Virus record (IMG/VR): IMGVR_UViG_3300046543_000386
Span: 2,754-66,753 of that record
Source: a virus
Reading direction: 5' to 3' (one strand)
DNA: 64,000 nt
Shown: positions 1-64,000 of the stretch, in pieces
How positions within the stretch are numbered: the first letter of the stretch is position 1
Layout: the number at the start of each line of letters is the position of its first letter
Program-made: the position numbers and the translations under genes
Notes under the pieces: model-generated
Databases searched by the model: none
The model's input: only the letters and a program-made list of their open reading frames with translations
Told to the model about the DNA's origin: nothing

Positions 1-775
1 GCGCGATCAGATCCAGGCTGTCGCTGTCGGCGCCAGTGAAACCGTAGATGGCCTGATGGCGATCTCCCACCGCGACGACGCGGCCACCGGGGGCGAGGAG
101 GGCACGGACGAGTGCCCGACGAGCCGGGTTGGTGTCCTGCGCCTCGTCCACGAAAACCCACCGGTTGCGCCAGAAGCGAACCTTCTTGATCAGCGGCAGG
201 TACACCATGTCATCGAAGTCCACGATGTCGGTGACGCTGTTGCTCTCGCGCAGCAGCGCGATGCCGGAAGCCACGAATGCCTCGGTGGCGTCGTCATCGA
301 GGTCTTCGCTGGCCAGCACGTCGAAATGGCTGATGATGTCGAACCACAGGCTGCGGTCATCGATGCTGCCCAGCACGCCCAGAGCGCGCTGCTTGGCCAG
401 CGATACCAGCTTCACCAGGGGAGCGATCAGCGGGTGCCGCTCGTCGTTGAGCAGCACGGCGGCGAGGTCCGACAGCTTGTTGCCGTCAACCTTCACGTTG
501 GGGAACGCCTTGCGGTAGGCGCGGAAGCCGAAGCTGTGAATGGTACCGGCGTCGGCGGTCTTCCAGTCGATCCCGCGAAGTTGCAATTTCCCTTTGATCT
601 CGTCAGCGATTTTCTTGTTGTAGGCGAGGAAGGCCACGCCGCCGCCGGTACGGGAGATCGCTTCGATCAGCGTGGTGGTCTTGCCCGCGCCCGCGACGGC
701 CTCAAGCACGCAGGAGCCAGAGCCGTTGGAGATCCACTCTAGGAACACGGCCTGTTGTGCCGAAGGTGTAAACAT
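1..775 (-). CDS. UvrD/Rep-like superfamily 1 helicase (partial, runs off window start)
   Basis: Manual translation MFTPSAQQAVFLEWISNGSGSCVLEAVAGAGKTTTL...FLAYNKKIADEI...TIHSFG: Walker A, motif Ia and the TxHS motif. AAGGA RBS upstream. Absent from the ORF track because no stop lies in the window. Confidence 0.88.
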   Translation of the reverse strand, partial: MFTPSAQQAVFLEWISNGSGSCVLEAVAGAGKTTTLIEAISRTGGGVAFLAYNKKIADEIKGKLQLRGIDWKTADAGTIHSFGFRAYRKAFPNVKVDGNKLSDLAAVLLNDERHPLIAPLVKLVSLAKQRALGVLGSIDDRSLWFDIISHFDVLASEDLDDDATEAFVASGIALLRESNSVTDIVDFDDMVYLPLIKKVRFWRNRWVFVDEAQDTNPARRALVRALLAPGGRVVAVGDRHQAIYGFTGADSDSLDLIA

Positions 776-820
776 CGTGAAGGTCCTTATCTCAGGGGTG
801 GGCGCGATTGCCCTGCCCCC

Positions 821-850
821 TAAGTAAGGCCACGTTGACGCTTCGTCAAC
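821..850 (-). promoter_or_regulatory. sigma70-type promoter of the helicase with overlapping palindromic operator
   Basis: Minus strand TTGACG-N17-TACTTA; perfect palindrome GTTGAC-GCTTC-GTCAAC at 834-850. Confidence 0.6.
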
Positions 851-857
851 AGGAAGT

Positions 858-1076
858 TCAGGTTTTTTGCACTTTTCTTGGCTTGGCGAAGGCCACGAAC
901 GCGCTGTTCAGCATCACCTCGATGAAGTGCGCGATGGTCTGTCCCTGGAGGATTTCCGCGTCCACGGTCTCCGGGTCAAGGCCGGTGACCATCAGGTGCA
1001 TCTCGCACGGCTCGTTCCCGATGCGCGGGCGCACCCGGATATACCGCGCCCTGAACCGCACCGGAGCGCGGCTCAT
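858..1076 (-). CDS. hypothetical protein
   Basis: ORF MSRAPVRF..., ATGA overlap with upstream gene, GGAG RBS. Confidence 0.55.
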   Translation of the reverse strand: MSRAPVRFRARYIRVRPRIGNEPCEMHLMVTGLDPETVDAEILQGQTIAHFIEVMLNSAFVAFAKPRKVQKT

Positions 1077-1354
1077 AGCTGCTCCTCCGGATACACCTTG
1101 GCGTCGTCCATCACCTGCACCCACGCGGCCCGCACCGCCCGGCGCCAGATCGCGCCGTGTGGCTTGATGGTGCGCAGCAGCCTCTCGTGCCCGGCGGCGT
1201 AGTTGTAGCCGTAGCGCAGGGGCCGCTTGCGGACCACCGCGAACACCCGGTGCTGGCCGTCTTCGCGCAACTGTACCTCGTAGTCTTGCAGTTCCAGGCT
1301 GCCCTTGACCTTGACCCGCACGGCCGCGACCGGGGGGATGACCGGGGGCATCAC
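1073..1354 (-). CDS. hypothetical protein
   Basis: 93 aa ORF overlapping both neighbours by 4 bp. Confidence 0.6.
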   Translation of the reverse strand: MMPPVIPPVAAVRVKVKGSLELQDYEVQLREDGQHRVFAVVRKRPLRYGYNYAAGHERLLRTIKPHGAIWRRAVRAAWVQVMDDAKVYPEEQL

Positions 1355-1602
1355 TTCACCCCCTGCGCGCGCTGCCAGGGGTTGTAGCCCACGGCGCGCT
1401 TGATGATGGCGTGAAACTCCTTCGATTCCTCGGCACTTTCCGGCTCGTCGCAGAACTCCGGAAGGTTCTCATCGGCGGTCCATGCCCGCCACAGCTTGAT
1501 CGCGTCCTCGGCGCTTTTCAGCCCGAAACTCAGGTCTTCGTGCTGGAACGCCAGCCACCCGGCGGCGAGGAGAAGCTCCTCGCGGGCATTGTTCTCGCTC
1601 AT
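1351..1602 (-). CDS. hypothetical protein
   Basis: MSENNAREELLL..., protein-like composition, AAGGA upstream. Confidence 0.6.
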   Translation of the reverse strand: MSENNAREELLLAAGWLAFQHEDLSFGLKSAEDAIKLWRAWTADENLPEFCDEPESAEESKEFHAIIKRAVGYNPWQRAQGVK

Positions 1603-1603
1603 G

Positions 1604-1810
1604 TCAGGCATCCTTCCGGGTTTCGCGGTCGAGCAGATCGGCCTTGCGGTGCAGTTCCTTGGCGCGCACGGAGCGGCCGTCGAGGTAGGCGTAGTGCGCC
1701 TCGTAGCGCAGCCGGTCGGCGCCCACCCTGCGGTCATTATTGGTGAGCGCGACCGGCTTGCGGCGCGCGTTCCACCGGTCTTCAAGGTTGGTGACCCTAG
1801 CGAACGTCAT
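1604..1810 (-). CDS. hypothetical protein
   Basis: MTFARVTNLEDRW..., preceded by CAAGGACCA RBS motif. Confidence 0.6.
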   Translation of the reverse strand: MTFARVTNLEDRWNARRKPVALTNNDRRVGADRLRYEAHYAYLDGRSVRAKELHRKADLLDRETRKDA

Positions 1811-1873
1811 GGGAGTGGTCCTTGTGCTCGGCGTGGCACTTGCCATCGCCTGGGGCGTGATTGCCCCGCCCGA

Positions 1874-1974
1874 CGCCTAGCACTCCCGTTGTCAGCAGGT
1901 CAACACGATCCGCAGGAAAGCTGAAAATTATTTTTGCGATTGTGGTTGACGCCTCGACAACGCGTGCCTACCCT
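1874..1974. promoter_or_regulatory. divergent promoter pair with two operator-like near-palindromes
   Basis: Rightward TTGACG(1946)-N17-TACCCT with an AT-rich UP-like tract; weaker leftward TTGACC; sites GTTGTC-N5-GTCAAC (1888-1904) and GTTGAC-N5-GACAAC (1945-1961). Confidence 0.55.
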
Positions 1975-2002
1975 TTGCGTGTCGAAACGCACGAGGACCG
2001 CC

Positions 2003-2224
2003 ATGGCTGGAACCCGACGCCGCACCAAGAACCTCCCCGAATATCTAATGAACGGCTGGATCATCAAGAAACGGCCCAACACCTTCGCGGAGAAATACGC
2101 CTACGAGGCGACGGCCTGGAACAGCGAGGGATACCTGCTGGCGTTGCACGGTTTCTTCTCGCTGAACACCGCCCGCGCCTTCTGCCGCAAGACCCCGGCC
2201 CCCACCGTGGAGGAGAAGCCATGA
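2003..2224 (+). CDS. hypothetical protein
   Basis: MAGTRRRTK..., GAGGACC RBS, first gene after the rightward promoter. Confidence 0.6.
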   Translation: MAGTRRRTKNLPEYLMNGWIIKKRPNTFAEKYAYEATAWNSEGYLLALHGFFSLNTARAFCRKTPAPTVEEKP

Positions 2225-2424
2225 TCTACCACGCGATGCGCTACCGCACGACGCGGTTCCGCCTGCGCTGCCCCGACTGTGCCGGTGATGGCACCGCCGG
2301 GATCTGCGGCCCGGTCGATACCTACGGCGAGAACGATCACTTCATCTACCGCGAGGGCGACATGATGACATGCCAACGCTGCCAGGGCACTGGCCGCATC
2401 TACATCGAAGTGGAGAACGAATGA
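2221..2424 (+). CDS. small DnaJ-type zinc-finger protein
   Basis: CPDCAGDG and CQRCQGTG (CxxCxGxG) motifs; GAGGAG RBS. Confidence 0.65.
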   Translation: MIYHAMRYRTTRFRLRCPDCAGDGTAGICGPVDTYGENDHFIYREGDMMTCQRCQGTGRIYIEVENE

Positions 2425-2627
2425 CCCCTATGGAGCTACGTGCCGCACTGAACACCCTGCGCTGGACGCAGGCGTTCGTGGCCCGCGAATGCGGCTACAC
2501 GCGGCAGGCCGCCGACCGGTGGCTGAACGGTACCGCCAGGATACCTGAGCCAGTTGAGGACTGGCTTGAGGCCCGCATGAACGGCGACCTGATCGATCCG
2601 CCAAAGCGCCTAGCCTATGAGTACTGA
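2421..2627 (+). CDS. XRE-family helix-turn-helix protein
   Basis: MTPMELRAALNTLRWTQAFVARECGYTRQAADRWLNGTARIP: XRE/Cro HTH pattern. Confidence 0.8.
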   Translation: MTPMELRAALNTLRWTQAFVARECGYTRQAADRWLNGTARIPEPVEDWLEARMNGDLIDPPKRLAYEY

Positions 2628-2697
2628 CCCCAGGAAGGCGCGCCCGACGGGGCTGATCCCGTCGGACGCATGTCTCCCACAGCACAAGGACCAACCG

Positions 2698-3597
2698 ATG
2701 CCGAAAGACGATACCAACATAGGACCCGTGCCCGCCCCTCGCAAGCCAAAGGCACTTGAGGTGGCCACCCCTGAATGGGTTGATACCTGCCTGCAACTCG
2801 GCCTGACCGACCGCTTCTCGATGGTCGTCATGATCACCGTCGAGGTCGCGCTCTACATGCTCGGGTTCAACACCCATAACCGCCCGTTCCACGCCGCTAC
2901 CATCGAGAAATACGTTGCCCTCATCAAGGACAGCGAATGGATGCTCACCTTCGAAAGCATCGCATTCTCCTACAACGGCATTCTGATCAACGGCCAGCAC
3001 CGCCTGATGGCCATCATCAGGGCCGGGGTCCCCGTGCCCCTGACGGTGTGGTTTGGCTGCGAGCCGGAAGAGTTTCAGGTGATCGACATCCCTGACGTAC
3101 GGACCCCCGCCGACATGGGCGTCCTGAGCGGCCTGGATCACGCCACCAGCCGCTCCACCCTGGCCCGCTACGTGCTGCGCTTCGAACGCCGCGTCCGCTC
3201 CAGCCCGTCCGTGAAGGTGCATCACAAGATGCTGGAGATGGCCAAGGAAGACCTCTACCCGGCCCTGCGCGCCGGGCACCGCATCTACCACCACCGCATC
3301 ATCACCCGCGCGGCCGGGGTGCTGGCCTATTACTGGATTGAGAAGAATACCAAGCAGCCCGACAAGCTGCCGACCTACTGGGAAGAGATCACCACGGGCG
3401 CCCTTCTGCCTCAGGGTGCCATCGCCCTGCGGTTTCGCGAGTGGCTGCGCACCGGCTTCCCATCCGGCTACTCGCAGGACCGCGCCTTCAAGGAAGCCGC
3501 CTTTACCGTGCTGGTGTGGAACACGTGGCTCAAGGGCAACAAGAAGCTGCCCCGCCTGGATTGGCCACACGCGCTCGATCTGCCGGAAGTCGATTGA
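2698..3597 (+). CDS. ParB/Srx-like (DGQHR-type) N-terminal domain protein
   Basis: NTHNRP...W...SIAFSYNGILINGQHRLMAII motif; CAAGGACCAA RBS before MPKDD. Confidence 0.7.
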   Translation: MPKDDTNIGPVPAPRKPKALEVATPEWVDTCLQLGLTDRFSMVVMITVEVALYMLGFNTHNRPFHAATIEKYVALIKDSEWMLTFESIAFSYNGILINGQHRLMAIIRAGVPVPLTVWFGCEPEEFQVIDIPDVRTPADMGVLSGLDHATSRSTLARYVLRFERRVRSSPSVKVHHKMLEMAKEDLYPALRAGHRIYHHRIITRAAGVLAYYWIEKNTKQPDKLPTYWEEITTGALLPQGAIALRFREWLRTGFPSGYSQDRAFKEAAFTVLVWNTWLKGNKKLPRLDWPHALDLPEVD

Positions 3598-3671
3598 CAT
3601 CCGGCATCTGTGACGTTACGAGACAGACAGGGGCGGGCATGGTGCCCGCCCCGTTTCGAGGGAAACCCGAT

Positions 3672-3935
3672 ATGCGTGAGATCCAGCTACCCCAGGTCAA
3701 TTGGAACGGCACCAGCCGCGACAGCCTGTTCAACCAATACCTCGCCGCCATTCGCGGCCTTGAGGGCGCCATGGAGATCCTGGCCCGTACCGCCCCGCAT
3801 GGCCGCGACTACCAGACCCTGGCCGACCCCAGCGAAGCCTTCGCCATTGCCGTCGAGCAGCACCGCGACCGGCTGGTGGCGCTGCACAAGGTATCGGAAG
3901 AGCTTCACGCCCTGGCCGAGAGCGTGCAGCCGTGA
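3672..3935 (+). CDS. hypothetical phage protein
   Basis: MREIQLPQVNWNGTS...PHGRDYQ; GAGGG RBS; upstream TTGACA-N17-TACGAG candidate promoter (3594-3622). Confidence 0.65.
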   Translation: MREIQLPQVNWNGTSRDSLFNQYLAAIRGLEGAMEILARTAPHGRDYQTLADPSEAFAIAVEQHRDRLVALHKVSEELHALAESVQP

Positions 3936-4210
3936 CCCAGATCAGCACCCGCCGGGTCACTTATTTCGCCATCCTGCTCTCCACCAGCTTCAAGGCGGGG
4001 GTGAGCGATGCCGCTACTGGCCGCCCCTTCAATGACAAGCTCGCCTCCAGCATCTGCTGGGGTTACGAGCGCGGCCGCATCTTCGCCACCGCGCTGAGGG
4101 CACAGGGCAAGCCGATCCCGACACTACCCCGGCGTGGCCAGCGCCGTGTCCTGTTCACCGGGGCGCTCGTGGCGCTCCGCAACATGTTCAAGGATGGAAC
4201 CCTGATATGA
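3932..4210 (+). CDS. hypothetical protein
   Basis: 4-bp overlaps with both neighbours. Confidence 0.6.
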   Translation: MTQISTRRVTYFAILLSTSFKAGVSDAATGRPFNDKLASSICWGYERGRIFATALRAQGKPIPTLPRRGQRRVLFTGALVALRNMFKDGTLI

Positions 4211-4389
4211 GGATCATCGAAACCAAGACGCTGAAAGCGTGGCGTGCATGCAATGAGTTGCTGCACGACATGAAGCGGGAACCCGCAACCATTGGCGAGT
4301 TCCTGGCGGTCTACAACCCGGAGCACGTCGATGGCGACATCATCGCTTTCGAGGTGCTCAATGCCCGCGATGCCGTCAAGGCGCCATGA
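4207..4389 (+). CDS. hypothetical protein
   Basis: ATGA-coupled 60 aa ORF. Confidence 0.55.
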   Translation: MRIIETKTLKAWRACNELLHDMKREPATIGEFLAVYNPEHVDGDIIAFEVLNARDAVKAP

Positions 4390-4613
4390 GCGCGCCTCAC
4401 GCCAGTGAGCCGCCGACCGCCAGCACCAGCGAGCTTCGCGACATGCTGGCGGCACTCGGCTGGACCTCGGGCCAGCTTGCCGCCCTGGCACACTGCAACC
4501 CGCGCACCGTGCGCCGCTGGATCAATGGCAGCCGGGAACCCCCGCTGCACATACTGAGCTTCCTGCATGCCTCCCTGCTGCTGCTGGGACCCGAAAAGGC
4601 AGAGGTAAGCTGA
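4386..4613 (+). CDS. XRE-family helix-turn-helix protein
   Basis: ELRDMLAALGWTSGQLAALAHCNPRTVRRWINGSREPP; similar to 2421-2627. Confidence 0.8.
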   Translation: MSAPHASEPPTASTSELRDMLAALGWTSGQLAALAHCNPRTVRRWINGSREPPLHILSFLHASLLLLGPEKAEVS

Positions 4614-4855
4614 TGGCCGGGCGCCTCAAAGGGGACCACCCGATGACCTCGGCGGAACGCCAGCGGGAATATCGCAGGCGAACCAAGAGCCGCCGCGACG
4701 AGCAACTGAAGATCCTGCTGGTCGCCCTGCGCACCATCGAGCAGGGCTACTCCACCCTACCGTCGGCCCGCGTCATCGCGGCCAACGCGCTCACCGTTTA
4801 TTACGACATCCAACGTGAATACGGCATGGACCGACTGCGAGGAGTAAAAACATGA
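4613..4855 (+). CDS. hypothetical protein (possible DNA-binding)
   Basis: PMTSAERQREYRRR basic motif; TGATG coupling. Confidence 0.6.
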   Translation: MAGRLKGDHPMTSAERQREYRRRTKSRRDEQLKILLVALRTIEQGYSTLPSARVIAANALTVYYDIQREYGMDRLRGVKT

Positions 4856-5172
4856 CGGACGATACCGGGGAGTTCGACCTCTACAAAGGCCGCGCCCGGC
4901 GCGACCGGGGGATGCTCCTCGTCGCTGGGAACAACAAGGATTTCGGCTACCAGTTTCTCCACACCGTCATCGCGCTGCCGAAAGGCTGGGTCGGGCAGTG
5001 CGAGGATATCCGCAAGGACTGGCCCGGCACGCGGCCGCGCCACCCCAATGCCTGGGGCGCCTGCTGGAACGGTGCCGTGAAGCGCGGCCTGCTGAAGCGG
5101 TTGCCGCAGATGGTCGCCATGACCGGCGTGCGGTCGCACGGCCGCAAGACCCACCTTCACGAGCGCATATGA
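4852..5172 (+). CDS. hypothetical phage protein
   Basis: GGAG RBS; HPNAWGA...SHGR motifs. Confidence 0.6.
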   Translation: MTDDTGEFDLYKGRARRDRGMLLVAGNNKDFGYQFLHTVIALPKGWVGQCEDIRKDWPGTRPRHPNAWGACWNGAVKRGLLKRLPQMVAMTGVRSHGRKTHLHERI

Positions 5173-5174
5173 CG

Positions 5175-5678
5175 CTAGAACATCACCTGCTGGCGGATCG
5201 CCCGCGCCTTGCGGATCTTGGCTGCCGACGGGCGCTTGAAGGTACGCCATTTCCGGCCCGGCGTGGTGGCCAGGGAAATGTCGCGCTGCTCGGCGGTGGG
5301 GAACATCGGCTGCTGCCGCCACGGCACCCCATGACGCGTCAGCGCCTCCTCCAGGCTGGCCACGCTCCACACCACGTCGAACGCCTCGCCATAGGCCTCG
5401 ATCACCGGGATCATGGCACGCTGCGTGTCGCTCAGTTTGCCCAGCGCCGACACCCGGCTCTTGGCCACCTTCAGTTCAAGGTGCAGGCGGCGCCTCGGGC
5501 CGACCATCCAGATCTCGATGTCGCTCAGGCCCGGCTTGCACCCCATCGCCTTCTTCTTCTCGCCCTCGCTCGCCCTGGACGTGGCGAGGTCGCGCGCGGT
5601 CCAGAAGATGTTGGGCGACAGGATATGCTTCAGATGAGTGGCGCAGGCGATCTGCAACCGATGCTCAGGCTGCTCCAT
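5175..5678 (-). CDS. VRR-NUC-like PD-(D/E)XK nuclease
   Basis: EHRLQ...KAMGCKPGLSDIEI...HLELKV...GKLSDTQ pattern typical of VRR-NUC. Confidence 0.78.
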   Translation of the reverse strand: MEQPEHRLQIACATHLKHILSPNIFWTARDLATSRASEGEKKKAMGCKPGLSDIEIWMVGPRRRLHLELKVAKSRVSALGKLSDTQRAMIPVIEAYGEAFDVVWSVASLEEALTRHGVPWRQQPMFPTAEQRDISLATTPGRKWRTFKRPSAAKIRKARAIRQQVMF

Positions 5679-5732
5679 GGCTTGCCCCGTGAATCACATG
5701 GGGCAGAGGTTACCCCCTGCCCCACGCGGAGC

Positions 5733-5939
5733 CTAGCGGCTGGTAACGCTAGGTGGCGCATCCGATGTCGCGGCAAGCCATCCACGATCTGCCGCACACC
5801 GCAGGCAGAATGCGCGTATGGGCTGGCCCCTGTCGATCACGATCCCGCCCGGCCCGGTTTGCGCCTCGCGCCCCGGCGTGAAGGTGATCGCCACCGCGCC
5901 GCAGGCGCATTTGAGGTCTTGCGTTCTGTAAACATTCAT
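5733..5939 (-). CDS. small putative zinc-binding protein
   Basis: CACG and CLRC motifs. Confidence 0.45.
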   Translation of the reverse strand: MNVYRTQDLKCACGAVAITFTPGREAQTGPGGIVIDRGQPIRAFCLRCAADRGWLAATSDAPPSVTSR

Positions 5940-5953
5940 GCATATTTTTCTTT

Positions 5954-6244
5954 ATGAAAATTACACAAACCGGCGGTAAGGCGGCGTTGAACCCACCACC
6001 GGATTGGGCAAAGATCTTGGTGAACAATACCAACATCAAGCCCGCGATGAAACGCATCCTGGCCGAATGTTACGGCGACAAGCTCACCTTGGGCGAGCTA
6101 TCGATGCTGCCGTGGAGTGAGATTCTGTCACTGCCGGGGGCGGGAAGGGTGGCGGCGGATTCATGCGTGGCGGCGATCTCGCGCGCCATTCGTGGCGAGC
6201 GCAAGCCCATCGGTCCCACCCTGTTCGACATGGCCAGCAAATGA
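5954..6244 (+). CDS. RNA polymerase alpha-CTD-like helix-hairpin-helix protein (start uncertain)
   Basis: LTLGELSMLPWSEILSLPGAGRVAADSCVAAI resembles the alpha-CTD pattern TxxDL....E.ELL.IP.FG.KS. Confidence 0.55.
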   Translation: MKITQTGGKAALNPPPDWAKILVNNTNIKPAMKRILAECYGDKLTLGELSMLPWSEILSLPGAGRVAADSCVAAISRAIRGERKPIGPTLFDMASK

Positions 6245-6993
6245 CCGGCGTGTTCGACCATTACGGCCTGGAGCATCTCAGCCCGTCATCGTGCAACCTG
6301 TTCGCCGCCGCCCCGGCGCTGTGGGTGATGGAGAAGGTACTGAAGAAAACCGGCCCGGTGGGGGCCGCCGCGCATCGCGGCAGCGCGGTCGAGGCGGGTA
6401 TCCTCTACGGCCTGTCGCACCCTGGCGACCCCAAGGCGGCCGCCACGGAGGCGCTGACGCATTTCTCGGGCAAGACCGCCCTGTCAGGCGACCCTCGGCT
6501 GGACCGCGAAATGGCGGGCATCCCCGACATGGTCCGCCAGGGGCTGATTGAGCTTGGCCCTTACGGCAAGCCCAGCGACACGCAGGGGCTGATCACCCTG
6601 CGCTTCGACGGATTGTCGGTACCGGTGATCGGCTACTACGACGCCGCCTGGAAACACCACAAGGTGCTGACCGACATAAAAACCACCCACGCCATGCCCA
6701 ACAAGGTGAAAAACCCCCACGCAAGGCAGGTGGCGCTCTACTGGGCTGGCTTCAAAGGCGAACTTGATCCCAGGCTGACCTACGTGACCCCCAAGAAAGC
6801 GGCCACGTATCGGCTGGAAAACCCGCAGGAACACCTCGACGCGCTGGCCAATATCGCCAGGACCATTGAGCGCTTTCTCGGCGTCAGCAAAGACCCCCAG
6901 GAACTGATCGGCCTGCTGGTGCCTGACGTTGATTCGTTTTACTTCAATGAACCCACCACCCGGCAAATGGCTTTCGAGGTGTGGGGACTCTAG
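6241..6993 (+). CDS. PD-(D/E)XK exonuclease (Cas4/RecB-like phage recombination nuclease)
   Basis: HLSPSS...HRGSAVE...IGYYD...TDIKTT...HARQVALY. Confidence 0.82.
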   Translation: MTGVFDHYGLEHLSPSSCNLFAAAPALWVMEKVLKKTGPVGAAAHRGSAVEAGILYGLSHPGDPKAAATEALTHFSGKTALSGDPRLDREMAGIPDMVRQGLIELGPYGKPSDTQGLITLRFDGLSVPVIGYYDAAWKHHKVLTDIKTTHAMPNKVKNPHARQVALYWAGFKGELDPRLTYVTPKKAATYRLENPQEHLDALANIARTIERFLGVSKDPQELIGLLVPDVDSFYFNEPTTRQMAFEVWGL

Positions 6994-7073
6994 TGACGCT
7001 AACCTAATACGGCATCCCGCGTTGGCGGGCAGGCAAGCGGCTGGCCAGATAGCCGCAATGATGGAGACTGAAA

Positions 7074-7757
7074 ATGGCTTTGTGGAAAGACGAGCCTCGT
7101 AGCAACGAAGCTTTCATGGATATCGTGAAGTTCGACAGCCGCAGCGGGCGCATGTCGCGCATCGACCGCGACGAGAGCGGCAACAACGTGCCGACCGAGA
7201 TCACGCGCCACTTCAAGGCCGTGTTCGACATGGAGCATATCGATGTCGGATACGTTAAATTCGCCGCCGGGGTGGCGCCTGACGCGGTGTGGGCGCCGTG
7301 GAGCGAGAATATGGTGTTTCCGGAGCAGCCCAGCACCGACCACCGCCGTGGCTTCCGCATCAAGGTGAAGCTGCACAAGGATTGCGGCGGCGACGTGCGT
7401 GAGCTTTCCGGCAACGCCAAGGCGCTGGTGAACGGCCTGAACGTGCTGCACAACAAATGGCTGGAGGAGCGCCAGAACCACCCCGGCAAGGTGCCTGTCG
7501 TGGTCCTGGGCGAGCCTGCCGTGATGGTGACCCAAAACCGCCAGGGCACCTCCACCAACTACTCCCCGACCTTCGACATCGTCGGCTGGGCCAATGTACC
7601 TGCGGAGTTCAAGGCATGGGTGCCCCAGGTCACACAGGCGCCCGTAGCGCGGCCCGCAGCGCCTCCGGTGACCGGCAGCACCCGCGTGGCGCCGCCGCCT
7701 GCACAGGCAGCCGTGCGCCAGCCTGTGATGGCTGACGACGATAACGATTTCGGCTAA
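7074..7757 (+). CDS. probable single-stranded DNA-binding/annealing protein
   Basis: Follows the exonuclease; beta-rich core, Pro/Ala linker, acidic-aromatic tail ADDDNDFG; GGAG RBS. Confidence 0.6.
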   Translation: MALWKDEPRSNEAFMDIVKFDSRSGRMSRIDRDESGNNVPTEITRHFKAVFDMEHIDVGYVKFAAGVAPDAVWAPWSENMVFPEQPSTDHRRGFRIKVKLHKDCGGDVRELSGNAKALVNGLNVLHNKWLEERQNHPGKVPVVVLGEPAVMVTQNRQGTSTNYSPTFDIVGWANVPAEFKAWVPQVTQAPVARPAAPPVTGSTRVAPPPAQAAVRQPVMADDDNDFG

Positions 7758-7795
7758 GGTCGGGCCTCTCGCTTGGCCACCATGCTAACAAACTC

Positions 7796-7826
7796 GGCGG
7801 GGGAGCGATCCCCCGCCCTTTTCTTT
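7796..7826 (+). terminator. rho-independent terminator
   Basis: GGCGGGGGA-GCGA-TCCCCCGCC then CTTTTCTTT, between convergent genes. Confidence 0.85.
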
Positions 7827-9684
7827 ACAGCCCCGCCGCGTGCAGCCGCGCTTCCAGCGCCGCGATCTTGGCCGATTGCTCGGAGATCAGCGCCACCAGT
7901 TCCTTGGTCACCTGCGGGAACAGCGCGCTCACCAAGCCGCCCTGATCCACCCCGACACTGACCGGCTTGTCGATGTTGTTGCCGTCGAGCCTGCGTGTCG
8001 CCTGCGGCATGATCGCTTCGATCTCTTCAGCGACCACACCCATCTTGCGCTGGCCGGTGGCGATGTCGGTGTAGTCATAGCCGGTGATCGCCAGCGTCAG
8101 CGCCAGCGCGCCCGCGATTGGCACCAGATCCTTCTTGCTCTCCCTGGCCGAGTTGACGATCCACCCGCCATAGTTCCAGGCATAGGCTGCGTTGGTGAAA
8201 ACATACGGCCACCCGGCAACGCCGATGACCACCCCGCCGCCGCCGGAATACATGTGGGTGTCTTGTGCCTGCGGCATCAGAAATTCGTTGTAGCAGCGGA
8301 GATTGATTCCGACATTCACATCGGCATGGGTGCTGATTGATCCATTATTCACGTAGATGTTGCCGCCGATGTCGAAGTTGCCATTGACCCCCAGGTGGCC
8401 GTTTATTTGCGCCCAGTCCCAGGTCTGCAAGGCCTGCGCGTACACGACGTTAGTGACGTGGCAATCCCAACCGCAGTTGATGTTGTTGCTGGAGTTGACC
8501 GTGCCCGCCTGCAAGGTGCCATCGATGTTCATACTGCCGGTGGAATGCATGTATCCGGCGGTGACCGCGTTGGGGGTGGCGATGTTGCCCGCGATGTTGG
8601 CGCTGCCGCGAATGCCAAAGTTCGCGCCGCCGTCGAGCGACATGTTGATACGGCCCGCGTAATCCACCCACCACCAAGATCCGGTCGATCTTTGATACTG
8701 CTGCCTCCAGCCATCAGAAGCATGGAATATGTAGTTGTAGTCGCCGCCCGTCGTTGCGTAGTAGGAAGAATTGTTGTTGTAGGAGAAAAACGCATTCTGG
8801 GTCGCCAGGGTGTTGGCGCCCTGCGCGTTGCCTGCGGCGTAGGTGTGGGTGGCGCTGAGGTTTCCCGAGACGTTCAGGTTCCCGGCGGTGTCGGCGGAAA
8901 ACCGAATGCGCGGGTTGGTGGCATCGTAGACGCCCCAGGTGCCGCCCGACGTGCAATAAGGATAGACCGTTCCATAGCCGGTGCGGAAATACAGATCAAC
9001 CTCGCCCAGCCCGGCGTTGCCGATGCCGATGCTGGTGTTGAACTGCACGCCGCCCGAGATGTTCAGGCTGCCCGCACTCACGTTGCCCGCAATGGCGGCG
9101 TTGCCACCGCCAGGACCGGCCGTGAGCGACAGATAGCTGGCCGCCAGGGTGTAGGTGCAGGAGATACTGCCCAGAGATGTCAGTGACGTGCCGTCCGACG
9201 TCAGATTGCCGTTACCATAGAAAAACCCGGCGACGTTCTGCTGGATCGCGCCGTTAGGCCCAGACGGCGTCGAGGTGTTGACCGCGAGCACGATGTTGAA
9301 CCCGTCCGACAGGATCTCGGTACGTGCATTGGTCGGAACGGTCACCGTGGCGCCGCCACCGGTTCCGGCATAACCGCTGGCAAAACGCAGGACGAAATTG
9401 CCGGTGGTGTAGTTGGCAACCACCCACTTGCCGCCCACCCCGGAGGGAATCACGTAGGTGATGTTGGCGGACATCGTTCCGGCAATCGCAATATAGGACG
9501 GCTGATACTGCGCCACCGACAATACGACATTGCCCGACACGCCCGTGGCGTTCAGGTTCGTGGTGCCGCCCATCACGGTGTCGAGGGTAACCCAGTTGCG
9601 GTTGACCGGTGAATCCCAGGTATCGACAAGATCGCCATGGCCGGGCGATTCGAGGTTCTTATTGGCGCTGAATGTGCTGGCCAT
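7825..9684 (-). CDS. tail fibre/spike with C-terminal peptidase S74-like chaperone domain
   Basis: N-terminal virion-anchor-like segment (DTWDSPVNRNW...LD), G/N-rich beta repeats, C-terminal NSARESKKDLVPI...MGVVAEEIEAIMP plus coiled coil. Confidence 0.8.
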   Translation of the reverse strand: MASTFSANKNLESPGHGDLVDTWDSPVNRNWVTLDTVMGGTTNLNATGVSGNVVLSVAQYQPSYIAIAGTMSANITYVIPSGVGGKWVVANYTTGNFVLRFASGYAGTGGGATVTVPTNARTEILSDGFNIVLAVNTSTPSGPNGAIQQNVAGFFYGNGNLTSDGTSLTSLGSISCTYTLAASYLSLTAGPGGGNAAIAGNVSAGSLNISGGVQFNTSIGIGNAGLGEVDLYFRTGYGTVYPYCTSGGTWGVYDATNPRIRFSADTAGNLNVSGNLSATHTYAAGNAQGANTLATQNAFFSYNNNSSYYATTGGDYNYIFHASDGWRQQYQRSTGSWWWVDYAGRINMSLDGGANFGIRGSANIAGNIATPNAVTAGYMHSTGSMNIDGTLQAGTVNSSNNINCGWDCHVTNVVYAQALQTWDWAQINGHLGVNGNFDIGGNIYVNNGSISTHADVNVGINLRCYNEFLMPQAQDTHMYSGGGGVVIGVAGWPYVFTNAAYAWNYGGWIVNSARESKKDLVPIAGALALTLAITGYDYTDIATGQRKMGVVAEEIEAIMPQATRRLDGNNIDKPVSVGVDQGGLVSALFPQVTKELVALISEQSAKIAALEARLHAAGL

Positions 9685-9695
9685 GTCCTGCTCCG

Positions 9696-12600
9696 TTATA
9701 TCGCCCTGTTGGCCACCTCTAGCGCATGCGCCACCGCACTGTCGTGCATCCCCAAGAGCGGCTTGGTGCTCTGGTTGACCTCGCGCCGCGCGGTGTCCGC
9801 CGCACTCATCAGGCGTTGCACGAGGTGCTCATGCGTCTTCCTGCCGACCGCGCCACCCCCGGCGCGCTCGATCCGCCCGCCCGTGGCCGCCGCCCGCGTG
9901 GTGGGGAAGCGCCGCATATGCCCCGTCACCTTGTCGGCATACTGTTCCGCCGTTTGCCCCCCGTTCATCGCCAGGGCGTTCGCGTCCATCTGCCCGGCCG
10001 GGTTCCCCGAGTACCAGTAGCGGAAGAACGCCCGCAGATCATTGTTGTGGTGCGCCAGGAAGTCGGCCTTGTCGCGCTGGAAGATCTCGTCCTGCACCGC
10101 CGGGGGGGCGTGCCGTGCCAGCTTGTATTGCTGGCCGATGCCGTATTTCTGGGTCAGCCGCGCCCAGGTGCCGGGCATGATCTGATAGGCGCCGCTGGCG
10201 CCCCGGCCGGAATCATTGCCCGCTTTGTAAGGGTCGCGTCCATGGGCTGCCTCGCCGCCGGTTTCCTGCTGCTTGACCGCATATGCAACCGGGTCCTTGT
10301 CGGCGCTCACATGCTTTGTGCCCTGGTCCTTCTGCGCGTAGGCGCCCACCGCGTTGCCCATCATGTTCATCTGCGCCAGACCGCGTCGGTAGGTGACCGG
10401 CGCGTTGAGCGTGCCCCTGGTGGCCAGCCCCACGGCGCGCCTGATCGCCCCAGGCGCCGCTTTTGGCTCGCGCATCGTGCGCATTATCTTGCTATGGGCA
10501 TGCTTCGTCAGGCCGTATTCCACCAAGCCTTCCAACAGCGCCCCGGAAGCTGCGCCCACAAGGCCGGGCGCCACCATATGCCCCAGGATGCCGCCGATGA
10601 TCTTGCGCTGCATCGGCCCGACCATGGACCCCAGGATCGTCGGCTTGGTCGCGCCCTTGATAGGCTTCTTGGCCAGCGCCTCCTGAAATCCCCGGGACGC
10701 GGTGATCAGGCGCAGCCGCGATATCTCCTCGGGCGTGAACACCTTCGACGCCAGCCCGGTGGGTCCCATGTGCTGCTTCAGGGCCTGCTCTGGCAGCGCC
10801 GCGAGGCTGTGCTTGATGTTGGTGTTCAGGGCCTGCATACGCCCCGCCACGCCCGCTTGATCGCCCCCCTGCAATGCCGTCTTCAGCTTGTCGTAAAGCG
10901 CCGGTCCCTTGGTGGCGTCCAGCAACTGCTTATTCATCCCCTTGCCGGTCGCCTTGTAGATCGTGTCATCGGCTGATGGCGCGCGCAGCTTGGTGCCGGT
11001 GGGGGTCTGCGCCTTGAATAGCTGGCCGGTATGGGTGCCAACCTGAACGCCCTGCGTGGTGGCGGTGGCGCTGGAGGGCAGGAAGGTGTTCATGTGCGCC
11101 TTGTTCGCGGCGCGGGCGTCCGCCATCGTCTGCACCAGACCGGCGGCTTCAGCGGGGTTCGCCACCGCGCCCGTGCGATCCAGCAGCATTCTTGGCTGGC
11201 TGGCGGCGTGCTCCACCGTCTCGTCAAACCCGTCGATTACCGCCCGCAGCCCGGCCCGGTCGGAGCCATCGGCCTTGTGGAACAGATCGTTCAGTTGCTG
11301 GCGCACCCGCTCGGTCACCCGCAGCGGCACGTTCCCGGCAGCCGTAGCCCCGGCACGCATTTCCCTGGCGATGGTGTCGATGCCCGCCATGGTTTGCGGA
11401 TAGGCGCCGCTGCTAAGGGCCATGTAGGGGTCCCTCGCGCCTGCGGTCAGGAAGTTGCCCGCCACCAGCTTGTCTTCGATTTTCGGAAGGATGGTGGCGC
11501 CGGGGAAATGCACCTGCAACGCGTTGGCGTCCAGGCTGTGATCCATAGCCGACACCAGCCCGTATTTGGCCTGCACCGCATTGTGGCTTTGCGTCGCCGC
11601 CTCATCCAAGGCACGGCCCAGCACGGTATGATCGGGTGTCGCGCCCCCGGCGATGTCTTGCACCCCCTGGCTGAACAGCTTCTCGTTGTTATCGGTGACG
11701 CGCTGGAGTTCAGGATGCATGGTCGGATCGTCTAGCTTGCCCTTGATGATGGGCACCGCAGGCGCCACGCCAGGGGCCGCCGACTGCATGATGACGGCGC
11801 GCGCGGCTTCCGGAGAGGCCTTGCCCTCGCGTGCGAAGATCGCCGCAGCGGCGGCATGGTCCGTGATGTCGGCGGCCGTCACCGTGCCATTGGACGCGGT
11901 GCGCAAGGCGCCATCGGCGGCCGCCGTCAATTGGCCGCCAGGGGTCAGGAACCGCCCTGGGTTGCCAGCGGTGACCATCTTGGCCCCGGCTCCCGCCGCG
12001 CCCAGCACCGCCTTGCCCGCCACCACCGCCGGGTTCAAGGGGTCTACCGCACGCCCTACCGTGCCCACCACCTTGGCCGCACGGGCGAGGCCGGGGATCT
12101 TCCCGGCAATTGACTCGCCGCCCGTGAGCAGCACCGACGCGTCCATGGCGATCTCGCCAGGGTTGTTGGCGAACGCCGTGAAGAAATGGTTCAGATCGGT
12201 ACCATACGTGTCCTTCTTTTGTTCCCAGTAAGCCTGCACCGGCTTCATCGCTTCCTTCTGTTCCGGCGTAAGCTCCTTGCCTTGCGCCTGATCGATCATC
12301 GCGTTGATGCCGGTGCCGAAATTCCACACCCCCTTGGCCGTATCTATGGGGTGTGCCACCGCGCCGACCACGCCCTTGGTTTGCGTCCAGATGCTCGGGA
12401 TCAGGTTGACGGCGAACGCCTTCATCTTGTCGATGTTGCTGGAATCATCCGTCACCGGCATCATCGGCTTGTATTCCGGCTCGGTCTGCGGTGACGGCTT
12501 CTCGGGCGTCGGTTTCTCTGCGGGCGGCGCGGTCGATACCGGGGTGGGCGCCGGGGCGGGCTTCCCCAGACCGGCCGGGGCGGCCGGGCGCGCGCTGGGG

Positions 12601-12776
12601 ATCAGCCCGGCTTCCTCAAACGGATCCCGTTCAGCAGGCGCCCCCTGTGACGTGGGCGCGACAGGCGCCGCCTGTGCAGGTGCAGGCGCGGGCGCGGGGG
12701 CAGGTGCCGCCGACTGATCCGGCGCGGGCGGCCCCGGCGAAACCAGCCCGGCATCTTCGAAGGGATCACCTGCCAT
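9696..12776 (-). CDS. internal virion/ejection protein with C-terminal lysozyme-like (lytic transglycosylase) domain
   Basis: Ala-rich 1026 aa; QQETGG...ASGAYQIMPGTW...PAVQD...WYSG motif. Confidence 0.72.
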   Translation of the reverse strand: MAGDPFEDAGLVSPGPPAPDQSAAPAPAPAPAPAQAAPVAPTSQGAPAERDPFEEAGLIPSARPAAPAGLGKPAPAPTPVSTAPPAEKPTPEKPSPQTEPEYKPMMPVTDDSSNIDKMKAFAVNLIPSIWTQTKGVVGAVAHPIDTAKGVWNFGTGINAMIDQAQGKELTPEQKEAMKPVQAYWEQKKDTYGTDLNHFFTAFANNPGEIAMDASVLLTGGESIAGKIPGLARAAKVVGTVGRAVDPLNPAVVAGKAVLGAAGAGAKMVTAGNPGRFLTPGGQLTAAADGALRTASNGTVTAADITDHAAAAAIFAREGKASPEAARAVIMQSAAPGVAPAVPIIKGKLDDPTMHPELQRVTDNNEKLFSQGVQDIAGGATPDHTVLGRALDEAATQSHNAVQAKYGLVSAMDHSLDANALQVHFPGATILPKIEDKLVAGNFLTAGARDPYMALSSGAYPQTMAGIDTIAREMRAGATAAGNVPLRVTERVRQQLNDLFHKADGSDRAGLRAVIDGFDETVEHAASQPRMLLDRTGAVANPAEAAGLVQTMADARAANKAHMNTFLPSSATATTQGVQVGTHTGQLFKAQTPTGTKLRAPSADDTIYKATGKGMNKQLLDATKGPALYDKLKTALQGGDQAGVAGRMQALNTNIKHSLAALPEQALKQHMGPTGLASKVFTPEEISRLRLITASRGFQEALAKKPIKGATKPTILGSMVGPMQRKIIGGILGHMVAPGLVGAASGALLEGLVEYGLTKHAHSKIMRTMREPKAAPGAIRRAVGLATRGTLNAPVTYRRGLAQMNMMGNAVGAYAQKDQGTKHVSADKDPVAYAVKQQETGGEAAHGRDPYKAGNDSGRGASGAYQIMPGTWARLTQKYGIGQQYKLARHAPPAVQDEIFQRDKADFLAHHNNDLRAFFRYWYSGNPAGQMDANALAMNGGQTAEQYADKVTGHMRRFPTTRAAATGGRIERAGGGAVGRKTHEHLVQRLMSAADTARREVNQSTKPLLGMHDSAVAHALEVANRAI

Positions 12777-12779
12777 CGA

Positions 12780-15700
12780 TCATCCCCCCGGGTTGAAATA
12801 GCGGCCCATATTATCCACGCCATACCGATCTCGGAACAACCTATCAATCTGTTTCTGCGTGCCCTTGCCGCTCTGGATCAGATCCCAGGCTTTCTTCATC
12901 TCGGGATCGAGCAGAGCGCGCTTGATGGCGGTCGCCTCTGCGTTGTACTGCGACTGCGGATTGCGCTCTTCGAAGGCCCGTTCGAAGTTGTTGCCATAGA
13001 TGCGGATTGGCCCAGGTCCGTAATGGGGCGCGTATTGCTGCTTATCCAATGCGCGCTGATTGCCAGAGGCAAACGTCCCAGCGATTTCCGCCGCCGCTTG
13101 CGGCGTCATCTGCCGGTTGGGGAATGCGGCCATAAGCTCGTTAAGCGCTCCTAATGATCTCTGATCGCCCAGCCGCGCCCGGTCGGAACCGTTGATCGCG
13201 TTCAGCTTGCGGCTGATATCTTGCAGCGTGTCAGCATCCCCGAACCCTTCGAAGTCAGGGAGTATTGCTTTTGCGTAAGTATTCACCGTCTTGAGTATGG
13301 CGGAGCGCGTTTCGCTTTGCGCTCCGGGGGCGTTCAGAACCCGCTGCGCCCAGTTCACGTCATTCGGCGGCGCGGTCAGAGACTGCAACAGCGGCACCAG
13401 GGTGGGACGCGCGGCACGTGACATATCTGCGGCGTCGCCAATGGCGTGTATCTTATTGACAGAGTCCGCCTGATATTTTTCGGTCATGCCGGGAGGGGCA
13501 CTCATCGCCGTGCGCCTGTCTTCGTCCGCATAAGCGTCGGTATTGCCGCCAACATTCACCCCGGACAACGGCACGGGTGTGGCCGGGCGCGGGGTCGTGT
13601 CAATCGGCTGGCCGCTCCCAGGCTGCGCGGTGGCAGAGCCTGGAGCGCTCCCTACCGCCGCCCCGCCACCTTCTCCGCTCCTCGTGTAGCGCTCCTGATG
13701 CGCCAGGAAGTCGGATGTCGGAATGAGTTTGTTCCTGCGGTCTACGTTGTCGTAAACCTCGGTCATGTAGCCTTCCGAAGTTCCCGGCATGTAGAACGAC
13801 GACGCCCGGCGGTTCGCCTGCTGCTGCGCCGTAGTCTTGGCCGCTTGTGCCGCACGCTCCTGCATCTGGCTCTGCACGTTCTCATAGGCGCCAGCGGCGC
13901 CGCCGATGCCTTGCAGGATGGCGCTACCCAGGTAGCGGCTGGGCGAGGACGCCATGGTGCCGATGCCGGTGAGCAGCGGCATCAGCCAGTCCTGATTGCG
14001 ACTGATCCAGCCCGGCTTCTCGTCTCCCCCGCCCTGCTGCTGTTGCTGCTGTGGCTGCTGCTGCGGCGGTGGCACCAAGCCTGCGGGGGCGGCAGCAGGT
14101 GCCGCGCCAAGCCAGGGCTGATTGCCGGGAGGGGGCGCAGGAGGCGCCTGGGGGCCAGGGGCGGGCGCCTGGGGGGAGAACCCGTCAGCCGTGCCAAACC
14201 GCCCCACACGCTGATCCACGCCCGCCGCAGGGGGTGGTGCGCCACTGCCCGTGCTGCCCACCATGAACGCGGGCTGGCCATCGACCGTGGCACCCGGCGC
14301 TGACGGCTGCCCCCAGGTATTGGGCACGCCCCCGCCAAGCCCTGGCGCGGGGATGCTGGGGGCGTTGGCGGCGTAATCGAACCCGGCACCCACCGGGGTG
14401 TAGCCACGCCCGGCACGTGCCGCTTCCAGGCTGCGCGCGTTCAACTGGTCCGCGACGTTGTCATTGCCCGCCAACCCCGGCCGGGGCGCGGCAGGTGCCG
14501 CAGGCGCGCCAGCGGCTGTGGTTGCAGGCGCACCCGGCTTGGCCGCGACGGCAGGCGCCGCAGGGACTGCCGGTGCAGCAGGGACTGCCGGTGCGGGGGT
14601 CGCGGGCTTGCCGGGCGCTCCCGCGTTCGTCGGCGGGGGAATCTCGTCTTTTTGCGGGAACAGGATATTCCGCAGCTTAAACCCGGCCTCCTCCACCGGA
14701 TTTTGCGGTGAATAGGGTGCGTTTTTGGCCGCCGCCATCTGCGCTGGCGTGGGCGGCACGCCCGCCGGGCCGCTCTTTTCGTCAGGCTTCGCGGCGCCCA
14801 GGCCAAGTTCCAGCGCTCTCGCCCTGGTTGACGCCTGCTCGCCTTCACGTTCATGCGGCGCCAGCCCTGGCTGGATGGCCGGGGTCCATTCCTGCGCCGC
14901 TGGCGGCTTGTCCTCGAAATGAGGTGCTGGCGGGCGCACGGCGGTGTTGCCAGGAACAATTGCACGCCCCCAGCGCGCCAGCTTGTCATCGAAATTCGGC
15001 CCCGCCATCCCTCGGCTGGCCATGATGGCTTCGACGGTGTCGCGATCCGTGCCGTAGCGCTGGGGATAGCGCCACGCCTCGCCAAATTGATCGCGGTTCC
15101 AATTTGCCGTCTGAAATTCAAACGGCTTGCTGGGGTCGAAATCCGCCTGCGGCCCCTGTCCGGGGGGCAGCGGTGGCGGCGGCTTGAGTGTCCGCTTTAT
15201 TTCCCCCGTATCAGGGTCGCGATATTCCACCGTGTCATCCGGCCCCGGCGGGCGTTCGTCAGGGGTCGCCATCCTGACCTTGGGCACAAGGCCGGGCGTC
15301 GGCGTGACGGCCTCGCTCGGCGGATCTCTCCGCGCTTGCGCTTCCTTGGTACCTTCAACCACCGTGGGTTCGACCATCCGGCGCGACACCGCCGCCGGAT
15401 CTTCTTTAAGGATCGCTGTATCTGGTTTGGCCTCGGGCAGCGGCTCGGCCTCACTGGGTACCGCCTGCGGCGGCAGCGAGCGCGGCACCAGACCCCGGTT
15501 TGACTCCAGATTGGGGTCAACGTCGGGGGTGCTAGGAAGCTCGCTGATCCACTGCGCGTCGGTGTTGTCGTCCGCCGTGGGGCTGCCACCTTCACGGAAT
15601 TTGCGCCGCCTGCGAGCCTTGATGTAGCCGCCGCTCTTCGCCAGCGCCACGAGCAGCAGGGGCGCCACTTCCGCAGCGGTGGCAGCACCTGCCGTTGCCG

Positions 15701-18700
15701 CCGCCGTGGTACCTGCCGCCGCAGCCGCAGCCGCTTCTGAGGCCGCCGCCGCTGCCGCCGCCGTGGCGGCTTCGCCCGCCCCCGCGCCCGCGCCCGCCGC
15801 AGCGGCGTCGCCAGCAGCCCCGGCGGCGGCGTTGGACGCCATCATCGTGGAAGGTGCCGCCGCCTCGGCCGTAGATCCCGCCAGACCCCCTGGAACCTCG
15901 CCCGCCTCGGCCACAGGCGGCGTGGGCGGCGTGGGCAGCGGCGCCGCGTTCATGGGGGGTGAAGCGCCGCCGGGCGGCCCCAGCGGCTCTGCCGTGACCG
16001 GTGTGGTGGGGCTAGGCGCCCCCAGCGGCTCCGATGTGACCGGCGTGGTGGGCGCGGCATTGCCGGGCGCCACTGACGGGTTCGTGCCGGGCGAGGTCTT
16101 GCCCAGGAAATTGCGGCCAAACCAATCCGATTCGTAAATATTCTTGCCGGTCTTTCCCATCTGCACGGCTTGATTGGCGGTGCTGATGGTCTGCCCCGCG
16201 CCACCGCTTGGCGGCGCGTGCGGCAATTGCGCCACCTGCAAGGCACGATCCTTGTGCTTGTCGTCCGTCACGCCAGCTTGCCCCATATAGCCGCCTTCGT
16301 CCTGGCTGTAGGGCAAGCCGCCACCCGCCAGCCCGACGCGTCCGCCATGGGCCTTGCCGAACAACATGCTCTGGAATGTCTGCGTGATCCCCGGCCCCTC
16401 GGGCGGCGGCGGCGGCGCCTTCATCAGTTCCTTCCGCTCGCCGTCGGTCAGATCGTCAATGCCGGGCTGATCCATGTAGCCGCCACCAGCCAGCCCGACC
16501 CGGCCGCCAGCGGCACTGCCAAACACGTCGTGGTATTTATCGCTCACCCAATTGGTCGCCTGATCCCACAGGCTCGGATCGGGTGCCGTAGTAGCGGTCG
16601 CGGGCGCCGCCGTGGATGGGGTGGCAGGCGCGGGAGGTGCCAAGCCCGGCGCGGGCGTCGAGGGCGCTCCTGGCGTGGTCGTGCCGATGATTTTGTTCTT
16701 GTCCTTGTCGTCCCAGATATCCTTGCTGCTCTTGTAGAGCTTGGTGAGATCATTGGCGGTCGAGACGCCCTCTTTAGCCCCCGCACCAGGGTCCGATGCC
16801 TTGGGAAGGTCCGCCGTCAGCAGCTTGCGTGTGGGCGGCGCGCCATCGGTCGGCACGTAGCCGGGCTTCTTGCCGCTGTACAGGCCGGTCTGCCAGCCCT
16901 TCATGATGGGGGAAGCGTAAGGATCTACGGCTTCAGCTTGGCCGCCGCTGGCGCGCACCAGCCCGCCCCGGTAATTGCCGCCACCGCCGCCGCCCTCGCT
17001 GCCCGTCCAGTTATCGTGCGCGTCAAGGTTCACGGGCGCCGCTACCGGGGCAGGATCAGGCGCCTTGGCGGCAGGCGCCGCCGCCTCGGGGGCTTTCGCG
17101 ACCGGCGCCAGGGCGGCCGGATCAGGCCCCTTCAAGGGCGCGACCGGCGTGCTCGCGGCGGGGGTGGGCTGGGCAGGCGCCGGGGTTCCGGCTTCAGGTA
17201 CCGGCGGCAGGTTCCCGCCCGCCACCCCCGCCACCGGATCGGCTTTCAGCCGGGCGAAGGAATCCTTCGACGTGTCGGCGTAAGCGCTGACGGCCTTGTT
17301 CAGATCGGCCATGGAAAAACTCGGCAGGCTGGCATCATCCAAGGAGGCGCCAAGCTTGGGCAGGCTGCCACTGACCGGCCCCGGCGAGGGCGGCAAGCTC
17401 GCAAAGGCCTTGTCCACCGCACCGGTATAGTTTCCGGCGGCAAGCCCGAGATCCGGCCAATCGCCGGGCACGGCACCACCGCCAGCGGCAAAGCCCGGCC
17501 TGCAATTCGCCGCCTGCACATTGGCGGGGATCGGGGTGCTCGATGCCGACGTCGTGCCCTTGGGGGTGTTGCTGATGGCGGGTGGCATGGTTGCCTGGGC
17601 CGCCTGAGAATTTGCCGCCTGCTGCGCGGAACTGAAGCTGCTCATCACGTCTTGCGGGACCGGAGTGCCCGGCGCCGATGTCGTGCCCTTGGGGGTGTTG
17701 CTGACGGGCGGGCTGGGCCTCCCGGTGAAGGAGTTCATCAGGTCGGGCGGGATCATGGTGCTGGTGGGGGATGCCGTGCCCTTGCCAAGGGCGCTGCCGC
17801 CCATGGCGAAATGCCCGCGCTCGGCGGCGCCCCGCGTCGCCTCGTCGTAATCCACCATCTTGTAGCCATGCGCGCCCAGGCCGACCGCGTCCGGGTGATG
17901 CCGCTCAGTATCCTGCGCCGACAGGCCGATCTGATGCCTCGGATCGCCCTTGTAACGGAACTTGATGATGTTCTGCCCGTCGAAGGTTTTGCCGATAGGC
18001 TCGATGTCTTCCTTCAGCCGCTCATCGGAGAAGAACGACGACGACTGCGACCCCGTGGTTGACGACCCCGACAGCGCGCCCGTGCCCTCCGCGATGTTGG
18101 CGAGGAACTGCGAGGTCTGGAACGGATAAGCCTGCTGCTGGAGGAACTGGTTGTAGAGCGCCGACAGCCCGGCCTGATTGGTTTGCTGCTGTACCTGCCC
18201 GGCCGCCATCTGCGCCTGCGCGCCCTGCAATCCCGCCGTCTGCGACCCGGTGCCAAGATCCGCCAACTGCTTAGAGGTGTTGGCGCCCTCCGTGTATAGC
18301 TGGTTGCCTAGCGCCGCCTGCTGCTGCGCCGTGGTGGCGCCCTGGCCAAACGATTGCTGCGCCGTGGTGCCCAGCCCCTGCGCAAGCTGGTTGTAAAGCC
18401 CCGATTCCTGCCCGGCGAGTTGCCCGTAGCCTTGCGCCGTCTGCGCCCCCTGGCCGTAAGCCTGCTGGCCGATATTGGCAAGCTGCTGCCCGGTGCCGGT
18501 CATCTGCGAGTAAAGCTGCTGGCCGGTATTGGCCATCGCCTGCCGGTTGGCCTGCGAGGCGGCAAGCTGCTGCCCCTGCTGCTGGGCCGCCGTGTTCTGC
18601 GCCTGGGTATATCCCGATTGCAGAACATTCGCGAGTTGCTGCTGGTTGGCCATGTTCTGCTGGTAGCCAAGATTGGCCTGCGCTACCCCCGCGCGGTCGC

Positions 18701-19355
18701 CACCAAAGGCGCCTGCTTTGATGGCATCACCCTTCAGCCCCGATTGCTGCTGCGCGTTCTGCATCTGTTGCGCGTTCAGCAGCGAGTTCACCACGTTGCC
18801 CATGTAGGGCGACATGTATTGATTGGTGTTCAGCGCCCCGGGATCGACCTGTTGGGCGCCCGCCATGGTGAACGGCGTGGCCGCCGCCAGCCCGCCCGTG
18901 ACGGCCTGCGTGGCCGCCTGATTGTAAGCCGATCCGGTCTGCTGGGCGCCCTGGTAGCCCTGCCCTGACGCCGTGAGCCAGGGCTGCGCGCTGTTGGCGG
19001 CGTTGTAGTATTGCCCGACCGCCTGCCCCTCCAGACCCTGCGCCTGCCCATAGGCGTTGCCTATCGTGTTCTGCGACGCCGTGATGTAGGGCGTGGCCCC
19101 TTGCTGGGCCGCGTTCAATATATTCGTCGCCGCGCCGAAGAATGGCTGCGCCTGCCCGGCATACTGGTTGGTGTTGTTGATCGCCGCCTGCTGCGTCCCC
19201 GTCAGATTGGCGACGAACGCGTTGGGATCGTCGGAATACTTCTGGAACGGCGTCTTGGCCGCGTTCTCGGCCGTGGCATTGACGGAATTATACCGCGCCA
19301 TCACCTCCGGAGGGATCTGGATGGTCGATGATGAGTTGGTGTTCTTACCGCCCAT
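12780..19355 (-). CDS. large DNA-ejection/pilot-like internal virion protein with internal S74-like domain
   Basis: MGGK start, Q/A/G-rich N-terminal 440 aa, FSDERLKEDI...IGLSAQD...PDAV...MVDYD, Pro/Ala-rich remainder; follows the GNAT-like gene as in podovirus modules. Confidence 0.72.
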   Translation of the reverse strand: MGGKNTNSSSTIQIPPEVMARYNSVNATAENAAKTPFQKYSDDPNAFVANLTGTQQAAINNTNQYAGQAQPFFGAATNILNAAQQGATPYITASQNTIGNAYGQAQGLEGQAVGQYYNAANSAQPWLTASGQGYQGAQQTGSAYNQAATQAVTGGLAAATPFTMAGAQQVDPGALNTNQYMSPYMGNVVNSLLNAQQMQNAQQQSGLKGDAIKAGAFGGDRAGVAQANLGYQQNMANQQQLANVLQSGYTQAQNTAAQQQGQQLAASQANRQAMANTGQQLYSQMTGTGQQLANIGQQAYGQGAQTAQGYGQLAGQESGLYNQLAQGLGTTAQQSFGQGATTAQQQAALGNQLYTEGANTSKQLADLGTGSQTAGLQGAQAQMAAGQVQQQTNQAGLSALYNQFLQQQAYPFQTSQFLANIAEGTGALSGSSTTGSQSSSFFSDERLKEDIEPIGKTFDGQNIIKFRYKGDPRHQIGLSAQDTERHHPDAVGLGAHGYKMVDYDEATRGAAERGHFAMGGSALGKGTASPTSTMIPPDLMNSFTGRPSPPVSNTPKGTTSAPGTPVPQDVMSSFSSAQQAANSQAAQATMPPAISNTPKGTTSASSTPIPANVQAANCRPGFAAGGGAVPGDWPDLGLAAGNYTGAVDKAFASLPPSPGPVSGSLPKLGASLDDASLPSFSMADLNKAVSAYADTSKDSFARLKADPVAGVAGGNLPPVPEAGTPAPAQPTPAASTPVAPLKGPDPAALAPVAKAPEAAAPAAKAPDPAPVAAPVNLDAHDNWTGSEGGGGGGNYRGGLVRASGGQAEAVDPYASPIMKGWQTGLYSGKKPGYVPTDGAPPTRKLLTADLPKASDPGAGAKEGVSTANDLTKLYKSSKDIWDDKDKNKIIGTTTPGAPSTPAPGLAPPAPATPSTAAPATATTAPDPSLWDQATNWVSDKYHDVFGSAAGGRVGLAGGGYMDQPGIDDLTDGERKELMKAPPPPPEGPGITQTFQSMLFGKAHGGRVGLAGGGLPYSQDEGGYMGQAGVTDDKHKDRALQVAQLPHAPPSGGAGQTISTANQAVQMGKTGKNIYESDWFGRNFLGKTSPGTNPSVAPGNAAPTTPVTSEPLGAPSPTTPVTAEPLGPPGGASPPMNAAPLPTPPTPPVAEAGEVPGGLAGSTAEAAAPSTMMASNAAAGAAGDAAAAGAGAGAGEAATAAAAAAASEAAAAAAAGTTAAATAGAATAAEVAPLLLVALAKSGGYIKARRRRKFREGGSPTADDNTDAQWISELPSTPDVDPNLESNRGLVPRSLPPQAVPSEAEPLPEAKPDTAILKEDPAAVSRRMVEPTVVEGTKEAQARRDPPSEAVTPTPGLVPKVRMATPDERPPGPDDTVEYRDPDTGEIKRTLKPPPPLPPGQGPQADFDPSKPFEFQTANWNRDQFGEAWRYPQRYGTDRDTVEAIMASRGMAGPNFDDKLARWGRAIVPGNTAVRPPAPHFEDKPPAAQEWTPAIQPGLAPHEREGEQASTRARALELGLGAAKPDEKSGPAGVPPTPAQMAAAKNAPYSPQNPVEEAGFKLRNILFPQKDEIPPPTNAGAPGKPATPAPAVPAAPAVPAAPAVAAKPGAPATTAAGAPAAPAAPRPGLAGNDNVADQLNARSLEAARAGRGYTPVGAGFDYAANAPSIPAPGLGGGVPNTWGQPSAPGATVDGQPAFMVGSTGSGAPPPAAGVDQRVGRFGTADGFSPQAPAPGPQAPPAPPPGNQPWLGAAPAAAPAGLVPPPQQQPQQQQQQGGGDEKPGWISRNQDWLMPLLTGIGTMASSPSRYLGSAILQGIGGAAGAYENVQSQMQERAAQAAKTTAQQQANRRASSFYMPGTSEGYMTEVYDNVDRRNKLIPTSDFLAHQERYTRSGEGGGAAVGSAPGSATAQPGSGQPIDTTPRPATPVPLSGVNVGGNTDAYADEDRRTAMSAPPGMTEKYQADSVNKIHAIGDAADMSRAARPTLVPLLQSLTAPPNDVNWAQRVLNAPGAQSETRSAILKTVNTYAKAILPDFEGFGDADTLQDISRKLNAINGSDRARLGDQRSLGALNELMAAFPNRQMTPQAAAEIAGTFASGNQRALDKQQYAPHYGPGPIRIYGNNFERAFEERNPQSQYNAEATAIKRALLDPEMKKAWDLIQSGKGTQKQIDRLFRDRYGVDNMGRYFNPGG

Positions 19356-19860
19356 TTTGTGCCGCCTTGGCCGACGCCGTCATGGCGTTCCAGAGGAAAA
19401 ACGCCCCGGCGGGCTTGCCGAACTGGCGTTCATAAAGACGCACCTTCGCCTCGGTGCGGTCGTTGGACAGCACGCCGATCAGCAGCGGCAGGTTCATCTC
19501 CGTCGCCGCGCGCTTGGCGAACTCGCAAAACAGGCGCGCCCTGCCGCCCTTGGCGGCGCGATAGACGGGGTCCACGAACACCGCCTTCTCTTCCAGTACG
19601 TCCTCGTTGCTGTACCACATCTTGCCGATGCGCAGCACGATGGCCCCCTGGTAGGGGTCATCGATGCCGCCGATGATGCCGACAATGCCGCGATCCAGGC
19701 AGAGCGGCGGATAGATCTCCTCCAGCAGCCGCTCGGGCAATGGCTGCACGAAGCTGTTCTCGGCCGACGCCTTCAGCGCCATGGCCATCACGCCATCGAC
19801 GTCCTGGGGCACCCCGACCCTGACGCGCAGCACATGAGACGATGGGAACGGTTCAATCAC
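19345..19860 (-). CDS. GNAT-fold protein of the virion module
   Basis: EKAVFVDPVYRAAKGGRARLFCEFAKR...RLYERQFG; sits just before the ejection genes. Confidence 0.7.
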   Translation of the reverse strand: MIEPFPSSHVLRVRVGVPQDVDGVMAMALKASAENSFVQPLPERLLEEIYPPLCLDRGIVGIIGGIDDPYQGAIVLRIGKMWYSNEDVLEEKAVFVDPVYRAAKGGRARLFCEFAKRAATEMNLPLLIGVLSNDRTEAKVRLYERQFGKPAGAFFLWNAMTASAKAAQNGR

Positions 19861-20608
19861 GTTTGGGTCCTGGCAAGCCTTTCAGCGTCTTAACCGTTTT
19901 TGCCCGCAGGCGCTTAACAAACTCGTCCAGCACGCGATGGCCCATCTCGCGATCACCATCGCCCGCCGCCTCCACCTCGCGCGGGTGGAGCACGTATTCG
20001 CCCCCGGCCGCGATGATGGGCACGGGGGGATCGCCCGCATCGCCGCGCTTGCCGCCTGACGATTCGCCCGGCAAGGCGCCGCCATACGGCGCCGTGGACG
20101 CCTGCCCGTAGGGTGCCGCACCCTGGCCATAGGCTGCTGCCGCGCCCCCGTAGGGGACGGTCCCTTTGTTGTAGGGCAGGCCGCCGAAGATCCGCTTCAC
20201 CTGCTTGAACCCGTTCACCGTGTTGCCCTCGCCCAGGCCGCTGACGATGTCGGCGGGCAGCACGTAGGAGCCGGATTCGACATGCATCGGCAGGTGATCG
20301 GTACGTCCCGCCACACCGCTGTGGATCGGCCCGACATGGGTTTTGACGAAGTTGTAGCCCTCGTGCTTGGGCGGCTTGGTGGGCGGCGGGATGCCCGGCG
20401 GCTTGCGCGGGTTTGGCCCCTGCGGGGGAATGCCGGGAATGCCAGGAATGGCCGGGCCGGGCGCGAACCGCCCGCCGCGCGCCTTCACCTTGCGCGCCGT
20501 GTTCAGTGCCGCCGCGATGGCCTGATCGCGTGGATGCCCGGCATGGATCATCTCGGAGATGTTGCTGGAGATGGTTTCCTGGCTCTTGCCCTTGGCGAGC
20601 GGCATCAC
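19853..20608 (-). CDS. conserved-looking phage virion protein
   Basis: MPLAKGKSQETISSNISEM...QAIAAAL N-terminus; GRTDHLPMHVESGSYVLPADIVS and GEYVLHPREV motifs. Confidence 0.65.
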   Translation of the reverse strand: MMPLAKGKSQETISSNISEMIHAGHPRDQAIAAALNTARKVKARGGRFAPGPAIPGIPGIPPQGPNPRKPPGIPPPTKPPKHEGYNFVKTHVGPIHSGVAGRTDHLPMHVESGSYVLPADIVSGLGEGNTVNGFKQVKRIFGGLPYNKGTVPYGGAAAAYGQGAAPYGQASTAPYGGALPGESSGGKRGDAGDPPVPIIAAGGEYVLHPREVEAAGDGDREMGHRVLDEFVKRLRAKTVKTLKGLPGPKRD

Positions 20609-20961
20609 AGCACCGTCGAGTAGGAGATGGCGACCGTCATGCCGGTACCGGGACTGACCACGATCCCATACGCCACCGGCATGTCGAGCTTGTAGATCCC
20701 GACCGCCATCGGAATGGTCATGATCAGCCGCGCGGGCAGTGCCGACACAATCGAATTGGCGTCCCAGATGCTGCCGGTGGTGGTGCCCAGCACGATCACA
20801 CTGATGGTCACCACCCGCCCCGGTGCGGGCGACACCAGGGTCTGCACCTTCAGGCCGGGCGCGACGCTGCTGCCCGCCAGATTGAGCGTCATGGTGATCT
20901 GGCCGTTCAGCGCGGTGACGACGTTTTTATGCGTCGTCAGGATGTCGGTCATGGAAGTCAT
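20605..20961 (-). CDS. hypothetical virion protein
   Basis: MTSMTDILTTHKN..., TGATG-coupled to the nozzle gene. Confidence 0.65.
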   Translation of the reverse strand: MTSMTDILTTHKNVVTALNGQITMTLNLAGSSVAPGLKVQTLVSPAPGRVVTISVIVLGTTTGSIWDANSIVSALPARLIMTIPMAVGIYKLDMPVAYGIVVSPGTGMTVAISYSTVL

Positions 20962-23282
20962 CAGAACTTCCCATCCGGATGGTAACGGTAGCGCAGATTG
21001 CCGATGCGCCACCATGAGCCGACATCATTGCTGCCCAGGTAGATCGACACCAAGCGCCCCCGGAACCGGGGCGAAACGAAGGTCGAGGTCTTGGTCAGCG
21101 GGTATGGCCCATACTGCACCGGAGTTTGCCCGGCATAGTCGCTGACATAGAAAATCAGGTTCACCGTGGCCGCCTGCACGTGGTCGTAATAGCCCCACTT
21201 AGCGTCGGGCCAGACCTGATCCACGAAGGATTTCATGTCGGCCTCATCGATCACGAAGAAGCCGGTTTGGAAATACGACGGCATCGGCTGGCCGTCGGCG
21301 TCGGTGGACGTCTCGTGCTGGTACAGCAGCCTTGTCGCCGGATCGGCGCCGATGGGCGAGCCGAATATGCTCTGGTTCGTCCACGCGGTGCGGCCCAGCG
21401 TGCCAAAATCCCACTGGTTGATTATCGTATTGAACTTGATGTAGCGGCTGACCTCGGTGCCGCTGTCAGGCACGAAATACCACGCCACCTCGTTGAACTG
21501 CGAATTGGCGGCGAAGCGGATCTTGTCGGCGTTCCTGATCGAAAAATCCTGAAAGATCACGTCCCATGCCGGGCACGGGATCACCTGCACGCCCTCGCCC
21601 GAGAGCTTGTAGAACTGCGTCTGCGACATCCAATAGACGATACCGTTCAGGCTGCCCGCAGCGCGCCTGCCGATCAGGCCGCAGCCGGTGGCGATCTCGT
21701 TGAAGGAGTAGATGAAAGGCTGGCCGATATACTGCATCGCCCAGATCGACAGATCGGTCCACAGCAGCCCCTGCTGCGGCCCCTGGATGCCGCTGACAAT
21801 CCGCGATCCTTTGGGGATGCGATACGATCCGGCCTGATTGGTGGTCTTGGCCACCCACTCGGTATAATCTTCCACGTCGCACCACCGCACCAGCATGGGG
21901 TCGGGATAGCCACTGAAGCTCGACCCCCAGGCGATGATCTGCCGCTGCGGCATGGCCACGAAGCACCCGTCATTGGCGGGCGGGCCTTCCCAGATCACCG
22001 TGGCGAACGGCTCACCGCCGGTCGGGTCCCACTGAAAAATCGGGCTGGCCGCTAGTCGGATGGTACTGCCCTGGCCGGTGCCGGTGAAAGGCGCGGTGAT
22101 GGTGCTGGCGAACGACACCGACCCCGGCGAGGACGCGGTGACGTAATAGGTCCCATTGTAGCTGCTGGGGGACATGTTGAAGAGTTGGATCACGTTGCCC
22201 ACGGGCACGGTGTAGGTCGGCGTGAAATTGACTGTGACCACGCTGCCGGTGCCGCCGATGCCGGTGGGATGCAGGGCGACGAAGAACGGTACCACCGGGC
22301 AGGAAATGAGGATCTCGCCCCAGTTGTCGAGGCTCCAGTCTTCCGCGTAGATCGGCGTGCCGCTGACCGGCACGATGCGGGTGCCGGTGCCGTAGCCGCC
22401 GCTGCCGTAGCCGCCAAACCCGTAGCCCGATCCCGCCGGAACCGCGCCCGCGCCCATGTAGAAGGTGAGGTTGACCTTGCCGTTGTTCAGCGGCACGGAG
22501 CCGTTCGCGTTGGCCAGGGTGTTGGACATGATCGAGAAGTTATTGGCGTCCACCACGGCGAGAACGGAGTAGTTGCCGACCAGGGTGACGCCGTTCACGA
22601 CCAGCGGGATGAGCACATAGAAATCGGAGCCGACCGTCTGGCCGTGATTGGCCAGCAATACGTTCACGACGTTGGACGCGTTGGTGGTGGTGAACACCGG
22701 AACGGCGCCGCCATTCGCAACCGTGGCCGTGGCAAATACTGGGTTGTTCAGAATGTCCACGGCATAAATATTAAATGCCACAGCACTGAGAAGATTATGA
22801 CATTGATAGAACCCAAAAAGAACAAGGCCGCCAATACTAACAGGAGTTGAAATGAAGACTGAGTCATAGTCCGTCACATTAGTTAATGCATCAACCACAT
22901 TGACGATGTTGCTGCCTATCGTCGTGGTGAAATTGACCGCGACATTATCGACAATGGCGCGCGGCGTGATGGTGTTCTGTGAGCTTGCGCCGGTTCGCGT
23001 GACGAAATCGATGGATTGCAGCGACCCCACCAGGGAGGTGTCCGCCGCGCAGCCGACGGCCATGTGCTGGTTGTTGTTGAGATCCTGCCATGGCCACAGC
23101 GCGCGCGGGATGGTGGGGAACGGGGTAGGCCAGAATTTCTGCCAGCCGCCCAGCTTCTGCACCAGCACGAACTTCCCATCCGGCACGTAGCGGATCAGGT
23201 TGCAGTCAGTGACGGCGGCTTCGCCCAGGGTCGGGGTGACATTGGTGTCGAGCGGCAGGATCTTCAGGGACGCATGGGGCAT
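20961..23282 (-). CDS. tail nozzle / head-closure (stabilisation) protein
   Basis: 773 aa; beta-propeller-like motifs (VQKLGGW, DWSLDNWGE, PMLVRWCD, NQAGSYRI, NEVAWYF, WDFGTLGRTAW, PRFRGR); inserted beta-rich domains. Confidence 0.72.
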   Translation of the reverse strand: MPHASLKILPLDTNVTPTLGEAAVTDCNLIRYVPDGKFVLVQKLGGWQKFWPTPFPTIPRALWPWQDLNNNQHMAVGCAADTSLVGSLQSIDFVTRTGASSQNTITPRAIVDNVAVNFTTTIGSNIVNVVDALTNVTDYDSVFISTPVSIGGLVLFGFYQCHNLLSAVAFNIYAVDILNNPVFATATVANGGAVPVFTTTNASNVVNVLLANHGQTVGSDFYVLIPLVVNGVTLVGNYSVLAVVDANNFSIMSNTLANANGSVPLNNGKVNLTFYMGAGAVPAGSGYGFGGYGSGGYGTGTRIVPVSGTPIYAEDWSLDNWGEILISCPVVPFFVALHPTGIGGTGSVVTVNFTPTYTVPVGNVIQLFNMSPSSYNGTYYVTASSPGSVSFASTITAPFTGTGQGSTIRLAASPIFQWDPTGGEPFATVIWEGPPANDGCFVAMPQRQIIAWGSSFSGYPDPMLVRWCDVEDYTEWVAKTTNQAGSYRIPKGSRIVSGIQGPQQGLLWTDLSIWAMQYIGQPFIYSFNEIATGCGLIGRRAAGSLNGIVYWMSQTQFYKLSGEGVQVIPCPAWDVIFQDFSIRNADKIRFAANSQFNEVAWYFVPDSGTEVSRYIKFNTIINQWDFGTLGRTAWTNQSIFGSPIGADPATRLLYQHETSTDADGQPMPSYFQTGFFVIDEADMKSFVDQVWPDAKWGYYDHVQAATVNLIFYVSDYAGQTPVQYGPYPLTKTSTFVSPRFRGRLVSIYLGSNDVGSWWRIGNLRYRYHPDGKF

Positions 23283-23285
23283 CGC

Positions 23286-24065
23286 CTAGCCCCGCGTCGG
23301 GCTGGCGGCCACCGCCGGGGACTGCGAGGTCCACGCCGCCGCCTGGAAGCGCCTGCGCGCCTCTTCCACCGAAGCCGCCCGCAGCAGCATCTGATATTGC
23401 ATCTCGTAGCTCGGACCCATCTGCGGGTCGTTCGACGCCGGGCCGAAATTGCGCTGGAACTGCGAGACGTAAATCATCGACGCCTGCACCAGCATGTCGG
23501 GCAATTGGCTGGAGATGTAGGTGGTGGCGGTGTCGGCCAGCACCGGCACGGCATAGGCGTAGAGCGTCTGCATGCGCCGTGTGCCGCTGAGGATGACCGG
23601 ATAATCCAGATCCGGTATCGGCCCGACGATGACGTTCTGGAAGGTGTTGCCCGATGTCGTCGCGTCCCCGCCACTCATGGCGAAATACCGGGGCGTGCCC
23701 AGGGTCGAGCCTATCGGGTGAATGTTCTGCAAGAACTCCTTGGTCACCGGCAGCAGCGGCGTGTGCATCTGATCCACGACAAGGCTGAAGGTTTGCAGGA
23801 TCTCGAAATCGTTCAGATCGATGGGAAGCTGACGGCTACCCGTCGTCAGCGAATACTCGATGTCCGTCACCTGCGACTGCGTCAGATCCATGTCGCGCTG
23901 GATGCGCAGTTCCGCGTAGTTCAGCATCTGCGGGATGAGATTATTGAACGCGTCGTCCACGCCCACGACCACGCCGCCGGTCTTCTGCACGTTGACGACG
24001 GTCATCAACGCCACTTGGGTGATGTACGTGTTGTAGGTCAGGGCGGATGTGGCTTGCAGCGGCAT
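23286..24065 (-). CDS. head-tail adaptor-like protein
   Basis: LTYNTY...NYAELRIQRD...GTPRYFA...VGPIPDLDY...PDMLVQAS...YEMQYQ; precedes the nozzle gene. Confidence 0.7.
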   Translation of the reverse strand: MPLQATSALTYNTYITQVALMTVVNVQKTGGVVVGVDDAFNNLIPQMLNYAELRIQRDMDLTQSQVTDIEYSLTTGSRQLPIDLNDFEILQTFSLVVDQMHTPLLPVTKEFLQNIHPIGSTLGTPRYFAMSGGDATTSGNTFQNVIVGPIPDLDYPVILSGTRRMQTLYAYAVPVLADTATTYISSQLPDMLVQASMIYVSQFQRNFGPASNDPQMGPSYEMQYQMLLRAASVEEARRRFQAAAWTSQSPAVAASPTRG

Positions 24066-24079
24066 GGCCAGGGTCCGCC

Positions 24080-24120
24080 ATAAAATGTGGGACGGCAGCC
24101 CATTAGGCTACCATCCCACA
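24080..24120 (-). terminator. rho-independent terminator closing the PEP-CTERM moron
   Basis: Minus strand TGTGGGATGGTAGCC-TAATG-GGCTGCCGTCCCACA-TTTTAT: 15-bp stem fully paired only in this orientation (two G-U pairs). Confidence 0.78.
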
Positions 24121-24137
24121 CCGTAGTCACGCAAAGA

Positions 24138-24227
24138 TCAGTCCCAATCTCCGCGCCAGACCCGGAACATGAACGTCAGCCCGGCGACGACGACGCCCAA
24201 GGCCAGGATCAGAAACAGGGTCCACAT
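24138..24227 (-). CDS. 29-aa single-TM micropeptide
   Basis: MWTLFLILALGVVVAGLTFMFRVWRGDWD; TGATG coupling to the upstream peptide. Confidence 0.55.
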   Translation of the reverse strand: MWTLFLILALGVVVAGLTFMFRVWRGDWD

Positions 24228-24310
24228 CAGCGATAGTAGAGCGTCGCGGTGCAGATCGTGGCCACGACCCCCACCGCGAAGCCCACCAGCAAGCCTATGC
24301 TAAACCACAC
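24227..24310 (-). CDS. 27-aa single-TM micropeptide
   Basis: (GTG) MWFSIGLLVGFAVGVVATICTATLYYR; overlaps the PEP-CTERM stop. Confidence 0.5.
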   Translation of the reverse strand: MWFSIGLLVGFAVGVVATICTATLYYR

Positions 24311-25025
24311 GACGCCGACGCAGGATGGTCATGCCAACAAGGCCGACCCCCAGCAACGCCATCGAGGCGGGTTCCGGCGTGTCCACAGCGCTGAGGATAG
24401 GCACGATGTAGAAGGACTCGCCGCCGTCCACGGCATGATCCCAGCTTGCCTGGAATATCAGCCGGTCGCCCGGCTGGATGATACCATTGCCGAGATTGAA
24501 ACCGGTGATCAGATAGTCGGCTGAACCGTTGCCGTTACGGATGTCGGGCATTGCGAAATCCGTGCTCAGGTCGAAGATGATCCTGCTGCCAGGATCAGCA
24601 TCGAGATCGATCAGCCTGAAGGCGGTCAACACTTCAGACTTGGCCCCCGTGGAGTTGACATCCACGGCCACGCCAAAGGTAAGGCCGAGATCGCCCAGTC
24701 CCTGAAGCAAGGAGATAAGCTGGCTACCCGTGTAGGGTGTGCCCTGGACATCGTTCCCGAACGCGCCGGTCAAGTTGGACGAGAACAAGTTGAAGCTGCT
24801 GTCGTTGCCGGTGCTGACGAAGTTGTTGAAGCCAAAGCCTGCGGGCTGACCGCCGACGTTGGTAGCGCAGATGATGCACGGATCGGAGATCGACTGCGGT
24901 ACCACCTGAGCATCACTCAACGCCGTGATGGTCAGGTTGTCGAACGCATCCGCGTGGGCGGGGGCGACCTGGGCGAAGGCGGCAATCGCTACCGCCATCA
25001 CCCCTGCGACGAGATAGTTCTTCAT
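24300..25025 (-). CDS. PEP-CTERM sorting-domain surface protein
   Basis: Signal peptide ending PAHA; C-terminus TPEPASMALLGVGLVGMTILRRRRVV. Confidence 0.92.
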   Translation of the reverse strand: MKNYLVAGVMAVAIAAFAQVAPAHADAFDNLTITALSDAQVVPQSISDPCIICATNVGGQPAGFGFNNFVSTGNDSSFNLFSSNLTGAFGNDVQGTPYTGSQLISLLQGLGDLGLTFGVAVDVNSTGAKSEVLTAFRLIDLDADPGSRIIFDLSTDFAMPDIRNGNGSADYLITGFNLGNGIIQPGDRLIFQASWDHAVDGGESFYIVPILSAVDTPEPASMALLGVGLVGMTILRRRRVV

Positions 25026-25741
25026 GCCTGCCGCCGACGATAAGCCGCACCCAGGCCGACAAGACCGGCGCCCAGGATCAGCATGGAGGCAGGCTCAGGT
25101 ACCGCTGCCGCGAAGAGTTCAGTCTGGCCGCGATTGACCAACTGCCCGCCTGCCACCAGCGTGCCCGACACGCGCTCAGTCATCGAGAACGGCCCGGCGA
25201 TGGCGAGGTTGCCAAAATCGGCGGCGCTATAGCCGTCAGCAGCCAGGGCCGCCGTCTTTTGGAAGGTCGAAAGCAGCACGCCAGGGGTATCGTTGGCGTT
25301 GTCGGCGCCCTGAGCGTTGGCGGCGTCGGCATACCATTGCATCAGCACGTCGGAGCCAACCGCTTGCTGCCACGTGCCGGAACCGGCGACGTTCCACGCC
25401 GAAACCGGACCAAGGAAGCCGGTGTCGGAGACGGTGAAGGTCACCGGAACGGAGATGCCCAGCGTGTTGATCAGCGACGTGCTGCTGGTGTTCAGGATGT
25501 CCGTGCCGGGGTTGGCCGCAGTGCCCGTCGAGGTTTGAATCGACGTGTTGACCAGAATGCCCCCGATGGTCTGGTTGGCAATCTGGATCGTGCCGGTCGA
25601 GAGGTCGGTGTCGCAGAGCGCGTTATCGACGCAGGAAAAGTTTGTGTTGCCGAACGTGGCCGAGATCTGCAACACGGCATGGGCTGGACCGGCGAGAGCC
25701 AGCCCTCCCAACGCCGTGGCCGCAAAGAGTAGATTTCGCAT
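25022..25741 (-). CDS. PEP-CTERM sorting-domain surface protein
   Basis: Signal peptide ending PAHA; C-terminus VPEPASMLILGAGLVGLGAAYRRRQA; AAGGGA RBS. Confidence 0.93.
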   Translation of the reverse strand: MRNLLFAATALGGLALAGPAHAVLQISATFGNTNFSCVDNALCDTDLSTGTIQIANQTIGGILVNTSIQTSTGTAANPGTDILNTSSTSLINTLGISVPVTFTVSDTGFLGPVSAWNVAGSGTWQQAVGSDVLMQWYADAANAQGADNANDTPGVLLSTFQKTAALAADGYSAADFGNLAIAGPFSMTERVSGTLVAGGQLVNRGQTELFAAAVPEPASMLILGAGLVGLGAAYRRRQA

Positions 25742-25786
25742 TGTGGTTCCCTTCTTTACACCGCCACATGGCGGCAGGGGATTTGA

Positions 25787-25802
25787 TGCTCGTATCGTGC
25801 CA
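25787..25802 (-). promoter_or_regulatory. sigma54 (-24/-12) promoter
   Basis: Minus strand TGGCACGATACGAGCA: exact TGGCACG -24 box and GG-N10-GC spacing; TT of TTGC replaced by GA. Confidence 0.65.
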
Positions 25803-25839
25803 CTGACAGATGTCAGCCAAAAACCCGTTTGTCGTGTGG

Positions 25840-25872
25840 TGTAAGGATACCACAGTGTAAAGTTTTCCGACT
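25840..25872 (-). promoter_or_regulatory. putative enhancer-binding-protein site(s) (PEP-CTERM box-like)
   Basis: Minus strand AGTCGGAAAACTTTACA-C-TGTGGTATCCTTACA, about 40-70 bp upstream of the -24 box. Confidence 0.5.
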
Positions 25873-26578
25873 AGGAGACTACCTGATTGACCTCGACGCG
25901 GACCCCTGGCGGGGCGGCGATGGTGACCACCACGACGTGCTGGGGACCCGGCATCGGGATGGCGGGTTTCTCGGGTGGCGCCGTGCCTGCCCACTGCGCC
26001 TTCAGAAGGTGATCATCCACCCCGGAGCGGTTGCAATCCACATCCCCCGACACGCCGGGGGCTGCGCCCTTGTCGGTGTACTGCCAGAGGAAATACCGGG
26101 GCCAGATCTGCTTTGGCCAATCCGGCTGCGGCGCGCTGGTGTATTGCGCCACCCATAGCTGGTGCTCCTTCAGCCAGTGGATCACGGTGTCGCCCACCTG
26201 CTCCTTCAGCACGTGCCCCGAATAGATCACCGCCCGACGCTTGGTGAGCGTCCAGATCGCGGCCAGGAACTCGCGGAGGTCATCGAGGCTGACGCCGGTA
26301 TCCTCGTGATCGGCACATATCAGATCGTCATTGCCGGGCATGGCGACCTTCAGGAAACGCTGTGCCTGCGCGTGCATGTCACCGGGGCGCAGGAAATGGT
26401 ACGCCCCCCACAGCAACCCGGCATGCCGGGCATCGACCCGGCGCTGGCTATAGGTCGGATCGGTGTAATCGTCCGACTCGGTCGCCTTGTGGATAACCCC
26501 CAGAATCCCAGCCTTGCGAATCGCGGCAAACGACTCGACCCCGTTGTGGTGGCTGAGGTCTAAGACATCAGTGCTCAT
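25871..26578 (-). CDS. endolysin, glycoside hydrolase family 25 muramidase
   Basis: LDLSHHN, HKATES, WGAYHF, ICADHED (DxE), LWVAQY, LWQYTDKG...GDVDCN. Confidence 0.92.
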   Translation of the reverse strand: MSTDVLDLSHHNGVESFAAIRKAGILGVIHKATESDDYTDPTYSQRRVDARHAGLLWGAYHFLRPGDMHAQAQRFLKVAMPGNDDLICADHEDTGVSLDDLREFLAAIWTLTKRRAVIYSGHVLKEQVGDTVIHWLKEHQLWVAQYTSAPQPDWPKQIWPRYFLWQYTDKGAAPGVSGDVDCNRSGVDDHLLKAQWAGTAPPEKPAIPMPGPQHVVVVTIAAPPGVRVEVNQVVS

Positions 26579-26919
26579 GGGTTCTTTTCCCTGTTGAGGT
26601 CTTGTTGCAGCCGGGTCAGCAGAACCCCTTGGGTCTGCTGGGTTGCCGATAGGTCGGCCATCTTCTGCTGCATCTGAAGCAGGCCTTCAAGGATGCGGTC
26701 GGCCCGCGCGATCACCGCGTCCACCTTGGCATTGGCGGTCTGCACCGGTCCCGACCCATGGGTTTCCAGGGCCGCGATACGAAGCTCATGGCTGACCGCT
26801 TGCTGGCGCATCGTGCCGATCTCAGCGCCAATGATGAACACGTAGAGGCCGACAGATACGGCAGCCCCCAGCACGCCGATGGTCAGCCAGCTTGGCCGTT
26901 TTGGCGGGTCCTCTGCCAC
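26575..26919 (-). CDS. single-TM plus coiled-coil lysis-cassette protein (holin/antiholin candidate)
   Basis: N-terminal hydrophobic helix then heptad region; ATGA-coupled to the endolysin. Confidence 0.55.
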   Translation of the reverse strand: MAEDPPKRPSWLTIGVLGAAVSVGLYVFIIGAEIGTMRQQAVSHELRIAALETHGSGPVQTANAKVDAVIARADRILEGLLQMQQKMADLSATQQTQGVLLTRLQQDLNREKNP

Positions 26920-26976
26920 ATCATGGCCAGGAAGGTGCTATTGATGGCGCCGACATATCCACAAGAGATCGGTGCC

Positions 26977-27177
26977 ATGAACATATTTGTGACGATGCCC
27001 ATACGGATAACAACCGATCTTGCAGGACGAATAGACGAGTTTTGGCACGAGCGTCGGCTGGTGAGCCGCGCTGCTGCCATTCGCGAATTGCTGGAACTCG
27101 GGCTGTCACGGGACCCTCAAGGGCGCCAGACCCACGAACCTCCCGCCCAAGAGCATATCCAAGAGGATCAGAACTAA
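26977..27177 (+). CDS. ribbon-helix-helix (CopG/Arc-like) DNA-binding protein
   Basis: VTMPIRITTDLAGRIDEFWHERRLVSRAAAIRELLELGL: ribbon, helix A and SR..AIR.L helix B. Confidence 0.7.
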   Translation: MNIFVTMPIRITTDLAGRIDEFWHERRLVSRAAAIRELLELGLSRDPQGRQTHEPPAQEHIQEDQN

Positions 27178-27303
27178 TATAAGCGCCATTATCACTTGCA
27201 CAATAACCGCAAACGGAGGCGGCAATGGCAGTAGTGTAATAATGTAATACACCACCCCAAATATCAGGCATAAAATCAATATGTATATGAGCAACGAAAT
27301 CAT
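27106..27303 (-). CDS. two-TM small membrane protein (holin candidate)
   Basis: MISLLIYILILCLIFGVVYYIITLLPLPPPFAVIVQVIMALILVLILLDMLLGG; next to the endolysin. Confidence 0.7.
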   Translation of the reverse strand: MISLLIYILILCLIFGVVYYIITLLPLPPPFAVIVQVIMALILVLILLDMLLGGRFVGLAPLRVP

Positions 27304-29456
27304 ACGACCATCCCCCACCGGATGACATGCGGCTTCATCGGAGTCGGCCCTGGCGAGGTGTATTCCCAGGCGCCAATGTCCCACGATGCGCCCTGCGGCC
27401 GGGCGGTGCCAACGATATCGGCGGCAGAAGGTATATTGGTCGTATCCGTCACGCCCGCGTTGATGGCGTTTGAGCCAATCTTCAGGCGGCAATCGAGCGT
27501 CGCATAAACCGTATTGAGGAACTGGTTCGCGAAGACCGCATTCGTGATGTTCCCGACAGTGCCAGGGCACGCCGTTGTATCGACGCAGTTGTGTCCATCC
27601 GCAGTGGTGCCAGACCCGGCGGGATTATCGGCAAACCCAAAAGAGCAGCTATTGCGGACGGTGTTTCCGCTGCCACTCAGAAGGTAGCCGTATAGACCGG
27701 CGCCGTATTCGGGGGGCCGCACCAGCGTGCAGTTAATCACCTTGGTGCCATTATACACCTCAAGGCCTATTTGATTGGTTCCCGTGGACACTATAAGGGT
27801 ATTCCTTATCGTCCCCGCGCTATCAAAATACAAAATGCCGGTGTTGTTGTTTTTCGTTGTGCTCTCAACAATACAATTGTCCACCGTGCAATTGCTGGTG
27901 AGGAAGAAGAAGAAACGCGGTATGCCACCTCCCGTTCCTTTAGCCTGTATCCTTGATATCGTTATGTATGGGCTGCCAGCCTGAATGACGAAGACATGGT
28001 CACCGGGCTGCACGATTGACACACCATTCGCCGAGTTGAACCTCAAGGCATTGGTGAGCCGGTTTGGATTGTCGATGAAACTCTGCCCGGCCGCCGCCGT
28101 CAGCGTGATCGTATGCGTGGCGTCGGTCGTGAAGCCGCTGAACGTCATGCCGTTATCGGCGGGATTGTTGAACACGCTGTCATTGTAGCATTGGCCGACA
28201 TAGCTGTTGCCGTCAGTGACAAGGTTCATCGGCAACGCCGCGATCCAAGAGGTGATGGTCGAATAGTTCCGGCCAGCCGCCGCCCCCGCGCTACCGATGC
28301 TCGCCAGTATGGGCGCCTGCGTCCATTCATGCGGCCCGACATCCCAGGCGCTACCCTGCGGCCGTGACGTGCCGTAGGTATCCACGGCGGTGGGTAGGTG
28401 CGTGATGTCGGCGTAGCCCGCGTTGATGGCGTCGGCGCCACCCCTCAGGCGGAAATTGTTATCCACACGGACGAACTGATTGGCCGCCGTCTTGCCGAAC
28501 AAGGTGCCGGTATCGGTCCAGCCGCTCGGGTAGCTGGCGAAATCCACGACGTTGTTGCGCGCCACACCCGACGTCATGTTGGTGTTGCCGATGCCCGCCC
28601 AGCCGAAAATGTTGCAATTGGTGACCGTCGTGACACCGCTGTAGTTGCGGTGAATGGCGTCGCCGGTCTGCGCGTTCAGCGTGATCATGTTGCAGTTGGT
28701 GAAGGTCGGGCTGTTGTTCTGCCCGTTCCATATCGGGCTGTTGTTTCCGGAAGGCTGGTAGTCGATCAGCGTGCAGTTGGTGTAGGAGCAGGGATCGGCT
28801 ACGCCTGATCCGGTGATGCCGTTACCGGGCTGCTGGTTGTTGTAAGAGCGTATGATGGTGCGCGTGACGGCAATCTGACCCCCCAGCGCCAGCGCCGAGT
28901 TGAGCGATGCCGTGTCGGAGCGACGCCGCATCTGGATGCCGTCAAAGGTGCCGAAATTCTCCTGAAACAGCATGAAGTAATCGTGGTTTGGCCCGCGCGT
29001 CATGCACACGCCGTAGGCCGGGTCGGGGTAGAGCGGATTGCTCAGGTGGCTGGGACTGTCGGCAAAGCTCTCGCCCGGCGCGCAGCGGAAGTTGATGCTG
29101 AAGGCCGACGTGGTGTTGTGGCCGGTACACGACACCACGCCAGGGTTCGACCAGAAGCACAGGATCTCATTGTCGTTCCAGATCACCATGTCGTAGCGAT
29201 CCGTCACCGGTCCGATGATCAGCGGGATGAACGCGTAAATGTCACTGGCATCGAAGGTGCTCGTCCATTTCCACACGCACGAGCCGTCAGTGATGCTGCT
29301 GCCGGTGCCTGTCGGGCCGCCGGATGACGCGCTCGTGCCTGGAGTGACGATGTGATAGGCGTTGCCGCCGTTGCTGCGGCGCATGTCCACGGTGTTGTAG
29401 GCCGTGCTCGGCGCCCACGCCGTCAGCCCCGGCCGCAGGTTCTTGGTGATTGTCAT
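27300..29456 (-). CDS. tail spike-like protein with two tandem beta-helix units (choice-of-anchor-Q-like ends)
   Basis: N-terminal WAPSTAY...TDGSCVWKW; NC(T/N)(L/I/M) beta-helix repeats; twice RL..G..AINAG..D...D..GT.RPQG..WD.G..E. Confidence 0.65.
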   Translation of the reverse strand: MTITKNLRPGLTAWAPSTAYNTVDMRRSNGGNAYHIVTPGTSASSGGPTGTGSSITDGSCVWKWTSTFDASDIYAFIPLIIGPVTDRYDMVIWNDNEILCFWSNPGVVSCTGHNTTSAFSINFRCAPGESFADSPSHLSNPLYPDPAYGVCMTRGPNHDYFMLFQENFGTFDGIQMRRRSDTASLNSALALGGQIAVTRTIIRSYNNQQPGNGITGSGVADPCSYTNCTLIDYQPSGNNSPIWNGQNNSPTFTNCNMITLNAQTGDAIHRNYSGVTTVTNCNIFGWAGIGNTNMTSGVARNNVVDFASYPSGWTDTGTLFGKTAANQFVRVDNNFRLRGGADAINAGYADITHLPTAVDTYGTSRPQGSAWDVGPHEWTQAPILASIGSAGAAAGRNYSTITSWIAALPMNLVTDGNSYVGQCYNDSVFNNPADNGMTFSGFTTDATHTITLTAAAGQSFIDNPNRLTNALRFNSANGVSIVQPGDHVFVIQAGSPYITISRIQAKGTGGGIPRFFFFLTSNCTVDNCIVESTTKNNNTGILYFDSAGTIRNTLIVSTGTNQIGLEVYNGTKVINCTLVRPPEYGAGLYGYLLSGSGNTVRNSCSFGFADNPAGSGTTADGHNCVDTTACPGTVGNITNAVFANQFLNTVYATLDCRLKIGSNAINAGVTDTTNIPSAADIVGTARPQGASWDIGAWEYTSPGPTPMKPHVIRWGMVV

Positions 29457-29866
29457 CCGATGACGTTGTCGCTGCCGCCGACCCGTTTGGGATCGGGCAG
29501 CGGGTCCTTCTTCACCTTCAGCGCCATGACCTCGTCAAACGGCACGGTCGCGCCCTCGCCCGCACGCAGCACGCCACCCGTGTAGGAATCCACATCCACC
29601 TTGAAGCCCCTGAACTGCAAGGTGTTGCTCAAGCTCCACCATTCCATGCCGATCTCCAGCGGCGCCTCAGGGAAGATGAACACCGCCAGATCCTCGGGCG
29701 CGGCATCGGGCACCACGACGATGGTGAACGGCGCGGCGCGCTCGGCCGCACCCCAGTTCCACCCGTCAGCCATCACCCGGATCACGTCGCCACGCTGCGG
29801 CTGCTTGGACGTGCTTTCGATGTCGGGGCTGATCCGATCCTCCATGCAGACCATCATCTCGGCCAT
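29453..29866 (-). CDS. hypothetical protein, paralog of 30210-30632
   Basis: MAEMMVCMEDR...PQRGD...VDVDSYTGGVLRA...PLPDPK; TGATG coupling. Confidence 0.7.
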   Translation of the reverse strand: MAEMMVCMEDRISPDIESTSKQPQRGDVIRVMADGWNWGAAERAAPFTIVVVPDAAPEDLAVFIFPEAPLEIGMEWWSLSNTLQFRGFKVDVDSYTGGVLRAGEGATVPFDEVMALKVKKDPLPDPKRVGGSDNVIG

Positions 29867-30198
29867 CAGTCGTATGCGGCCGTGGTGGCGGTGTGCCACC
29901 CGTCCCACTCCTGCACCACGTCGCCTTGCGCATTGCGATGCGAGTAGATGCACCAGAACTCCGCGTCATCGGTCAGCGCGGTGATCTCGTGAATGACGTC
30001 CTTCTTCACCAGAAAATGCGCGGGCGCGGTGAAGTCCCGTTCGATCACCGTGCCATTGGGCAGCGTGGCGTGAACGTGAATCCCCCCTTTGAACACGATA
30101 GTCGTGTGATCAAAATGGTGCTTGTGCCCTTCTACAACCTCGCCAACCCGACTGAACTTTGTAGGCCTGATGAAGACATTTCCAGAAACCCACTCCAT
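29866..30198 (-). CDS. cupin-fold protein
   Basis: GHKHHFDHTTIVFKG...APAHFLVKKDVIHEITAL; AAGGAG RBS. Confidence 0.72.
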   Translation of the reverse strand: MEWVSGNVFIRPTKFSRVGEVVEGHKHHFDHTTIVFKGGIHVHATLPNGTVIERDFTAPAHFLVKKDVIHEITALTDDAEFWCIYSHRNAQGDVVQEWDGWHTATTAAYD

Positions 30199-30209
30199 GC
30201 CCCACTCCT

Positions 30210-30632
30210 TTATCCAATGATCCGCTCCGACTGCCCGACGATCTTGGGATCAGGCAGCGGAGGCCGTTGTGTCTTTAGCGCCAGCACCTCGTCTTTCGGC
30301 ACCGTGGCGGTGCCTGCCGCACGCAGGACCCCGCCCGTGTAGCTGTCCACATCCACGAAGAACCCACGATATTGCAGCGTATTATCCATGCCGCCAAAAA
30401 ACGCCGTTTCATTTCCGACGACCGGCGCTTCATGGGACAGCAGCGACGCATAATCCGCAGGAACAGAGCCGGGCGCCATGACAACGAGAAAAAACGGGTG
30501 GCCAAGCTCCATATCGCCCCACGCCCATCCATCTTCCTGCGCGCAGATCATATCGCCGCGCTGGGGAAATTTCGACGTGCGCTCATGCGATCCCGCGTCG
30601 CGGTTCTCCATGAAGATCAGTAACTCGGCCAT
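30210..30632 (-). CDS. hypothetical protein, paralog of 29453-29866
   Basis: MAELLIFMENRD...PQRGD...VDVDSYTGGVLRA...PLPDPK. Confidence 0.7.
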   Translation of the reverse strand: MAELLIFMENRDAGSHERTSKFPQRGDMICAQEDGWAWGDMELGHPFFLVVMAPGSVPADYASLLSHEAPVVGNETAFFGGMDNTLQYRGFFVDVDSYTGGVLRAAGTATVPKDEVLALKTQRPPLPDPKIVGQSERIIG

Positions 30633-31084
30633 CACGGCGCCTTCACGGTGAAGAACACCGTCCCACCCGTCGGCGCGGTGCCGCTGATGATGCACCACAG
30701 ATGCTGGCCCGCCGCGATGATGTTCGCCCCCGTGGCGGTGGCCACCGTGTCGCTGGTGGTGCTGCTGCTGGAGACGCTGCTGATGCCGGTGACCGGCGTG
30801 TAGGTGCCTGGGGGACCGATGGCCGCCGAGTAGGTCAGGGTGCCCGAGACGACATGCGCATACCCCGCCAGCACCGTGCCGCCATTTGTCACCGGACCCA
30901 GATCGTACGTGCCAACCGGAACCACGTCGGTGGTGTTGTTCGACAACCCGACGATCAGCGACGAGGTCGCCGTCAGCGCGCCGTTCACCCATTTGGCGCC
31001 GTCCCATTTCCACACCACCCCGCCGGGGCCGGTGAAGGTGGTGGGAGGAGATGTGGTGGGGCTGTCCGGAAAGTTGAGCGCCAT
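30632..31084 (-). CDS. tail-associated hypothetical protein
   Basis: MALNFPDSPT...WKWDGAKW motif common in phage fibre proteins. Confidence 0.65.
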   Translation of the reverse strand: MALNFPDSPTTSPPTTFTGPGGVVWKWDGAKWVNGALTATSSLIVGLSNNTTDVVPVGTYDLGPVTNGGTVLAGYAHVVSGTLTYSAAIGPPGTYTPVTGISSVSSSSTTSDTVATATGANIIAAGQHLWCIISGTAPTGGTVFFTVKAP

Positions 31085-31878
31085 TATGCCATCACTATAA
31101 CGGTTGAACCGGCGATGGGGATGATCGGCGTATAGGTGATGATGATCAGCCCGTTGCTGCCATTGCCCCCCAGCTTGGCGGGCGAGCTATTGGTGCTGTA
31201 GCCACCGCCCCCGCCGCCGCCGTATTGCCCTGCGGGACCGCCCTGAATGGCGGTATTGCCGGATGCGCCGCCGCTGCCGCTGCCGTGCGTGCTGTCAAAC
31301 TGCGCGCCCGAACTGCCTGACGTTCCCGATGTCGTTGCCCCCAGCGTGGTGCCGCCATCCGCGTTGCCGCCCACTCCGAATGTCGAGGTCGTGCCGGTAC
31401 CGCCCACACTGCCCGCGCCATGTGGCCCGGCGCCCCCTCCACCGCCGCCACCACGCCCGCTGGCGCCGCTGGTGGCCGCACCTCCCGCCGCCCCGGCAAA
31501 GCCCCCGGTGGCGGGGAAGAACGACGAACCAGCCGCACCCGCGCCGATGCCGGTCGGCCCGCTGGTGCCGCCCATGGCCGACACACAGCCTGCGGCGGTG
31601 GAGTTGGTGGTGCTGTTGACATTGAAATTCGTCGCCTTGTTGGCGAGCACGAGCGATGCGTAGGACACCCAATAGCTCACCGTGGCGCCCAGCGACAGGT
31701 TGCTGGCCGTCGCGTAAGCGCCGCCGCCCCCACCGCCCGCCGCGACGTTATTGGCTCCGGTGCCCCCGGTTCCGCCATTGCCGACGCATTCGACCTTGTT
31801 CACCGGGTTCCAGTCACTCGGAAGGGTCCATGACTGAACAGTGGTGTTGCCTGACGAGGTGAGGAATACCGTGGTCAT
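31084..31878 (-). CDS. glycine-rich tail-associated protein
   Basis: SWTLPSDW...VECVGNGGTGG...GGGGGGAYA...GGNGSNGLIIITY glycine-rich domain. Confidence 0.72.
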   Translation of the reverse strand: MTTVFLTSSGNTTVQSWTLPSDWNPVNKVECVGNGGTGGTGANNVAAGGGGGGAYATASNLSLGATVSYWVSYASLVLANKATNFNVNSTTNSTAAGCVSAMGGTSGPTGIGAGAAGSSFFPATGGFAGAAGGAATSGASGRGGGGGGGAGPHGAGSVGGTGTTSTFGVGGNADGGTTLGATTSGTSGSSGAQFDSTHGSGSGGASGNTAIQGGPAGQYGGGGGGGYSTNSSPAKLGGNGSNGLIIITYTPIIPIAGSTVIVMA

Positions 31879-32093
31879 GCCCAGACGATCCGTTCGACAA
31901 TCCGTTCGATCTCAGCCATCGAGCGCGCGTTCATGTACTCTTCGCGCGGCACCAGCACCAAGGAGATCGGCTCTTTCAGGCCGCGAATGAGCAGCCAGCG
32001 CGGATCGTCCAGTTCGTCGTCGCTGTCGGGATTGATCACCGCCAGGATGGTGCCCGATTGCATGCTGCGCACCACGCCGATGAACTCGCTCAT
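31875..32093 (-). CDS. hypothetical protein
   Basis: 72 aa, ATGA-coupled on both sides. Confidence 0.6.
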   Translation of the reverse strand: MSEFIGVVRSMQSGTILAVINPDSDDELDDPRWLLIRGLKEPISLVLVPREEYMNARSMAEIERIVERIVWA

Positions 32094-35000
32094 ACGCGCT
32101 GCCCCAGGATGGTGATGCTCAAATCCGCCAAGGTGCCATCTTGCGTGACCGGAGCCTGGATCTGCAACACGTCACCGATGCCGATGGAACCACCGGAGCC
32201 GGTCAGGATGCACCCCGTGTTCGAATTGGCTGATACCGATATCGTGCCGACGGCGCTGATCGTCGTGCCGCCCGTGATCTTGTTCAGGATGAAGGATGGC
32301 GTGCCTCCGGTCGGGGTGCTGGTGTAGATCACCGACCCCGCCAGCCCCGCCGGGACCGTCAGCGCCCAGGGCATGGCCACGTTGTATTTCGCGCTCGACG
32401 CAGGCTTGCCCGCGAGGAAGAACGACACCGGCACCGACTGCAACGCCTGCGGCAGATTGGCGTAGGCGATGGCGGGCTGCACCAGGGAATTAGCTATGAC
32501 CCACTGGGTGCTCGTTCCGTCATTGTAACCAACATATAGCTGCCCTTCCGCGCTCGACCACCACGTCCCGCCGTTGGTTGGGGTAGGTGCCGTATCTTGA
32601 ATGACGAGGCTGCTGCCAGGACCGCCCGACGCGCTGATGACGCCGCTGGGGTCGATGGCAATGCCCGATCCGGCGATGACCCCGCCAAGCGTCGAAGAGG
32701 TGGCCTTGGCCAGCGACAGCGTGCCCGTGCTGGTGATCGAGGTCCCGGTGTCCGCCGTCAGGCCGACACCCACATAGATGGGACCGGCCATCCCGCTGCC
32801 GGTGGTGCCCGATGTGCTGATCACGCCACTGCCGTCAATCGTAATGCCGCCGCCCGCGATGACACCGCCCAAAGCGAGCGAGGTGGCGGGCTTGACATAG
32901 ATCTGCTGCAAGTTGCGCGTCAGGCCCGCACCCAGCGTGAGCGCCCCGACGGCGGTATCGACACTGAGCACACCGCTGTTGCTGAGGGTGCCGCTGTTGT
33001 TCGTGATGCCGCTGGTGACGTTGAGCGAGATCGTGCCGGTGTCAGTGATCACGCCACCCGCGAGCACGCCCCCTGCGGTGACACTGCGCACCGTGCCCTG
33101 CGGCACGTCGGCCCAAGTCATCGCAGCCGCGCCAGCTTGCGATGTGAGCGCCTGCCCGGCGGTGCCAGGAGTAATAGGCAGCGTGAAATTGTAAGTACCT
33201 GCTGCGGAAGCAGGCTGCACGGTAACCGTGCCCGATGTGACGCCCTTGAGGTTCAATGCGCCCGTTGCAGTGGTCGTGCCGCCCAATGTCACGGTGCTGA
33301 TAGCGTCAGTGACAATTCCAGTAGTGGTCTTTGGTGCTGCACCAGGGCCGCCGCCGAGAACGATTGCGTTGCTGCCTAGCGCGAGTGAACTCTGCCACTG
33401 CGTTGTTGAGTTGAAGAACGGCACGCCGCCACTGTTGCCCGCGACCGTCAGCGCGGGGGTCGAGGTCGGCGTTGCAACTGTGACAATGCCGCCCGTGAAG
33501 CTGACGCTGCTGACCGTGCCCGTGCCCGTCGCGGTGATCGTGCCGCCCGCATTGACGGCAAGGCCGGTGCTCACGATCACCCCGCCAAGAACGGAGGATG
33601 TGGCGGCGGCGAGCGCGAGGGTGCCGTTCGCGGGCGAGGTCAGGCCGGTGCCCGCCAGCAGCCCCACCGTGCCGGTGTTGGTGATGACACCGCCACTGAG
33701 CACGCCGCCTGCGGTGATGGTGGTGACGGCGTTGGTCGGCACGTCGCTCCACGTCATCGCCGTGGTGCCGCCACCCTGCGAGGTGAGCACCTGCCCGACA
33801 TTGCCCGCCGCGATTGGCAGGTTGAAATTGTACGAACCCGGCGCCGACGCCTGCGGCTTCACGATCACAGAACCGCTGACGCCGCCCGCCAGCGCCAGGG
33901 TGCCGGTGGCCGATGTCGATCCGCCAATGGTCAAAGAAGACGCGCCGTCAGTGGCGAACCCTGCCGTCGTCTTTGGCCCGGCGGCACCCCCCAGCATCAG
34001 CGCGTTCGTGGTCAGGGCGGTGGACGACGCCCAGGCCGACGCGCTGGAGAAATAGGGCACGCCGCCTGAGGTGCCCGCCACCGTTAGCGCCAGGACGCCC
34101 GCGCCAGTAATCGGAGAGCCGCCAACGGTTATCAGGCCGCCCGTGAAGGTCTGCGCGACGCTGGTGACCGTGCCGGTGCCGCTGGCGGTGATCGTGCCGC
34201 CCGCGTTGATGCCGATGCCGTTGCCCGCGATCACCCCGCCCAGGACGAGCGAGGTGGCGGGCGCGATAGAGATCGTGCCGTTGACTGCCGATGTCAGGCC
34301 GGTGCCGACGGCAAGCCCTATGGTGCCCGCCGTCGAGATCGATCCGCCACTGAGCACGCCGCCTGCGGTGATGGTGGTGACGGTGCCAACCCCGGTCGCG
34401 GTGACCGACAGCGTGCCGTTCGCATCGATGGTGGTGCCAGAGCCGCCAATGATGCCGCCCAGCGCGAGGCTGCTGGCGGGCTTGACATAGATCTGCTGCA
34501 AATTGCGCGACAGTCCAGCGCCCAGCGTGAGCGCCCCGGTGGCGGTATCGAGCGACAGCACGCCCGCGTTGTTGATGGTGTTGCCACCCGTGATGAGGAT
34601 GCCGGTGCCCTGCACGGGCGCGGTCCCCGTTGCCGTCAGCGTGCCGTTGGTGGCCAGCGCCAATCCCGTGCCGACGGTGATCGCTGACGGCGGCGCCGTG
34701 CTGATGGCGGGGTTGCCAAACAGCGAGCTTGCGGCAATCGGCGTCAGCCCCACCGTGCCGGTGGCGGTGATCGGGCCGCCCGTGATGCCGTTATTGGTGG
34801 TGATCGATTGCACCGTTCCGGTGCTCGACGTGAGGTTTCCGCTGACATCGACGGTGACGCCGTTGCCCGCGATGATGCCGCCCAAGGCGACGGCGGTGGC
34901 GGGCTTGACGGCGATGGTGTTGCCGTTGGTGATCGTGATGCCCGTGCTCTGCACCAGCGTGGGCGTCTTGCCATCGACGTATTGCTTGGTGGCGGCTTCC

Positions 35001-36406
35001 AGGGTTCCACCAGGGTCGCCATTCAGCACCACCGGGCCGTAGAAGGTGGAGGTCTTGGTGGCGCCTACGAAGCCCGCGACATCGCTGCCCACGCCCGAGA
35101 TGCGGATCGAGCCAGAGGCTGGGCGATAGATCCCCGTCGTCGTGTCGCCACTGAAGGTATAACCCGGCGAGGCGAGAGTTCCGGCAACCCCGATAAGCTG
35201 GCCGAACAGCGCCACCGATTGCCCGGTGCCGTTCCACCCCATGACCGGAGAGCCGGTGACCGACATCTGAATGACGCCAGCACTGGAACGATACAGGCCC
35301 GAGTTTGATTCGGCCTGGAACCCGTAGGCAGGCGTCCCTGCGGTGCCCGCGCCGGTCTGGATCGTGGTGTTGGTCGAGTAGACGGTATTGGAAAAGGTGT
35401 GAACGAGAGAGCCGCTGATCGATATGTTGACCTGTGTCGCGGCGTTGCCATAGAGGCCGGTGTTCGCGGTGCCGAATACGAGCGAGGGCGCAGCGGCCGT
35501 GCCAGCGGCGACCGACAGCAGGCCCGGCGCGGTGAGCGTGCCGCCGGAAATCGGCAGGTATGATCCGCTGGCGGATACCGACAGCACGCCGCCGACATCG
35601 ACGCTCAGACCGCCACCCGCGATGATGCCGCCAAGAGCCGCCGCCGTTGCGGGCTTGACATAGATCTGCTGCAAGTTGCGCGACAGCCCAGAACCCAACG
35701 TGAGCGCGCCAACCGCCGTATCAATCGTCAGCACGCCCGTGTTGGAGATGGTGTTGTTGTTATTGACCGTGATGCCGGTATTGCCCTGCACCACCGACGT
35801 GAGATAGGGCGCAAGCAGCGCGGAGAACCCGGCGCCGCTGACGGTGTTGTTCGCCGTCAGCGTGGTAAAGGCGCCCTGGTTGGGCGTTACCATCCCGACC
35901 GGACCCTGCATGCCAGAGGCGTTGAACGACACCGATACCGCGTTGTTCGCGATCATCTGCACGTTGGCGGTGGCGAGGACGTTGAAGCCGAATGACGTGC
36001 CGTAAAGCGCGATATGCTTCGACAGATCGATGCCGGTTACGGTAACGGCGCCAAGCGAGAGGCCGCTATTCGCCGTCAGCGGCGCGTTCACCGCCACTGG
36101 GCCGCTGATGGTGCCGCCCGTCGCCAGCGCCAGTCGTGACGTGTCGCTAGGGTGCTGGTGATCGCCGCGCGAATAAAGCGCGGAATTGCCCGCCACGCCG
36201 ACCGCACCGCTATCCATAGTCGGATTGGTGTTGCTGGGGCTGCTGCCGACGGCACCCGCAACTGCCGCCGTGACAAATTGCGTGGTGGCGACTTGCGTGT
36301 TGTTGGTACCGGGGTTCGCCGTGTTGGCGAGCGGGATGCCCGCAAGCTGCAACACCCCTGAGGACGGGCTGAGTGTGTCGGTGGCGTTGTTGACGTTGAT
36401 GGCCAC
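32090..36406 (-). CDS. long repetitive tail fibre protein
   Basis: G/T/S/A-rich; TQVATTQFV, YSRGDHQHPSDTSR, EAATKQYVD fibre motifs; start placed at GTG 36406 (GGAGG RBS, TAGTG overlap). Confidence 0.78.
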   Translation of the reverse strand: MAINVNNATDTLSPSSGVLQLAGIPLANTANPGTNNTQVATTQFVTAAVAGAVGSSPSNTNPTMDSGAVGVAGNSALYSRGDHQHPSDTSRLALATGGTISGPVAVNAPLTANSGLSLGAVTVTGIDLSKHIALYGTSFGFNVLATANVQMIANNAVSVSFNASGMQGPVGMVTPNQGAFTTLTANNTVSGAGFSALLAPYLTSVVQGNTGITVNNNNTISNTGVLTIDTAVGALTLGSGLSRNLQQIYVKPATAAALGGIIAGGGLSVDVGGVLSVSASGSYLPISGGTLTAPGLLSVAAGTAAAPSLVFGTANTGLYGNAATQVNISISGSLVHTFSNTVYSTNTTIQTGAGTAGTPAYGFQAESNSGLYRSSAGVIQMSVTGSPVMGWNGTGQSVALFGQLIGVAGTLASPGYTFSGDTTTGIYRPASGSIRISGVGSDVAGFVGATKTSTFYGPVVLNGDPGGTLEAATKQYVDGKTPTLVQSTGITITNGNTIAVKPATAVALGGIIAGNGVTVDVSGNLTSSTGTVQSITTNNGITGGPITATGTVGLTPIAASSLFGNPAISTAPPSAITVGTGLALATNGTLTATGTAPVQGTGILITGGNTINNAGVLSLDTATGALTLGAGLSRNLQQIYVKPASSLALGGIIGGSGTTIDANGTLSVTATGVGTVTTITAGGVLSGGSISTAGTIGLAVGTGLTSAVNGTISIAPATSLVLGGVIAGNGIGINAGGTITASGTGTVTSVAQTFTGGLITVGGSPITGAGVLALTVAGTSGGVPYFSSASAWASSTALTTNALMLGGAAGPKTTAGFATDGASSLTIGGSTSATGTLALAGGVSGSVIVKPQASAPGSYNFNLPIAAGNVGQVLTSQGGGTTAMTWSDVPTNAVTTITAGGVLSGGVITNTGTVGLLAGTGLTSPANGTLALAAATSSVLGGVIVSTGLAVNAGGTITATGTGTVSSVSFTGGIVTVATPTSTPALTVAGNSGGVPFFNSTTQWQSSLALGSNAIVLGGGPGAAPKTTTGIVTDAISTVTLGGTTTATGALNLKGVTSGTVTVQPASAAGTYNFTLPITPGTAGQALTSQAGAAAMTWADVPQGTVRSVTAGGVLAGGVITDTGTISLNVTSGITNNSGTLSNSGVLSVDTAVGALTLGAGLTRNLQQIYVKPATSLALGGVIAGGGITIDGSGVISTSGTTGSGMAGPIYVGVGLTADTGTSITSTGTLSLAKATSSTLGGVIAGSGIAIDPSGVISASGGPGSSLVIQDTAPTPTNGGTWWSSAEGQLYVGYNDGTSTQWVIANSLVQPAIAYANLPQALQSVPVSFFLAGKPASSAKYNVAMPWALTVPAGLAGSVIYTSTPTGGTPSFILNKITGGTTISAVGTISVSANSNTGCILTGSGGSIGIGDVLQIQAPVTQDGTLADLSITILGQRV
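32800..35760 (-). repeat. intragenic repeats in the long fibre gene
   Basis: GVL(S/T).DTA.GALTLG.GL.RNLQQIYVKPA three times (about 32.9, 34.5 and 35.7 kb); multiple AT...LGG.I.G.G units; boundaries approximate. Confidence 0.75.
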
Positions 36407-38409
36407 TAGAGCACCTCCACCGCTGTCACCCGCGCCACCCAATGGCACGCGTTTGCCGTGACCGGTACCACCGAGAGGTTCAAGCCGCCATTGGCAGTGT
36501 CAGCCGTCAGGAACGGCCCGGCCTGTGCCGACCAGTTGGTGTCCAGCGCCACCACGGTCGTCGCAGGCGTCCCCACCACGGTCGTCGTCGCCGCACCCGC
36601 GCCACGCTTGATCGCCCCGTCAAGCCGCCACACCCCCATATCGCCGGTCGAGGTGTTCCGTCCAATCACGTCGATCCGCAGCGCCAGCGCGCTGTTGTCG
36701 ATGAGGTTCAGGATATTCGTCACCGACGCGGCGGTGTTGTCCGCCGTGAGCCGTGCGGAGCTTGTCGATGCCGTGCTGGCGCGCAGCAATAAGCTGATCT
36801 GCTGCGCGTCGCCATTGAGCGAGAATGCGCCAGAAGAATGTGTCAAGCTGCCGTAACGCGCTCGCGCGTCACTGTTCCGCCCCATGACCGTGCTGTAGGC
36901 GCCATTGGCGCCATTGCTGGTGCCCCCTAGTGCCGCGCCATTTAGCCCGCTCGCGGTGTTGCTAGATCCGCCAATAATGGTGGAAAACTGCCCCGACGCG
37001 ACCTGTGTCGCCGCCCCTCGGATAATCTGCAAATCGACCGACTGCGTGCCGCGCACATTGCCGCCTGTGGCCGTGCTATCCGGCAGCGGCCCAGTGATCA
37101 GCGCCCCGTTTCCTTTCGGCGTCAGGATCACGCTGATATGGCTATCGAACCCGCTCGCCTGGAACCCCACGGACGCCTGCGGGGCAACGGCGCCGGTCAC
37201 CGCCACGTAATCGCTGCTGCCCGCAATCGGGGGCGCGTAGAGCGACAGATTGGTGCTCGGCCCGCCGCCCGGCCCGCCACCGGTCATCACCGCGTTCAAT
37301 GCCAGTTGCGTCGAAGACGCCCAGCCATTGGTGGCGCTGAAATACGGCACCCCGCCCGACGTGCCCGTCACCTGCAAGGTGGGCGTCGTGGTCGGAGTGG
37401 CTACCGACACAATGCCGCCGACGAAGCTGACATTGGTGACGCTGCCCATGCCCACGGTGGCGATGGTGTTGTTGGGCCACGTGCCGGTGATGGAAATGCC
37501 CGCGCCCTGCGTCATGCCGGGCGTGGCGGTGCCGGTGCCCCCGCTGGCGGTGGCCACGATGCCGCCCAGGGTCATCGTGCCCCCGGCGCCCGAAACCGGG
37601 CTTCCCGCCACCGTCAGCCCCGTGGTGCCCCCTGACAGGCCGACGTTCAGCAGCGTGCCAGTGCCCGTAGCCGCCGCCCAGGTGACGCTGGTGCCCGTCG
37701 ATTGCAGCACCCGGCCGCTGGGGCCGATAGGCACCACCGTGGCGGCATTTACCCCGGAGCCAACAATCATGTCACCCGCAGCGGTGATCGGGGACAGCGC
37801 GTTGAACGCGGCGGCCTTGGTGGTCTGCCCGGTGCCGCCGCTGGCGATGGCCAGCGTGCCACCCATGGTGATGACGCCCGTCGTGGTGACCGGGCCGCCC
37901 GTCGTGGTCAGACCCGTGGTACCGCCCGACACATCGACGCTGTTTGTCGTGCCGTGCGGGTAGCTGGAGACGAACGCCGTGGTCGCTAGCCGGGTCGAAC
38001 TGTCCCCTGGCGGCGGGGTCGGCGCGGTCGGCAGGTTCTGGAAATTGGGCGAATCGATGGGCGCCGCCCCCAGCATCGTCATCACGTCCGACCGGATCAG
38101 ATCCTGCGGCGGCAAGGTCAGGACGCTGTTGTTGCCCTTGAGCGTCATGCCCGTCATGGGCGCCAGCAGGGAGTTATCCACCCCGCCGGTCGCGATGGTG
38201 ATGGTGCCGGTGTTGGTGATCGGGTTTGGCGATGACGCCAGTGGTGGCGCCAGCGCGATGCTGGTGAGCGTGCCCGCGTAAGGCAGCGCCAGATTGCCAA
38301 GCTGCTGCGCACTCACGCGCATGCTGGTGCCGCTCTGCACCAGTTCCAGTTGCTCGGAACCGGTAAGGGCGATGGCTACCGGCAGCAGGGGAATAGTGAC
38401 ATCGGCCAC
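36406..38409 (-). CDS. tail fibre protein
   Basis: PTAPTP.PGDSSTRLATTAFV, LAIASGGTGQTT fibre motifs; GGGAG RBS. Confidence 0.75.
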   Translation of the reverse strand: MADVTIPLLPVAIALTGSEQLELVQSGTSMRVSAQQLGNLALPYAGTLTSIALAPPLASSPNPITNTGTITIATGGVDNSLLAPMTGMTLKGNNSVLTLPPQDLIRSDVMTMLGAAPIDSPNFQNLPTAPTPPPGDSSTRLATTAFVSSYPHGTTNSVDVSGGTTGLTTTGGPVTTTGVITMGGTLAIASGGTGQTTKAAAFNALSPITAAGDMIVGSGVNAATVVPIGPSGRVLQSTGTSVTWAAATGTGTLLNVGLSGGTTGLTVAGSPVSGAGGTMTLGGIVATASGGTGTATPGMTQGAGISITGTWPNNTIATVGMGSVTNVSFVGGIVSVATPTTTPTLQVTGTSGGVPYFSATNGWASSTQLALNAVMTGGGPGGGPSTNLSLYAPPIAGSSDYVAVTGAVAPQASVGFQASGFDSHISVILTPKGNGALITGPLPDSTATGGNVRGTQSVDLQIIRGAATQVASGQFSTIIGGSSNTASGLNGAALGGTSNGANGAYSTVMGRNSDARARYGSLTHSSGAFSLNGDAQQISLLLRASTASTSSARLTADNTAASVTNILNLIDNSALALRIDVIGRNTSTGDMGVWRLDGAIKRGAGAATTTVVGTPATTVVALDTNWSAQAGPFLTADTANGGLNLSVVPVTANACHWVARVTAVEVL

Positions 38410-38427
38410 CGCGTGGTGCTCCCTTTC

Positions 38428-39180
38428 CTACCGCACACGCCGTGCGCTGATATAACCCTTCACCGTCGCATTGGCCGACCCCACCGCCGCCACCAGATAC
38501 AACGTGACCGCAGCGGTGGAATTGCTGCGGCATTGGCCGGTGATCAGCACCTGCCGCTGCCCGGCGGCAAGCGGCGAGAAGATCAGGTTCATCACCCCCG
38601 TGCCGATGATCAGGTCGTTCTGCGTCGGCAAGGCATCAGGGGTGACGGAAAGGCTCGATGCCAACTGGTTTGGCATCACCGGCACCACCAGGGGGTCAGC
38701 GCCTATGGCGGCGATGGTGAAATCGCACGCGCCCCAGATCTCCCAGCACCCCACCGGCAAAACTATCGAACAAACCGTTTTTGGGATGTTCGCGGTCGGC
38801 ACGACGCCAGCAATGTTATTGACGGAATGATATTCGCCAACGGCACCCGGCTTGGCGTCGCTGCCGTCCGTGATCCCTGGGCCACTCTCCAGAACCCCGA
38901 CCCTGGTGATAAGATCGTGGACGCTCTGCTCGATCATGAAGCCATCCCAGGACAGATCCAGCAGCGCCCCGGCCGCCCATGGGTTCGCCCCGGTGTTTTG
39001 CACGATGACTTTATGAAAGGAGAAATCAATGCTGTATTTGGCTTCAGTCTGAATAAACCCGCCGATCTTCAGAATCTTCGTCTCAGGTACAACGTCTCCC
39101 GGCCGCAGCATCGGCACAATAATATCCACGGACCCCTCTGTCGGAACGGCCTGAGCCAAAATCGTTTGAAATGACGGCAT
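38428..39180 (-). CDS. tail-associated hypothetical protein
   Basis: GITDGSDAKPGAVGEY...LPVGCWEIWG...GYISARRVR resembles fibre-tip domains. Confidence 0.62.
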   Translation of the reverse strand: MPSFQTILAQAVPTEGSVDIIVPMLRPGDVVPETKILKIGGFIQTEAKYSIDFSFHKVIVQNTGANPWAAGALLDLSWDGFMIEQSVHDLITRVGVLESGPGITDGSDAKPGAVGEYHSVNNIAGVVPTANIPKTVCSIVLPVGCWEIWGACDFTIAAIGADPLVVPVMPNQLASSLSVTPDALPTQNDLIIGTGVMNLIFSPLAAGQRQVLITGQCRSNSTAAVTLYLVAAVGSANATVKGYISARRVR

Positions 39181-39189
39181 ATAAGGGTC

Positions 39190-40218
39190 CTACGCGGTTG
39201 TGCTGTCGGTGATCAGGCCGAACGTCACCAGTGCTGCGAGCAGCGAAGCCAGCGCCGCATTGCCGCCGCGCGATCCGGACACCGCGATCTTGGCGCTCGC
39301 CGTCGCCCCGTTAAACCCGACCTTGCCGCCGACAGTCAGCGTACTTGCAGCGCCAGCCACAACGGCATTGCCGTTCATCGTCAGCAGCCCCACCGTGTTG
39401 GTGGTGCCGTTTACGGTCAAGGCCCCCAGGGTGGTGGTGCCCAGGGTGGTGGTGCCCGTGAACCCTGCGTTGCCCGTCACGGACAGTGGCCCCGCCACGT
39501 TCAGGGTTCCGCCCGAAGTGATGGTGGTCACGCCCGACAGCGTCACCGGCCCGGCGGCGGTCAAGGTGCCGCCCGCAGATACCGCCAGGGTGCTGCCTGA
39601 GGGATGGGTGGTAGTGCCAAACAGCGTCACCGCTCCCGTGGCACTTACCGATCCCGTCGTGGCCACGGGACCCGCGAAGGTCGATACCGTCGTGGACGAC
39701 GTGTTGAGCGTGCCGGTGAAGGTCGATGGCCCAGAGAGGGTGGTGACGCCCGTGATCGACGTCGATCCGGTCGAGGTGACGGGACCCGACAACACCGTCG
39801 TGCCCGAATTGGTGATGGTGTTGGAGGCGTTCATCACCCCCGTCACCGTGGTATTGCCCGACAGCGTCAGCGCCCCGGTGAAATTGGTCGCGCCCGACAC
39901 GATGCCGCCGGTCAATGGCAGGAACGGCCCGCCCAGCACGGTGACCGTCTGCGGGATGGTCAGATCCTGCGGCTGGCCGGTGGCGGCGCTGAGGTTGCCC
40001 TTCAGCGTCAGCCCCGGCATCGGCGCGAGATAGGTGTTGTCGATGCTGGCGGGCGCCAGACTGATGATACCGCCGCTATAGATCGGGTTGGGGTCGCCAA
40101 CCAGCGGCGGCATCAGAACAATCTGAATGCCCAGGCTGTAGGTTCCGATCCCCGTTTTGGGCACTTGCTGCATGCCGCGCGGCAATCCAACCGATGTGGT
40201 GGTGACCTCTGAACTCAT
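39190..40218 (-). CDS. T/G-rich fibre/needle-like virion protein
   Basis: Short beta repeats; C-terminus VSGSRGGNAALASLLAALVTFGLITDSTTA. Confidence 0.68.
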   Translation of the reverse strand: MSSEVTTTSVGLPRGMQQVPKTGIGTYSLGIQIVLMPPLVGDPNPIYSGGIISLAPASIDNTYLAPMPGLTLKGNLSAATGQPQDLTIPQTVTVLGGPFLPLTGGIVSGATNFTGALTLSGNTTVTGVMNASNTITNSGTTVLSGPVTSTGSTSITGVTTLSGPSTFTGTLNTSSTTVSTFAGPVATTGSVSATGAVTLFGTTTHPSGSTLAVSAGGTLTAAGPVTLSGVTTITSGGTLNVAGPLSVTGNAGFTGTTTLGTTTLGALTVNGTTNTVGLLTMNGNAVVAGAASTLTVGGKVGFNGATASAKIAVSGSRGGNAALASLLAALVTFGLITDSTTA

Positions 40219-40877
40219 AGCAGGGACCCCGCCGGTCGCGTGGTGTTGGTCATGTAGGTGAAGGCCGTCGCTGTCGTCACGAGGATGGAATAGAACCCGC
40301 AGGCTTCGTTGTCGGCCAGCCCCTCAAGCGAAACCTGATCGTTGTCGTTCAAGCCGTGCGGTTCATAACAGGTCACGGTGATGGTCGCGGTGCCAATCGA
40401 CGTGATCGACAGCACCGGCAGCTTCCGGCCGCGCACCGTGACGCCCGGCGGCCCGCCGGGCATGATCGCCCACGGCTCCAAGCCATCGCTGGAAATGCGC
40501 CCGGCGGCCGGGTTAATCGGCACCCCGGCCGGGCCGGTGGGCTGGGTGATGCGAATCTGGCCGTCCAATGTCGCGCGGCGGCCCTTGTCCTCGGTGGCGC
40601 GAACGCCGCGCTCGGCCTCGTCCCACTGGTTCACGCGGGCATTCATGATCGGCACCGGATCGGCGGGCAGGATGATGGTGCGAAGCTGGTTCTGCGGCAC
40701 GTCCTCGCAGCGGCGGCACACCAGAATGCGCACATCCATCAGCGAGGCGCCGCGCCATTCGTGCTGGAATTTCAGCGTGTGATGGGTCCAAATGAAGCCG
40801 CAACGGTCACAAACGCCCGCCGCCTGGGGGTGCTTGGCCGAAATCCGCGCCCGTCCAAGACGACTTGCCCAGGCCAT
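40215..40877 (-). CDS. virion-module protein with CxxC...CxxC zinc motif
   Basis: AAGVCDRCGF...ILVCRRCEDVPQNQL...DPVPI. Confidence 0.65.
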   Translation of the reverse strand: MAWASRLGRARISAKHPQAAGVCDRCGFIWTHHTLKFQHEWRGASLMDVRILVCRRCEDVPQNQLRTIILPADPVPIMNARVNQWDEAERGVRATEDKGRRATLDGQIRITQPTGPAGVPINPAAGRISSDGLEPWAIMPGGPPGVTVRGRKLPVLSITSIGTATITVTCYEPHGLNDNDQVSLEGLADNEACGFYSILVTTATAFTYMTNTTRPAGSLL

Positions 40878-40886
40878 TGAACCCCC

Positions 40887-41567
40887 TCAGTTGCGGAAAT
40901 ACCCGGCAATCATAGGGGATATGTATTGCTGCGCGAGTTCCACATTGGTCGCGGCGGCCTTGTTGTAGGCTTCCGTCGCCAGGGGCGCCAGCAACTGCAC
41001 CTTCTCGGGCGCCCAGATCACCGCCAATTGGCCCGCCAGCCCGGTGACGAAGGCCGGATACCAGATCTGCGGGATTTGCGGCGACGCGCCGTCGGTCATG
41101 GTGGCGGTTTCGTTCTGCACCAGCCGGTAGAAGCTGAAGGTGCCCTCGATGCCATCGGGCACCGGCCACAGCGTCACCGTCGGCACAAGCTGCCGGTTGT
41201 GCCAGAACACCGTCGGCGCGCCCTGCTGCTCCTTGTTGGCATAGGCGGAATATTCGGAACGGCTGATCGGCAGCATCACCCGGTCGATGGCGTGCGCATC
41301 CGATCCGATGGTGTAGTAGGCATCGAGGATGGTGACGGTATCGGGGTCCACGTCGTAGGTGCTCTGCCCCTGCGTCAGCGGGATGGTGGCGAGATCCACC
41401 CGCCACAAATTCACCCCGTCATTGGCCCAGTGCAGCAGCATCAGGTTTGCCGCCATCCTGGCGCTCTCGAAATGCTCCTGCACGAGCGATGTCGGGCGCA
41501 GCCCGACAAGCTGGAACGCGTGCAGGATCAGGCTGCCAAATGATGCCTGGAACGAGGTGCCTGACAT
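40887..41567 (-). CDS. head-tail connector (tail tubular A-like) protein
   Basis: WANDGVNLW...ISRSEYSAYANK...GAPT...LWPVPD...W.PAFVTGLA; position after the capsid genes. Confidence 0.7.
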   Translation of the reverse strand: MSGTSFQASFGSLILHAFQLVGLRPTSLVQEHFESARMAANLMLLHWANDGVNLWRVDLATIPLTQGQSTYDVDPDTVTILDAYYTIGSDAHAIDRVMLPISRSEYSAYANKEQQGAPTVFWHNRQLVPTVTLWPVPDGIEGTFSFYRLVQNETATMTDGASPQIPQIWYPAFVTGLAGQLAVIWAPEKVQLLAPLATEAYNKAAATNVELAQQYISPMIAGYFRN

Positions 41568-41576
41568 TTCACGTGG

Positions 41577-41879
41577 TTACACGCTGCGCCCGGTGGCGGG
41601 GGTGCCACTTTGCGCCGACGTGAACGGGTTGGCGTCGCACCCCCCGCCTTTGGCGCGCGGGGTTTTCCCGGCGTGGCGCATGGCGGCGGCACCCCGGATC
41701 GGGCCGACGCGCTTGGTGTCGGGGATGGCGCCGCCGGTCCTGCCGCCGTATTTGCGCCCGGCCCGGCCGCCGCTCTTCTTCTCGTCCGCCGCGTCCATCA
41801 CCTTGCTTTCGGCCGTGTAGCGCATGTTCTTGCGCTCCACGTCCTGCTTGGCCTCATCGACGCCTTTTGTCGGGGGCAT
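41577..41879 (-). CDS. small basic virion protein with xxGG repeats
   Basis: MPPTKG...KKSGGRAGRKYGGRTGG...RAKGGG; AAGGA RBS. Confidence 0.65.
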   Translation of the reverse strand: MPPTKGVDEAKQDVERKNMRYTAESKVMDAADEKKSGGRAGRKYGGRTGGAIPDTKRVGPIRGAAAMRHAGKTPRAKGGGCDANPFTSAQSGTPATGRSV

Positions 41880-41893
41880 GGCAGGGTTCCTTT

Positions 41894-42808
41894 TCAGGCT
41901 TGGGGGACGCCGAACAGGCCGGAACCCGGCAGCAGCGCGTTGGTCACCAGCGGGCTTTGCCAGAGGATCAGCCGCTTGACGCCATCCGACGTTGCCAGCG
42001 GCCATGTGCCGCGCACATCGCCAGAGATGCCGGTGGCCGGGTTGGTGATATCCCCGGCGAAATAGCCGGTGGTCGAGGTGATCTGCGTCCCGGCCCAGGC
42101 GATGGCGATGTCGGCGGGCATGGTGGTGCCGTAGAAGGTGCTGGAATAGAGCGGGAAGCCGACCACGTCGCCGGTGCCCACGTTGACGGTGGCGCCGAAG
42201 ACGGTGCCTGACACCGGGGTGACAGAGGCGATGTATTTGAACGCTTTCTTGCCGCTGACCGTGGTGGCGCCTGACGCCTGGAACAGTTCCGACATCGGGT
42301 AGCCGTAGAGGTCGAAGCCCTGCACCCGGTAGATATAGTTGTCGCCCGCCGCCGTGGTGAGCCGCACGTTGCGCGCGATGGATTTCACCGGGTCCCAAAG
42401 CTGCACCGTGCCCGACGTGCCGTAGGAGATGCGGCCCGCCACGCCATCGATGGCCAGCACCGGCCTGACGGCGCGGCCGTTGGCGGCGTTGGTGACGGTG
42501 ACGTTGCCGGTGACCCCGGCGCCTGCGGTCAGCGTGATCGGCGTGCCAACTATCATGCCGGTAGCGGCGATGACGATGTTGTTGGTGGCCATGACCGCAG
42601 GCACGGCGTTGAGCGTCATGATGTTGTTGACGCCCGCGAAGCCGACGGTGGCCTGTCCGGCCCCCTGGCCCGGCATGTAGCCGTAGGCGGGGCGGGTATC
42701 GGCAATGCCGACGCCGCCCGCGAACAGCGATGGCGCCACGTCAGGGTTCGACCCCGTGGGGTCCTGCCCGAAGACGATCATCGGGCCTGATAGGGCAGTG
42801 ATGGCCAT
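41894..42808 (-). CDS. capsid-associated/decoration-like protein
   Basis: Directly after the MCP; VQGFDLYGYPMSE...GKKAFKYIASV. Confidence 0.6.
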   Translation of the reverse strand: MAITALSGPMIVFGQDPTGSNPDVAPSLFAGGVGIADTRPAYGYMPGQGAGQATVGFAGVNNIMTLNAVPAVMATNNIVIAATGMIVGTPITLTAGAGVTGNVTVTNAANGRAVRPVLAIDGVAGRISYGTSGTVQLWDPVKSIARNVRLTTAAGDNYIYRVQGFDLYGYPMSELFQASGATTVSGKKAFKYIASVTPVSGTVFGATVNVGTGDVVGFPLYSSTFYGTTMPADIAIAWAGTQITSTTGYFAGDITNPATGISGDVRGTWPLATSDGVKRLILWQSPLVTNALLPGSGLFGVPQA

Positions 42809-42821
42809 GGTTCAGACCCTC

Positions 42822-43736
42822 TTAGGACGTGGGGAAGTTTCCGTAGATCGAGCGCCAATTGTAGTAGCTGAAGCTGTAGCGCTCATAGCCCTTAACTAGG
42901 AGGTTATCTGTAACGAAATCGACCTGCATATCTGTTTCGAACTTGACACGTTCCATATACGAAAGGCCATCGATATTCGTCAAAAGGAACCATGCGAACT
43001 GCGAGGTCAGGAAATCGTTGACCATGTAACCTTCCGGAAGGCCACCGGCCGTGGACATAATCGCATTTATGTCGTTGTCTGCCGTGCCGGGTCGCAATTC
43101 GGTCTGCGTCAGGCGAATTGCCACCGCTTCAAGCTGCGGAGGGACCACCAGCTTGCGGGCGCGGGCAAATACCTTCAGGCCCGCCTGATCGCGGAAATTG
43201 GTGCGCACCTCGACCATCGAGGTGAGCAGCGAGGCTTCGTTGAGGTCGCTCTGCACTGAGGGCGTGTTGCCCACCGTATTGCCATCGATGGGATGCAGCA
43301 GGCTGCATAGCGCCACACCGTCGCCGCCGACCGATGAGTTGTAGGTCTGCGCCGAGTTCAGCACGTTCGCCCCATAGATCTCCTTGGTCTGCTGGAAGCT
43401 TTCGATCATCCCAAGGTTCGATGGGTGGAACTGCGTCTTGTAGAGGTTGTCGTCCACCGCCTTGCGGGTGATCGCATAGCCCAGGCCGATCTCGGTGTGC
43501 TCTTGGTTATAGACGTAGCGCTCACCAGCACCATTGTCGAACTGGGTCTGACCACCCTCGGTCTTCAATTGCGCGAGGCCCAGGAAACGCAACTCGGCAG
43601 TACGTTCCAGCGCCATTTTCGAATCGTGCTTGGTGAAGATCTTGTCGTATTGCGAGGGGATCATCTCATACTTACCCTCGATGCCCCGCAAGCCCGGCAG
43701 CAGAAGGTCCTTGATCGCAGAAAGATTGACGGCCAT
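42822..43736 (-). CDS. major capsid protein (HK97-fold, Mu gpT-like)
   Basis: LLPGL...KTEGG...LGYAIT...DGVALCS..HP...DLNEASL...KLVVPPQL...GTADNDIN...NDFLT...AWFLLT...ERYSF; AAGGAG RBS. Confidence 0.85.
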   Translation of the reverse strand: MAVNLSAIKDLLLPGLRGIEGKYEMIPSQYDKIFTKHDSKMALERTAELRFLGLAQLKTEGGQTQFDNGAGERYVYNQEHTEIGLGYAITRKAVDDNLYKTQFHPSNLGMIESFQQTKEIYGANVLNSAQTYNSSVGGDGVALCSLLHPIDGNTVGNTPSVQSDLNEASLLTSMVEVRTNFRDQAGLKVFARARKLVVPPQLEAVAIRLTQTELRPGTADNDINAIMSTAGGLPEGYMVNDFLTSQFAWFLLTNIDGLSYMERVKFETDMQVDFVTDNLLVKGYERYSFSYYNWRSIYGNFPTS

Positions 43737-43758
43737 TTGCCTAGCTCCTTATGCGGGA

Positions 43759-44463
43759 TCAGATGCCCGTCACGCCCTGTTTGGTGATCGTGTTGTTCGT
43801 GGTGACGATGATCCGGTTATACGGAGAGGTGGCGTCGTAGCCGTTCACCGATGTCCAGAGATTCGGACCCTCCACGCTGTTATTGGCGATGGCCACGATG
43901 CGCAGCGGCAGCCCCGGCGTGACCGCGATGGTGTTCTGATCCGCGAACGCCGTCGAAATGCCGCTGTAGATGTTGCCGTTGTTATTGCCCAGCGTGTTGG
44001 TATTGCCGCCCGACCCGGTCAGATAGCCGATGCCGACATTCATCCCCACGCTCACCTGCGCCACCGGGGTGGTGGTGGTGCCCAGCCCGTTCACCGTCTG
44101 CACCTGATACTGCGCCAGCGGGTCGGTGACCACGTAAGCGACCACGCCGCTATTCTGGTTCACGTCGCCCGTGCCGGGGAAATAGTTCGACCACACCGTG
44201 CGCTTCTGCGACACCGAGAGGAATTTGCAGCCCGCGAACATGCCGACGAAATTGCCCGATCCGGCGGCGGGCGCGCCTGCGGTGCCCTGGGTGCCAAGCT
44301 GGCAGATATAGCCGGTCGCAAGCTGCGCCACCGGATCGCCCGCGAAGATCTGCGCATTGGTGCCAGTGGCCGGGTTGATCGCCAGTTGCACCTGCTCAAA
44401 GGTCGGAGACGCGCCGGTCCCCGTCACCTGGGCGAACCCGAAAGGTGCGTTGATATTCGGCAT
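43759..44463 (-). CDS. minor capsid/cement-like protein
   Basis: MPNINAPFGF...IFAGDPV...GMFAGC..., directly upstream of the MCP; GAGGAG RBS. Confidence 0.65.
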   Translation of the reverse strand: MPNINAPFGFAQVTGTGASPTFEQVQLAINPATGTNAQIFAGDPVAQLATGYICQLGTQGTAGAPAAGSGNFVGMFAGCKFLSVSQKRTVWSNYFPGTGDVNQNSGVVAYVVTDPLAQYQVQTVNGLGTTTTPVAQVSVGMNVGIGYLTGSGGNTNTLGNNNGNIYSGISTAFADQNTIAVTPGLPLRIVAIANNSVEGPNLWTSVNGYDATSPYNRIIVTTNNTITKQGVTGI

Positions 44464-44605
44464 GGAATGCCACTCCTCGAAAGAGGAAGCCGCACATCAC
44501 ACACCGGGGTGACGCTTGAGCCGGGAAGGGTGAAACCGCCAACCGGAGGCGGCCTTGAACCGGAAGCCTAAGGCGCTACCACGAAAGCCACAGTTTTGTA
44601 AACGT

Positions 44606-45241
44606 TCACTCGCTATTTGGCGGGATCTGTACCGGCGAATAGGTCTTCCGAATATTGGGACGCACCCTGGAATCGCCGCCGCGATCAAAGGTGCCGGGCG
44701 GCGTGGCGCCGAGTTGCTCCTCTTTCGCGCGCACCTGATTGCGCGCTTTCTGCTGATCCCGCCTGCGCACTTCCTCGGTGATCTCCATCGGCCGTTCCAT
44801 CAGGATCATGCCCTTGCGGGTGATGGTCTGGTGCGCGCCCGCCATCGGCATCTGCTCGGGGTGCCTGCTGGCAGGTACCGCCTCCCACCCGCCGCGCGCC
44901 AGGGCGACCTGATAGGCCGGGTCCTCCTTGCCAAACAGCGTGTGCCGCTTCCACTCATAGCTCCAGCCATCGGGGATGATCTCGGCGGGCAGGTAAAACT
45001 CGTTGACGGTTTCCTGCTCGACGCCGCCATGGCCGCGCAACTCGGCGGCGCGCTTGGCCGCCCGCTCGCGTGGACTCTCCTCGCGCACAGGCTTCCGCAA
45101 GGGCGGGCGGCTCGCGATATCCCCCTGCGAATGCGCGGCATCGTCAGGCGCTGTTTCACGTGAAACAGCGCCCGCGTCGGTCGCATCCAGACGAAGGGAG
45201 TTCTCCGGACGCGGGAGCACGCGACGGATAGGGTCGGGCAT
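44606..45241 (-). CDS. head-module hypothetical protein
   Basis: IPDGWSYEWKR...GWEAVPASRHPE...GMILMERP; between scaffold and capsid genes. Confidence 0.68.
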   Translation of the reverse strand: MPDPIRRVLPRPENSLRLDATDAGAVSRETAPDDAAHSQGDIASRPPLRKPVREESPRERAAKRAAELRGHGGVEQETVNEFYLPAEIIPDGWSYEWKRHTLFGKEDPAYQVALARGGWEAVPASRHPEQMPMAGAHQTITRKGMILMERPMEITEEVRRRDQQKARNQVRAKEEQLGATPPGTFDRGGDSRVRPNIRKTYSPVQIPPNSE

Positions 45242-45249
45242 CTTCTTCC

Positions 45250-46143
45250 TCAATTCAGCTTTCCAGCGCGTTTCAGTTCCAGCTTGTTCTTGGCATACTC
45301 TTCGTCGGTCATCTTCATCATCTGCGCCATCTCACGCTCCTCGGCGCTCAAGCGCATGACGTTGCGATCCCCCGGCGACGAGCGCGACACCGGAGCGGCC
45401 GCAGGCGAGGCGCGCCGTTGCGTCACCTGCGACTGCTGGTAGCTCGATGCGTCGCCCTCGTCCTCGGCGGGTTGCACCCGCAGGATGCTCTCCACCTCGC
45501 GGAAATACTCGTCGGTGTCGGCCGCGATGCCGTCGGCGGTGACGAGGTTGTGGGCCGCCACCATCTTGTTGAACAGGCGCTGATCGGTCGCGTATTGCGG
45601 GTGCCGCCTTACCCAATCGCCGGAACGTGGCGACAGGCGGCGGGCAAAATCCTCCACCGGATCGCCGGAACCCTGCGATTGCGGCGCGGGCGGCGCGCGC
45701 TTGGGCTGCTGCTCGGCGGCCGCTTTGCCTTCCTCAAGCTGCAACATCTTGGCCGCGTTGTCGGCCATGCCCTGCTGAATATCGGCGGCGCGGGAAAATT
45801 CACCGTTTTCCATCGCCTGGGCATACTCGGCCTTGAGCGCCTCGGTGTTGCCCTTGACCATGTGAATGGCGTTGTTGATCAACTGCAAATTGGTGGTGTC
45901 CACCTCGTTGCGGGCATACACCTCGCGCGACGCGGCCTCGTTGGCGCGGGTTTCGGCCGCGATCCGGTGATTGCGCTCGCGCTCAAGCTGCGCCTTCAAG
46001 GTTTCGATGCTGGCGGCGAGGTCGTCCTGCTGCGGCGCCTGCGGCGCTTCCACGACCACATCACGCTCCCCCGCCGGGGGCGCTTCGACGGCGGGCGGCT
46101 CCAGGGGTAATTCGGCTTCAGCGGATTTCGGTTTGCGTGCCAT
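45250..46143 (-). CDS. capsid scaffolding protein
   Basis: Acidic coiled-coil body; C-terminus RLSAEEREMAQMMKMTDEEYAKNK; position upstream of the MCP. Confidence 0.7.
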   Translation of the reverse strand: MARKPKSAEAELPLEPPAVEAPPAGERDVVVEAPQAPQQDDLAASIETLKAQLERERNHRIAAETRANEAASREVYARNEVDTTNLQLINNAIHMVKGNTEALKAEYAQAMENGEFSRAADIQQGMADNAAKMLQLEEGKAAAEQQPKRAPPAPQSQGSGDPVEDFARRLSPRSGDWVRRHPQYATDQRLFNKMVAAHNLVTADGIAADTDEYFREVESILRVQPAEDEGDASSYQQSQVTQRRASPAAAPVSRSSPGDRNVMRLSAEEREMAQMMKMTDEEYAKNKLELKRAGKLN

Positions 46144-46145
46144 GG

Positions 46146-46538
46146 TTACCACACGAAATCTGGATGTTGCACACGTCCCTTGACGTTCACGTCCTCCAAG
46201 ATCCGGCAGGGGTGACCATTGATGGTCAGCGCCCAGCCGTCGGAAACGCGGAAGAAAACCCAATCGTTGACGCGGATATCGATGCCAGTGAACCAGTTCG
46301 CGGTGGGGTCCACGAACGCGGTGGCGCCCTTTTTCATGATCAGCCCGACCTTGCCCTGCACCCGGTCCTCGCTGCGGGTCGTGTCGGCCAGCAGGATGCC
46401 GCCCTTGGTTGTCGGGGGACGGATGTAGATCGCCACCAGAAGCTGATTGTTGAAGATCTCGATATTATCAAGGGCACCGACCGCCTTGGCCAATTCCAGC
46501 TTGGGGTCGATGTCGTGCTTCATAACGGCAAACGCCAT
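46146..46538 (-). CDS. groES: GroES/Cpn10-like co-chaperonin
   Basis: QLLV....PTTKGGILLAD mobile loop, GKVGLIMKKG, VNDWVFF, CRILEDVNVKGRV. Confidence 0.8.
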   Translation of the reverse strand: MAFAVMKHDIDPKLELAKAVGALDNIEIFNNQLLVAIYIRPPTTKGGILLADTTRSEDRVQGKVGLIMKKGATAFVDPTANWFTGIDIRVNDWVFFRVSDGWALTINGHPCRILEDVNVKGRVQHPDFVW

Positions 46539-46549
46539 AGGCTGATCCT

Positions 46550-46750
46550 TTAACGGGTAAGCATTACCTTCTTGGCGATCTCGTCGCAGATATCCTCGGC
46601 GGCACGGAGGCCCTGAATCACCCCAGTCGCCCGCTGGTAATCCACTCCAGCCCCGCCCCACGAAAGCTCTTCCTTCCGCGCCTCGATCTCGTCACGCAGC
46701 GCCTTGCGCAGTTCCTGCTCAAACAGAATGCCGGTGGTGAACACCGTCAT
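46550..46750 (-). CDS. hypothetical protein
   Basis: DYQRATGVIQGLRAAE; upstream of the GroES-like gene. Confidence 0.65.
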   Translation of the reverse strand: MTVFTTGILFEQELRKALRDEIEARKEELSWGGAGVDYQRATGVIQGLRAAEDICDEIAKKVMLTR

Positions 46751-46756
46751 CCACCG

Positions 46757-47854
46757 TCAGCCCTTGCCGTACTCATCGATCTTCTCCAGCCGCCCCTCGC
46801 CGCTTCCGGCGCCCGCGTTCATCTTGGGGAATTTATGGGTGGTCCGACCGCCGCGCGCGCGAGGCATCATGCCGGGTGGCGGCATGGGCGGCCCGCCCGC
46901 GCCAGGAGGTGGCCCCATCGGAGGTCCCCCGGCACCTGGGGGCGGGCCACCCATCGGAGGCGGCCCACCAGGGGGCATTCCAGGGCCACCGCCGCCCGGC
47001 ATCATGCCCGGGGGCGGCCCGCCACGCGGCGCCCCTGGCGGGGGCATGGGCGGCCCTGGCGGGCCTCCCGGCGGCGACAGCCCGGCATCCTGCGGCTTGC
47101 CCTGGGTTATAATGATGTTGACGTTGGTCTTGCCCGATTTGCTGGATTTCTTCTCGCCGCCGCCAAGCTGGCCGCCATAGGCGCGCCTGACGCGCCCGCC
47201 GCCGCATTTCTCCATCGCGTCGTCTTTGTCGTTGTCGGGTACCTTCAGGGCGAATTTCGGCTTCTTGTCGTCTTTCTTGTCCTCTTTGCGTTCCTCTTTC
47301 TTGTCGCCCTTCTTGGATTCGAACTTGGCGAACCCGCCCTTCTTCATCATCGACAGCTTGCCCGCCGATACCGGCGAGAAGCTCATGCGGCTCGCGGGCA
47401 CCCCGGAACGCCCCGTGGATGCCGCCAATCCCTCGTTCTGCGACGCCTCCGGTCCCAGCCCGGCCCCGCCGCCATCCTGCTTGTTCACCGCGCCGCCGCG
47501 CTTCATGCCCCCGATATGCTTGGTGCCGACGCGCTCTTCGTTGGCGTCCTTGGTGTTACGGTTGATGAAATTGGTCGGCGTCAGCGCCGATCCGCCATTC
47601 TTGCGCGCCAAGCGCCCGGCATGCGACGGCGTGGCCGGTCCCGGTACCTTCAGCCCCGCCTTGACGGAGGTGACATGCCCGCCACGGCGATACTGGCGCA
47701 TGGAAAGGGGCCGCATGCCGGTTTTCGCGTTGGCGTTCAGCGCCTCGGGCGGCGTCCAGCTACTCGCGTCCACTTTCTGGTGCGGATCGGCACTGCCCAT
47801 GCGCTTGGCCTTGGCTTTCATGGCTTCGCGGGCGTCCTGGCTCATCGTGGACAT
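46757..47854 (-). CDS. low-complexity basic/Pro-Gly-rich virion protein with repeated [K/R]xxGG motifs
   Basis: AAGGAG RBS before MSTMSQD; YRRGG, RKNGG, MKRGG, MKKGG, RAYGG, RARGG. Confidence 0.7.
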   Translation of the reverse strand: MSTMSQDAREAMKAKAKRMGSADPHQKVDASSWTPPEALNANAKTGMRPLSMRQYRRGGHVTSVKAGLKVPGPATPSHAGRLARKNGGSALTPTNFINRNTKDANEERVGTKHIGGMKRGGAVNKQDGGGAGLGPEASQNEGLAASTGRSGVPASRMSFSPVSAGKLSMMKKGGFAKFESKKGDKKEERKEDKKDDKKPKFALKVPDNDKDDAMEKCGGGRVRRAYGGQLGGGEKKSSKSGKTNVNIIITQGKPQDAGLSPPGGPPGPPMPPPGAPRGGPPPGMMPGGGGPGMPPGGPPPMGGPPPGAGGPPMGPPPGAGGPPMPPPGMMPRARGGRTTHKFPKMNAGAGSGEGRLEKIDEYGKG

Positions 47855-47963
47855 GTAATTTGGCTCCTTTGCGGAGTGAGTGGGCGACAAACAGCGCGTT
47901 TTGGGCCGTTTTTGCAAGATTTTGACCCTGATCGGCTCACTATTGATGGTTTGAGGGCGATTT

Positions 47964-50660
47964 TCATGCGCGGGCCTCGCGAAAATGCCGCGCGGCGGCC
48001 AAAGCCCGGTCGATGACGGGTCCGGAGACGCCAACCGGGCCGCCATAGGCCTTTTTCGCCGGTTTTCTGCCCCCTGACGCGTGTTTGGCGATGCGTTTGG
48101 CGTAGGTTTTCACCGCCTGCGTCTGCTTTTTCACCGCCGCGTCGTAATCGGCGACCTTGTCACCCTCGCGGGTGTTGTAAAAATCATGCTTGTTGGGGTC
48201 GTAGGCCATGTGAACAACGTCGGGACGCCCGCCATTGAAGTGATGGAAGGTGTCGTAATCCCATCCCGGGGGCGCGAACTCGTCGTTGAAGGGCAATCGG
48301 CTGACGGCGTGGAAGCGATTGCGCGAATAGAGGTGCGGTAGCGTGGTGTCGAACGCATCCAGCTTCCGACCGCCCTGCTGCACCGCCAGATCGAGTAGCG
48401 AATTAACCACATTGCGATGATTGCCGCGCGCCTTGTTGTTGAATACCGAAACGATGTCGTCGCCCTTGAGCGCGAAGCCGGTCGCCTTGTCAGGCGACAG
48501 GAACAGCTTCATGCCCGCATACTCTTTGGGGTCGTAGGCATGCACCGCCGCCGCGTGCGGGCCGACCCCCTTGGCGTGGAGCATCGCCTCGTGGAACACG
48601 GCGCCGCTGCGGGCGCCCGGCATAAGCTCGTGCATGGACGGGGCGGATATCCCCGCCTCGTCCCATACACGCTTGGCCTCGGGATGAGGGTCGTGGGTGC
48701 TGCGAACAGCCGCGCCGAAATCGGGCGCTAGTTGTTGCGCTCCACTTCCTCCTGCTCTTCGGGCGTAAGTTGCGGGTAACCCGTCCCTACCCCGTCCTGC
48801 GACCCCGTGGGCTGTCCGCGTGGCGCGGCCGAGTTGCCGGGCGCGGGCGAAGCGGTCCACTTCCTGAGGTTCCAGTCCTGAAGGTGCTCCGGAAGGTCCG
48901 CCTCCAGTTCCGGGTGCCACGGCGGCGGGCTGCCCATGTGCGCCACCTTCAGGTACTCCTCTCTCGTAACTGGAATCCCATTCTCTTTCAGAATCTGGAT
49001 CACCGGATCGTCGTGCCCATGACGGCTCATTCATGCCTCCTGCCAACGTCAATATCTGCTGCCGCGCCTCCGGGGCCGACAGCAATCCATTCGTGACGTT
49101 ATCCCATATTCCATGCACCTGCGCAATCAGATTGCGGTCGCGCTTCTGCTTGGGCGAGAACAGGCCGCGAATACCTTCCCAGGTGATGGACTGCATCTCA
49201 CGCGGCAACAGCCCTTCCTGCAACGCCGCCGCGCGCTTGGCGTCGGCATGCAGCGGGTAGGTGCCCGACACCCCGGTGAGATCGGAACTCTTGGCCGCTG
49301 GCGGCTTGGCCATGGTGCGAACAGGTTCCGGCAGCCCCTTGGCCTTGGCCGCCGCCACAAGGCGCTTATGCGGGTCCAGCGTATCGGTGCCAAAGTTGTG
49401 CGACACCTCGGTCGAACTGCCGCCCAGCGGGCGCAGCAGGTTTGCCGCCACCGCATGGGTGTCGATGGTCACGTCACCATGCGGCGCATCCGGCGCCAGC
49501 AGATTGTTGTAGAAATTGCGCACCTTGTGCTTGTCGCCCATCAGCCGCGACAGCGCCGATTTGCTGCCGTTGGACTGCGCCGCCTGCACCGCCTTGGAAA
49601 TCTCCGACAGCGACCCCCAACTGGTCTGCGAGGGATCGCCCTCCGTCGGCTCGGCACCTTCCTCCTCATCGTCGGACGTGCTGGCGTCTTCCTTGGTCCT
49701 GACCCGGCCAAACGCGCCCTCGGGCGTCACCAGTCGGTGCCAGCGCGGGTTGTGCGCCTCGTCATGCAGGCGGATGAACATCGCCTTGTGCTTGGGGTCC
49801 TCGATATCGGCCAGCTTCTTGCCGCGTATCGCGTCCAGCGACACGTCGTGCCGCCCTTCGAAAAAGACCCGGTTGGCGTGGTCCTCCATCTCCTTGGTGT
49901 AATGCGTCTCGTGCTGACGATGCAGCGCATCGAGCACCCGCTCGGCCAGGGAGACGTTCTGATACCAGTCCTTCTGCGGCGACAGCGCCGCCAGCGTGCC
50001 CGCCACCGCGCTGTCAGGCATGTTGTAGCGCTTGGCGAAGCTGTCCACGATCCGACGGCCGCCCTTGTACCAAAGCTTGGCGCGGTCGCGGATATGCTCG
50101 GGCATGGTGTCGTGCAGGAATTTCAGATTGCCCTGCGCGAGGTTGTTGAAATGGTGCAGGATCTCGTCGTGGTTGGCACCCTCCTGGCGCAGATGCGCGG
50201 GCATCCCCGGATACTGCGCCAGCAACTCGACGTTGTGCTTGTGCGCCTTGTCGCCCTGCGCCGACGACGCCGTGTCCACCATCAGATTGCCGGTGATCGG
50301 ATTATCGCCCTTGGCGCTTTTCGGCGTGCGCTGCGAGATCCGATCCGGGTGATCGCCATCCGCCTGCAAGCGATTGCGGTAGCCCGCGAAGGCACTGCGT
50401 GGCGCCATGGGGGCACTGCGTGGCGCCCGCACCTGTTCAGGGCTGGCAGGCGCAGGCGCCACGACAGGCTGCGCAGTCAAGGTCTGCGCAGAATCTTCAG
50501 GTACAGGGTTCACCGGCACCTCGCCACCCGCAGCATATCGCCCTGGCAAGGGGCCAATCTCGCGGCCAATGCCCTTGGCCACCTGGGCTGCACGGCGGAT
50601 CGCCGCCGTGTTGTCCTGGCCATAGGACAGCGCCCTGGCCATCGACGGGGGATACGCCAT
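47964..50660 (-). CDS. polyvalent-type protein: HhH-glycosylase-like helical domain plus C-terminal GNAT-like domain
   Basis: WY...LAALSPQKDWYQN...HKVRNFYNN...VTIDTHAV...MQSITWEGIR; C-terminal GFALKGDDIVSVF...AVQQGGRKLDAFDT.LPHLYSRNRF...GRPDVVHM. Confidence 0.6.
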   Translation of the reverse strand: MAYPPSMARALSYGQDNTAAIRRAAQVAKGIGREIGPLPGRYAAGGEVPVNPVPEDSAQTLTAQPVVAPAPASPEQVRAPRSAPMAPRSAFAGYRNRLQADGDHPDRISQRTPKSAKGDNPITGNLMVDTASSAQGDKAHKHNVELLAQYPGMPAHLRQEGANHDEILHHFNNLAQGNLKFLHDTMPEHIRDRAKLWYKGGRRIVDSFAKRYNMPDSAVAGTLAALSPQKDWYQNVSLAERVLDALHRQHETHYTKEMEDHANRVFFEGRHDVSLDAIRGKKLADIEDPKHKAMFIRLHDEAHNPRWHRLVTPEGAFGRVRTKEDASTSDDEEEGAEPTEGDPSQTSWGSLSEISKAVQAAQSNGSKSALSRLMGDKHKVRNFYNNLLAPDAPHGDVTIDTHAVAANLLRPLGGSSTEVSHNFGTDTLDPHKRLVAAAKAKGLPEPVRTMAKPPAAKSSDLTGVSGTYPLHADAKRAAALQEGLLPREMQSITWEGIRGLFSPKQKRDRNLIAQVHGIWDNVTNGLLSAPEARQQILTLAGGMNEPSWARRSGDPDSEREWDSSYERGVPEGGAHGQPAAVAPGTGGGPSGAPSGLEPQEVDRFARARQLGRATRTAHGVAGRGRDGLPATYARRAGGSGAQQLAPDFGAAVRSTHDPHPEAKRVWDEAGISAPSMHELMPGARSGAVFHEAMLHAKGVGPHAAAVHAYDPKEYAGMKLFLSPDKATGFALKGDDIVSVFNNKARGNHRNVVNSLLDLAVQQGGRKLDAFDTTLPHLYSRNRFHAVSRLPFNDEFAPPGWDYDTFHHFNGGRPDVVHMAYDPNKHDFYNTREGDKVADYDAAVKKQTQAVKTYAKRIAKHASGGRKPAKKAYGGPVGVSGPVIDRALAAARHFREARA
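48728..49030 (-). CDS. nested (overlapping-frame) small protein inside the 898-aa gene
   Basis: GGAGG RBS; DDPVIQILKENGIPVTREEYLKVAHMGSPP...LEADLPEHLQ; GC-rich third positions shift into this frame. Confidence 0.62.
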   Translation of the reverse strand: MSRHGHDDPVIQILKENGIPVTREEYLKVAHMGSPPPWHPELEADLPEHLQDWNLRKWTASPAPGNSAAPRGQPTGSQDGVGTGYPQLTPEEQEEVERNN

Positions 50661-51550
50661 CAGGTTCTCCCTCCGCGCTCGTAGCGGCGCTTGATCTCGG
50701 GCGTCCGGTCATCGAACACCACGAAGTTGTGGGCGTCCCTCTTGCCGCTGCGACTGTTGGCATCGAGGTAGCGAATGCCGGGGATGCCTGCGGCTTTCAG
50801 CCGCTCCATCGCATGCGCCTGGGCCTTGGCGTTCTGCGTGCGCGGCTTGTCGGTGTGAACCTGGGGCGCCATCGCGGCAATGAATTTGTGCAGATCCTGC
50901 CCGGTCATCGCCTCGGCACGGTCATGCCAGTCGGGGTTGAACAGCGTCTTCACCGCTGCCTGCACGTGCGGGTGCTGCGCCTTCACCGGCCGGTCCCAAT
51001 GCAGGAAATGCTCGGGATCGGCATTAAGCCGCACCTGATACATCGCCCCCGGCGTGTGCAGCTTGGCCTGCGGATACTTGGCGCGCATCTCGGCGGCGTG
51101 CTGCTTAAACTTGGGCACGTGCTTGGGATAGAAATCGTTTTCGATCTTCTTGTGCAACGCGTCCCAATCGCCGCCCGCGTCGATGAAATCCATCAGGGTG
51201 AACATATGATCTTGGTGCAGGTTGTCGGCGTGGGTGATGTCGTCCACCGTCTGCGGCCCGCGCCCGGTGCCCAGGTCGATACGCGGGTCCTTGTCGCGTG
51301 ACAGGCGGTCGCGATAGCCCTTGGCGATGCCCTCGTCCTGAGCGAAATACAGCCCGCGCCCATAGGCCTGATTGCCCTCGCCAGTGCCGATCTTGGACAT
51401 GTCGAAGCGGTCGAAATAATGCGGGCTGCCGTGGTACACATCCACGCCGGGGGCGTCCTCGGGCTGCGCTTCGACCTGTCCGCCCGCGTCGCGCCGCACC
51501 AGCCGGGCCGCCAAGAGCGCACGCCGCACGGGTTTGCCGCTGTCGCTCAC
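50660..51550 (-). CDS. ADP-ribosyltransferase-like protein (polyvalent-protein ART type)
   Basis: VYHGSPHYFDRFD...GTGEG.QAYGRGLYFA...AKGY...MYQV...GIPGIRYLD...NFVVFDD. Confidence 0.72.
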   Translation of the reverse strand: MSDSGKPVRRALLAARLVRRDAGGQVEAQPEDAPGVDVYHGSPHYFDRFDMSKIGTGEGNQAYGRGLYFAQDEGIAKGYRDRLSRDKDPRIDLGTGRGPQTVDDITHADNLHQDHMFTLMDFIDAGGDWDALHKKIENDFYPKHVPKFKQHAAEMRAKYPQAKLHTPGAMYQVRLNADPEHFLHWDRPVKAQHPHVQAAVKTLFNPDWHDRAEAMTGQDLHKFIAAMAPQVHTDKPRTQNAKAQAHAMERLKAAGIPGIRYLDANSRSGKRDAHNFVVFDDRTPEIKRRYERGGRT

Positions 51551-53907
51551 GGCGCAAGGCCTGCCTCGGGCGCCTCGCCGCCCTCGGCAGGTTCACCCGT
51601 GGCCTTGTCGGCCTTGCTCACCAGCCCCTCGGCAATGGGTGCGGTGTCAGGATGCAGGATCACCTCGCGCGCGATGTTCAACATCTCCAGCTTCTCCTTG
51701 CTGGCGCGGTCGGCCTTCTTCTCATGCGCGGTGCTCAACGTCGCACCGCGCTGCGTGTCGGCCTGCTGCTGACGGGTCTGCGCGTCCATCAGCTTGGCCT
51801 GCGCGTTCATCTGATCGATCTGCGGATTGCCCGGCGCACCGCCCTTGCCCGCCAGCCCGCCAGGATTGGCCTGCGTGTCCACCTGTATCTTCTGCGCCGT
51901 TGCCTGCGCGACCTGCGCCTTGCTCGTCGCTTCCAGCTTCTTGGTGTCGGCGTTCTGCTGATCGACCTTCATCTTGGCCTGCGCCTGCTCAAGCTCAGGC
52001 GGCGGCTTGGCCTGCGCCTCGGGCGGTGCCAGGAACTGATCGGGGTTGCTGTAACCAATCGCCAAAATGGCCGCGCGGTCTATCGCCAGCGGATCATAAA
52101 GCATCGGGCTGGCCTGCTGTAGCTGCTTCAGCGCCATGATCTTCATCATCCGCTGCGTGTGGTTCGCCGTGTTGGGATCGGCCTGCGGCGTCAACTCGCA
52201 GCGATCCAACGCCGCCAGAAAACTCTGATCATCCCAGTTGCAAGACGGCTTCTTGTTGCGCTGCCAGAAACTCTCGGGGTGCTCGCGGAAGGTTCTGACC
52301 AGCAGGCGAAATTCTTCGGCTTGCGAAGCGTGCATGCGCTTATGCACCGCCGACATCACCTTGCTGGCCTGCTCGATCATGGCCAGCGTGGTGCCGACGG
52401 GAGCGTCGGCTCTACCCTCACCCACCTGCTGCTCGCTGGTGCCGCCAATCCGCATGCCGGTCTGGCTGATATCGTTCACCAGGGTCATCAGCGCGGGCGC
52501 GCCCTGCTGGTTATACGGCAGCGGCATCACCGCCTGTGAGATCGGCATGCCGCCGGTCTTCACCAGCGCGCCGCCCCCAGGTGGAATGCGAAAAATGTTG
52601 GTGTTCTGTCGCGCCCCCGTGTCAGCCATAAGAAATCCTGGGAAACACGCGAACATGCCGCCATCCAGCAACTCCCGCCACGCGGCGGTGATGGCGTTGG
52701 TGGTGTTGCCAAGTATGTGCAGTAGCCCGATATCGTAGAATCCCATGCCGGGGACGAAAACATATTTGACAAAGTTATCGCGAGCTTCAGGTAATTCTTG
52801 GTCGTCTTCATCGAAGTTGCGGACAATAGATAGGATCTTCTTTGACGAGACATCGATAGTAACTCGGTAGGGAAGCTCCAAGCCGGTTTCTTTTCCATTT
52901 ATCTTGTGCTCGTAGCCCAGCAGATCCTGCTCGCAATAAATCTCATATACTTCACGATCACGATCCTCCATCCGGCTGGTGCTCTGCGTGATGCCCTGCT
53001 GGCTGTCCTTCTCCTCCTTGGCCGCATCCAGCCTCGGCAAATCCGGCTGCGACAGATCCACGTCGCGATACACCCCCATGATCTGCAACCGCTTCACCGT
53101 CGAGGGTTTCATCATGCTGCGATGCGTGATGCGCCGCGCGTTCCTGAGATCCGTCGCGCTGTAATTCACAATCAGATCGTCGGCATCCACACTCTCGCTG
53201 ACAGGGCGATTGCGCAACGGGCAGTAATAAACCTTCTTGAACGCAGATCCGCCAAACCCAAGCATAAACAACATTCTGTCAGTGTCAGGATAATACTCCG
53301 ACGCCGTCACCGTCAGATAGTGGTTGAGGTCCTTCTCCAGATCATTGGCCTGCCGATCCTGCTCGATGAGCGACGCGTTGCCATCGTCCCTGACCTTGAC
53401 AGGTCCATCCGTCGGCAGCATCTCACCCCGGGCGTTCGCTTGGAAGCGAAGCACGGCTTCCAACAACAGCGGATGCCGCACCCGGCTCATCCCCTCCACA
53501 GGCGCGCCATCACTGGCGCCCTGCACATTCGGCACCTCAACCTTCAACCCAAGGAGCTTAATTCCTTGGGCGCGATCCTCAATCCAATCCTGACGGCTCT
53601 GCAAATCATCCTCAATCAGCCGGATCAGATCGTCGCTGATCCGCCCTAACTCCACATCCGGTAGATCTTCCGACAGATTATCAAACCAATTCTGCGGCTT
53701 GCGCTTGGCCTCGTCCTCCTCGTCAATCGGCCGCCCATCCAGGCTGATGCTGATGCTGCCATCGTCATGCTCCACCCGCAGGCCACTGACATCACCACCA
53801 GACCCGCCCGGTATCTGCTGCGGCGCGACATCGGTCTTGTAGCTGACCGCTACATCCGGCGTGCTAACCAGCCGCAGCGTCGGTGACAGCCCTGGAACGA
53901 GCGGCAA
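51547..53907 (-). CDS. portal protein
   Basis: SRQDW...HPLLLEAVLRFQANA..E.LP.DGPVK...GSAFKKVYY...GFYDIGLLHILG...PVGTTLAMIEQ; TTG start with GAGGAG RBS. Confidence 0.88.
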   Translation of the reverse strand: MPLVPGLSPTLRLVSTPDVAVSYKTDVAPQQIPGGSGGDVSGLRVEHDDGSISISLDGRPIDEEDEAKRKPQNWFDNLSEDLPDVELGRISDDLIRLIEDDLQSRQDWIEDRAQGIKLLGLKVEVPNVQGASDGAPVEGMSRVRHPLLLEAVLRFQANARGEMLPTDGPVKVRDDGNASLIEQDRQANDLEKDLNHYLTVTASEYYPDTDRMLFMLGFGGSAFKKVYYCPLRNRPVSESVDADDLIVNYSATDLRNARRITHRSMMKPSTVKRLQIMGVYRDVDLSQPDLPRLDAAKEEKDSQQGITQSTSRMEDRDREVYEIYCEQDLLGYEHKINGKETGLELPYRVTIDVSSKKILSIVRNFDEDDQELPEARDNFVKYVFVPGMGFYDIGLLHILGNTTNAITAAWRELLDGGMFACFPGFLMADTGARQNTNIFRIPPGGGALVKTGGMPISQAVMPLPYNQQGAPALMTLVNDISQTGMRIGGTSEQQVGEGRADAPVGTTLAMIEQASKVMSAVHKRMHASQAEEFRLLVRTFREHPESFWQRNKKPSCNWDDQSFLAALDRCELTPQADPNTANHTQRMMKIMALKQLQQASPMLYDPLAIDRAAILAIGYSNPDQFLAPPEAQAKPPPELEQAQAKMKVDQQNADTKKLEATSKAQVAQATAQKIQVDTQANPGGLAGKGGAPGNPQIDQMNAQAKLMDAQTRQQQADTQRGATLSTAHEKKADRASKEKLEMLNIAREVILHPDTAPIAEGLVSKADKATGEPAEGGEAPEAGLAP

Positions 53908-54112
53908 GTGCGTATCTCCTCTGGTAGATCGCCATAGCCTCCTGCACCGCACGATAATCCGCCGCAGCCTTCAGGAAAAACGTCTCGACGCAGTTGATCA
54001 GATCCGGCGACCATATAGTAATAAGGTACGTCTCCAACCCCACCTGATCCGCCTGCGCCATCAGGCGCAACTGCACCGTCGGCTCAAACTGCAATTGCGG
54101 GGTGATGATCAC
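53864..54112 (-). CDS. hypothetical protein
   Basis: Coupled small ORF between TerL and portal. Confidence 0.45.
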   Translation of the reverse strand: MIITPQLQFEPTVQLRLMAQADQVGLETYLITIWSPDLINCVETFFLKAAADYRAVQEAMAIYQRRYALAARSRAVTDAAAG

Positions 54113-54366
54113 GGCGGCGCCTTCGACTGCGACAACGTCGCCACACCACGCAAAATCTCATTCGGCGTCAGGCTCGGCCGCACCAGCGGCGCCAAGTCAA
54201 CCCCCATGTTGCTCGCACTATGCGGCCACCGCTGCGATAACGGCGGATAGTCCGATCCCGTCACAAACTCAACCCGCTTCACCTCACCCGTCGGGTGAAA
54301 CTCAATCGCCTTCACCGACGGACATAACCGGCCATGGCGCCCGCCACACCACCCGCACTCCGTCAC
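54109..54366 (-). CDS. small Cys/His protein
   Basis: CGWCGGRHGRLCPSVKAIEF.P.GEVKRVEF; GAGGAGG RBS. Confidence 0.6.
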   Translation of the reverse strand: MTECGWCGGRHGRLCPSVKAIEFHPTGEVKRVEFVTGSDYPPLSQRWPHSASNMGVDLAPLVRPSLTPNEILRGVATLSQSKAPP

Positions 54367-54770
54367 GCCGCCTCCTCCGACCCCGGCACGTGCTCAACCC
54401 TCGGCGCCTCAGGCGGAATGGGCGGCACCGGAGGATCAGGCACTATCCCACTCGGCGGATCATGCGGCTCAGGCGGCGGCACCGCCTGCACATCAGGATG
54501 CGGCGGCGGCGGCGGCGCCATCGTCGGCGGAACCACCGGAGCACCCGTCGCCCCCACCAACACCCCATACGGCAACGGCGGCGCCAACGTCACCTCGGTG
54601 ATCGGCACCAAACTGCGGTCCAACCCCTGCAACGCAGTGTCAAATTGCGACCTCGCAATGTGCAGCCACGTCTGGTTCTGCCCAACCGTGGCCGCCTCCA
54701 CCCGCGCCACCTCAGCGGCAATCGTCACCGCCAGCGCCGCAACCCCCGCATCCTTGTAGCCCTCCATCAC
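54363..54770 (-). CDS. hypothetical Pro-rich protein
   Basis: Coupled ORF. Confidence 0.55.
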   Translation of the reverse strand: MMEGYKDAGVAALAVTIAAEVARVEAATVGQNQTWLHIARSQFDTALQGLDRSLVPITEVTLAPPLPYGVLVGATGAPVVPPTMAPPPPPHPDVQAVPPPEPHDPPSGIVPDPPVPPIPPEAPRVEHVPGSEEAA

Positions 54771-55063
54771 TTCTTGTCCTTCTTGCCGCCCTTCTTGCCG
54801 TTGTCGTCGTCGTCACGATCACCCTGCTGATCGTCATGCTTGCCCGCCACCTTGGGCGCCGCATGCGGCGGCTCCATCGGCGCCTCCTTGGCCGTAGGCT
54901 CCTCCACAGGCGGCGCCACCGGAAAATTCGCCGCCACCACCTCAGGCGCCATCACCTCAGGCGCCTCAGGCTTGTGCTCCACCCCATGCTCGACCGGCGC
55001 ACCCGGCACCGGATCAGCCATCGGCTTGTCATGGTGCGCAACCGGCTTGTCATGTTCCGCCAT
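54767..55063 (-). CDS. hypothetical low-complexity protein
   Basis: MAEHDKPV..., GGAGTAGGA RBS, ends KKGGKKDKK. Confidence 0.55.
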   Translation of the reverse strand: MAEHDKPVAHHDKPMADPVPGAPVEHGVEHKPEAPEVMAPEVVAANFPVAPPVEEPTAKEAPMEPPHAAPKVAGKHDDQQGDRDDDDNGKKGGKKDKK

Positions 55064-55253
55064 CGTTCCTACTCCCCACGCTTGTAATTGCCGCATCCGT
55101 CAGATACCGCGCCAGCCCCGCCACCGCATCGCCGGGCAACACGATCTCATCACACTCTACGCCCTTCCCGCCCGGCGCCGCACTCCATACCTCCACGTGC
55201 AGCCGACCCTCGCGATCCCGCCCCACCCGCACACGCTCAGTGATCTCCACCAT
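55050..55253 (-). CDS. hypothetical protein
   Basis: Overlaps both neighbours; start uncertain. Confidence 0.5.
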   Translation of the reverse strand: MVEITERVRVGRDREGRLHVEVWSAAPGGKGVECDEIVLPGDAVAGLARYLTDAAITSVGSRNDGGT

Positions 55254-55488
55254 CCTGAACGCCATCACCACCCCCCAACCCATCCTCGATCAATTCAAGG
55301 GCGTGCTTGCGGATACCGTTGGCAATGATCAGCGCCCGCTCCCTGTCCACCCCAACCTCCAAAGCAGTACGCCCCACCAACTGCTCGATAATCCTGATCC
55401 GCGTCATGCCGTTGTGCCGTTCCAATATCGCACAGATGTTCTGGAACGCCTCCAACGATGCGGCCGTGAACGCGCGCTTGCCCGCCAT
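55237..55488 (-). CDS. hypothetical protein
   Basis: GAGGAG RBS, TGATG coupling. Confidence 0.58.
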   Translation of the reverse strand: MAGKRAFTAASLEAFQNICAILERHNGMTRIRIIEQLVGRTALEVGVDRERALIIANGIRKHALELIEDGLGGGDGVQDGGDH

Positions 55489-55703
55489 CACTCCTCGCCC
55501 TCCCGCCACATGGCGATGATCTCAAGGACGTGCCGGTGCATATTCCCGGCAATCCGTTCCGCGTCCGCATGCGTGTCGCCCGCCAGCAACGCAAACCGCG
55601 CCACCACAACCGATATCATCTGCCACTGCATCTCCAAGGTCTTGCCGTCCAGTATGGCGTTGATCTCCGTCAACTCGGGCGGATACGTCGCTGATATCGT
55701 CAC
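55488..55703 (-). CDS. hypothetical protein
   Basis: GTGA overlap with the TerL stop. Confidence 0.58.
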   Translation of the reverse strand: MTISATYPPELTEINAILDGKTLEMQWQMISVVVARFALLAGDTHADAERIAGNMHRHVLEIIAMWREGEE

Positions 55704-57373
55704 GCCGGATACAACGGCTGCAACGGCTTGGTGAACTTCATCGCCTCCTCCAACTCGGCCTCACGCTCAGGCGAACGCACCAGCAACCCCAGATCCCTGA
55801 GATGCCGCACACCCTGGCTCATCGCGTCCACCAGATCATCGTTGCGCCCCTTGGGGAAGCTCGCGCACTGCTGGATCACCGTGTCCGCCCAATTGCGATC
55901 CGGCGCGAACACCGTGCCCTCCGCGAACAGCGGCGCCACACTGTGCAGCCGCGCCACCTTGTCGAGGTTCTTGGGGTCGTACAACTGCATCGCGAAATCC
56001 TCCGTCGCCCCGTAAATCCGCCGCAACTCCTGGCCGACGCTGATGCCTGCGGCCTTGTTCTCCACCAGCACCTTGTCCACCTTCAGGTCCCGGCACGTCT
56101 TCGCCACCTTCTTTACGAGGTCGTGCAGTTCAAGCTTCTCCTGCCACGCCGTCATCAGCATCACCCTCGGCAGCCCGTTGATCTCGTCGTGCTCCACCAC
56201 CTCGCTGTCACGCACGCGACCGTATCGATCCACGTGCCGAGTGACCATGGTCTCGCTGCTGCCATACCAGATGCCCAGCACCACCAGCGCGCTGTAGTCG
56301 TTCTCGGTCTTCGCCGTGTAGGCGCAGTCCAGGCTGGCCAGGATGTAGCTGAACGGCGGGAACTCGTTGGGCACCCAGGTCTGCCACCATTCCGCCTTCA
56401 GAATGCCGCCGCCCGCAGGCGCCGGGCGCTGCTGCAACTGCCCGGCCGTGCCGTAAGGACCCAGGGTCTTCTCCAGCAGCAGCACCTGCTCCTCATCGAA
56501 CCGCTCGGGCCACAGCAGTTCGCCCTCCACCCGGCGCGGGTCGCGCCACGTGACCGCACGGCCGTCCTCGGTGTGCTCCGGGGGCACCAGCACGGTGTAG
56601 AAGCTGCGGTCGGCCTCGTAGCGCATCGGCAGGCACAGATGCACGAACTCGGGGTGCGCCTCCAGTATGTGCCCGCTGATGTCCAACTCGTTCAGCCGCT
56701 GCGCGATGACGATGCGCGCGCCATAGCCCGGCCTGCTGTTGTTCAGCCGGTTGTAGAACGCGCTCTGCCACCAATCGATGGTCGAGCGCAGCACCGCCTC
56801 GCTGTTGCTCTCCGTGGCGTTGTTCAGGTCGTCGCCAATCAGATAGGTCGCGCCCAGGCCGGTGGTAGCGCTACCCACGGAGATGGCGATCCTGGCGCCG
56901 TTGTGGTCCGTGGCGAAGCGGGTCTTCGTGTTCTGGTCCTCGGTCAGGCTGAAGCGGTCGCCCCACCTGCGGCGGTACCAGTCACTAAGTAATAAGGTAC
57001 GGCATCGGACACTGTCCTGCACGCTCAGGCTCATGCCGTAGCTGGCACACAGGAAGCTGGCGCCCGGCCCGGCCAGCGGCGTGCGCCCTGGCTGGGCATA
57101 CACCCAGGCGGGCAGCATGGTGCCCACGATGGTCGATTTGCTGAACCTGGGCGGCACGTTGATCAGCAGCCCCTGGATGTGGCCGTCCACGACGGCCTCT
57201 AGGTGCTCGCTGATGGCGTCGATTACATAGCCGCCATGGGCGAACGGCGCGCTGTCGATGGCGGGCCACGCGGCGGCCGTGAAGGCCGCCAGCGACTGCT
57301 CTAGCTCGGCGCGCTCGATCTCCAGCAGCACCTCGCTGGTGTCGATCAGCGTGCCCTTGTGGCGGATCAGCAT
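55700..57373 (-). CDS. terL: terminase large subunit
   Basis: LLINVPPRFSKS Walker A, LIGDDLNN Walker B, IAQRL coupling motif, SLDCAY, VLVENKAAG, FPKGRNDDLVDAMSQ nuclease motifs. Confidence 0.95.
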   Translation of the reverse strand: MLIRHKGTLIDTSEVLLEIERAELEQSLAAFTAAAWPAIDSAPFAHGGYVIDAISEHLEAVVDGHIQGLLINVPPRFSKSTIVGTMLPAWVYAQPGRTPLAGPGASFLCASYGMSLSVQDSVRCRTLLLSDWYRRRWGDRFSLTEDQNTKTRFATDHNGARIAISVGSATTGLGATYLIGDDLNNATESNSEAVLRSTIDWWQSAFYNRLNNSRPGYGARIVIAQRLNELDISGHILEAHPEFVHLCLPMRYEADRSFYTVLVPPEHTEDGRAVTWRDPRRVEGELLWPERFDEEQVLLLEKTLGPYGTAGQLQQRPAPAGGGILKAEWWQTWVPNEFPPFSYILASLDCAYTAKTENDYSALVVLGIWYGSSETMVTRHVDRYGRVRDSEVVEHDEINGLPRVMLMTAWQEKLELHDLVKKVAKTCRDLKVDKVLVENKAAGISVGQELRRIYGATEDFAMQLYDPKNLDKVARLHSVAPLFAEGTVFAPDRNWADTVIQQCASFPKGRNDDLVDAMSQGVRHLRDLGLLVRSPEREAELEEAMKFTKPLQPLYPA

Positions 57374-57564
57374 GAAGGTGGCGGCTCGCGTTGCAGCCGC
57401 CAGTAATCTTCGAACTGCTCGATCTCGGTGAGATAGCGCACCATCTGCTCGGGCGTGAACCCGCAAATGCCCGCCACCTGCCCGTCGGTCAGTTCCGGGT
57501 GATCCGTCATTAGGTCCGCCAGCATGCGCGCCTCGTTGGTCAGTACCTTATTACTTGTCGCCAT
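57367..57564 (-). CDS. hypothetical protein
   Basis: 65 aa ORF overlapping the terS end and terL start. Confidence 0.55.
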   Translation of the reverse strand: MATSNKVLTNEARMLADLMTDHPELTDGQVAGICGFTPEQMVRYLTEIEQFEDYWRLQREPPPSC

Positions 57565-58138
57565 TGCGTTCCGCCTCCTCGATGGCCAGCAGCGTCGCCT
57601 TCAGCGCGCGGCGAGTGGCCGGGTCGAGGCTACGCACGTCGATGATGGTTCGTTGCTCATCGGCATCGTCAGGCGGCGGCAGGGCGGGCTTGTCGCGGTC
57701 GCCCCAGAACGCCGGGTTGAGCTTGCCCATCACCCACCGCCTCGCATCGATCCGTAAACGATCTCGTTGCGGATTAGGCGGTTCGTCGGTGTCGGTCAGC
57801 GGCAGTTCGCCATCTGCGATCATTACGATCTCATCAGCATATCGTTCCACAAGCATGTGTCTTGCCTGCGCGTATCTTTGACGCAACTCGGGCGAGCCGA
57901 CCAACCATCTGAACCAGCTTCGATACGAAGGATAAGGCGGCGTTCCATCGCAAATGACTGATATCTTTCCTCCTTTAGACACTTGTTCCAATATTGAATT
58001 GAATACCTTCTCGTTGTATTGCATCGGCGGACCAAGCCGTTTTTGTTCCAGCTTCAGCACGTCTGTGTTCGCATAGACCGCGCTACGCTCGGCACCATTG
58101 TTGTAGCGCTCGCGCTTGACGGGGGCGTCTTTTGCCAC
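57551..58138 (-). CDS. terS: terminase small subunit
   Basis: HTH (ISVIC...PSYRSWFRW), ELRQRYAQAR...ADEIVMIAD, RDRLRIDARRWVMGKLNP.FWGDR; upstream of terL. Confidence 0.85.
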   Translation of the reverse strand: MAKDAPVKRERYNNGAERSAVYANTDVLKLEQKRLGPPMQYNEKVFNSILEQVSKGGKISVICDGTPPYPSYRSWFRWLVGSPELRQRYAQARHMLVERYADEIVMIADGELPLTDTDEPPNPQRDRLRIDARRWVMGKLNPAFWGDRDKPALPPPDDADEQRTIIDVRSLDPATRRALKATLLAIEEAERNGDK

Positions 58139-58147
58139 GGCTTGCGC

Positions 58148-58426
58148 TCAATGAGCCGCAGCAGGATCGCCTGCCTTTTGAAGCTCAAATTTGGCCTCGA
58201 TGGTTTCGCGGAAGCGGACGAAATCATGGGGGTCATCGAAGCGTCGTGCGAGTTCGACCTCGCAGACATCGGCCACGAGGGCGGCTTTCTTGGAACCTTC
58301 TTGCATGGCGCGCACCATGAGTTCAGCGAGTTCCTCGTTGGATCTGTCCTTGAGCGAGTGCAGGTAGGTATCGAGCACGTGCGATGCGAGGGCGACCTTG
58401 TAGCGAATTTTCTTGGGGATGCGCAT
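58148..58426 (-). CDS. hypothetical protein
   Basis: CAAGGACCA RBS motif. Confidence 0.6.
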   Translation of the reverse strand: MRIPKKIRYKVALASHVLDTYLHSLKDRSNEELAELMVRAMQEGSKKAALVADVCEVELARRFDDPHDFVRFRETIEAKFELQKAGDPAAAH

Positions 58427-58505
58427 GGGATGGTCCTTGAACGCGTGAGGGGCGCCCTGGGGCGCCCCTGTGATGTTACGCGGCTTGTGGTGTGGGTTTC
58501 CAGTG

Positions 58506-58844
58506 CTAGCCGATGCGCTCCTCGATGCGGCTGGCGGTGGCGTTGGCGCCGACCAGCAGGGCGTCCATCGCTGGATTGTCGCTGTGATCGGAGATCACTT
58601 CGTAGGGCATGTTGCCGTAGACCAGCCACACCTTGCCGACCGGCCTGCCATCCGCGTTACGGAACTGAAGGACGTCTTCGTCGGTGGTCCTGAGGGCGGC
58701 GATGATCTCGCGCAGTTTGCTGGACCGTTTCACGGTCCACTCTTCGCCGTCGTAAACCGACACGGTGCAATTGAGGACCAGGGCATCGGCCACCAGTTTA
58801 CGGACGATGGAGAGTTCCAGGGCGAGGCGTTTTTCGTTGGTCAT
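58506..58844 (-). CDS. hypothetical early phage protein
   Basis: SVYDGEEWTVKRS...VWLVYGN...VISDHSDN; GGAGG RBS. Confidence 0.68.
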   Translation of the reverse strand: MTNEKRLALELSIVRKLVADALVLNCTVSVYDGEEWTVKRSSKLREIIAALRTTDEDVLQFRNADGRPVGKVWLVYGNMPYEVISDHSDNPAMDALLVGANATASRIEERIG

Positions 58845-58847
58845 GGC

Positions 58848-58973
58848 TCAGAACCCTCCGGTGAGTTCGATGAGCCAGCGGCTGCCTTTCTGCTGGGCTT
58901 CGAAGGTCAGGCCTTCGCGCACCAGGGCGGCGATGATCTTGGCGAGGTCGTCAATGTCGGTCCAGATGAACAT
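58848..58973 (-). CDS. 41-aa hypothetical protein
   Basis: MFIWTDIDDLAKIIAALVREGLTFEA...IELTGGF; CAAGGACCAA RBS. Confidence 0.6.
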   Translation of the reverse strand: MFIWTDIDDLAKIIAALVREGLTFEAQQKGSRWLIELTGGF

Positions 58974-59022
58974 GATGCTTGGTCCTTGTGCGGGGGCGCC
59001 TGGGGGGGCGCCCCCTGGGGTT

Positions 59023-59385
59023 TCAGAAGATCGGCTCTTCGTGGGCGTGCAGGCTGGCCCAGGCGTCGGCGCGGTTTTCGGCGGCGCGCATGGCGGCGAT
59101 TTCGCCGTCCTCGTCCTCGATGTATTCGTCTGGCTCGTCCTGCTCGGCGTGGTGGTCGATGGCATCGACGGCGCAGCGCAGCGCGAGCAGCACGGCTTCG
59201 CGGGTGGCGGCGCGGTAATCCAGCAGGCGGCCGCAGTAGTTGGCGGTCAGGCACCATGCGCGTTCGCGGGGCAGGTTGGTGAGGGTGCCGACATTGCAGG
59301 TACGGCGCAGGGCGCCAGAGGCGAGGATGTTCCAGATCGGGACCGACTGAGCGACGCGGCGGGCGGTGAGGATGGTCTGTGCCAT
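59023..59385 (-). CDS. hypothetical protein
   Basis: CAAGGACCAA RBS. Confidence 0.62.
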   Translation of the reverse strand: MAQTILTARRVAQSVPIWNILASGALRRTCNVGTLTNLPRERAWCLTANYCGRLLDYRAATREAVLLALRCAVDAIDHHAEQDEPDEYIEDEDGEIAAMRAAENRADAWASLHAHEEPIF

Positions 59386-59457
59386 AGGAATTTGGTCCTT
59401 GCTTTTATCAGGTTGGAGGCGGGTGGCGGGCCTTCCGGCCCGCCGGTTGTTAGTGGA

Positions 59458-59628
59458 TCAGTCTTCCTGAAAGACGGCGGCGGCGGTCTCGTGGGCTTCG
59501 ACGGCGTCCTCGTAGGCGTTGCGGAGCACCGCCTCGTAGCGGCGGTCCACGTTCACCGTGAGCCTCATCAGCGAGCGGTAGGCCGCCTCCACCGCGTCTT
59601 CCAGGGCCTTAAATTCAGCGTAGGTCAT
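59458..59628 (-). CDS. hypothetical protein
   Basis: MTYAEFKALE..., AAGGACCA RBS, first gene after the 59.7 kb promoter. Confidence 0.6.
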   Translation of the reverse strand: MTYAEFKALEDAVEAAYRSLMRLTVNVDRRYEAVLRNAYEDAVEAHETAAAVFQED

Positions 59629-59666
59629 GGTCTGGTCCTTTCGCGGCATACCGTGCCGGTGCCCCG

Positions 59667-59696
59667 TAGATACGATCCTGTTGACACACTGTCAAC
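59667..59696 (-). promoter_or_regulatory. sigma70-type promoter with palindromic operator
   Basis: Minus strand TTGACA-N17-TATCTA; perfect palindrome GTTGAC-ACACT-GTCAAC at 59680-59696. Confidence 0.68.
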
Positions 59697-59905
59697 ATCC
59701 CCTCGTGCCTCGCGCGCATCACGTGCGCGTGTGCGCGCCCTGCGCGTGCGCGCGCGTGCGTGCCCTGGGGGCGCGCGCGTGCGAGGATGCCTGTGGATGC
59801 CCGCAGGGGCGCCTGTGGTGCTGGGACATATGTGCGGTCACCCCCTGCCCTCAGGCGCGGCCTGCGGCCATCTACGGGCATCACTGCCCTACGCTGCCCT
59901 GCGGG

Positions 59906-60217
59906 CTACGCGTCGTCCTCGGGGTGTTCGCGGCCAGGAAACGCTTTCCACCTCGCCAGCCGTGGCCCGGTCTGCCCTGTCTCCTCGATGGTCAGGCCCG
60001 CGAGACGGTGCAGGGAAGGCCCGTGGAGGCGTTCTACGCCCGTCTGGGGGTCTACCCCCACCCAAGGCCCGTCAGGCGCTCCAGCGCCGCACAGCCGACG
60101 CGCAAGGGCCATGCAGGCGCCGTGGCGCGTGGTGGTGCTGTAGGCGGTGCCCTGCCAGTCGCAGGTAGCGGTATCGCGGCCGATTGTGTCGGTGGCCAGC
60201 AGCGTGAACACATACAT
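59906..60217 (-). CDS. hypothetical protein
   Basis: MYVFTLLAT..., CAAGGACCAA RBS. Confidence 0.6.
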   Translation of the reverse strand: MYVFTLLATDTIGRDTATCDWQGTAYSTTTRHGACMALARRLCGAGAPDGPWVGVDPQTGVERLHGPSLHRLAGLTIEETGQTGPRLARWKAFPGREHPEDDA

Positions 60218-60233
60218 GGCGTTGGTCCTTGTT

Positions 60234-60773
60234 TTAAAATGGGATCTCGTCGTCTTTGCCCAGCTTTGCCGACAGGTTGGCATACGACACGGCGGTCACG
60301 GTGGCGCCCGGGAAGGTGCTTTTGATCAGCCCCACCTTTTCCGCGTAATGCCCCAGCAATCTGCCGATTTCCTCCAGGCTGTACACCGCCATGGTGCGGT
60401 TCTGGCGGGCCACCAGGGCCGCCTCCGTGGTGGTGCGGGTGATGGCGATCACCTCGCCATCGGGGGAGATCACCTCCCACACGTCCGGTGACAGGTGCTT
60501 GTGCCCGGCTTCCAGGGCGGCTTTGTCGAGCGCGTTCCAGCCTGTCAGCGTGCGCTTCGCCTCGTGGCGCAGTTCATCCAGGCTGCCGTCGCGTATGGCG
60601 TGGTTGAGCCGCTCGCACTGGCGGTCGAAGCGCAGGCGAAGCTCCTCGGCCACCAGCAGGCGCAGGCGCCCGATGCCCCAGGCCATCTCAAGCTCATGGG
60701 CGCGGTGATCCAGGCCGTCGAGGATAGCGCTGCCAGCGACGTGATCGTGCAGCCAGGAGGGGTTGTTGGTCAT
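60234..60773 (-). CDS. hypothetical replication-module protein
   Basis: MTNNPSWL...WGIGRLRLLV...KSTFPGATV; SSB-like tail DDEIPF; GGAG RBS. Confidence 0.68.
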   Translation of the reverse strand: MTNNPSWLHDHVAGSAILDGLDHRAHELEMAWGIGRLRLLVAEELRLRFDRQCERLNHAIRDGSLDELRHEAKRTLTGWNALDKAALEAGHKHLSPDVWEVISPDGEVIAITRTTTEAALVARQNRTMAVYSLEEIGRLLGHYAEKVGLIKSTFPGATVTAVSYANLSAKLGKDDEIPF

Positions 60774-60994
60774 CGGATACGCTCCAGCCCTTTTGCGGTG
60801 GGCAGCAGGATATCGGCCTGCTGCGCCAGCCCGGCCTGAGCCAGAGCCTGGAGCGCGCGCTGCACCTTGGCGATGTTGGGCGATCCCGCGTCGCTCACCC
60901 ACCCGGCTTGGCGGGCGATGCCCCGGATGCTGATGCCGGGATATCGGTGCAGGCATTTCAACACGAGGCGTTGGTCATCGGTAATGGTGGCCAT
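60770..60994 (-). CDS. winged-helix/HTH DNA-binding protein
   Basis: PGISIRGIARQAGW...IAKVQRALQALAQAGL...PTAKG. Confidence 0.7.
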   Translation of the reverse strand: MATITDDQRLVLKCLHRYPGISIRGIARQAGWVSDAGSPNIAKVQRALQALAQAGLAQQADILLPTAKGLERIR

Positions 60995-61018
60995 AGGTTT
61001 TGGTCCTTGTTTTTGGGG

Positions 61019-61142
61019 ATGTCACCCGCGTCACTTAGCGCGCGTGCGCGCGGCAAATGCGTCGGGAACCGGGAACAAACATAGAAAAGAGAGAGAGAAA
61101 AATGCCTTGATGCTCTACGTGCAGAAGTGACATGGGTGACAT
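61019..61142. repeat. 18-bp inverted repeat around a purine-rich core (candidate replication origin)
   Basis: ATGTCACCCGCGTCACTT (61019-61036) against AAGTGACATGGGTGACAT (61125-61142), 16/18 complementary. Confidence 0.6.
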
Positions 61143-61176
61143 TTGCCTTATCCAATTGGTCAGAAAAAAGATCCGT

Positions 61177-63852
61177 CTATTTTCCAGATCTAATCTTGGC
61201 AGCGTTTTTAGCGATTGCAGCCACTGCCGCTTCCCGGCGTTTGCGCTCGTCCTCGGTGCGCTCCGAATGCAAGGCGTGAGCGCGCGGATTGACGTGCCAT
61301 GCGGTCGGCGCGCGCATCGGCGCCTTGTCGCCGCGCTGCACCGGCACCACCCAGCCAAACAGGCTCAGGCTCTCCATCACGCTGTTCAGCACCGGCCGCG
61401 CCTCTGGCGAACGCAGCGCCTTGTAGTGGCGGATGATCTCGCGGCTGGTGATGTGCTCGACCCGGTGGATCAGGATGTGCTGGCAGATCCACGCCGCGTG
61501 CTCGCTCTGCGTGGTGTCGAACATCAGCTTGTCCGCTAGGATTAAATTCGGCATCAGGATATCAAGCATGTAGCGCCGCACGCGGTTGGCGGTATCTGCC
61601 TGCACCACCTTGATCGGAAAATTCGCCATCGGGTCCTCGATCTCCATGGCGGCGCGCTCGATCATGTGGAACGTCAGGCACAGCCGCGCGAACAGGCCGG
61701 GCCATTTGCCGAAGCTGCTTTTGAGCCGCGACGACGCGTCGGGCATCAACTGCATCACCTCGGCGGCGAGGTTGACATCCTCGCGCGCCTCATGCGCGTC
61801 CACGTGCAGCACGATGGCCGGAAAATCCGGATCGCTCCCTGGCCGGTAGCGGGCCATCGCCGGTATCAGGGCAGTGTAGAAGCCCATAGCCACGCTGTTG
61901 GGACTGCGGTCCACGCCCGGCGCCTGCGTGCCGGGCACGTCGAGCATCAGCCGTTGCAGCAATCCGTTGTCGGTACTGTTCTGCGCCACCGCGCGGATCA
62001 CCTCGGGCTGGATGCCGCCCAGCAGGCAGCACGACCACGATTTTGTGGCGAAGCTGCCGCGCCCGATGCGGTCCACGCTGTGCCTGCCGCCGTTGTAGGC
62101 GCGCAGCCACGATCCCCGGTCATTGCTCTTGCCGCCGCCGCTGGTGCGGTCCATCGCGGCGATGAACTCCTCAAGCTCGTCCTGGCGCACCAGCACCTTG
62201 CCCAAGGGCGCGCGCAGCTTGCCGTCGCTGTCGTCGCGCAGCACCTCTTGCAGGGCTTCAATAGTGGCGCTCTCCACCATAAAGCGGTCGCGCGGCGGCA
62301 CCTCGGGTTCGTCCCCACGCGTGTCATTGGGGGCCTTCTTCCACGCGTCGTGCGCGGCCTTGTAGCCAAGCCACACATCATAGGCGTGGATGTCGAGGAA
62401 CTCTGTGGGACGTGTGGCCACCGCAATCACTGGCGATTTGAGCACGCTGGGCGGCCCGACGATGGCGCCCCACAGCCGCGCCGATTCAACCCATGTCGTA
62501 TCGCGACGCTTGGGCTGCATCTTCCAATCCTCGTGGATCGCAGCGGCGCAGGCGATCAGGGTGGCCAGCGCCATGCTGCTGGTGGCGACCCCCATGCGCT
62601 CGGCATTGTCGCTGATGAACGGCCACAGCGACGGCGGCACGTGGTGTTCCTTCAGGATCGGCGCGCCCTCCACGGTGGCCATGAAATCCACCGGCTCGGG
62701 CCAGTCCTGCGCGGGCGTGGCCGGGCCAGGGTGCGACTGCGCGCTGCCCCACTCGTCCTCGTCCTCGCCTATGGGCGGTACGTGCTCATCATCAGCGCCG
62801 TTGGGCTTGGGCTTGCCCGCCTCGCCCGCGACCTTGGTGTCCCACTGCGCCATGGCGTAGCGCCACTTGCGCTGAAACTCACTCCACCCGCGCCCCTCTG
62901 CCTCCAGGCGCTCGGCCTTGGCCGCGTGCGGGCCGGGGATGCGGCTGTCAACGTGTTCCAACCACGCCACGAACGCAGTCGTCATGACCGCGTCGCTTTC
63001 AAACGGCGGCGGCGGGATCGGGCAGGCGCGGTACCAGTCCAGCACCCGCCCCCAGATCCAGTCGCGCATATACTCTTCGCGCCCGTCGCTGATGGTGTCG
63101 GCCAGCGCCGTGGCCAGGGGGCCGTTGACCTTAGACGCGGGTGCAGGCTGCTTAGGTAAACGGCTTGACACGCCCGCCCTGGCGGCGGCGAGCGACTGCG
63201 ACCCTGGCGGCACGGCGCCCAGGATCACGGCGGCCTCCACGAGGAACGCGTGGATCTGCCCCTCGGTGACCGGCAGCAGCCCGCTGGCCGCGATGTCGCC
63301 CGGCGCCTCTGACAGCCAGCGCAGGGTGGCGCCGCTGTGATGCGCACCGAATGCCACGAACTGCTGGCCCGCGCCCAGCACCTCAATTTTGCCGTTGGGG
63401 CTGGGCAGCACGATTTTGCCGGGCTGCCCCTCGGCGGCGCGGTAGAGCAGCAGCACGCGGCTGCCGCTGTCGCGGTACCTGACGGGCGCCTCGCCCAGCA
63501 GGTGATTGGCGAGAATGGCCACCCTGGTGGCCAGCACGCGGTCATCCACGTCGATATCGACGGCGCGTAATCCGTCACAAAGTATCCCCGTATTCAACGC
63601 GTGAGCCACGGCGTTCAGCTTGGTGACCATCGGCGGGTTAAGCATCGCCTCGGCGCGCCAGCCCCGTCCCAAGGGCGCCTTGCCGCTCTTCTCGTCGCCT
63701 CTGATGGGGTTGTGAACCGCCACCGGCCTGAACCCCGCGTCCCACAGCCGCTCGCGGGTCGCGGCAGCCTCGGCAATGCTGGGGAGATCGATGGGCAGTG
63801 GCAACGGCGCCACAGGCTCGTCAAAACCGTGGCTGTCGTCCTGCCCGCTCAC
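61177..63852 (-). CDS. bifunctional primase-polymerase N-terminus fused to DUF3987-like (helicase-like) domain
   Basis: GKAPLGRGW...NTGILCDGLRAVDIDVDD (AEP DxD), IEVLGAGQQFVAFGAH; C-terminal LWGAIVGPPSVLKSP, ATIEAL, QDELE, DRIGRG, LGGIQP, NGLLQR. Confidence 0.85.
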   Translation of the reverse strand: MSGQDDSHGFDEPVAPLPLPIDLPSIAEAAATRERLWDAGFRPVAVHNPIRGDEKSGKAPLGRGWRAEAMLNPPMVTKLNAVAHALNTGILCDGLRAVDIDVDDRVLATRVAILANHLLGEAPVRYRDSGSRVLLLYRAAEGQPGKIVLPSPNGKIEVLGAGQQFVAFGAHHSGATLRWLSEAPGDIAASGLLPVTEGQIHAFLVEAAVILGAVPPGSQSLAAARAGVSSRLPKQPAPASKVNGPLATALADTISDGREEYMRDWIWGRVLDWYRACPIPPPPFESDAVMTTAFVAWLEHVDSRIPGPHAAKAERLEAEGRGWSEFQRKWRYAMAQWDTKVAGEAGKPKPNGADDEHVPPIGEDEDEWGSAQSHPGPATPAQDWPEPVDFMATVEGAPILKEHHVPPSLWPFISDNAERMGVATSSMALATLIACAAAIHEDWKMQPKRRDTTWVESARLWGAIVGPPSVLKSPVIAVATRPTEFLDIHAYDVWLGYKAAHDAWKKAPNDTRGDEPEVPPRDRFMVESATIEALQEVLRDDSDGKLRAPLGKVLVRQDELEEFIAAMDRTSGGGKSNDRGSWLRAYNGGRHSVDRIGRGSFATKSWSCCLLGGIQPEVIRAVAQNSTDNGLLQRLMLDVPGTQAPGVDRSPNSVAMGFYTALIPAMARYRPGSDPDFPAIVLHVDAHEAREDVNLAAEVMQLMPDASSRLKSSFGKWPGLFARLCLTFHMIERAAMEIEDPMANFPIKVVQADTANRVRRYMLDILMPNLILADKLMFDTTQSEHAAWICQHILIHRVEHITSREIIRHYKALRSPEARPVLNSVMESLSLFGWVVPVQRGDKAPMRAPTAWHVNPRAHALHSERTEDERKRREAAVAAIAKNAAKIRSGK

Positions 63853-63914
63853 GTTAAACCACCGTGACGCAGGTTGCGTCGCAGCGTGTCAATCCATATC
63901 GTGTAGATAACCAT
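63849..63914 (-). CDS. 21-aa leader ORF coupled to the primase start
   Basis: MVIYTIWIDTLRRNLRHGGLT; GAGGA RBS; GTGA overlap with the primase GTG. Confidence 0.4.
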   Translation of the reverse strand: MVIYTIWIDTLRRNLRHGGLT

Positions 63915-63949
63915 GATCGACGTGTCCTCGTCGTGATCGGTGCGGAGGC

Positions 63950-63976
63950 GGGGCCGGGTTTGCGAGACCCGGCCCC
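63950..63976. other. GC-rich hairpin
   Basis: GGGGCCGGGT-TTGCGAG-ACCCGGCCCC, no clear U-tract. Confidence 0.55.
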
Positions 63977-64000
63977 ATCTCGTGTGAGCGGGCAAGCTGC

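Follow-up and report, generated by a model that had tools for sequence, protein, structure and literature searches.

A PEP-CTERM gene cassette behind a predicted host-type control region in the late gene block of a soil phage

A cassette between the endolysin and adaptor genes

The DNA analyzed here (the window) is a stretch of 64,000 nucleotides, positions 2,754 to 66,753 of the virus record IMGVR_UViG_3300046543_000386. Inside the late structural block of this phage, between a fibre-like gene and an adaptor gene, lies a small group of genes and signals that a first-pass annotation had described as a complete unit able to plug into a host sorting system. Profile matches together with motif and fold analysis located every listed element on the minus strand (table 1). 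Judged from its sequence, the unit is self-contained, with an enhancer site of the host type, a predicted sigma-54 promoter, two genes for PEP-CTERM proteins (PEP1 and PEP2), two micropeptides, and a terminator. An NCBIfam-type profile search also matched a choice-of-anchor Q domain in a neighbouring 718-aa protein. No tRNA genes that could serve as a clue to the host were found in the phage, and PADLOC gave no match to defence or anti-defence models for six proteins.

Table 1. Features of the cassette and of the genes bordering it (positions in the window).
Feature	Position	Strand	Remarks
PEP-CTERM cassette	24080..25872	-	Inserted between GH25 endolysin and SU10-type adaptor genes; soil phage
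GH25 endolysin	25871-26578	-	Glyco_hydro_25, E 7.6e-30; flanks the insertion upstream
Motif 1 of the PEP-CTERM box	25856..25872	-	17-mer with TTTACA at its end; overlaps the endolysin stop codon
Perfect palindrome, 14 nt	25803..25816		Abuts the -24 element directly
Sigma-54-type promoter (motif 2)	25786..25802	-	-24 TGGCAC, GC at -12, GG-N10-GC spacing
Inverted repeat in the leader	25761..25775	-	Between promoter and ribosome-binding site; spotted by eye
PEP1, 239 aa	25022..25741	-	Signal peptide ending AHA, all-beta sandwich, PEP-CTERM tag (PEP motif, transmembrane helix, RRR)
PEP2, 241 aa	24300..25025	-	Signal peptide, beta-rich domain, PEP-CTERM tag; start and PEP1 stop share 4 nt
mp27, 27-aa membrane micropeptide	24227..24310	-	One hydrophobic helix; GTG start 11 nt inside the PEP2 end
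mp29, 29-aa membrane micropeptide	24138..24227	-	One hydrophobic helix; start and mp27 stop share 1 nt
Intrinsic-terminator-like hairpin, then U-rich tract	24080..24122	-	Adaptor start codon 15 nt after its end
SU10-type adaptor	23286-24065	-	SU10_adaptor, E 3e-10; downstream border; syntenic with MW202675

The term moron denotes an added gene that has a promoter and a terminator of its own and sits between genes which are neighbours in relatives. The first-pass annotation had used this term and proposed a survey of related phages for presence or absence of the cassette. In MW202675, the nearest GenBank relative, synteny with the window covers the adaptor and the 773-aa, 136-aa, and 251-aa proteins; its lysin and adaptor genes are only 77 nt apart, with no cassette at the junction, which identifies the cassette as an insertion. 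A promoter and a terminator of its own were both found in silico. On the other hand, the suggestion that the phage probably exists as a prophage found no support: the record is rated 100% complete and contains no tyrosine integrase, and no repressor-like Pfam match was obtained among 44 further ORFs scanned. The complete sister genome G001 also lacks an integrase, and among carriers with an unrelated backbone only G002 has one. Expression from a prophage, another mark of morons, was thus not indicated either here or in G001.

It is extremely improbable that the segment arose by chimeric assembly or by the joining of host DNA to a phage contig. Logan contigs do break near 25028-25090 in all four runs (4/4), with loose ends in the tag-coding stretch, and the contigs that bridge both outer junctions do not span the one between PEP1 and PEP2. 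However, these breaks fall where the PEP1 and PEP2 tags repeat each other, and the outer junctions are both covered at 100% identity by contigs from two other samples (X2 record 7 spans 25333-26033 and X4 record 18 spans 23400-24232, with 0 differences). The same gene order was also observed in G001 and other viral loci, and the third-position GC of PEP1 and PEP2 (0.78) lies close to that of their neighbours (0.75-0.87). The assembly chimera that the first-pass annotation had listed as a refuting outcome was not found.

Tags, passengers, and protein families

The PEP-CTERM nature of the two C-termini, first recognized from the sequence alone, was upheld by HMM searches. Both proteins scored above the curated cut-offs of PF07589 (28.7 bits for PEP1 and 29.9 bits for PEP2; cut-off 20.7) and TIGR02595 (20.5 and 25.0, respectively; cut-off 16). 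Each tag is tripartite, comprising a PEP motif, a hydrophobic helix, and a basic cluster, and lies 1-3 residues from the C-terminus. By inspection, each signal peptide has a basic N-terminus, followed by 15-20 hydrophobic residues and then AHA in front of the mature part; in the models of both proteins, the pLDDT of the N-terminal helix is low. On this basis PEP1 and PEP2 are signal-peptide proteins with genuine PEP-CTERM tags, whose export and tag removal are predicted. The model for the flocculation protein PepA (NF033554, cut-off 80 bits) gave only 29.4 and 27.8 bits, and the tag contributed most of these scores.

The AlphaFold2 model of PEP1 is a beta-sandwich (pLDDT 90.9), and 12 columns are invariant among 85 sequences of its family. 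Its best fold matches are glycan-binding modules and phage fibre tips (8okh_B, Z 9.0; 7kwc, Z 8.8; 2xom, Z 8.1), just above the background of Z 7-8 stated for the fold aligner. The best match of the PEP2 model (pLDDT 80.9), at Z 7.6, was rated below that background; no solved chain reached Z >=8 and no BFVD match was found at E <=0.001. Glycan binding by these passengers is accordingly only a lead from the models.

Two possible origins of the passengers were rejected. PEP1 and PEP2 do not appear to be paralogues, as their BLASTP alignment covers the tag alone and profile-profile comparison of the N-domains gave a probability of 0.4%. Derivation from the phage's own fibres was likewise discarded, since no sequence likeness to its 12 large structural proteins was detected (best E-value 0.14).

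The location of the cassette in the late structural block, from the fibre-like gene to the adaptor gene, and a weak fold likeness of PEP1 to fibre-tip domains (Z 6-7.4) would suit ordinary virion or late structural proteins made by read-through alone. We consider this very improbable: both proteins carry an export signal as well as a C-terminal membrane tag, the cassette is missing from the syntenic MW202675, and neither protein resembles the large structural proteins mentioned above.

We found 146 relatives of PEP1, whose Atlas cluster is 82% viral, and 213 relatives of PEP2, a mainly viral family for which 82 viral loci were confirmed and 80 kept. Both proteins come from large, mainly viral families, and the cassette is not a one-off capture. 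No relative of the PEP1 N-domain was found in 185,579 representative prokaryote genomes by two scans; distant or unsampled bacterial relatives may nevertheless exist, because these scans used just 1-2 peptide patterns. A tblastn search of GenBank phages with PEP1 was also without match.

Of the 120 PEP1 relatives listed, 98 retain the PEP motif. Among 100 PEP2-family members scanned, PEP-CTERM (27), VPLPA-CTERM (19), and PEPxxWA (3) tags were recognized. A further tag class is frequent in this family (16 of 64 distinct loci), and all seven members tested (7/7) lacked a match to any NCBIfam model. The genomic contexts of PEP2-family genes are very varied, the largest shared neighbour family occurring in 7/64 loci.

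The two tagged genes were found in the same order at four independent viral loci. G001, a complete genome with terminal repeats, has a TerL 94% identical to that of our phage and a PEP1 64% identical; its second gene shares the signal peptide and tag of PEP2, with an unrelated middle domain. This pattern, like the varied recognized tags of the PEP2 family, speaks for constraint on the targeting signals. In G002, G003, and G004, PEP1 is 58-63% identical though TerL is only 27-38% identical. PEP1 identity does not track backbone relatedness and, judged from these comparisons, the cassette behaves as a mobile accessory unit that also occurs in unrelated backbones.

The downstream part of the unit was then considered. 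Homologs of mp27 in L001, L003, and L010 are 74-85% identical, and the nucleotide differences fall mainly at third codon positions (e.g., 3/1/10 at the three positions compared with L010). The corresponding counts for mp29 are 6/2/14 compared with L001. Both frames begin within the preceding gene (overlaps of 11 nt for mp27 and 1 nt for mp29), and the two micropeptides would be co-translated with the operon in this phage. The terminator hairpin has an MFE of -38.1 kcal/mol (z -4.23), and 0/200 shuffles fold as well; it is identical in L003, and L001 has a different strong hairpin with a T tract. On the other hand, mp27 lies upstream of the control region, outside the PEP operon, in L005 and L008. 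It may be that mp27 and mp29 belong with the neighbouring lysis genes and not with the sorting unit.

Considering that the cassette always sits among lysis-type genes (endolysin, TM plus coiled-coil, holin-like, and micropeptide genes), a role in lysis is possible. PEP1 and PEP2 would then be type-I inner-membrane proteins acting in lysis or its timing together with the micropeptides, a TM plus coiled-coil protein, and a holin-like protein, and the tag would be a mere membrane anchor. Every distinct PEP1 locus except L011 has mp27-/mp29-type peptides or a TM plus coiled-coil homolog within ~1.5 kb, a three-helix holin-like gene lies just upstream in L005, L007, and L008, and no lipoprotein-type outer spanin was seen beside the endolysin by inspection; the placement of mp27 outside the operon in two loci points the same way. 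However, a plain anchor needs no PEP motif, which most of the listed PEP1 relatives keep; relatives exchange recognized sorting tags; a promoter of the host exopolysaccharide regulon fits a lysis function poorly; and PEP2-family genes occur in the very varied contexts described above. A unimolecular spanin combines an N-terminal lipobox with Cys and a C-terminal TM helix. Sequence inspection found no Cys at the signal-peptide cleavage region of PEP1 or PEP2, so neither protein is a spanin of this type. Overall, a lysis function appears rather unlikely.

The control region

According to the description of Haft 2006 (PMC1569441), the proteobacterial PEP-CTERM box consists of a 17-nt motif 1 ending in TTTACA, a spacer of 32-92 nt, and a 17-nt sigma-54 motif with GG at -24 and GC at -12, located 23-221 nt from the start codon. 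The phage region contains a TTTACA site, a 53-nt spacer, and a GG-N10-GC element 44 nt from the start codon, all inside the ranges given there; for motif 1, the comparison with PMC1569441 covers the 3' hexamer and the length only. Motif 1 is a predicted binding site for a PrsR-type enhancer-binding protein. The -24 element of this copy equals the consensus TGGCAC and its -12 flank departs from it (GAGC vs TTGC); the -12 elements of relatives are better (TTGCA).

The sigma-54-type promoter of the first-pass annotation could be sustained only in part. Within the window, the pattern is no better than chance, with 28 matches at <=2 mismatches versus 39.6 expected. What makes the box credible here is its conservation, because it is retained at this position in nine of ten distinct related loci. 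Both motifs were matched in 8/10 distinct PEP1 upstream regions, and the ninth has a one-letter variant of motif 1; one locus, L016 (1118 nt, 43% identity), was left out of the upstream analysis as its start codon could not be placed. In the relatives, the spacer is 40-84 nt long and the promoter lies 41-68 nt from the start codon. When both strands of the window and nine distinct loci were searched (~287 kb), the composite box was detected at eight places, all of them (8/8) directly upstream of a PEP1 homolog. As a chance control, strict composites elsewhere in viral contigs were examined (>=120 stretches matched), and such a composite preceded a tagged gene in 0/80 of the loci analyzed. The box is likewise absent within 450 nt upstream of PEP2-family genes at the 64 other distinct viral loci (0/64), and PEP2-only loci showed three loose matches elsewhere, 636-3659 nt away.

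Additional elements were noticed around the promoter. The 14-nt palindrome is a possible operator; it is not conserved in the upstream regions of relatives. At the leader place occupied by the inverted repeat in our phage, relatives have inverted repeats of different sequence, as seen by eye. Moreover, no terminator is present between the endolysin gene and PEP1, so the transcript could stem mainly, or even entirely, from late read-through.

The absence of an exosortase gene, first noted for the window, extends to the whole 66,753-bp record, which also encodes no sigma-54 activator domain and no sigma-54; exosortase is also missing from five related records. Encoding neither a sorting enzyme nor a regulator of its own, the unit must use those of the host.

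Proposed function and relation to known systems

A reasonable reading, which we regard as probable, is that the cassette serves phages as a horizontally mobile accessory operon, structurally a moron, by which the host produces and sorts envelope proteins specified by the phage. Since a bacterial PEP-CTERM control region precedes the tagged genes, the phage probably induces its host to produce and sort PEP1 and PEP2 while the host biofilm-matrix programme is on.

The process might proceed as follows. Transcription from the predicted proteobacterial box in front of the operon would be carried out by host RNA polymerase with sigma-54 and activated by a host PrsR-type response regulator, so that expression would follow the exopolysaccharide/floc programme of the host; late-gene read-through may add to it. 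The products, with their predicted Sec-type signal peptides, beta-sandwich passengers, and complete PEP-CTERM tags, would be exported and anchored in the inner membrane through the tag helix; the host exosortase would then cleave them and direct them to the cell surface or the matrix. In the last and weakest step, the passengers may bind surface glycans, which could mask receptors or change how the infected cell is seated in the matrix. An analogy is offered by other phages, whose receptor-blocking proteins are sent out via the host lipoprotein pathway. Receptor masking, superinfection exclusion, and matrix remodelling, all raised in the first-pass annotation, are conceivable roles of PEP1 and PEP2.

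The same sequence features could also be expected of exosortase decoys. Here the phage substrates would flood the host enzyme, host PEP-CTERM proteins would not be matured, the matrix would loosen, and the progeny would escape. Two tandem tagged genes and a promoter that would fire when host substrates are made agree with this idea, as does the report that, in Aquincola, floc formation and the quantity of soluble exopolysaccharide change with the level of one PEP-CTERM protein (PMC9850573). However, a pure decoy needs neither a well-folded passenger nor one conserved within each family, as exemplified by the confident PEP1 model and its invariant columns, and we judge decoys decidedly unlikely.

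Several known systems resemble the proposed accessory operon for host-sorted envelope proteins. As far as described in PMC1569441 and, for Aquincola pepA, in PMC9850573, cellular PEP-CTERM genes under PrsK/PrsR/RpoN share with it a signal peptide and tag and a short operon behind a TTTACA site, a spacer, and a sigma-54 element. In contrast, the present genes are encoded by a phage within its late block, their passenger families are mostly viral, and the intergenic region is 129 nt long, whereas >200 nt is reported as typical for the cellular genes. A PEP-CTERM domain has also been annotated in HOG10 of the Dehalococcoides IME1 virus-like elements (bioRxiv 10.64898/2026.09.15.751708), which is likewise a protein of a virus-like mobile element; the host phylum and the kind of element are different, and the description of HOG10 there mentions no sigma-54/PrsR control region. 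In the literature, we found no published description of a phage-carried, box-controlled PEP-CTERM operon.

Phage morons and surface-directed accessory proteins include Bor and Lom of lambda, Llp of T5, and Cor of phi80/N15. Like them, the cassette is an additional unit that separates two genes found side by side in a relative, brings its own promoter and terminator, and encodes proteins that a host sorting pathway would deliver to the envelope of the host. It differs in the route, which would be the exosortase pathway instead of the lipoprotein or beta-barrel route, in having a host regulon promoter that would need a host activator, and in belonging to a phage that shows no lysogeny genes. A third parallel is provided by the "choice-of-anchor" families, named by an NCBIfam convention: PEP2 too is one passenger family with several C-terminal sorting tags. 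Unlike them, the PEP2 family is mainly viral and one of its frequent tag classes has no NCBIfam match.

More tentatively, and with considerable doubt, a class of exported beta-sandwich proteins specific to phages may be widespread among those that infect double-membraned bacteria. Each member would consist of a signal peptide, a swappable passenger, and a tag matched to the host (PEP-CTERM, VPLPA-CTERM, PEPxxWA, or the tag without a model), and the class could be a general means by which phages place proteins of their own on the host surface via host sorting enzymes. The PEP1 cassettes would in addition have taken over the PrsR/sigma-54 switch, by which even a virulent phage could read the biofilm or floc mode of its host, and the tag class would become a new marker for host prediction.

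To our knowledge, much about exosortase sorting is still obscure, and few studies have followed directly what becomes of its substrates. Phage-borne substrates with a compact control region of their own offer small, portable test objects for this pathway. If the proposed reading is true, phages exploit a second surface-sorting route of the host beside the lipoprotein route, and the type of C-terminal tag on such proteins might be of use in linking uncultured phages with host groups. It would also mean that a phage gene is wired to a host two-component system reporting matrix production, which would bear on the life of phages in flocs, rhizosphere biofilms, and activated sludge.

Organization of the cassette and its phage

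All elements named in the first-pass annotation, namely two tandem signal-peptide genes with PEP-CTERM tags (PEP1 and PEP2), two micropeptides, a two-part promoter region and a terminator, were found on the minus strand between the endolysin and an adaptor gene. Both tagged proteins have a typical signal peptide at the N-terminus, and both attained the curated cut-offs in HMM searches with PEP-CTERM models. The start of PEP2 lies 4 nt within the 3' end of PEP1, that of mp27 (27 aa) lies 11 nt within the 3' end of PEP2, and mp29 (29 aa) overlaps the stop of mp27 by 1 nt, overlaps that couple all four frames. The micropeptides are followed by a hairpin with a U tract (-38.1 kcal/mol, z -4.23), and none of 200 shuffles was as stable. 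Both micropeptides are real genes, because their length and stop codon are kept in relatives and their differences fall mostly at third codon positions (3/1/10 and 6/2/14 at positions 1/2/3).

Features of the cassette, its borders and other parts of the window
Feature	Position	Strand	Remarks
65-aa holin-like protein	27106-27303	minus	three hydrophobic helices; just upstream of endolysin
114-aa protein	26575-26919	minus	N-terminal TM helix and coiled coil; just upstream of endolysin
GH25 endolysin	25871-26578	minus	upstream border
Motif 1	25856-25872	minus	17-mer ending TTTACA; pattern match
14-nt perfect palindrome	25803-25816		adjoins -24 element
Sigma-54-type element	25786-25802	minus	53 nt past motif 1, 44 nt before start codon
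Leader inverted repeat	25761-25775		between promoter and ribosome-binding site
PEP1	25022-25741	minus	PF07589 and TIGR02595
Tag-coding stretch	25028-25090
PEP2	24300-25025	minus	PF07589 and TIGR02595
Tag-coding stretch	24342-24374
SU10-type adaptor	23286-24065	minus	downstream border
SU10-type adaptor paralogue	40887-41567
2191-aa virion protein	12780-19355		Peptidase_S74, internal (residues 443-491)
619-aa protein	7825-9684		Peptidase_S74

Contigs from other samples break or diverge exactly at the two tag-coding stretches, and near-identical tag-coding DNA appears to be common to many different genes in these soils.

Lysis-type genes surround the cassette in every case. Matches to mp27 (17) and mp29 (8) occurred only at PEP1 loci, with none in 80 PEP2-only loci or the viral-contig locus L018, and in some phages they lie outside the PEP operon. 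The micropeptides may belong to the lysis module rather than to the sorting unit. In other phages, too, the PEP1 cassette is found with homologues of the 65-aa and 114-aa proteins, though their order is shuffled; inspection next to the endolysin revealed no outer spanin of the lipoprotein type.

The phage is podovirus-like. Its source record (66,753 bp, rated 100% complete in IMG/VR) is covered by the window over 64 kb, has a G+C content of ~64%, and carries nearly all window genes on the minus strand. These encode a primase/helicase, the two terminase subunits (small and large), a portal of the SU10 type and a major head protein. Further products are several very large virion proteins, a 718-aa protein resembling a fibre, the GH25 endolysin, a second adaptor of the SU10 type and a virion protein of 773 aa. 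Two SU10-type adaptor paralogues occur in this one genome, and two proteins contain a Peptidase_S74 (endosialidase chaperone) domain. In GenBank its closest relative is MW202675, an uncultured phage (46% identity for both TerL and the 773-aa protein), followed by Roseobacter and Pelagibacter podoviruses.

A prophage, as had been proposed, is not a likely setting for the window cassette, since neither a tyrosine integrase in the complete record nor a lysogeny-type Pfam domain among 44 further ORFs was found, and the sister genome G001 likewise lacks an integrase. The terminally repeated 46.6-kb genome G002 does encode an integrase, indicating that the cassette occurs in both apparently virulent and temperate phages.

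A conserved PEP-CTERM box upstream of PEP1

The 129-nt gap between the endolysin stop and PEP1 holds both parts of a PEP-CTERM box. On window evidence alone the sigma-54 match means little: the pattern occurs 28 times at up to two mismatches (39.6 expected), and the -12 flank of this copy departs from consensus. However, the match gains weight from a published two-part site and from its conservation in PEP1 relatives, making the regulatory part of the original observation stronger than the window could show. According to the text description of the motifs by Haft et al. (2006, PMC1569441), against which the window box was compared, proteobacterial PEP-CTERM genes are preceded by a 17-nt motif with the 3' end TTTACA, attributed to the response regulator PrsR; after 62.8 ± 10.6 nt (range 32-92) comes a 17-nt -24/-12 motif, located on average 71 nt (range 23-221) before the start. 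In Aquincola, RpoN dependence has been demonstrated for a PEP-CTERM gene whose -24 element reads TGGCAC (PMC9850573).

Starts of PEP1 homologues could be placed in 16 sequences, giving 10 distinct upstream regions. Eight of these match both motifs, and most of the eight have the consensus TTGCA as their -12 part. Motif 1 differs by one letter in a ninth region (L010/L017), and only the region of a distant homologue (L011, 33% identity) lacks the box. The composite was found at eight places across the window and nine distinct loci (both strands, 28,724 windows of 200 nt), and all eight lie directly upstream of a PEP1 homologue. Elsewhere in viral contigs, none of 80 chance matches to the strict composite, among the matches listed, had a tagged gene downstream. 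Motif 1 of one locus forms a perfect inverted repeat, which fits the expectation for a dimeric activator.

Two further repeats were noticed. The leader inverted repeat, seen by eye, has counterparts of differing sequence in most of the loci L001-L010 and may be a conserved 5' stem-loop. The palindrome, present only in the window phage, might serve as an operator to which a repressor of phage or host origin binds.

The window phage encodes no exosortase (whole record searched), sigma-54 or activator. As the text of Haft et al. (2006, PMC1569441) reports the box only in proteobacteria with PrsK/PrsR, it points to such a host. The habitat is soil or rhizosphere, and DNA identical to this region occurs in rhizosphere and soil metagenomes.

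Mobility and families of the tagged proteins

A survey of the locus revealed both states. In MW202675, which shares synteny with the window for the adaptor and for the 773-aa, 136-aa and 251-aa proteins, the adaptor gene follows the lysin gene by 77 nt with no cassette between, whereas G001, a genome of 68,461 bp that has terminal repeats and a 94% identical TerL, carries the cassette at the same junction with the same terminator hairpin. PEP1 of G001 is just 64% identical, compared with 71-96% for flanking genes. PEP1 homologues with 58-63% identity, each with the box, are present in G002, G003 and G004, whose backbones are unrelated (TerL 27-38% identity, no 773-aa protein). Such discordance implies separate histories of cassette and backbone, and the cassette appears to be an insertion moving between phages. 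At L011:4938-6525, the distant PEP1 relative stands in tandem with a second tagged protein; the tags are PEPxxW-type and the box is absent, which would fit a host belonging to another group.

PEP1 and PEP2 have only the tag in common (profile-profile probability 0.4%). PEP1 is predicted with high confidence (pLDDT 90.9) to form a beta-sandwich, after which comes the tag helix. Its model most resembles Bdellovibrio Bd1399 (Z 9.0), a Bacteroides surface glycan-binding protein (Z 8.8) and CBM61 (Z 8.1), and also the tips of phage fibres or spikes (Z about 7), matches only just above the aligner's stated background. Among 5.8 billion proteins 146 PEP1 relatives were detected, metagenomic nearly throughout, and none in representative prokaryote genomes (two pattern-limited scans). 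Of the 74 proteins in the closest Atlas structural cluster, 82% are viral (phylum known for 11).

PEP2 (model pLDDT 80.9) matched no solved chain at Z 8 or more. It has 213 relatives, and 82 viral-contig loci were confirmed (80 kept). Viral proteins make up 100%, 90% and 100% of its three closest Atlas structural clusters (53, 59 and 218 members, respectively). By our own regular expressions, the 64 distinct loci divide into VPLPA-like (28), Gly/Pro-rich matching no model (16), PEP-CTERM (12), other (6), EPGS-type (1) and PEPxxW-type (1) tags; NCBIfam models assigned PEP-CTERM to 27, VPLPA-CTERM to 19 and PEPxxWA to 3 of 100 members. The unmatched tag (e.g., L019, L020, L036, L059 and L098) begins with Val-Pro-Gly-Pro and continues with a hydrophobic stretch rich in Gly, Ala and Pro and an Arg cluster, and all seven members tested lacked a meaningful score to any NCBIfam sorting-tag model; it may represent an undescribed sorting signal. 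Neighbours of PEP2-family genes elsewhere are highly diverse, and no box precedes them within 450 nt in the 64 distinct loci. A third, different PEP-CTERM family lies directly upstream in five of these (e.g., L066:3219-4004), indicating that tagged-gene tandems recur with different partners.

A probable host-directed sorting unit

The second cassette gene of G001 (L003:5663-6382) shares 24 of 25 signal-peptide residues and an almost identical tag with PEP2, and its middle domain is unrelated. The passenger has been swapped between fixed targeting signals. Selection retains these signals and the passenger is exchangeable, as would be expected where the destination matters and diversifying selection acts on the exposed portion.

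Searches of open full text gave no account of a PEP-CTERM gene that is encoded by a phage and has this control region; for a virus-like element of Dehalococcoides, one preprint mentions a PEP-CTERM domain (bioRxiv 10.64898/2026.09.15.751708). The uniqueness implied by the first-pass annotation does not hold, given the numerous relatives of both proteins and the box-bearing PEP1 homologues on unrelated backbones. The core of its interpretation does, apart from the prophage setting: judged from sequence, the cassette would be a complete unit that plugs into the host exosortase/EPS system. It is a variation on known kinds, phage morons and PEP-CTERM substrates.

Follow-up and report, generated by a model that had tools for sequence, protein, structure and literature searches.

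The long ORF and the frame nested within it

The window, a stretch of 64,000 nt of viral DNA, carries on its minus strand a long ORF in which a DUF7178 domain is followed by a read-through linker of about 100 aa and then by a C-terminal domain. The linker is crossed in the +1 frame by a small ORF whose product begins MSRHGHDDPVIQILKENGIPVTREEYLKVAHMG... (Table 1). The long ORF belongs to a phage head module and lies downstream of an SU10-type portal gene and an ART-PolyVal-like gene. The version of it predicted by the gene caller (892 aa, P0155) is the sole call there in the window's own record, and no nested product was found among the proteins recorded as the window's own.

Table 1. Features of the long ORF and of the nested frame, in window coordinates
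Feature	Position	Strand	Details
Long ORF	47964..50660	-	898 aa including stop
DUF7178 (PF23802) region of the long ORF, aa 104-543	49032..50351	-	Pfam, 27-sequence alignment and tblastn
Read-through ('shadow') linker, aa 544-644 of the long ORF	48729..49031	-	composition, low GC3, stop-free
C-terminal domain of the long ORF, aa 664-877	48030..48671	-	phrog_2563 match
Putative nested small gene, 100 aa + TAG	48728..49030	-	+1 frame of the long ORF
Shine-Dalgarno motif AGGAGG	49036..49041	-	5-nt spacer before the nested ATG
Conserved core of the small protein, aa 6-55 (DDPVIQILKENGIPVTREEYLKVAHMGSPPPWHPELEADLPEHLQDW)	48866..49015	-	family profile 92.6 bits, E 9e-28
C-terminal motif of the long-tailed subfamily, aa 84-100 (GYPQLTPEEQEEVERNN)	48731..48781	-	motif in relatives

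PF23802 was matched by the long ORF with 77.5 bits against a Pfam cut-off of 27, and also by 10 of 10 related long ORFs; the tblastn alignment of the long protein to phage DUF7178 proteins spans aa 108-554. DUF7178 is a large family, of at least 1008 proteins at E<=1e-10, that adjoins portal genes; no literature was found under its name, and sequence and profile searches of the PDB gave no match for it or for the 898-aa protein. The DUF7178 region ends in ...LAGGM, the AGGAGG motif corresponding to its Ala-Gly-Gly codons. The linker is G/A/R/P-rich in the long frame (G 19%, A 15%, R 13%). For the C-terminal domain a Pfam search returned no family; identity of 40-44% links it to the C-terminal end of a Microbacterium phage 'minor capsid protein' and to a segment within a giant ORF from Limnohabitans phage DC33. 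A promoter scan of 48500-49500 found none.

A sequencing frameshift, which an earlier note on this DNA had named as a possible source of the pattern, was rejected: three contigs of independent runs, covering 47900-48967 (X2), 48661-50102 (X3) and 48413-48902 (X4), match the window with 0 differences and 0 gaps. Indels at 48911-48917 come from short, high-depth contigs matching only 48901-48933, which are assigned to other organisms because their sequence is unlike the window on both sides of this segment.

Start signals and codon composition of the nested frame

The earlier note had placed a 100-aa ORF in a shifted frame at 48728-49030, behind a GGAGG ribosome-binding site. These coordinates were confirmed, on the minus strand, and the site proved to be an AGGAGG separated from the ATG (49028-49030) by the 5-nt spacer CATGA. 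A nested-frame TGA (49031-49033) lies within the spacer, directly before the ATG, and such a stop is found at, or one codon before, the nested start in five of seven lineages including the window. AGGAGG and ATG are both kept in the nested genes of relatives. Among 52 loci, AGGAGG precedes the nested-frame start codon by 4-9 nt at 24, a 5-mer at 7, a 4-mer at 17 and none at 4. As a control, 4021 other +1-frame start codons within the same long ORFs were examined: AGGAGG was present at 3 (0.07%), a 5-mer at 1% and a 4-mer at 5%. The nested start is ATG at 99 of 107 loci.

GC3 of the long frame is 0.77 over the whole ORF and 0.36-0.46 in 40-codon windows spanning 48891-49070. The A/T-ending long-frame codons listed by the earlier note (TCA, GCA, CGA, GGT, GAT, CCA, TCT, GAA, AGA) can be read off the sequence here. 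In the same windows the GC content of long-frame position 1, which is nested position 3, climbs to 0.75-0.90, in agreement with the G/C-ending codons that had been attributed to the nested frame, and the nested frame shows a normal coding composition.

No stop interrupts the nested frame in the window, in 6 other lineages and in 74 further loci. By itself this openness is no better than chance in a genome of 64% GC (P(open) 0.65 by synonymous resampling; 0.07-0.65 across the clade); elsewhere in the same long ORF the +1 frame holds open runs of 100-131 codons, and, given the long protein, the 47-codon nested tail that follows QDW has a P of 0.77 of being open. Tests of openness that condition on the long protein are uninformative, because the small gene itself dictates the long-frame residues there. 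The signal beyond chance is composition, substitution pattern and homology.

A family of small acidic proteins

A search with the nested peptide, as the earlier note had suggested, was performed by phmmer against 1.84 billion representatives and gave 211 matches at E<=1e-3 (best 1.4e-27). Among the matches listed (150 of the 211), most are 53-110 aa long and align to nested aa ~6-55. The family is acidic (median pI 4.6, net charge -7). The nested gene's own product has a conserved core of ~50 residues, then a variable tail ending GYPxLTxEExEE. The motif G[YF]xxLTxEExEE is present in most of 14 long-tailed members. Inspection of the 100-aa nested sequence revealed no Cys and no hydrophobic N-terminus. 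Since the nested C-terminal motif overlaps LPATYARRAGG, a conserved stretch of the long frame, both frames are conserved at 48731-48781.

In other phages the small domain also forms the in-frame N-terminus of effector proteins (P0036, P0102, P0104, P0109, P0129, P0132), in P0129 before a Zeta toxin. In P0146 and P0154 it is fused in frame to the end of DUF7178 and lacks an obvious start codon of its own, so that separate initiation is not universal; P0153 (57 aa), of the same 90% cluster as this lineage, ends in the DUF7178 frame.

Searches of named families and structures returned nothing for the small protein: no match in Pfam, PHROGs, NCBIfam or PADLOC, none in the PDB by sequence or profile for the family, and only unnamed viral and bacterial clusters in an ESM Atlas search with the homologue P0016. 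Likewise, tblastn of the nested peptide, P0060 and P0016 against 50,697 GenBank phage records gave no match, GenBank phage searches found no cultured phage with the nested-gene locus, metagenome contig scans found no relative, a search for homologous proteins of greater length gave none, and scanning of viral contigs found no relatives of P0102.

Linkage to DUF7178 and states of overlap

The loci compared are a biased sample with many close relatives, obtained by pattern scans (PVTRENY[IL]) and from the best 80 of at least 564 DUF7178 matches, ranked by their similarity to an alignment of loci carrying the small gene; within it, 50 of the 52 distinct IMG/VR loci found with the small protein have the small domain in +1, its start falling between -26 and +64 nt relative to where the DUF7178 profile ends. 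Seventy-one distinct evaluable junctions were found with DUF7178: the small domain is in +1 at 63, in +2 at 3, in frame at none and absent at 5. At L134 and L165 it is an ordinary separate gene, in +2 after the DUF7178 stop. In three GenBank phages with DUF7178 the small gene is absent or leaves only a weak trace. Given these phages and the 5 junctions where it is absent, DUF7178 can work without the small gene.

Three states of overlap were distinguished. The DUF7178 ORF ends 20-110 nt into the small gene at 27-28 loci, covers it at 44-45 (39 of the 44 in the tree forming one clade), and continues for more than 100 codons past it at 31-35, including the window. The tree, computed with FastTree, has long branches and is unrooted. 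Loci of the read-through type join DUF7178 to a prohead protease and capsid protein, to RadC, to LPD38 or to the C-terminal domain of the window. At 10 other loci the genes downstream of the small gene belong to no Pfam family in 8 cases, the rest being DUF2213 and portal. The earlier note had regarded the nested gene as inseparable from its flanking domains; this applies to the upstream DUF7178 domain only, as the domain downstream varies or is missing among relatives.

Selection in both frames

We compared the window with L007 (74% nucleotide identity) over long-frame aa 551-610: differences amount to 0.17-0.27 at position 1 and to 0.00-0.10 at positions 2 and 3. In a codon alignment of 7 lineages, over nested codons ~9-54, diversity at long position 3 drops from 0.5-0.75 to 0.07-0.29 and position 1 becomes the most diverse (0.40-0.55). 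An independent clade of 17 loci repeats this nested-frame substitution pattern. In the 43-codon core, the window and L015 show 13 differences, of which 10 are synonymous for the nested protein and 2 for the long one; between L022 and L023 there are 15 differences, 11 synonymous in the nested and 3 in the long frame. The frame-specific conservation sought by the earlier note is therefore present, as purifying selection in the nested frame over codons ~9-54. Beyond nested codon ~55, upstream of the nested stop, the pattern reverts to the long-frame type, so that selection on the nested tail of the window is indicated only by the protein-level motif.

The host frame is also maintained by selection. 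Where the DUF7178 ORF ends early, its frame is interrupted by 2-6 stops (mean 3.5) within the core of the small gene; in 76 of 76 covering and read-through loci there are 0. With the small protein held fixed and its codons resampled, the median chance of an open DUF7178 frame is 0.075 for covering and 0.047 for read-through loci.

Homologs thus do not combine nested-frame stops with conservation in the long frame alone. The claim of a real nested gene made in the earlier note is well supported by selection, by membership of a small-protein family, by the conserved Shine-Dalgarno motif and ATG, and by the lack of nested-frame stops in relatives.

Interpretation of the locus

On comparative grounds, the 303-nt ORF is very probably a genuine protein-coding gene, across which the DUF7178 ORF reads in another frame to a C-terminal domain. 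Ribosomes would start on the small gene at a Shine-Dalgarno site and ATG of its own, within the mRNA of the 898-aa gene. Having no stop here, the DUF7178 ORF would continue from end to end of the small gene in the other frame; this would produce the compositionally odd linker of ~100 aa and connect DUF7178 with another domain at the C-terminus. The same DNA would thus specify two products, a fusion protein and a small protein, with selection holding both frames open. The earlier note had the small gene hidden in the linker; the history was likely the reverse, the small gene being the conserved frame and the linker the read-through of the DUF7178 ORF. The small gene is probably the older frame, and the linker was probably born when DUF7178 lost its stop, a direction that we can only infer since the tree is unrooted.

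A programmed +1 ribosomal frameshift at the end of DUF7178, giving a DUF7178-small-domain protein beside the unshifted 898-aa protein, could be likened to the frameshifted tail chaperone pair of lambda-like phages. It would suit the constant frame relation (50 of 52 loci, 63 of 71 junctions), the tight junction (-26 to +64 nt) and the in-frame fusion lineage of P0146 and P0154, with P0153 of the same 90% cluster ending in the DUF7178 frame. We nevertheless consider it very improbable in view of the strong enrichment of a Shine-Dalgarno motif and start at 4-9 nt, the ATG at 99 of 107 loci, the TGA directly before the ATG in the window and the stops at or one codon before the start in 5 of 7 lineages. 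Moreover, an Rfam search of 48400-49400 returned no frameshift element, no conserved slippery site was found, the downstream frame has a start of its own, and at L134 and L165 the small gene stands apart, in +2, after the DUF7178 stop. Just as improbable is that the 898-aa ORF is two genes parted by the small gene and its open frame an accident of high GC, with the C-terminal domain translated from a separate start or reached by a -1 shift within the small gene. The small gene is spanned by an open long frame in 7 of 7 lineages, including those of 45-53% GC, and in 31 of 31 loci of the read-through type (chance median 0.047); long-frame substitutions set in again at nested codon ~55, before the nested stop is reached; and that region contains no conserved start codon, the SAPSM Met being missing in the L015/L007 lineage. 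These facts outweigh what agrees with two genes, namely that long open alternative frames are common in the genome, that long-frame composition is non-coding-like across the small gene and that the small domain is the in-frame N-terminus of effectors in other phages. A -1 frameshift leading out of the small gene and into the C-terminal domain was rejected for want of a conserved slippery heptamer: X_XXY_YYZ is not conserved after QDW and does not occur there in the window, L015, L019 or L023.

Finally, the nested-frame signal could exist without translation, as the relic of a once in-frame domain or as a constraint at the RNA or DNA level. The gene is known here from sequence and in-frame versions of the domain occur elsewhere, as such an origin would have it. 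A relic would decay, yet substitutions of the nested-frame synonymous type dominate between lineages down to ~40% protein identity and the start signals are retained; where the DUF7178 ORF ends early, the region codes only in the frame of the small gene; and the Rfam search found no known RNA family. This is the least likely of the explanations considered.

Returning to a translated small gene read through by DUF7178, we lean towards a product that binds the DUF7178 part of a head-packaged effector and whose synthesis is tied to that of the effector by translational coupling. Judged by gene position, the inhibitor, immunity or chaperone role advanced in the earlier note would be plausible; the in-frame fusions to other effectors plausibly fit an adaptor role at least as well. 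Taken singly, an inhibitor or immunity-like cap is doubtful, and an assembly or packaging adaptor a little more so.

The locus points to a widespread small protein missed by gene finders. In phages of bacteria, few same-strand embedded genes have good comparative support, and such genes are discarded by automatic annotation; here more than 100 distinct loci share the DUF7178/small-gene arrangement, making this a family-wide case. Relatives with a short overlap, a covered gene or an embedded gene provide a natural control in which the codon choice of one gene is shaped to keep a second frame open. They also suggest a growth route for multi-domain effectors, by stop loss and read-through across an intervening gene. 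The conserved small acidic protein offers a first handle on what DUF7178 does, and annotation pipelines should check the ends of DUF7178 for a small ORF. More tentatively, the unannotated family might be an obligate partner of DUF7178, acting as a cap or docking part to control the effector or load it, with embedded genes a regular by-product of the read-through growth of polyvalent proteins. If so, phages would repeatedly enlarge polyvalent head-packaged effectors by letting the DUF7178 ORF cross its partner gene in another frame.

Comparison with known systems

In the Rz/Rz1 pair of spanin genes from lambdoid phages, the smaller gene has its own start and is contained entirely in the larger one; Rz1 is on the same strand in the +1 frame, and its product is thought to act with that of the host gene. 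The nested gene described here is similar: it too has its own start, is contained entirely in a larger phage gene and shares that gene's strand, in the +1 frame. Unlike Rz1, the nested protein carries no lipoprotein signal or Cys, and its context is portal and head genes, not a lysis cassette. Furthermore, the embedded gene is here the conserved frame and the embedding segment a filler linker, and embedded, covered and merely overlapping states coexist among relatives.

The host gene resembles those of polyvalent proteins, as these appear in the main text of Iyer et al. (2017, PMC5512222), in being multi-domain, portal-adjacent, probably capsid-packaged and next to an ART-PolyVal-like gene, and relatives carry the LPD38 and RadC domains. 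In that main text, supplementary domain lists aside, the words 'frameshift' and 'overlapping' do not occur and no embedded gene in such proteins is described. The literature searched gave no description of an embedded gene at the end of DUF7178, although supplements may list the domain.

Polymorphic toxins, including phage MuF toxins, form toxin-immunity pairs (PMC5576092). Here, too, a single domain of a portal-adjacent head protein is followed at once by the coding sequence of a small acidic protein; by position and linkage only, the small ORF follows directly and is co-inherited with that domain. In contrast to such pairs, DUF7178 has no known toxic activity, the small gene lies inside the effector gene and not after it, and the small domain is also fused in frame before unrelated effector domains (the Zeta toxin of P0129), unusually for an immunity protein.

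Overlapping genes can form when two contiguous genes in different frames lose the stop codon that separates them (route 'a' of PMC2268670). The series of states and the two-frame composition fit this route, with an upstream ORF extended over a pre-existing gene. The present case differs from a plain lengthening of the upstream gene in that, at 31-35 loci, the extension fuses the upstream gene to further domains.

Gene organization of the locus

The first half of the 898-aa long ORF carries a DUF7178 domain (PF23802; 77.5 bits, cut-off 27). By tblastn against GenBank phages, residues 108-554 matched three phage proteins over their DUF7178 parts, and residues 664-877 matched the C-terminus of a 'minor capsid protein' of Microbacterium phages as well as a segment of a giant Limnohabitans phage DC33 ORF; the stretch between residues 554 and 664 gave zero matches in this search, and the nested ORF falls within it. 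The linker of the long ORF is rich in G (19%), A (15%) and R (13%).

Features of the long-ORF region in the window
Feature	Coordinates	Strand	Basis
SU10-type portal gene, upstream of the long ORF	51547-53952	-	
ART-PolyVal-like gene, between the portal gene and the long ORF	50660-51550	-	
Long ORF, 898 aa	47964-50660	-	ORF calling, Pfam, PHROG searches
AGGAGG, 5 nt before the nested ATG	49036-49041	-	sequence
Nested small gene, 100 aa, +1 frame	48728-49030	-	sequence
429-aa ORF	46757-48046	-	
171-aa ORF, head module	46146-46661	-	

Sequencing error as the source of the frame pattern, a possibility raised in the earlier note, was excluded: contigs from three other runs, matching the window at 47900-48967, 48661-50102 and 48413-48902, showed 0 differences and 0 gaps. 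Short high-depth contigs from four soil/rhizosphere runs matched the window only at 48901-48933, 49504-49545 and 49743-49780. These matches span 33-42 nt with unrelated contig sequence on either side, and are stretches shared by other organisms in such samples.

In the window, the ART-PolyVal-like gene has an ORF of its own, whose stop overlaps the start of the long ORF. Its counterpart and the long-ORF part form one 1247-aa ORF in the lineage of the relative locus L007 (1363-5106), which makes this another gene boundary in the protein that has been fused or split. The 429-aa ORF, without Pfam or PHROG family, has a long Pro/Gly-rich low-complexity C-terminal part and overlaps the 3′ end of the long ORF by 83 nt (as listed); counterparts follow the long ORF in L007 (5024-6406) and in another relative locus, L012 (4806-6785). 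The 171-aa ORF gave a weak GroES/Cpn10-like match (phrog_3188, E 1.3e-6) and a Pfam Cpn10 score below cut-off.

A family of small acidic proteins

A phmmer search of 1.84 billion representatives with the nested peptide returned 211 proteins at E<=1e-3 (best 1.4e-27). Among the 150 matches listed, most were 53-110 aa long and aligned to nested residues ~6-55. The family (consensus ...DDPVLELLKENGIPVTRENYLELAYMGEPPEPWTAELEAELPEELQDWSKF; median pI 4.6, net charge -7) had no match in Pfam, PHROG, NCBIfam, PADLOC or PDB, and every source name seen was 'hypothetical protein'. The nested peptide closes with a tail motif, G[YF]xxLTxEExEE, which most of 14 long-tailed members (33-73% identity) share and which overlaps a conserved stretch of the long frame. 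A few large members carry the small domain in frame at the N-terminus with other effector domains after it, such as a Zeta_toxin domain in the homologue P0129 and a P-loop region in P0132.

In two 110-aa homologues from two contigs, P0146 and P0154, the small domain continues in frame from the DUF7178 end, and no Met precedes it. P0153 (57 aa), from the same 90% cluster, terminates in the DUF7178 frame (...APSWHSD); an apparent single-base indel separates this sister-contig protein from the other two. The fusion could be genuine, could mark a lineage that depends on frameshifting, or could reflect a sequencing error.

Relatives of the nested peptide occur on a metagenome contig, where a homologue with 76% identity has been called as a gene (P0001), in IMG/VR loci L005-L026 and on a single genome contig, L027. 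They form at least seven lineages, some with 45-53% GC. Nested-frame stops in homologues, which the earlier note had named as evidence against the gene, did not occur: nested and long frames are both open in all of these lineages.

Composition and selection in the two frames

The openness of the nested frame is by itself unremarkable, as the same long ORF contains other +1 open runs of 100-131 codons. The earlier observation that codons of the long frame turn A/T-ending is nevertheless correct, since long-frame GC3, 0.77 overall, falls to 0.36-0.46 across 48891-49070 and GC at its first position, which is the third of the nested frame, rises there to 0.75-0.90.

Diversity by position was then taken from a codon alignment of the long frame in seven lineages. 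Third positions of the long frame were the most variable (0.5-0.75) except at nested codons ~9-54, where they dropped to 0.07-0.29 and the first position (nested third) became the highest (0.40-0.55); the long-frame pattern resumes from nested codon ~55. A pairwise comparison of the window with L007 gave the corresponding picture. Over a 43-codon core, the window and L015 show 13 differences, 10 of them silent in the nested frame and 2 silent in the long frame. The corresponding values for L022 and L023 are 15, 11 and 3.

Linkage to DUF7178 and start signals

Scanning IMG/VR with 10 family members gave 78 loci (34-65% GC), of which 52 differ in DNA sequence. In 50 of these 52, the small domain is in frame +1 and begins between -26 and +64 nt relative to where the DUF7178 profile ends; of the other two loci, one has it in +2 behind a 452-nt gap and one contains no DUF7178. 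PF23802 was found in 10/10 long ORFs tested. For the converse sample, the 80 top-ranked among at least 564 DUF7178 hits in IMG/VR provided 71 distinct evaluable junctions, biased to loci resembling those behind the query alignment, with the small domain in +1 at 63, in +2 at 3, in frame at 0 and absent from 5. Some DUF7178 genes have no small gene. The domain itself occurs in at least 1008 proteins (E<=1e-10).

The start codon is ATG in 99 of 107 loci. AGGAGG, built from the Ala/Ser-Gly-Gly codons terminating DUF7178, stands 4-9 nt upstream in 24 of the 52 loci; 7 loci have a 5-mer, 17 a 4-mer and 4 no such motif. The control, 4021 further start codons in the +1 frame of these long ORFs, gave 0.07% (AGGAGG), 1% (5-mer) and 5% (4-mer).

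Within a giant CDS annotated 'methyltransferase' in GenBank OP947163 (L185), the small-protein profile matched weakly at 3489-3734 (E 3.6e-4, profile positions 4-34), in +1 where the DUF7178 domain ends. This unannotated 81-codon open stretch is possibly a small gene that has diverged or is decaying.

Three architectures

Three classes were drawn from 103-107 distinct loci. With short overlap (27-28 loci), the DUF7178 ORF ends 20-110 nt past the small-gene start. Covering ORFs (44-45 loci) span the entire ~62-aa small gene and end soon after, overlapping it by 203-362 nt, and read-through ORFs, including that of the window (31-35 loci), extend into other domains over more than 100 codons. The covering ORFs, for example L068, L071 and L075, end 13-30 codons past the small gene with no further domain; their DUF7178 frame nevertheless remains stop-free over the small gene. 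Of 44 such loci, 39 belong to one clade. Downstream domains of the read-through class vary: RadC in L039, LPD38 in L043 and its own C-terminal domain in the window's clade. In L176 this last domain (1148-1540) precedes DUF7178 (end at 3679) within a single long ORF, and so moves between positions in these proteins. The read-through ORF of L028, at least 1938 codons long, joins DUF7178, a prohead protease (Peptidase_S78) and Phage_capsid, with the small gene embedded in it; if real, it would make an effector domain fused to a protease and capsid protein.

Within the small-gene core, short-overlap loci have 2-6 stops (mean 3.5) in the DUF7178 frame, and all 76 covering and read-through loci have 0. 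Third-frame stops number 3.2, 1.5 and 3.5 in the short-overlap, covering and read-through states respectively. When the small protein was kept fixed and codons were drawn from DUF7178 gene usage, the median chance of an open DUF7178 frame was 0.075 for covering and 0.047 for read-through loci. Set against such low values, the lack of stops indicates that codons of the small gene are chosen under a constraint that keeps the other frame open, and hence that both frames are in use across the small gene. In an unrooted, long-branched FastTree tree of 116 DUF7178 sequences, the three states are intermixed and have changed at least 16 times.

Origin and expression of the small gene

The normal composition of the small gene and the occurrence of homologues in all cases where the DUF7178 ORF terminates early make it likely that it represents the conserved, older frame and that the linker arose by loss of the DUF7178 stop. 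The 'linker' of the window would then be the DUF7178 ORF translated through the small gene in the other frame. Such an origin fits stop-codon loss, a route to overlapping genes named in PMC2268670.

The small protein might instead be reached by a +1 frameshift, as a fusion to DUF7178. The one lineage with an in-frame fusion and an apparent single-base indel relative to its sister contig speaks for this possibility. It is nevertheless unlikely in the window, because a nested-frame TGA immediately precedes the ATG, the Shine-Dalgarno-ATG spacing is of initiation type, and neither a slippery site nor an Rfam element was found when both were looked for. Judged from these signals, separate initiation is the best-supported route to the small protein.

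Possible function and comparison with known systems

The fixed position at the end of DUF7178, the start inside its ORF and co-inheritance point to a small protein acting on or with DUF7178, whose relatives are named solely 'hypothetical' or 'DUF7178 family protein'. A start buried in this ORF would allow translational coupling. In-frame fusions ahead of unrelated effectors would suit a docking or adaptor module.

Embedded same-strand phage genes are of a known kind, Rz1 in Rz being an example. Our literature search, covering articles without their supplements, found no published description of the small family, its tie to DUF7178 or repeated engulfment by polyvalent protein genes. In its position, the small gene matches the rule that PMC5576092 gives for genes conferring immunity to polymorphic and MuF toxins, which would suit an immunity-like protein.
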